Assembly: GCA_013416795.1 (NCBI GenBank)
Contig: RQSC01000882.1
Location: 1-9,304 of the forward strand
Source of the DNA: Prasinococcaceae sp. CCMP 1430
Lineage: Eukaryota > Plantae > Prasinodermophyta
Direction of reading: 5' to 3'
Length of the DNA stretch: 9,304 bases
Part shown: positions 1 through 9,304 of the stretch, one piece after another
How positions within the stretch are numbered: position 1 is the stretch's first letter
Layout of the letters: the number at the start of each line of letters is the position of its first letter
Made by a program: the position numbers and the translations under genes
Notes under the pieces: generated by a model
Told to the model about the DNA's origin: nothing
Databases searched by the model: none
Seen by the model: the letters and a program-made list of their open reading frames with translations, nothing else

Positions 1-128
1 AGGATTATGTGCAGAGCATTTTCTACCTTAAGGCCTGTCAGAAGGCTATCATCTCGTTTTATGCTTGATTCCAAGCCATCTCTTCGTGTTTTGGGTGCCT
101 ATCTTCTTGCCTTGAAGTGATCACAAGG

Positions 129-324
129 AAACCCTAGTCCTGTTAGGGTTTGCACAAATTTGTTTTCCCATTCCAACAAGTGTTGCCCATCTTAGGGTTT
201 ATCAATCTTTTAGGGTTATAGGGCGTTTACTTTGTTCAAGGGCTGTGTTGAATGGATCTCATCGATCTTTCATTGATCTACAAGTGAGGGGCACCATATT
301 TTCCTCTCAAAACCCTAAACCCTA
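129..324. promoter_or_regulatory. Cluster of telo-box / plant telomere-like motifs (AAACCCTA) upstream of gag
   Basis: There are five exact AAACCCTA/TAGGGTTT octamers at 129-136, 144-151, 193-200, 310-317 and 317-324, the last two forming tandem AAACCCT AAACCCT A. TTTTAGGGTTA at 208-218 is a near match. The motifs are directly visible, but a regulatory function is inferred. Confidence 0.55.
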
Positions 325-447
325 GTTTTGGGCAAATTGAACAACATTGCAGCTTATTTCCCATCTCTCTGAGACTTCAACTATTATTGTGACCCTTTGT
401 CCCTGAACGGATCTATTGGTCGTCGAGTGATCGTGTTATCTTGGTCT

Positions 448-3400
448 ATGACCACATCAACTGACGGTGAAACCCATCCATCAGAGCACTCTCACCCCTC
501 TTCAAGTGGTGAGTTACCAACTGAAGGGTTTAACCCTGAAAGGCCTGTCTCCTCACCTCTTACTATTACAAACCCTGTTATTGACGTCAGTTATTCCCCT
601 GGTGACTCTGAGGCTTCTTCACCCTGTAGTCTTGCTAGACAGTCAACTGAGGGTTTAGAAGGGGGGGAAGGTCATCCATTCCTCCAACAACTCCCTTTTA
701 ACCAAAGCGGTGGAACGCGCTCTTTTTGGGAGAACAACTATTTTTCTGACAGTGACTCTGACGACGACATGAGTGCCATCAAGGAGACTCGGGACACTAA
801 GTCCACCCGCCTTTATTCTGGCAATGTGGATGATGGCATTACGCTTGTGCAACTGGGTAATCAGTACAAGCTACGCCTACAAGAGGTCACTGCCAAATGG
901 GCTCGACAGCAGCGAGGTGAAGTTTCCAAAGAACGAGAGGCGGAAGAGCTACGGTTGATGCTCACAGGGGAGGCTGCCATGCTCTTTGAAATGCATTATG
1001 ATGACCTCGTTGCTGACAGTGCGTCTGTATGGGACATTTTTGAGGCGAAAGCTCGCATTGTCTTTCCACCACCTGTTGGGCGTATTATTCAGGAGTTGCG
1101 ACGATTCAAGTTACAGCCGGGTGAACGTATTACTATCGCGCGACTCCGGATTAATAAGCTTTTGTCGCAGTTGGGTCCAAATGATAACATCCCTGAACAG
1201 GAGATTGCTACAAATATTTTGGCCCAACTTCCTGCTAACATCCGCGACAAAGTACTCATGGAGTTTGCTGGTAAGGATGGCAGCCTTGACAATCTCAATG
1301 TTGACCATATTGTGGAAGTGGCTGCAAAGTGGGAGCATGCTCTGGGTTATATTCATGGTTGGGCCACTGCCTCATCTTCATCAACCCCTGCTGCTCACAA
1401 TATTGATTTCACATCCTTGGGCAATCGCAACAATGTCAAATCTGAGAAGTATCAACGCAATCAACAAATGAGGGATTCTGGCTTGCGATGCTTCGGATGT
1501 GGAAAATTGGGTCATTCTCGCAGTCGATGTCCTCTTCATTCTGGAGATAAAATCTGTGATGCTTGCCACAAGAAGGGTCATATCCGCTCAGGCTGCTTTC
1601 AGACCAATCCTACCCTACGTCCCAAATCCACGGAACCTTCTGCCTTCCTATCATCTATGGGTCAAGATGAGGGCCATCTCGGAGACAACCTGTCTGGGCA
1701 TGAAGGTGAGGTGAAGGGTATTGGTAAGGTTCGCTGTCCCGGGTGTGGCAAACCGGGCCACACATCTGATCGTTGCTTTAAAATCCATCCCGAACTCCGT
1801 CCAGGACGTAAGGGTGGTTCCACTGCGCAGGGACTTGGCTCATCCCCTACTGTGAGTAACCTTGATGTGGAGGCCTTGAGGGCTCAGATTGCACAGCTTC
1901 AAGCCAGCGTGAATGATTTGACGCAGAGTGGGGTACGTGAGGCACGTGCTGCTGAATTACACTATGGCAGTTTGAATGCACAGCACGGTGGCCTTCAGTC
2001 TGAATCCTCTGCTAGCGTATCTCTTCCTACGTATGTTTTGGCTGGGCAGAGTGGTTCTTCATTTCCTGACAAGATTGAGCTTCATGAGCGGGTGCTGCGG
2101 TCTGCACGCAAACTTTCAGCGCCAAGTGGGCCGCAGCCACTTCCTGAGGCACCTGATCATGGTCGAGATGTAACCAAGATCACATCAAGGTTGCCTATGA
2201 GCTTTGTGCAATATTCTCCACCACGGGCTGATGCCTCCTCCCTACCCTCACCTCCTCATCATTCTGCCAACCCGGTGCCCCGACTTTCTCGTTTCAAAGA
2301 GACTTCTGCACCCGAGTCTAAGGATATTACTGCTTCTGCTAGTGGTGCCCATAAGGTTGGGCTCACTCTTACCCCCACTGATGTGCGTGCTGTGGCTGAG
2401 GCATGTGCCAATCTTCTGCACAGCACTGGTGACCCTTATCGAAGAGGAGATCGCAGGGATGTCACGCCTGGGGTCATGTATGTTGATAATTCTCAGAAGG
2501 TGCTGGAGGTCAATGGACACTATCCAACCAAGGCCATGCTTGATTCAGGGGCATCCGCTGTTTTCATCAGCGCACCTTTTGCTGAGTTCATTGGGCTGAA
2601 GTCAGAGAATTTCCAAGATGTTTATGCCACATTGAATCAGGCAAGTGGCACCTCTCGCTCCATTGAGAAAATCACCAAGGATCCCATCAACATCACCTTC
2701 AAGCCAGGCACGGGAGACACATGTCTCATTCAATGTCGCTGCATTCTTACGCATGCCTTCGCTTATGATCTACTAATTGGCGGTACCGTTCTCTATCCGG
2801 CTGGGTTTGTCCTGGATTATTGGGGTGAGAAGGCGGAGTACCGTCCAGATTGGCGATTGCTTGATGGTCGACGGGCTTCCTTGCCTGTTACCATGGTTGA
2901 AGGCACTTCGGTGAGTCGGGATTCTGGGAAGGCTCTAACCTTAGAGCTCAACTTCCGCCTTATGGAGCCTATGGTTGCTGCAGCGCATGTTTCAATTCTT
3001 GAGCCTTCGCTGGATGCAGCTTGTTTCAAAGCTGAGGACTGGGAGTGGCAGATCCAAGCTGAAGCTGAGATTGGCACCCTCTCTGCTGCTCTCATTGGTG
3101 CCGTCGGTCAAGTGGTGGGCACCAAGAGCCCTCCTCCTCTTCATCCAGCCCATTGGTCATGTAGCCGAGGCCCACTTGATATGCAGCGTGCTCTCCTCAC
3201 GCACCCTCTCCACCTACCTCTTCCACCTAATACTATCAACCGCACAGTGGACACGCGAGTTCTTGAGGGCTGGCCTCCTCCGCAGGCCTCCACAACATCA
3301 AAAGGACTTGTCGTTTTGGATTTATTTGGTGGATTGGGTACTGGTGTGGAAGCCCTGTTGGCAACTGGCTATCATATCCACAAGTATATATACTGTGATA

Positions 3401-6400
3401 AGGATCCTCTGGCTCAGCATGCTATCGTTCACCGTCTGCTCACTCTTTCGTCTGCATATCCTGCCCAACTTCCACCTACCTCCTTTGCAAGCTGTCTGAA
3501 GCTGCTACCGCAGGATGTCAATCTTGTGACAAGGGATCATCTTGCCACACTTGGGCCTGTGGATATCTTATTCGCAGGCTGGCCATGCCAAGGGGTCAGT
3601 AGAGCTGGCAAGGGTCTTGGGCTTGATGATCCGCGTACTGCTTGCTTCCACATCCTGGTGGATGTTCTGGGTCAACTTCAGAGTATGGATCACAATCGTC
3701 ATATGGCATATGTTCTCGAGAATGTGCCTTGTGACACAGACCACCGTGTGGGTGTTCGAAGGGCTAAGGATGAGTTCTTCCTGCGTTTGGGTCCACCATT
3801 TGCCATGGATGCTGCTGGTGTTGGCTCTTACGCTCATCGTGCTCGGTGGTATTGGACCAATCTGGCGTCCCATCACTCGCTCAACCTGGCTTATAGTCTT
3901 CGACCACCACCTGGACGGGCTGCAAAGGATGTGCTTGATCCTGGCCGTGCCCCGCAAATCTGTCAAATGCCTGATCAACCACCTATGGCTTCCATCAATC
4001 GCGTCGGGGAGGAAATTAAAATCTTTCCTACGCTTCTTTCTTTTCCTGAGAGTCATGCGTTCAACCATGGTGGTCCAGGTATGGTGCGAGACTTGTCCAC
4101 GGGTGCCTTGTCACCGCCCACAGTCACAGAACGTGAACGCATGCTTGGTCTTTGGCCACACTCCACTGCTGCTCCCTCGCTGACTCATCATGATCGGATC
4201 ACTTTAATGGGGCAATGCATCGATCTGCACGCTCTCACTTGGCTTCTTGGAGCTGCTCAACAATTTCAACGCACCCTACACTTGCTGCTTTCCCCTGCGA
4301 GTCATGCCTCTTATGTGCAGCAGCCGGGTGTGCCTACCATGGCAGACCACCTGGCTGGGGGGGGTCAAGCTGATATTGTCACAAAGCAGCAAGCACGAGA
4401 GGTTGCCCCTCAGACCACCAAGGACACAGAGCAATGCTTTCAATGGGATATCAATCCCGAGCTTACGTCTGAGCAACGTGCAAAGGTTGTCGCCCTGATG
4501 GAGAGGCACAGGGATGCTTTTGCGTTCAGTTTAGGGGAACTTGGGCGCTACAATGGCGGGTATTTTGAGATTGACACGGGGGATGCCAAGCCAATTTTTT
4601 GTCGCAAGCAACGTATGGCTAAGGCAGAGGAGGATCTCATGCAAGAGCAAATTGAAAAGTTGCTGAAAGCGGGACTTATTCGAGAATCTTCAGGACCTTG
4701 GGCATCTCAAACTACTATGGCTTTGAAAAAGGACCCTGAAGGCAATTGGACTTTGCGAAGAATGGCGGGCGTTTATGTTCCTATCAACAGTGTGACACGT
4801 GCTGAAGTTTATCATGGCCGTACCCCAGATGAAATTTTTGATGGGCTTGGAGACGATTCGTGGTTCTCCTTGATTGACCTACGCAGTGGTTTCAACCAAA
4901 TTCCGCTCAGGGAGGAGGACTGCTGCAAAACTGCTTTCTGGGGACGCGATCGGCTTTATGAGTGGGTGGTGATGCCTTTTGGCCTAAAGAACTCTGCAGT
5001 ACGCTTTCAACGTATCATGGATCAACATGTCTCACGCCATGATGTGGATGTGTATATTGATGACGTTTTTCCTCACACGATCTCTTTTGACACACATCTC
5101 GAGACACTTGACTGGGTCTTCAATCAGTTCAAGCGCATCAATATGAAGGGTCATCCTGAGAAGTTGCGCCTATGCTATCGTAAGATTGATGCCTTGGGGC
5201 ACACTGTTCTTCCGCATGGGTTGTCTGTTCAAGAGGGGAGAGTTAAGGCTATTGCGTTAATGCCTGAGCCACGTGATGTACCTCAACTGCGAATCATCCT
5301 GGGAGTCGGGAATTACTATCGTCGGTTTGTGGTCAACTACTCTGCTCTCATGGCCCCTCTCACTCTCCTGTTGCGCAAAGAACAACGTTGGGTCTGGCAT
5401 GCTGAACAGCAGGAGGCCTTTCGAAGCATGAAGCTTGCTCTCTGCAATGCACCTGTCCTCTTACGCCCCAACCATCGCCATCCCTTCATCCTTTACACTG
5501 ACTGGTGTGCCAAGGGACTGGGGGGGGTACTCACGCAGGTGGATGTTGAGGGTCTGGAACGTCCTGTGGCTTTCAGCTCGAGGTCTTGCTCACCAACGGA
5601 GGCACTGCTGAGCTCTTACGAGGGTGAAGCATTGTCCGCTGTTTGGAATATCCAGCATTTCCGTTACTTTCTTTTCGGGGTTCACTTCACTTTGGTGACC
5701 GACCATCAGCCACTACAATGGCTCATGAACAACCAAAAGTTGACAGGAAAGCTTGCGCGTTGGCGCCTTATCTTGGCTGAGTATGATTTTAAGGTGGTTC
5801 ATCGAGCAGGGAGCCTGAATCAGGTGGCAGATGCATGCTCGCGCCTGCCTTTACCTTCTTCCAAAGATGACACGGGTGTGGGGCTGGACTCTGATCAGTC
5901 AGCGCTTGACGCATCTCTCCATCCCGCGGTCTTTCTTAGCCACCTCCCTGCAGTTGTTGATCCACCTAATGATGACAATCCCATGCCTCAGAGCCCAATG
6001 GATATTTGGGAGGATGCACCTACTCTTCATTTTCTTCGTGAGGGTGTGCATCTCCCCCATTTGTTACCAAAGGAGAGGGATCGCGTTATGCATCGGGCCA
6101 AGAATTTCCGGTGGGTTGATGGCGGCTTATTACGCGAGGTTCCGGGGAGCCCTCTCTCACCAGGGACGGGTGTTCGCGTGGTTCCTCGTCCTGCTGAACG
6201 TCCTCTCGTCATCCAAGAGATGCACGAACAGATGGGTCACTTGGGTCAAAAGCGTACTCTTGATCTTGTCTCTGCGCAGTTCTGGTGGTGTGGTATGGCG
6301 GGTGATGTAACTGCACAGGTCCGTCAATGTGGACAATGCGATCGCGTGAAAAACTCTTTTAATGCTACCGACTCTACTCTTCACCCCCTACCCATCATGG

Positions 6401-7485
6401 GACTATGCTACCGTTGGTCTGTTGATCTCCTAGGGCCATTGCCAACCACCACTCAGGGCTCATATCGCTTTGTTATGGTTATGATCGAGCATTTCAGCAA
6501 ATGGGTGGAATTGGCTCCTCTTCAGTCCAAGGACGCGGATCTCACTGCCTCTATCTTTCTTGACCGTGTCTTGGCGCGCTTTGGAGCACCTGGAGAAGTT
6601 CTCACTGACCAAGGTACTGAATGGCAAGGATCCTTTGCTGCTCTTCTGCGGCAGGCAAAAGTGGATCATCGTGAAACTAGTCGCAATCATCCGCAAGCAA
6701 ATGGGCTTGCAGAGCGATTGGTTCAGACTGTCAAGAAGACCCTGCGTGCGCATTGTTTGCAACGTGACCGCCACGAATGGCACAAGTGGCTCCCATGGCT
6801 TGCATTGGGACTTCGTTGTAGTGGTCAATCTGCACTTGGGGGTCTTTCTCCATATTTCCTCCTCTATGGTCGTCATCCCTCTCTCCCGTCTTCTCTTCAT
6901 CGTTATGTTCAACATCCTCTGGATCTAGATGACGTGAAGCATGTTCACAAGGCTATCGAGCAGCGTGCTCACCTTTTTCAGCAACTCATGCCTATGGCTA
7001 TGCAGAACTTGGCTATTGCGCAGCAACGTGATACCCTACGATATGCCATGACGCGTAGTGGTCATTTTATTGCAAAGAGGCATCAGTTCAAAGAAGGTGA
7101 CTATGTTTATCTCAAGCGGCAAACGAAGGATACTTTGGACACTGCATGTTCAAAAGTGATTCTTCGTGTCAACAAAGTATTACCAATGGGTGTCTTGGAG
7201 CTTATTGGAAGGTGCGGTAGCACTACGCGTGATAATGTTACCAATTGCGCACCTTGCCATTTGCCCGACATTGATGGGCGCATTGATCCATCGTTGAAGC
7301 GGGTTACGATTCACACAGCATGCGAAGTTTGCAAGTCTGAGGCGGACGAAGCCACCATGCTCATTTGTGATGGTTGCAACTCGGGCTGGCACATGACATG
7401 CTTGCAACCGGTGCTCACTGAGGTTCCTGATGGGGATTGGTTTTGCCCGCGCTGCAGAGAGTCTCTGGTTGGTACGGAAATTTGA
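448..7485 (+). CDS. Gag-Pol polyprotein (2345 aa from the first ATG): Gag, 3x CCHC, protease, DNMT3-like methyltransferase, RT, RNase H, integrase, PHD
   Basis: The frame has no stop from 397 to TGA at 7483-7485. The track starts at TTG 397, a non-AUG codon. The first in-frame ATG is 448 (MTTSTDG) and the next is 769 (MSAIKET), so the true start is uncertain. Domain motifs are listed in the features below. Confidence 0.93.
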   Translation: MTTSTDGETHPSEHSHPSSSGELPTEGFNPERPVSSPLTITNPVIDVSYSPGDSEASSPCSLARQSTEGLEGGEGHPFLQQLPFNQSGGTRSFWENNYFSDSDSDDDMSAIKETRDTKSTRLYSGNVDDGITLVQLGNQYKLRLQEVTAKWARQQRGEVSKEREAEELRLMLTGEAAMLFEMHYDDLVADSASVWDIFEAKARIVFPPPVGRIIQELRRFKLQPGERITIARLRINKLLSQLGPNDNIPEQEIATNILAQLPANIRDKVLMEFAGKDGSLDNLNVDHIVEVAAKWEHALGYIHGWATASSSSTPAAHNIDFTSLGNRNNVKSEKYQRNQQMRDSGLRCFGCGKLGHSRSRCPLHSGDKICDACHKKGHIRSGCFQTNPTLRPKSTEPSAFLSSMGQDEGHLGDNLSGHEGEVKGIGKVRCPGCGKPGHTSDRCFKIHPELRPGRKGGSTAQGLGSSPTVSNLDVEALRAQIAQLQASVNDLTQSGVREARAAELHYGSLNAQHGGLQSESSASVSLPTYVLAGQSGSSFPDKIELHERVLRSARKLSAPSGPQPLPEAPDHGRDVTKITSRLPMSFVQYSPPRADASSLPSPPHHSANPVPRLSRFKETSAPESKDITASASGAHKVGLTLTPTDVRAVAEACANLLHSTGDPYRRGDRRDVTPGVMYVDNSQKVLEVNGHYPTKAMLDSGASAVFISAPFAEFIGLKSENFQDVYATLNQASGTSRSIEKITKDPINITFKPGTGDTCLIQCRCILTHAFAYDLLIGGTVLYPAGFVLDYWGEKAEYRPDWRLLDGRRASLPVTMVEGTSVSRDSGKALTLELNFRLMEPMVAAAHVSILEPSLDAACFKAEDWEWQIQAEAEIGTLSAALIGAVGQVVGTKSPPPLHPAHWSCSRGPLDMQRALLTHPLHLPLPPNTINRTVDTRVLEGWPPPQASTTSKGLVVLDLFGGLGTGVEALLATGYHIHKYIYCDKDPLAQHAIVHRLLTLSSAYPAQLPPTSFASCLKLLPQDVNLVTRDHLATLGPVDILFAGWPCQGVSRAGKGLGLDDPRTACFHILVDVLGQLQSMDHNRHMAYVLENVPCDTDHRVGVRRAKDEFFLRLGPPFAMDAAGVGSYAHRARWYWTNLASHHSLNLAYSLRPPPGRAAKDVLDPGRAPQICQMPDQPPMASINRVGEEIKIFPTLLSFPESHAFNHGGPGMVRDLSTGALSPPTVTERERMLGLWPHSTAAPSLTHHDRITLMGQCIDLHALTWLLGAAQQFQRTLHLLLSPASHASYVQQPGVPTMADHLAGGGQADIVTKQQAREVAPQTTKDTEQCFQWDINPELTSEQRAKVVALMERHRDAFAFSLGELGRYNGGYFEIDTGDAKPIFCRKQRMAKAEEDLMQEQIEKLLKAGLIRESSGPWASQTTMALKKDPEGNWTLRRMAGVYVPINSVTRAEVYHGRTPDEIFDGLGDDSWFSLIDLRSGFNQIPLREEDCCKTAFWGRDRLYEWVVMPFGLKNSAVRFQRIMDQHVSRHDVDVYIDDVFPHTISFDTHLETLDWVFNQFKRINMKGHPEKLRLCYRKIDALGHTVLPHGLSVQEGRVKAIALMPEPRDVPQLRIILGVGNYYRRFVVNYSALMAPLTLLLRKEQRWVWHAEQQEAFRSMKLALCNAPVLLRPNHRHPFILYTDWCAKGLGGVLTQVDVEGLERPVAFSSRSCSPTEALLSSYEGEALSAVWNIQHFRYFLFGVHFTLVTDHQPLQWLMNNQKLTGKLARWRLILAEYDFKVVHRAGSLNQVADACSRLPLPSSKDDTGVGLDSDQSALDASLHPAVFLSHLPAVVDPPNDDNPMPQSPMDIWEDAPTLHFLREGVHLPHLLPKERDRVMHRAKNFRWVDGGLLREVPGSPLSPGTGVRVVPRPAERPLVIQEMHEQMGHLGQKRTLDLVSAQFWWCGMAGDVTAQVRQCGQCDRVKNSFNATDSTLHPLPIMGLCYRWSVDLLGPLPTTTQGSYRFVMVMIEHFSKWVELAPLQSKDADLTASIFLDRVLARFGAPGEVLTDQGTEWQGSFAALLRQAKVDHRETSRNHPQANGLAERLVQTVKKTLRAHCLQRDRHEWHKWLPWLALGLRCSGQSALGGLSPYFLLYGRHPSLPSSLHRYVQHPLDLDDVKHVHKAIEQRAHLFQQLMPMAMQNLAIAQQRDTLRYAMTRSGHFIAKRHQFKEGDYVYLKRQTKDTLDTACSKVILRVNKVLPMGVLELIGRCGSTTRDNVTNCAPCHLPDIDGRIDPSLKRVTIHTACEVCKSEADEATMLICDGCNSGWHMTCLQPVLTEVPDGDWFCPRCRESLVGTEI
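805..1335 (+). other. Gag capsid-like (retrotransposon gag) domain
   Basis: LTGEAAMLF (961-987), SVWDIFEAKARIVF (1024-1065) and IIQELRRFKLQPGE (to 1125) match the L-x-G-x-A, W-x2-F-x7-F and Q-x2-E pattern of retrotransposon Gag. The domain lies just before the zinc knuckles. Confidence 0.65.
1489..1776 (+). other. Three CX2CX4HX4C nucleocapsid zinc knuckles
   Basis: CFGCGKLGHSRSRC (1489-1530), CDACHKKGHIRSGC (1555-1596) and CPGCGKPGHTSDRC (1735-1776) all have exact CCHC spacing. Confidence 0.95.
2500..2820 (+). other. Retropepsin-type aspartic protease domain
   Basis: AMLDSGASAVFIS has the catalytic DSG at 2542-2550. The downstream DLLIG (2767-2781) matches the conserved C-terminal hydrophobic-G motif. 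Confidence 0.9.
3307..4260 (+). other. C5 cytosine DNA methyltransferase domain, DNMT3-like
   Basis: The ordered C5-MTase motifs are I DLFGGLG (3319-3339), II YCD (D 3397), III QDV (D 3514), IV DILFAGWPCQ (catalytic Cys 3586-3588), V GLDDPR, VI YVLENV (ENV 3718-3726), VIII AHRARWYWTN (R 3838, R 3844), IX TERERMLGL (ERER 4129-4140) and X RITLMGQCID (G 4210). AHRARWYWTNL and VTRDHLATLGPVD closely parallel DNMT3A AHRARYFWGNL and VTQKHIQEWGPFD (comparison from memory). Confidence 0.93.
4441..5220 (+). other. Reverse transcriptase domain (Ty3/Gypsy type)
   Basis: GLIRESSGPWAS, IDLRSGFNQI (catalytic D 4876), KTAF, MPFGLKNS (4972-), YIDD (5053-5064) and LGH (5194-5202). Confidence 0.97.
5482..5850 (+). 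other. RNase H domain (Ty3/Gypsy type)
   Basis: LYTDW (D 5500), YEGE (E 5626), VTDHQPL (D 5701) and ADACSR (D 5830) supply all four acidic catalytic positions. Confidence 0.95.
5998..7266 (+). other. Integrase: HHCC zinc-binding domain, DDE core and SH3-like C-terminal region
   Basis: H 6223, H 6238, C 6328 and C 6337 form the HHCC. The core is WSVDLLGP (D 6424), LTDQG (D 6607) and HPQANGLAER (E 6712), with 34 residues between the second D and the E. FKEGDYVYLK at 7087 starts the C-terminal region, which has no canonical GPY/F. Confidence 0.95.
7321..7455 (+). other. PHD finger (C4HC3) at the polyprotein C-terminus
   Basis: CEVCKSEADEATMLICDGCNSGWHMTCLQPVLTEVPDGDWFCPRC has C 7321, C 7330, C 7366, C 7375, H 7390, C 7399, C 7444 and C 7453, plus the typical P-x-G-x-W-x-C. 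Confidence 0.96.
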
Positions 7486-7561
7486 TCTATATTGGTGTTT
7501 GCGCACTCCTCCTAACTAGTGGTATATTATGCAAAGCCTGTTCGCTGGCTCCATCCTTTGC

Positions 7562-7569
7562 AGGGGGGG
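7562..7569 (+). other. Putative polypurine tract (plus-strand primer)
   Basis: AGGGGGGG lies 77 bp downstream of the stop codon and is followed directly by TG (7570-7571), the usual PPT/3' LTR junction. The tract is short. Confidence 0.6.
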
Positions 7570-7855
7570 TGCAAGGAGTTGTGATGCGTACCATTTCACA
7601 CACTATCTTTACGCCACACTTTAATCATATTTTTCGTGATGCTGCGTGGTGGTGCATGTGGATCGCAAAAGTGGTGTCCACAGGACAAGCAGCTGGCTAA
7701 ACCTCAACCTCGAGTGGTGTCCGACATAGTTGAAGGCACGAGCTATGGAGTTGCGACAGCTGTCATGCTCGTGCGTCTCCGCATCGGTATTTTGTCGTGT
7801 GTACTGATCAATCATGGCTCCATGATGATTATGCATAGCTTCTAAATTAATTGCA
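7570..7855 (+). repeat. Candidate 3' LTR (start fairly likely, end tentative)
   Basis: It starts TGCAA directly after the PPT. The complementary TTGCA at 7851-7855 would give a 286-bp TG...CA LTR. No second copy exists in the window, so the LTR could be much longer. Confidence 0.3.
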
Positions 7856-8161
7856 ATGCATTATTACTACTATTTGCGTCCCTTTCCGTTGTTACGTGAG
7901 TCAATTCATGTTTGAGGGCGCTTTGCTATTTAAATTTCGTCACCTGTGACAGCCTATGTTGGATTTGTGGTGAATGCTTGTGCTTCCACGAGCAAACGCG
8001 CCTCACATGTAGCGTTACAACTATGTTTGTCACGTTCGCGTACTCCTCGAGCGCCCCCGACGCGCGAGTTAAGTGCTCGTGGCATTTTCCTAAGGCGTGC
8101 GACCCTAAACATGTGCCCAATGTCACCCAGGGCGCAATTTTGGGCCTGTCGCGCCTTAACG

Positions 8162-8235
8162 CGCGACTTTTCGTCGAAATCGCGATTTTCGCGCGATTTT
8201 CGCTATTTTCGCGATTTTCGCGCTGAAACGCGCGA
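8162..8235. repeat. CpG-dense short tandem array, unit CGCGATTTT
   Basis: Units lie at 8181-8189, 8192-8200, 8201-8209 (CGCTATTTT) and 8210-8218, with a variant CGCGACTTTT at 8162-8171. There are 17 CpG in 74 bp and an embedded palindrome AAATCGCGATTT at 8177-8188. Degenerate copies occur at 8261-8268 and 8271-8279. Confidence 0.85.
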
Positions 8236-8403
8236 CGTAGCGTCGAAGTTACCTACTTAGCGCGATTTGGGCGATTTTTGGGTTTTTGGAGTCGTTAGGA
8301 GTGCGACTGCGCGCTTATCGCGCCCGTAGCTATAGTTCTGATCTTTATACACTGTCGTAGCTATGTGGACGCGTTATAGGTGCCCACCCAGTCCCGACTG
8401 GGT

Positions 8404-8917
8404 TAGATTTTTGCGTGACAGCGGCGGCGGCGCATGGATTTCTGAGATCCATGGCGGATTAGTCATGCCGCCATGAAACATGGTTTCTTGGCGCTCAGGT
8501 AGCCATTTTGCATCCCGTTTGGCTTGACAGATCGCTTCTCCTTGCCATGCGGACCTCATCTGGACTTACTGCAGTGAAAATGGTGGAGTCTTCTTCATTA
8601 TCCTGTGGGTTCAAGGTCGTGTGCTGCAAAACATGGTGAGTCCAATGCATGTCCGTGAGCTACATCCGGTTCTAGCGATCAATATGAAAGGCTATATGCT
8701 TCCAAAATCAACCATCTGACAGGGATAAACTGCTGAACCATGCTGGAACAACCCACGTTTGCATCTTGAGCTCACACATCGCTGTCACAGCAAATTCTCC
8801 ACGAACTCATGAAACCTCATTGTGGGCATAACACGCATAACCATTAGCATTATTTTGTGCTTCTATGGCTTGCTCTATGCCCGGCCTGATGGCCATCCCC
8901 TTTCACGCAAAAATCTA
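8404..8917. repeat. Perfect 15-bp inverted repeat pair (possible MITE-like element with TA target duplication)
   Basis: TAGATTTTTGCGTGA (8404-8418) is the exact reverse complement of TCACGCAAAAATCTA (8903-8917). It can be read as TA + 13-bp TIR ... TIR + TA. The repeat is directly visible, but the MITE call is inferred. Confidence 0.45.
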
Positions 8918-9304
8918 TCTTCTTTCACACAAGATTGTGAGGGTTACAACGATCTCATCATGATGCAACGTGAGTTGTTTTAAACCATGTTATGTATTTG
9001 GAATCCATTGAGGGTTTGTTGAACCCCATTTCTTCATGAGACCCATGGTATAAATTTGTGCACTGTTGACAACTTCCCAACTGAATGAAGTGTCATATGG
9101 GAGACATTTTGTTCAAAACGTTCATGATGTCGCTTTGAGTCACAATTTTCTTTGCTACGATTCAATCTCGTGATCCATCATTCTTGTTTAGGCCTGGTGT
9201 TGGCCATCCTTGTTTTGTTTTGCCTGTCTGAAGGCAACTCTCTTGGTCACGAGGTTTGGTGATACGTGTTGAGGCCGTCTAGGCCATCCTTTGATCTTCG
9301 TGCG

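Follow-up and report, generated by a model that had tools for sequence, protein, structure and literature searches.

KnitGypsy-Dnmt3 was first described in the charophyte Klebsormidium nitens (de Mendoza et al. 2018; PMC5890265). It is a Gypsy-type element with an unpermuted DNMT3-like domain in its Pol polyprotein. Its repeats have a DIRS-like arrangement, its DNMT domains are under purifying selection, and its K. nitens copies bear methylation in the CHG and CHH contexts, as silenced elements typically do (PMC5890265). In the only published test of its activity, made in yeast, the K. nitens domain produced no detectable methylation; human DNMT3B was likewise negative, and the authors drew no conclusion from the result (PMC5890265). 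Motif X was poorly conserved among the K. nitens members (supplement of PMC5890265). SymbioDIRS-Dnmt3 also has a DNMT3-like domain in the Pol of a retroelement, and its domains methylated CG de novo in yeast (PMC5890265).

The analysis concluded that the window (the whole stretch of DNA analysed, 9,304 nucleotides) represents the internal coding part of an LTR retrotransposon that is apparently intact, is of the Ty3/Gypsy type (Metaviridae) and belongs to the Gypsy-DNMT3 lineage. The class is already known from streptophyte algae, and the window copy is a divergent member of it. SymbioDIRS-Dnmt3 and DIRS-like elements differ in belonging to another class (tyrosine recombinase or DIRS type) without the Gypsy RNase H, integrase and PHD finger. 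Like the chromoviruses, the window has a reader of histone tails at the integrase C terminus of a Ty3/Gypsy backbone, but the chromovirus reader is a chromodomain and that of the window is a PHD finger; chromoviruses also lack a methyltransferase.

Architecture of the Gag-Pol ORF

A single plus-strand ORF at 397-7485, coordinates that include the stop codon (2362 codons; first ATG at 448), contains no internal stops and encodes the whole polyprotein in the order Gag(CCHC x3)-PR-DNMT-RT-RNaseH-IN-PHD. The features of the window are as follows.

1..396, + strand: upstream untranslated stretch, which may be leader or flank
397..7485, + strand: Gag-Pol ORF (ORF call; Pfam domain content)
1489-1530, 1555-1596 and 1735-1776, + strand: three Gag CCHC zinc knuckles (pattern C-x2-C-x4-H-x4-C)
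2506..2694, + strand: retropepsin-type aspartic protease (Pfam gag-asp_proteas; Asp_protease_2)
2695..3306, + strand: PR-DNMT linker, ~200 aa, without a recognised domain
3307..4290, + strand: DNMT3-like C5 cytosine methyltransferase domain (PF00145, PDB matches, AF2 fold)
3325-3339, + strand: DNMT motif I (FxGxG)
3580-3594, + strand: DNMT motif IV PCQ (Cys codon 3586-3588)
3718-3726, + strand: DNMT motif VI ENV
3835-3861, + strand: DNMT motif VIII RxR
4024-4224, + strand: DNMT motif IX/X region
4291..4848, + strand: DNMT-RT linker and N-terminal RT part outside the Pfam match, collinear with the K. nitens protein
4849..5208, + strand: reverse transcriptase core (Pfam RVT_1, ORF aa 1485-1604, 65.1 bits)
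5395..5784, + strand: Ty3/Gypsy-type RNase H (Pfam RT_RNaseH, aa 1667-1796, 103.2 bits)
6190..6690, + strand: integrase (H2C2 zinc domain 6190-6354; DDE catalytic core 6412-6690)
7321..7455, + strand: C-terminal PHD finger (Pfam PHD, aa 2309-2353, 42.2 bits)
7486..9304, + strand: untranslated region after the ORF, which may comprise 3' UTR and part of a 3' LTR

The retroelement assignments are supported by the following data. The protease matched gag-asp_proteas at ORF aa 704-766 with 29.3 bits (cut-off, 28.2), and motif searches placed its active-site DSGA at 2542-2553 and the RT motif YIDD at 5053-5064. The RNase H region also matched RT_RNaseH_2 (94.1 bits), while the integrase matched Integrase_H2C2 (aa 1932-1986, 56.1 bits) and rve (aa 2006-2098, 39.3 bits). 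All of the retroelement catalytic motifs (DSG, YIDD, HHCC and rve) are intact. At the position equivalent to the zinc knuckles, the related protein P0001 gave a Pfam zf-CCHC match.

The Pfam domain order and the uninterrupted ORF bear out the preliminary description, in which a C5-MTase was placed in frame inside Gag-Pol between PR and RT. The linkers, estimated there at about 150 and 60 aa, are longer. The PR-DNMT linker of ~200 aa matched no Pfam family at E<=0.1 and gave no more than a loose alignment to the K. nitens protein. The DNMT-RT linker measures ~100-190 aa, depending on the RT start that is chosen; no Pfam family was matched within 4261-4848, and the RVT_1 match of the K. nitens protein in this region begins at profile position 5.

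No LTR pair, PBS or PPT was definable within the window. The upstream stretch could not be assigned to an LTR because it has no similarity to the downstream region. It contains a cluster of six AACCCTA units (plant telomere-unit, or telobox-like) at 130-324, where 0.64 were expected and six or more occurred in 0 of 200 shuffles. The downstream region held no ORF with a family match and no repeat in common with the 5' end of the window; TRF reported a 9-nt tandem array at 8180-8222. In the relative L003, terminal direct repeats of 94% identity start ~0.8 kb past the last pol ORF. The CpG observed/expected ratio was 0.62 in the ORF and ~1.0 in the 3' flank.

The nearest solved structures to the PHD finger are those of KMT2C/D, CHD4, BAZ2A/B, WSTF, KDM5A/B, PHF21A, ATXR5, AIRE and UHRF1, mostly H3-tail readers, and unmodified H3K4 is the ligand of most of these PHD families. 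The same PHD finger was present in most relatives of both layouts described below. A reader at the integrase C terminus can guide integration by chromatin, as is established for chromodomains.

The methyltransferase domain

Its sequence and modelled fold identify the domain as a complete C5-MTase of the DNMT3 type, with unpermuted motifs and no catalytic residue missing. A search with PF00145, suggested as a check in the preliminary description, gave 24.3 bits for the whole ORF (aa 1039-1111) and 28.2 bits when only 3307-4260 was scored, both above the curated cut-off of 22 bits. Motif I, PCQ with its Cys at 3586, ENV and RxR were located where they had first been reported; these and the motif IX/X region are all intact and in unpermuted order. 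The start of the originally proposed span, 3307-4260, was retained, but its end was moved, the folded domain reaching ~4290 in the AF2 model (pLDDT 90.4, pTM 0.90). In a comparison of 183 family members, none lacked the catalytic Cys or the ENV Glu (100% retention); retention was 94% for the ENV Asn, 98-99% for the RxR arginines and just 41% for the motif IV Pro.

The assignment to DNMT3 rather than to DNMT1 or CMT, also made earlier, was upheld by three kinds of comparison. With phmmer against the PDB, DNMT3A/B/C matched at E ~1e-7, DNMT2 at 1e-3 and M.HhaI at 0.04. The family profile matched DNMT3A at 7e-25, DNMT3C and 3B at ~1e-21 to 1e-22, DRM at 4e-15 to 4e-11, M.HhaI at 5e-9 and DNMT2 at 6e-6, and no DNMT1 or CMT was matched at E<=0.01. 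Motifs I, IV-VIII and IX-X were spanned by three collinear segments in this profile search. With Foldseek against the PDB, the best 50 listed matches were DNMT3A/B/C only (E ~1e-17), with target-normalised TM scores of 0.80-0.84 against their catalytic-domain chains. The profile and fold matches to DNMT3 are much stronger than chance would produce.

The catalytic domains of mammalian DNMT3A, 3B and 3C are therefore the best match in sequence, profile and fold, and they have the motif order, catalytic Cys, ENV and RxR in common with the window domain. Identity to the solved DNMT3s is only ~20%, however, and the window domain is ~60 residues longer and has an insertion, specific to its family, that separates motifs VIII and IX. 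It also lacks PWWP and ADD; the sole reader is the PHD finger, ~1000 residues away at the integrase end.

Relatives of the element

About 215 relatives were retrieved and were found to have two layouts, PR-DNMT-RT and RT-RNaseH-DNMT-IN-PHD. The named examples of the first, which is that of the window, are all streptophyte algae (Klebsormidium, Closterium), and those of the second are all chlorophytes (Haematococcus lacustris, Scenedesmus sp. PABB004, Chlamydomonas eustigma and Pyramimonas sp.). The window probably comes from a streptophyte host other than Klebsormidium or Closterium. An exhaustive search, counting a single representative for each 50%-identity cluster, gave 1940 proteins with E<=1e-3, 212 of them with E<=1e-30. 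DNMT-bearing retrotransposons had initially been regarded as known but rare; they are known, but these numbers do not support rarity.

From PR to IN, the window aligns collinearly with KFL_009030040 of K. nitens (35% identity over 1639 columns; ~35% for the DNMT). This protein has the same PR-DNMT-RT-RNaseH-IN order, with a PHD downstream in the same locus. The window ORF has no interruption. The copy analysed from K. nitens, by contrast, is cut by the scaffold end and is interrupted at least four times, by two or more in-frame stops and two or more frame changes. The DNMT junctions of this layout recur in K. nitens, in several Closterium strains and in metagenomes.

The chlorophyte and metagenomic RT-RNaseH-DNMT-IN-PHD elements have a homologous DNMT (35-41% identity, E down to 1e-65), and their RT, RNase H, integrase and C-terminal PHD are likewise homologous to those of the window. 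Their DNMT lies between RNase H and integrase instead of between PR and RT and constitutes a distinct subfamily by profile scoring. A literature search turned up no description of these chlorophyte and metagenomic elements. The DNMTs of the DIRS-like proteins retrieved here (RVT_1, RNase_H/RVT_3, some with Dam) were 30-35% identical to that of the window.

Function of the methyltransferase

Taken as a whole, the data are best explained by an element of the Gypsy-DNMT3 lineage that inherited its DNMT and is proposed to methylate itself, and we consider this explanation to be probable. A different benefit would follow if the DNMT methylated new insertions so that the element silenced itself, limiting its copy number and the harm to its host; we regard this self-restraint as unlikely but worth weighing. 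The biochemistry would be the same as in the main explanation. The CHG and CHH methylation on KnitGypsy-Dnmt3 copies fits self-restraint (PMC5890265), but host pathways can account for both marks. The lower CpG ratio of the ORF could reflect long-term methylation of coding sequence, though such depletion needs the host background for its interpretation.

Less probable again is that the fold has been kept without the domain being a de novo DNA methyltransferase in vivo. It could then serve as a scaffold or regulatory module without activity of its own, in the way that DNMT3L serves DNMT3A, or its substrate could be RNA or the RNA-DNA hybrid. The poor retention of the motif IV Pro, the weak motif X of the K. 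nitens members and the negative yeast result would all agree with this, but since human DNMT3B was negative in the same test (PMC5890265), that result was deemed uninformative. Opposed to it are the intact catalytic motifs of the window and its best structural matches, the active DNMT3A/B/C. The invariance of the catalytic Cys and ENV Glu across 183 diverse members would also be unexpected of an inert module.

Origin of the DNMT

The preliminary description proposed that the element itself had captured a host silencing enzyme. This was not supported, as the window DNMT is 35-43% identical to other retroelement DNMTs (E ~1e-60 to 1e-74) and only ~20% identical to the solved DNMT3s. In the neighbour-joining tree of RT-RNase H, the window grouped with two metagenomic PR-DNMT-RT elements, L003 ORF2 and P0199, at 96% bootstrap, and K. 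nitens joined these at 58%; the suggested comparison with an RT tree thus placed the window beside other PR-DNMT-RT elements. Its RT-RNase H is 47-49% identical to the two metagenomic elements, closer than to K. nitens. In the DNMT tree, also built by neighbour joining only and without cellular algal or plant DNMT3, 15 of 15 PR-DNMT-RT sequences fell in one clade free of RT-RH-DNMT sequences, at a support of 26%. The two layouts were separated for every member tested by leave-one-out profile scoring, and the window scored 9-18 bits better with the PR-DNMT-RT profile, a small preference.

Since the DNMT is nearer to retroelement DNMTs and the RT-RNase H groups as above, the capture was deduced to be ancestral to the lineage. 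From these sequence relationships we infer a single ancient capture of the DNMT, made by a Gypsy lineage of green plants that carried a PHD; the DNMT would later have reached two different polyprotein positions, and the window would have inherited it. An independent capture of a DNMT3 from the element's own host, apart from the Klebsormidium family and with a convergent layout, had also been raised. Retroelements are reported to have taken up DNMTs repeatedly (PMC5890265), the window DNMT is a deep branch with at most ~43-46% identity to any relative found, and its profile preference is slight. Nevertheless, no evidence for such a capture was obtained, and it is very improbable given the shared location of the DNMT between PR and RT, the shared C-terminal PHD, the K. 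nitens collinearity, the 96% grouping, and E values for retroelement DNMTs far below the 1e-7 of solved cellular DNMT3s.

A chimeric assembly, a DNMT gene nested in a Gypsy element or a retroelement-derived host gene is hardly credible: only a single copy was seen and the window has no LTRs, but 2362 codons run without a stop or frame change, the same junctions occur in independent K. nitens, Closterium and metagenome sequences, and all retroelement catalytic motifs are intact, whereas domesticated genes usually retain one domain only.

Proposed mechanism

For an inherited DNMT that methylates the element itself, the following steps are proposed. PR would cut the polyprotein to leave the DNMT free or still joined to RT, and the DNMT, with SAM, would methylate cytosines de novo in the element's own reverse-transcribed DNA or in new insertions and the DNA around them. 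Through its PHD finger, the integrase would read the histone H3 tail, probably with unmodified H3K4, and may thereby tether integration to chromatin in a particular state. As hypothesised by de Mendoza et al. 2018 (PMC5890265), the element would in this way determine its own methylation, such as gene-body-like CG methylation, and would not leave it to be decided by host silencing.

Domain organization of the polyprotein

A single open reading frame (ORF) was found on the forward strand at 397-7485, comprising 2362 codons with the first ATG at 448 and no internal stops. The domains assigned to it by Pfam and the zinc knuckles located by motif pattern are as follows.

1489-1776, + strand: three CCHC zinc knuckles, Gag part (motif pattern)
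ORF aa 704-766, + strand: retropepsin-type protease (PR)
ORF aa 1039-1111, + strand: C-5 cytosine DNA methylase, PF00145 (DNMT)
ORF aa 1485-1604, + strand: RVT_1 (RT)
ORF aa 1667-1796, + strand: Gypsy-type RNase H
ORF aa 1932-1986, + strand: integrase (IN) H2C2 zinc domain
ORF aa 2006-2098, + strand: integrase rve core
ORF aa 2309-2353 (window 7321-7455), + strand: PHD finger

The signatures DSGA, YIDD and HHCC were all present in the ORF. The Pol order PR-RT-RNaseH-IN of Ty3/Gypsy elements (Metaviridae) was recovered by Pfam with the DNMT inserted after PR, and the Gypsy-type RNase H, the H2C2/DDE integrase and the CCHC knuckles of Gag are those of Ty3/Gypsy elements. No capsid family was detected by Pfam in the Gag, and neither the PR-DNMT nor the DNMT-RT linker gave a Pfam family match; both linkers are somewhat longer than proposed in the preliminary description. 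At the C terminus of the integrase no Chromo hit was obtained by Pfam in the window ORF. Assignment to the chromoviruses was rejected since a PHD finger replaces the chromodomain. Judged from its sequence, the polyprotein apparently represents a divergent, coding-intact copy of the element.

Assignment of the methyltransferase domain

The preliminary description, made from the sequence alone, had placed an intact DNMT3-like domain at 3307-4260. Its motifs I, PCQ, ENV and RxR were all located where they had been claimed to be.

3325-3339, + strand: motif I
3580-3594, + strand: motif IV PCQ, with the Cys codon at 3586-3588
3718-3726, + strand: motif VI ENV
3835-3861, + strand: motif VIII RxR
4024-4224, + strand: motif IX/X region

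The order I, IV, VI, VIII, IX/X along the ORF is canonical, without circular permutation. The PF00145 profile proposed as a check scored 24.3 bits on the whole ORF and 28.2 bits on 3307-4260 alone, against a curated cut-off of 22. The domain itself was thus upheld; its 3' limit was not, as the fold runs to about 4290 in the AlphaFold2 model. Across 183 diverse family members the catalytic Cys and the Glu of ENV were conserved in 100%, the Asn of ENV in 94%, and the Arg pair of RxR in 98 to 99%. The window's DNMT has every catalytic feature and is a predicted C5 methyltransferase.

The likeness to DNMT3 was deduced from three comparisons, each made with solved structures only. In a sequence search against all of these, DNMT3A, 3B and 3C ranked highest, with E about 1e-7, far ahead of DNMT2 (1e-3) and M.HhaI (0.04). 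The ranking was repeated with a profile built from alignment A1, which holds the window's DNMT domain and 31 relatives, and no DNMT1 or CMT was matched by this profile at E<=0.01 among solved structures.

Table. Matches of the A1 profile to solved enzymes
DNMT3A: E 7e-25
DNMT3C, DNMT3B: E about 1e-21 to 1e-22
Plant DRM enzymes: E 4e-15 to 4e-11
M.HhaI: E 5e-9
DNMT2: E 6e-6

DNMT3A aligned to this profile in three collinear pieces, one with motif I, one with motifs IV-VIII and one with IX-X, so the permutation seen in DRM is absent. The AlphaFold2 model computed on A1 had a mean pLDDT of 90.4 and a pTM of 0.90. When this model was compared to the PDB with Foldseek, the best 50 matches listed were all DNMT3A/B/C chains (E about 1e-17 to 1e-14), with target-normalised TM-scores of 0.80 to 0.84 for DNMT3 catalytic-domain chains. 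Sequence, profile and predicted fold, all ranked against solved structures only, thus agree with the earlier annotation as DNMT3-like, and the domain is predicted to be closest to DNMT3 with DRM next. No cellular DNMT3 was among the matches listed in the protein searches.

Family size and divergence of the window

An exhaustive HMMER search with the DNMT domain over 1.84 billion representative proteins gave 1940 matches at E<=1e-3, of which 212 were at E<=1e-30. The top identities to the window's DNMT in this search were about 41% for full-length matches and 46% for one fragment. With this number of matches and a best identity of 41 to 46%, the family can be called large, and the window branches deeply within it and has no close relative on record. 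An exact look-up of the ORF product from the first ATG gave no identical protein in the protein collection, scans of JGI metagenome contigs and of IMG/VR contigs gave no match to the DNA, and a literature search on the sample accessions of the nearest relatives was likewise empty. The best match in a word-indexed search was 43% identical, and at this distance from the nearest relative synonymous sites are saturated. With hundreds of protein clusters, the family appears to be much larger than the literature found would suggest.

Two positions of the DNMT

Domain order was typed in 215 retrieved proteins, many of them partial, using the window's domains as queries at E<1e-3. The order RT-RNaseH-DNMT-IN(-PHD) was assigned to about 116 of the 215 (P0002, P0003, P0005, P0010, P0023, P0038 and about 110 more), and in another 25 the DNMT was directly followed by integrase. 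The order of the window, (Gag)-PR-DNMT(-RT-RNaseH-IN), was assigned to 18. Both layouts were confirmed by Pfam on example proteins. Elements of the two layouts are about equally related to the window in their RT, RNase H, integrase and PHD. The backbone was therefore deduced to be one Gypsy lineage with a C-terminal PHD finger, in which the DNMT occupies either of two positions.

All trees were built by neighbour joining (NJ) with Kimura distances. The tree computed from 183 DNMT domains had one clade of 28, with a bootstrap of only 26%, that took in all 15 sequences of the window's layout and none of the other layout. The window stood beside DIRS-like DNMTs in this tree, a position treated as unreliable and possibly a long-branch effect. 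This low-support tree was replaced by profile scoring and by a tree of RT-RNase H. In leave-one-out scoring, every PR-DNMT-RT member gained 24 to 125 bits with the profile of its own layout, and every tested member of the other layout gained 60 to 190 bits with its own. For the window itself the PR-DNMT-RT profile was better by only 9 to 18 bits, a small margin as expected for a basal member.

Organism names were attached to only about 20 of the relatives. All 11 named proteins of the RT-RNaseH-DNMT-IN-PHD layout were from chlorophytes (Haematococcus lacustris, Scenedesmus sp. PABB004, Chlamydomonas eustigma and Pyramimonas sp.), and all named examples of the PR-DNMT-RT layout were from Klebsormidium or Closterium. 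The NJ trees and profile scores, read with this named minority, thus suggest that the layouts are split between chlorophyte and streptophyte hosts.

In two relatives with the window's layout, L003 and L001, the gene caller placed consecutive same-frame ORFs (1692-8171 and 8193-11492 in L003; 768-5972 and 6126-6650 in L001). The first ORF of each encodes gag-PR-DNMT and the second RT-RNaseH-IN-PHD. Over the whole span exactly one in-frame stop was found in each of L003 and L001, and none in the window or in L002, another contig of a relative. The stop may be a Gag/Pol boundary of the read-through type located 3' of the DNMT; if this is true, the DNMT would fall on the abundantly made part.

Relation to the element of Klebsormidium nitens

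KnitGypsy-Dnmt3, described from K. nitens, comprises DNMT3-related, intron-less DNMTs inside a Gypsy Pol polyprotein, with Ka/Ks <0.2 (de Mendoza et al. 2018, PMC5890265). Its repeats are depicted there in an arrangement like that of DIRS elements. In the published tree a divergent DNMT3-related clade holds the retroelement DNMTs of K. nitens, and the authors' reading was of acquisition in the K. nitens lineage (PMC5890265).

The window likewise has a DNMT3-like domain within a Gypsy polyprotein ORF. The K. nitens protein KFL_009030040 was retrieved by a profile query whose first sequence was longer; no Klebsormidium protein was among the matches listed in word-indexed protein searches with other queries. 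In KFL_009030040 Pfam finds DNMT, RT, RNase H and IN in this order, and a PHD finger lies downstream at the same locus in a separate ORF piece. BLASTP of the window against this protein was collinear from protease to integrase, with 569 of 1639 columns identical (35%, E=0). The K. nitens copy is truncated at the scaffold end and carries at least 4 interruptions, whereas the window's ORF is uninterrupted.

The NJ tree of 86 RT-RNase H sequences joined the window with the second ORF of L003 and with P0199, a metagenomic PR-DNMT-RT protein, at 96% bootstrap, and K. nitens joined these at 58%. Cluster look-ups supplied names for further proteins that fall with the group of the window's layout, namely another from K. 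nitens and those of Closterium strains NIES-53, -54, -65 and -68; this layout is shared by all four Closterium proteins with a decidable domain order. From the RT-RNase H grouping and the named relatives, the window probably represents a branch of the streptophyte-type Gypsy-DNMT3 lineage that lies apart from the subgroups of Klebsormidium and Closterium, and its host is probably a streptophyte. The preliminary description had recognized the class as a known one, and the window does fall inside the Gypsy-DNMT3 kind already described: it is a divergent new copy of a known class, not a new kind of system.

Element ends and untranslated regions

Only some 0.4 kb of the window precedes the ORF, and 1.8 kb follows its stop. 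No repeat shared by 1-447 and 7486-9304 was found above shuffled controls by repeat search and local alignment on both strands. The window does not contain both ends of the element. In L003, a metagenomic contig of 12.5 kb, direct repeats of 94% identity were present at both ends, as expected for LTRs cut by the contig end.

No Rfam family was matched in the window. Just 5' of the ORF, a stretch of 195 nt (130-324) contains six copies of AACCCTA, the plant-type telomere repeat unit (telobox-like), distributed over both strands, among them a perfect run of two units at 310-324. The expectation for the whole window is 0.64 copies, and none of 200 shuffles reached six. This cluster could serve the retrotransposon as a promoter or leader element, or it could belong to the host flank. 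On the 3' side, a CG-rich tandem array of period 9 and 4.6 copies was observed at 8180-8222. The CpG observed/expected ratio was 1.21 at 8001-9000, versus 0.62 in the ORF and 0.24 at 1-396, and the array and the CpG-rich stretch may be part of a 3' LTR. CpG depletion as a sign of methylation was considered and set aside, since its reading depends on the CpG background of the host.

The PHD finger and DIRS-like relatives

In the window, K. nitens and L003 (aa 1045-1089 of the second ORF) the integrase is followed by a PHD finger, as it is in the majority of elements with the other layout; the equivalent in the relative L005 is at 4772-5269. The DNMT and the PHD finger therefore travel together across the family. 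The solved PHD fingers nearest to that of the window are those of KMT2C/D, CHD4, BAZ2A/B, WSTF, KDM5A/B, PHF21A, ATXR5, AIRE and UHRF1, most of which read the unmodified H3 tail. In a contig of Haematococcus lacustris (L004, 3539-6923, minus strand), a Gypsy-type gene with Chromo and PHD hits after the integrase adjoins a DNMT-bearing element, which suggests that reader domains are exchanged among such elements.

Six further proteins (P0045, P0047, P0056, P0058, P0065 and P0185) carry DNMT3-like domains 30 to 35% identical to that of the window. DIRS-like features were detected by Pfam in four of the six: divergent RVT_1 in P0045, P0047 and P0065, RNase_H/RVT_3 in P0045, and a weak, sub-threshold match to the Dam adenine methyltransferase in P0047 and P0058. 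For P0056 and P0185 Pfam gave the DNMT only. DNMT3 domains may thus be common to retroelements of the Gypsy and DIRS classes.

Proposed function and implications

It is proposed that the protease would free a DNMT-containing product after translation, and that the freed DNMT would then act as a de novo cytosine methylase on copies that are reverse-transcribed or freshly integrated, or on chromatin close by. Integration would be tethered to a chromatin state by the PHD finger that ends the integrase. The benefit, according to a published hypothesis, would be control by the element over its own methylation state, in place of marking by host silencing. A self-limiting role of the DNMT is an alternative that would involve the same biochemistry. 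De novo activity has been tested in yeast, where domains of SymbioDIRS-Dnmt3 gave CG methylation and the K. nitens domain gave no signal, a result that the authors considered inconclusive as human DNMT3B was also negative (PMC5890265).

The family-level results, namely its size, the two layouts and the PHD partner, appear to be of more interest than the single copy, as far as NJ trees, profile scores and a few named sequences indicate. Later papers name retroelement DNMT3s only "in streptophytes and dinoflagellates". Fusions of PHD fingers and chromodomains with transposable elements are known in general. Elements from Closterium, chlorophyte elements with the order RT-RNaseH-DNMT-IN-PHD and the constant association of a DNMT with a PHD finger were not described in any paper found in our literature search.

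One broader reading is put forward tentatively, and we regard it as rather doubtful. The window would come from a streptophyte lineage without reported DNMT-retrotransposons, either another charophyte class or a land plant, and would possibly be a young, still-coding copy. For the family as a whole, the data agree with a single ancient capture of a DNMT3 by a PHD-bearing Gypsy lineage spanning chlorophytes and streptophytes, with the DNMT position differing between the groups. If true, this would supersede the published view, in which the capture is confined to the lineage of Klebsormidium.

The presence in a retrotransposon of the class of enzyme that hosts use to silence such elements is a striking takeover of epigenetic machinery by a genomic parasite. 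To the streptophyte Gypsy-DNMT3 lineage the window adds an uninterrupted and very divergent copy. If the host turns out to be a land plant, or an alga of a new class, or if the family goes back to one ancient capture, the assumed age and spread of this strategy would change.

Follow-up and report, generated by a model that had tools for sequence, protein, structure and literature searches.

A Ty3/gypsy-type retrotransposon of Prasinococcaceae sp. CCMP 1430 encoding a DNMT3-type methyltransferase and an integrase-borne PHD finger

Introduction

The finding that some retrotransposons carry an enzyme that normally serves to silence them is recent and still unexplained, and the published DNMT3-bearing examples comprise one charophyte Gypsy family and elements of dinoflagellates. 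The Gypsy family, KnitGypsy-Dnmt3 of Klebsormidium nitens, encodes within Pol an unrearranged DNMT3-type domain with conserved catalytic residues; no other DNMT3 accessory domains are reported for it, and its repeats are described as having a DIRS-like layout (de Mendoza et al. 2018, PMC5890265). In the SymbioDIRS-Dnmt3 elements of Symbiodinium a DNMT3-type domain likewise lies in the Pol ORF, in either of two domain orders; de novo CG methylation has been shown for these domains, and self-methylation of the cDNA has been proposed (PMC5890265). These are DIRS elements of a dinoflagellate host, with a tyrosine recombinase and no PHD finger.

In the animal DNMT3 proteins a histone reader, the ADD domain, lies next to the catalytic domain, which it regulates in cis. 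Among retrotransposons, the chromoviruses have a histone reader, the chromodomain, fused to the C-terminus of the integrase, and it is reported to direct integration to marked chromatin. PHD fingers borne by transposable elements also have published precedents; the PHD has been noted as a frequent accessory domain in transposable elements of Chlamydomonas, and REM1 (Gypsy-7a_cRei) of Chlamydomonas reinhardtii is described as a chlorophyte Gypsy element with a PHD adjoining the integrase. Its published domain list has no DNMT; Pfam PF00145 matches the family described here weakly, so that such a domain could have been missed. The EpiLTRs of Cymbomonas and Euglena (preprint 10.64898/2026.05.21.726589) are LTR elements that combine a DNA methyltransferase with a histone reader, namely DAM (6mA) and a DNMT4-related DNMT with a chromodomain.

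Here we describe an element contained in a stretch of DNA of 9,304 nucleotides (the window; contig RQSC01000882.1, positions 1 to 9,304 of the forward strand, assembly GCA_013416795.1) from Prasinococcaceae sp. CCMP 1430. Like KnitGypsy-Dnmt3, it is a Gypsy-type element whose Pol includes an unrearranged DNMT3-type domain in which the catalytic residues are conserved, without further DNMT3 accessory domains, but a DIRS-like repeat layout is not visible in the window. The text and supplements of PMC5890265 do not mention a PHD finger in the K. nitens element, which is set against the window by description only; Klebsormidium proteins were absent from the named matches of word searches and from the ten top clusters. 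The window shares the DNMT3-type domain in the Pol ORF with SymbioDIRS-Dnmt3, and its clade also has two domain orders, but it encodes a DDE integrase and a PHD finger. It resembles the chromoviruses in the fusion of a reader to the integrase C-terminus, although here a PHD finger of the unmodified-H3 class takes the place of the chromodomain, and it resembles the EpiLTRs in joining a methyltransferase to a reader, although these are of DNMT3 and PHD type. The catalytic fold and signature motifs are those of animal DNMT3A, DNMT3B and DNMT3L, and in both cases an H3K4me0-type zinc-finger reader is genetically linked to the methyltransferase. However, the reader in the window is a classical PHD finger on the integrase; RT and RNase H intervene, ~1,000 residues separate it from the DNMT, and processing probably leaves it on a separate protein. 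DNMT3 and PHD domains in Gypsy elements are each published; in the literature we found no description of the two combined on one Gypsy element.

Results and Discussion

Organization of the element

The coding region is a single uninterrupted ORF, in a stop-free frame that spans 397..7485 (+) and has its first ATG at 448 (Table 1). Pfam matches occur along it in the order protease, DNA_methylase, RVT_1, RT_RNaseH, Integrase_H2C2, rve and PHD. Marks of the Ty3/gypsy (Metaviridae-type) elements in the coding region are the PR-RT-RNase H-IN order, a DDE integrase and a CCHC Gag, with the DNMT placed between PR and RT. The interval 3307-7455 starts just 5' of DNMT motif I and ends exactly with the final Cys pair of the PHD finger, nine residues short of the stop codon. 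The PHD finger lies at the integrase C-terminus, which is the site of the chromodomain in chromoviruses; no Pfam match to a Chromo domain was found in the window polyprotein, and the PHD stands in its place. Because the 7-kb ORF has no stop and hundreds of relatives conserve its domains, this domain set is not a chance feature. We read the window as the internal region of an LTR retrotransposon of the Ty3/gypsy type that was probably intact until recently.

Table 1. Coordinates of features in the 9,304-nucleotide window.
Feature	Coordinates	Strand	Basis or detail
Telobox cluster, five exact motifs (AAACCCTA, both strands), 5' non-coding, upstream of gag	129..324	.	motif count
Polyprotein ORF, intact, Gag-PR-DNMT-RT-RNase H-IN-PHD	448..7485	+	2,345 aa + stop
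Gag CCHC knuckles x3 (C-x2-C-x4-H-x4-C), aa 348-361, 370-383, 430-443	1489..1776	+	read from translation
Aspartyl protease, retropepsin-type	2506..2694	+	Pfam PF13975/PF13650, aa 687-749; DSGA active site from nt 2542
DNMT3-type C5 cytosine methyltransferase, aa 948-1276	3289..4275	+	motifs, Pfam, PDB, profile, fold
Reverse transcriptase	4645..5367	+	Pfam RVT_1; YIDD at nt 5053
RNase H domain of RT	5395..5784	+	Pfam RT_RNaseH / RT_RNaseH_2
Integrase	6190..6690	+	H2C2 PF17921 6190-6354; catalytic core rve PF00665 6412-6690
PHD finger, C-terminal, aa 2292-2336	7321..7455	+	Pfam PF00628, E 8e-11
Candidate polypurine tract (AGGGGGGG) at 7562-7569, then TG, a possible 3' LTR start	7562..7571	+	inferred from sequence

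The methyltransferase domain

The DNMT domain includes motif I (DLFGGLG, nt 3319), motif IV (GWPCQG, nt 3577, with the canonical PCQ and the predicted catalytic Cys at aa 1047), motif VI (ENV, nt 3718), motif VIII (HRARWYW, with RARW from nt 3838) and motif X (GQCID, near nt 4213). Motifs I, IV, VI, VIII, IX and X are unrearranged, and they align and are conserved across 28 divergent relatives. The Pfam DNA_methylase model PF00145 covers aa 1022-1094 with 24.3 bits (cut-off 22). When the single sequence is compared with the PDB the best match is to DNMT3A (2e-8), with DNMT2 (9e-4) and M.HhaI (0.02) behind it, and a profile of the family gives 1.6e-23 for DNMT3A, 2e-11 for DRM and values near 5e-7 for DNMT2/HhaI, with DNMT1 not among the matches listed. 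An AlphaFold model of the domain has a pLDDT of 92.4; its best 50 Foldseek matches are all to DNMT3A/B/C, with a TM of ~0.8 on the target, and the predicted fold superposes on DNA-bound structures of DNMT3A/B. No PWWP or ADD model matches the window at E <= 0.1 in Pfam, and the precomputed Pfam lists for 155 relatives contain neither; an N-terminal PWWP/ADD region is not a defining feature of DNMT3 outside animals (PMC5890265). Judged by its motifs, the window domain is a catalytically complete DNMT3-type C5 methyltransferase.

Against the cluster representatives among the matches listed, the identity of the domain reaches 46% where only part of it aligns and 40-42% when the whole domain is covered, and the ten top clusters from an exhaustive phmmer search with the DNMT are all metagenomic. 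A word search with a profile of stand-alone length recovered no cellular DNMT3 outgroups, giving fragments of the same element family and then distant DNMTs. Most relatives of the other architecture (RT-RH-DNMT-IN-PHD, see below) have Glu for Pro in the catalytic Pro-Cys motif (ECQ), so methylase activity is not assured across the family.

The PHD finger

The PHD finger is an intact C4HC3 module with the spacing C-x2-C-x11-C-x2-C-x4-H-x2-C-x14-C-x2-C and an acidic C2-C3 loop (SEADEA), and its zinc ligands are invariant in 30 aligned relatives. The family strongly conserves features of the H3-binding class: the third Cys is preceded by M-L-L and followed by Asp, and the acidic loop and G-W-H are kept as well. 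The position of the cage Trp, third after the fourth Cys, is Gly in the window and in 92/97 family fingers. The acidic-wall position, five residues before the third Cys in the register used here, carries Ala in the window finger, whose acidic residues are at -6 (Glu), -7 (Asp) and -9 (Glu); Asp or Glu occupies the wall position in 40/97 family fingers and position -6 in 53/97.

The best PDB sequence matches of the window finger and of the family profile are to CHD4, KMT2C/D, PHF12, KDM5 PHD1, WSTF and ATXR5, together with BAZ2A/B, DPF, BHC80, UHRF1 and AIRE, and the top 60 include no aromatic-cage H3K4me3 readers. The UHRF1-type fingers read R2 and not K4. The top Foldseek matches include BAZ2A with an unmodified H3K4 peptide, UHRF1 and ORC1b with unmodified H3, ATXR5-H3 and BHC80. 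An acidic wall and a cage Trp almost never occur in the same PHD finger, and in the acidic-wall class methylation of K4 is reported to weaken binding (Bortoluzzi 2017, PMC5415848). By its sequence and predicted fold the window finger falls with the readers of the unmodified H3 tail, whose specificity it would probably share.

A preliminary description of this DNA, made from the letters alone, had recognized a DNMT3-like catalytic domain without an ADD/PWWP region and a polyprotein ending in a PHD finger of the H3K4me0-reader type. The first is borne out by the single-sequence PDB search, the family profile and the AlphaFold and Foldseek comparisons; the lack of an ADD/PWWP region holds in Pfam for the window and the 155 relatives; and the class of the finger agrees with its sequence, its predicted fold and the Gly for the cage Trp.

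Relatives and their domain architectures

The element belongs to a clade for which an exhaustive search gives 214 clusters (50% identity) at E <= 1e-30; all of the named members are chlorophyte green algae, and they represent three classes of Chlorophyta. We fetched 155 relatives, of which 122 form complete rows (RT-RH and IN-PHD). The DNMT is present in 117 of these 122 and the PHD in nearly all; 110 have the order RT-RH-DNMT-IN-PHD, with the DNMT ~125 residues (median) upstream of the integrase, and seven have the window's order, PR-DNMT-RT-RH-IN-PHD. The two architectures are split in the tree with support of 100, and a tree of the DNMT domain, for which the outgroups are distant DNMTs only, groups the window with the same relatives. 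Pfam annotation was rejected as a census of the DNMT, because PF00145 matches the family weakly; a family HMM rescued six DNMTs missed by single-sequence phmmer and a remnant in a seventh relative.

The window element is a divergent member of this large, mainly chlorophyte clade, in which the IN-PHD fusion is essentially universal and the DNMT is nearly universal, at two alternative positions. Relatives without a DNMT but with an intact PHD occur at about three separate placements (P0089; P0064 and P0088; and P0131, which has a DNMT remnant), which suggests some three losses of the DNMT that left the PHD in place. One relative (P0109/L002) has the DNMT and an otherwise intact ORF but no PHD, and in another (P0138) the PHD is followed by a chromodomain.

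Possible roles of the methyltransferase and the PHD finger

We consider it reasonably likely that the integrase PHD finger steers insertion to chromatin unmethylated at H3K4 and that the DNMT methylates the element's own DNA. After reverse transcription, the PHD would anchor the intasome on nucleosomes with an H3 tail unmethylated at K4, and such tethering could keep insertions away from active promoters, by analogy with the chromovirus chromodomain and H3K9me. The DNMT, whether set free or left joined to an adjacent Pol product, would methylate the element's DNA as cDNA or as a fresh insertion. We infer the histone specificity, the methylation substrate, the proteolytic separation and any coupling of the two modules. 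Several observations weigh against this reading: the acidic-wall residue is Ala in the window and acidic in fewer than half of the family fingers, most relatives of the other architecture have ECQ for PCQ, and the K. nitens Gypsy DNMT3, the only Gypsy-borne one tested, gave no detectable methylation in yeast, a result that its authors regard as inconclusive.

The preliminary description went further and proposed a coupled writer and reader, in which the integrase PHD picks H3K4me0 chromatin and the cDNA is methylated beforehand by the DNMT to match it, as camouflage or self-silencing, with the products cooperating in the VLP or pre-integration complex and so reproducing the logic of the animal ADD and methyltransferase. 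We regard this as unlikely, although both domains are present and intact, the class of the PHD matches the H3K4me0 readers, and the two are co-retained in about 117 of the 122 complete relatives over a deep divergence (35-45% DNMT identity), with the DNMT at two positions and always in elements with a PHD-integrase. In the commoner architecture the short distance between DNMT and integrase also makes a DNMT-IN-PHD product conceivable. The co-occurrence of the domains among relatives, which the preliminary description proposed as a check, is seen in the plain sense, but the relatives are not independent by descent, and since the PHD is nearly invariant its association with the DNMT is inseparable from shared ancestry. 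A correlation test of the presence of the two domains was rejected as meaningless for the same reason, the PHD hardly varying. The DNMT-less relatives and the single PHD-less one indicate that the modules can be uncoupled in both directions, and with a near-fixed PHD the co-occurrence looks like co-inheritance and is not proof of coupling. Outside the clade the domains are found apart, the DNMT3 in DIRS elements with a tyrosine recombinase and a PHD, according to the domains listed for it, without a DNMT in Gypsy-7a/REM1. In the window itself the DNMT, placed between protease and RT, is a long way from the PHD, so any coupling would have to act in trans. Nor can the suggested mimicry of a host DNMT3 be taken literally: the ADD_DNMT3 reader is reported to be an innovation found in bilaterians and cnidarians, every named relative is a green alga, and with no host template in green algae the likeness is at best convergence. 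The DNMT and PHD modules are co-inherited and appear functionally compatible; their mutual dependence is unsupported.

It is similarly doubtful that a widespread green-algal Ty3/gypsy lineage has built its own de novo methylation system, with a DNMT3 writer and an integrase-borne H3K4me0 reader selected as a unit. Such a lineage would have arrived independently at the rule of the animal ADD, with methylation placed where H3K4 is unmethylated. A DNMT-IN-PHD product of the commoner architecture would act on nucleosomes where the element inserts, and the window's architecture would rely on cooperation between the two separate products within the pre-integration complex.

Alternatively, the PHD finger may not read a histone mark in this setting. 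It could serve as a zinc-bound structural module, bind another host protein, or give the integrase a general nucleosome or DNA anchor without H3K4 selectivity. The Ala at the wall position would fit this, PHD fingers with atypical, non-H3K4 targets are described (PMC10124903), and UHRF1-type fingers, which are R2 readers, are among the nearest neighbours. We find this improbable, given that the features of the H3-binding class are strongly conserved across the family, that all of the top sequence and structure neighbours bind the H3 N-terminal tail, and that the finger occupies the position of the chromovirus chromodomain.

Finally, it is very unlikely that the DNMT acts elsewhere than on the element's DNA (as an RNA methyltransferase, a non-catalytic DNA/RNA binder, or an enzyme whose off-target methylation of the host aids the element indirectly). 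In favour of such a role, RNA methylation has been raised for DNMTs borne by transposable elements (de Mendoza 2018, PMC5890265), the K. nitens enzyme gave no DNA methylation in yeast (PMC5890265) and many relatives have ECQ in motif IV. Against it, the window has all of the canonical DNA C5 motifs, including PCQ, ENV and RxR, its predicted fold superposes on DNA-bound DNMT3A/B, and the SymbioDIRS DNMT3 domains methylate CG de novo (PMC5890265).

The window provides a DNMT3-bearing type of Gypsy element with a histone reader on its integrase, in a clade of hundreds of 50%-identity clusters that keeps the methylase at two Pol positions. Since several of the host genera are culturable, this is a concrete and tractable system, which could answer whether DNMTs borne by transposable elements methylate cDNA and whether reader domains set the target site and epigenetic state of new insertions. 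If the modules do cooperate, they would represent a convergent reinvention of the animal rule of H3K4me0-gated de novo methylation.

Flanking regions and base composition

Neither a repeat search nor blastn of the 447-nt 5' flank against the 1.8-kb 3' flank found an LTR pair in the window. As no direct repeat joins the two flanks, the window probably ends inside the LTRs; one relative (P0051) lies on a contig with an 8,262-bp head-to-tail unit. A scan with the polyprotein found no near-identical copies in JGI metagenome contigs or IMG/VR. Within the ORF the observed/expected CpG ratio is 0.61 and that of TG+CA is 1.35, a depletion that fits a history of CpG methylation, although methylation by the host could cause it as readily as the element's own DNMT. 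The telobox count in the 5' non-coding region is five against 0.14 expected, and five is reached in 0 of 200 shuffles.

Polyprotein organization

The window encodes a Ty3/gypsy-type polyprotein with two additional modules, a C5 DNA methyltransferase domain (DNMT) and a C-terminal PHD finger. The open reading frame is intact, the DNMT3-type domain is motif-complete and an intact PHD lies at the integrase C-terminus; both modules are conserved over deep divergence. The preliminary description placed the pair at 3307-7455, and this is accurate: DNMT motif I (nt 3319) lies shortly after position 3307, and the PHD ends at base 7455, with nine codons from there to the stop codon.

Features of the element in the window (nt, window positions; aa, polyprotein residues)
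Feature	Position	Strand	Basis and remarks
Telobox cluster	nt 129-324	both	5' non-coding, upstream of gag
Polyprotein ORF	nt 397..7485	+	single ORF; first ATG 448; 2,345 residues; no internal stop
Three CCHC knuckles (Gag signature)	aa 348-443	+	read from translation; upstream of protease
Aspartyl protease	aa 687-749	+	Pfam
C5 DNA methylase (PF00145)	aa 1022-1094	+	Pfam; 24.3 bits (cut-off 22), weak but above threshold
Reverse transcriptase		+	Pfam; first of four domains between methylase and PHD
RT-associated RNase H		+	Pfam; second
Integrase H2C2 zinc domain		+	Pfam; third
Integrase core		+	Pfam; fourth
PHD finger (PF00628)	aa 2292-2336	+	Pfam; E 8e-11
CpG-rich segment	nt 7486-8500		first kilobase past the stop, especially 8140-8290
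Candidate PPT/LTR junction	nt 7562-7571		purine run then TG; inference only

The methyltransferase domain

Sequence searches, fold prediction and Pfam all uphold the earlier view that the element has a DNMT3-like catalytic domain without ADD or PWWP, the reader domains of animal DNMT3. As a single sequence searched against the PDB, the window DNMT matches DNMT3A, 3C and 3B best (2e-8 to 5e-6) and DNMT2 (9e-4) and M.HhaI (0.02) less well; a family profile matches DNMT3A at 1.6e-23, DNMT3B at ~4e-20, plant DRM at 2e-11 and DNMT2, HhaI and HaeIII at ~5e-7, with DNMT1 absent at E <= 0.01. An AlphaFold model built on the family alignment (pLDDT 92.4, pTM 0.90) was compared to the PDB using Foldseek, and the best 50 matches are all DNMT3A, 3B or 3C, with a target-normalised TM of ~0.8. 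Pfam finds neither PWWP nor ADD in the window, and the precomputed Pfam annotation of 155 relatives likewise has neither. Alignment with 27 divergent relatives shows conservation of motif I (FGG.G), the catalytic Cys of motif IV (a canonical PCQ in the window), motif VI (ENV), the HR.R..WTN and ERE..G blocks of motifs VIII and IX, and the Gly of motif X. Judged by sequence and predicted fold, the methyltransferase is of DNMT3 type and appears complete.

PF00145 recognises this DNMT family only marginally (window score, 24 bits), and its annotation is missing from many relatives in which the domain is clear. Pfam-based censuses will undercount DNMT-bearing retrotransposons.

The PHD finger

The window PHD has the spacing C-x2-C-x11-C-x2-C-x4-H-x2-C-x14-C-x2-C, and its eight ligands are invariant across an alignment of 30 relatives. 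The best PDB matches common to the window finger and the family profile are CHD4 PHD1/2, KMT2C/D, PHF12, KDM5 (Lid, 5A, 5B, 5D) PHD1, WSTF, ATXR5, BAZ2A/B, DPF2/3, KAT6A/B, PHF21A (BHC80), ORC1b, UHRF1/2 and AIRE; the top 60 PDB matches include no aromatic-cage H3K4me3 reader. The closest structures to an AlphaFold model (pLDDT 80 overall, ~90 over the finger core) include BAZ2B, BAZ2A (one entry titled 'in complex with unmodified H3K4 histone peptide'), UHRF1 with an unmodified H3 tail, DPF3b, Lid PHD1, BHC80, ATXR5-H3 and ORC1b with unmodified H3.

These homologues and fold neighbours favour the proposal that the finger is of the H3K4me0 type, as does the cage-Trp position (third residue past the fourth Cys), where the window and 92 of 97 family fingers have Gly, but one residue of the window copy differs from the class. 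The unmodified-H3 class has an 'acidic wall' Asp/Glu (Bortoluzzi et al., PMC5415848). At the corresponding position, which in our own register is five residues back from the third Cys, the window has Ala, with Glu at -6, Asp at -7 and Glu at -9 beside it. Among the 97 family fingers, Asp/Glu occupies the wall position in 40 and position -6 in 53. The H3K4me0 type is thus the best homology-based reading of the window PHD, with Ala in place of one signature residue.

Relatives and their architectures

Two polyprotein-length word searches, with scoring on the DNMT region in one and on IN-PHD in the other, recovered 155 related proteins with 31-53% identity. The named sources are all Chlorophyta (Haematococcus lacustris, Scenedesmus sp., Chlamydomonas eustigma, Pleodorina starrii, Volvox africanus, Tetrabaena socialis and Tetraselmis striata) and the remainder are metagenomic; one related fragment, from Pyramimonas, is chlorophyte too. 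Window domains were mapped onto the relatives by phmmer and then, for DNMT, with a family HMM. The 122 proteins with complete RT-RH and IN-PHD comprise 7 with a PR-DNMT-RT-RH-IN-PHD layout (type A, the layout of the window), which stop a few residues past the PHD, 110 with RT-RH-DNMT-IN-PHD (type B), and 5 without DNMT. The A/B split has support of 100 in both FastTree and a quick IQ-TREE run, using unrooted trees of RT-RH plus IN-PHD with DNMT excluded. In a DNMT-only tree, the type A proteins are again nearest to the window and all transposable-element DNMTs stand apart from distant outgroups (support 98).

An exhaustive phmmer search of 1.84 billion cluster representatives with the window DNMT gave 214 matches at E <= 1e-30 and 625 at E <= 1e-10, the ten top clusters named all being metagenomic. 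Because the highest identity is 46%, from a partial match (full-domain matches reach 40-42%), the window is, by sequence, a divergent clade member with no close relative within the searched collections. Scanned metagenome and viral contig collections gave no match to the element.

The relatives show several further features. In motif IV of most type B elements (columns ~113-120 of the DNMT alignment), Glu replaces Pro before the catalytic Cys, an unusual yet conserved change of the Pro-Cys motif (ECQ in 57/110, PCQ in 20/110). Type B proteins also have a semi-conserved tail past the PHD (median 326 residues; e.g. P0005:1791-2132) without a Pfam match. One relative has a PHD followed by a chromodomain (P0138:1426-1544; Pfam Chromo, 4e-12), giving two histone readers per integrase, and several others contain a G-patch (PF01585).

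Association of DNMT and PHD

Independent distribution of the two domains had been named in advance as refuting their coupling. Taken plainly, their distribution is not independent, nearly all complete members having both, but the comparison has low power, since the PHD scarcely varies within the clade. Relatives lacking DNMT fall at three points within the type B side (P0089; P0064 with P0088; and P0131, with a 12.6-bit remnant), and all keep an intact PHD; support is 100 for the type B side and a moderate 82-91 for exact placement in the unrooted trees. The gene models of two others, P0052 and P0049, are truncated and uninformative. The only case seen with DNMT but no PHD is the type A protein P0109 (2,352 aa; L002:16900-17500), whose otherwise intact ORF stops just short of the PHD position, and no frame of the 450 nt that follow in its contig encodes a PHD; P0035 is apparently frame-shifted at that position.

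Beyond the clade, DNMT3 domains are found in tyrosine-recombinase DIRS elements and within Gypsy Pol of K. nitens (de Mendoza et al. 2018, PMC5890265), where the same PHD might be present though unreported. LTR elements joining methyltransferases with a chromodomain have been published, the DNMT domains there being DNMT4-like (preprint 10.64898/2026.05.21.726589). PHD-TE fusions are known generally, and PHD fingers are published accessory domains of chlorophyte elements, one Gypsy element included; unlike the window, REM1/Gypsy-7a of Chlamydomonas reinhardtii has a PHD without DNMT in the domain list of the published figure. Full-text literature searches turned up no account of DNMT3 combined with integrase-PHD, of the Chlorophyta-wide breadth of that combination or of its two architectures.

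Co-inheritance of two useful but separable modules would produce this pattern. Only one observation inclines towards the pair being under selection, namely that DNMT is kept at two positions, always in PHD-integrase elements. Those positions may derive either from one capture followed by rearrangement or from two separate captures, and we favour neither.

Possible roles of the two modules

The PHD would tether integrase to nucleosomes in which the H3 tail is unmethylated at K4, a role for which chromodomain-directed integration offers a published analogue. The DNMT may methylate DNA of the element itself, the role that de Mendoza et al. (PMC5890265) proposed for DNMT3 domains encoded in Pol. 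CpG depletion in the window ORF (o/e 0.61; GpC 1.05, TG+CA 1.35) fits past CpG methylation, by whichever enzyme. The window DNMT is flanked by protease and RT and, if unreleased, would most naturally travel with RT, so that methylation of cDNA would fit better than chromatin-templated methylation.

Mimicry of host DNMT3, as first suggested, should be dropped, since green algae host the relatives whereas ADD_DNMT3 is reported to be an innovation of bilaterians and cnidarians; the resemblance to animal DNMT3 is at most convergence. Type B has DNMT ~125 residues (median) upstream of integrase, and a DNMT-IN-PHD product, the closest approach to the proposed 'DNMT3 logic', is conceivable there but not in the window's layout.

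Flanking sequences

Repeat search and flank comparison found no LTR pair inside the 9.3-kb window, and the 447-nt and 1.8-kb flanks of the ORF probably end within long LTRs. The contig encoding the closest type A relative, P0051, contains a head-to-tail 8,262-bp unit (a 7,077-bp ORF plus 1,185 bp) in 2.2 units at 99.8% identity (L001:1-18357); possible explanations are a tandem LTR-internal-LTR array, a one-LTR circle and an assembly cycle.

The 5' non-coding sequence has five exact telobox, or plant-type telomere-like, motifs (AAACCCTA), against 0.14 expected, a count reached in 0/200 shuffles; in plants such motifs recruit telomere-repeat-binding factors. Past the stop codon, CpG o/e rises to 1.31 versus 0.61 in the ORF, and short CGCGATTTT-like tandem repeats lie within the same segment, again especially at 8140-8290; this segment is possibly the U3/promoter part of the 3' LTR.
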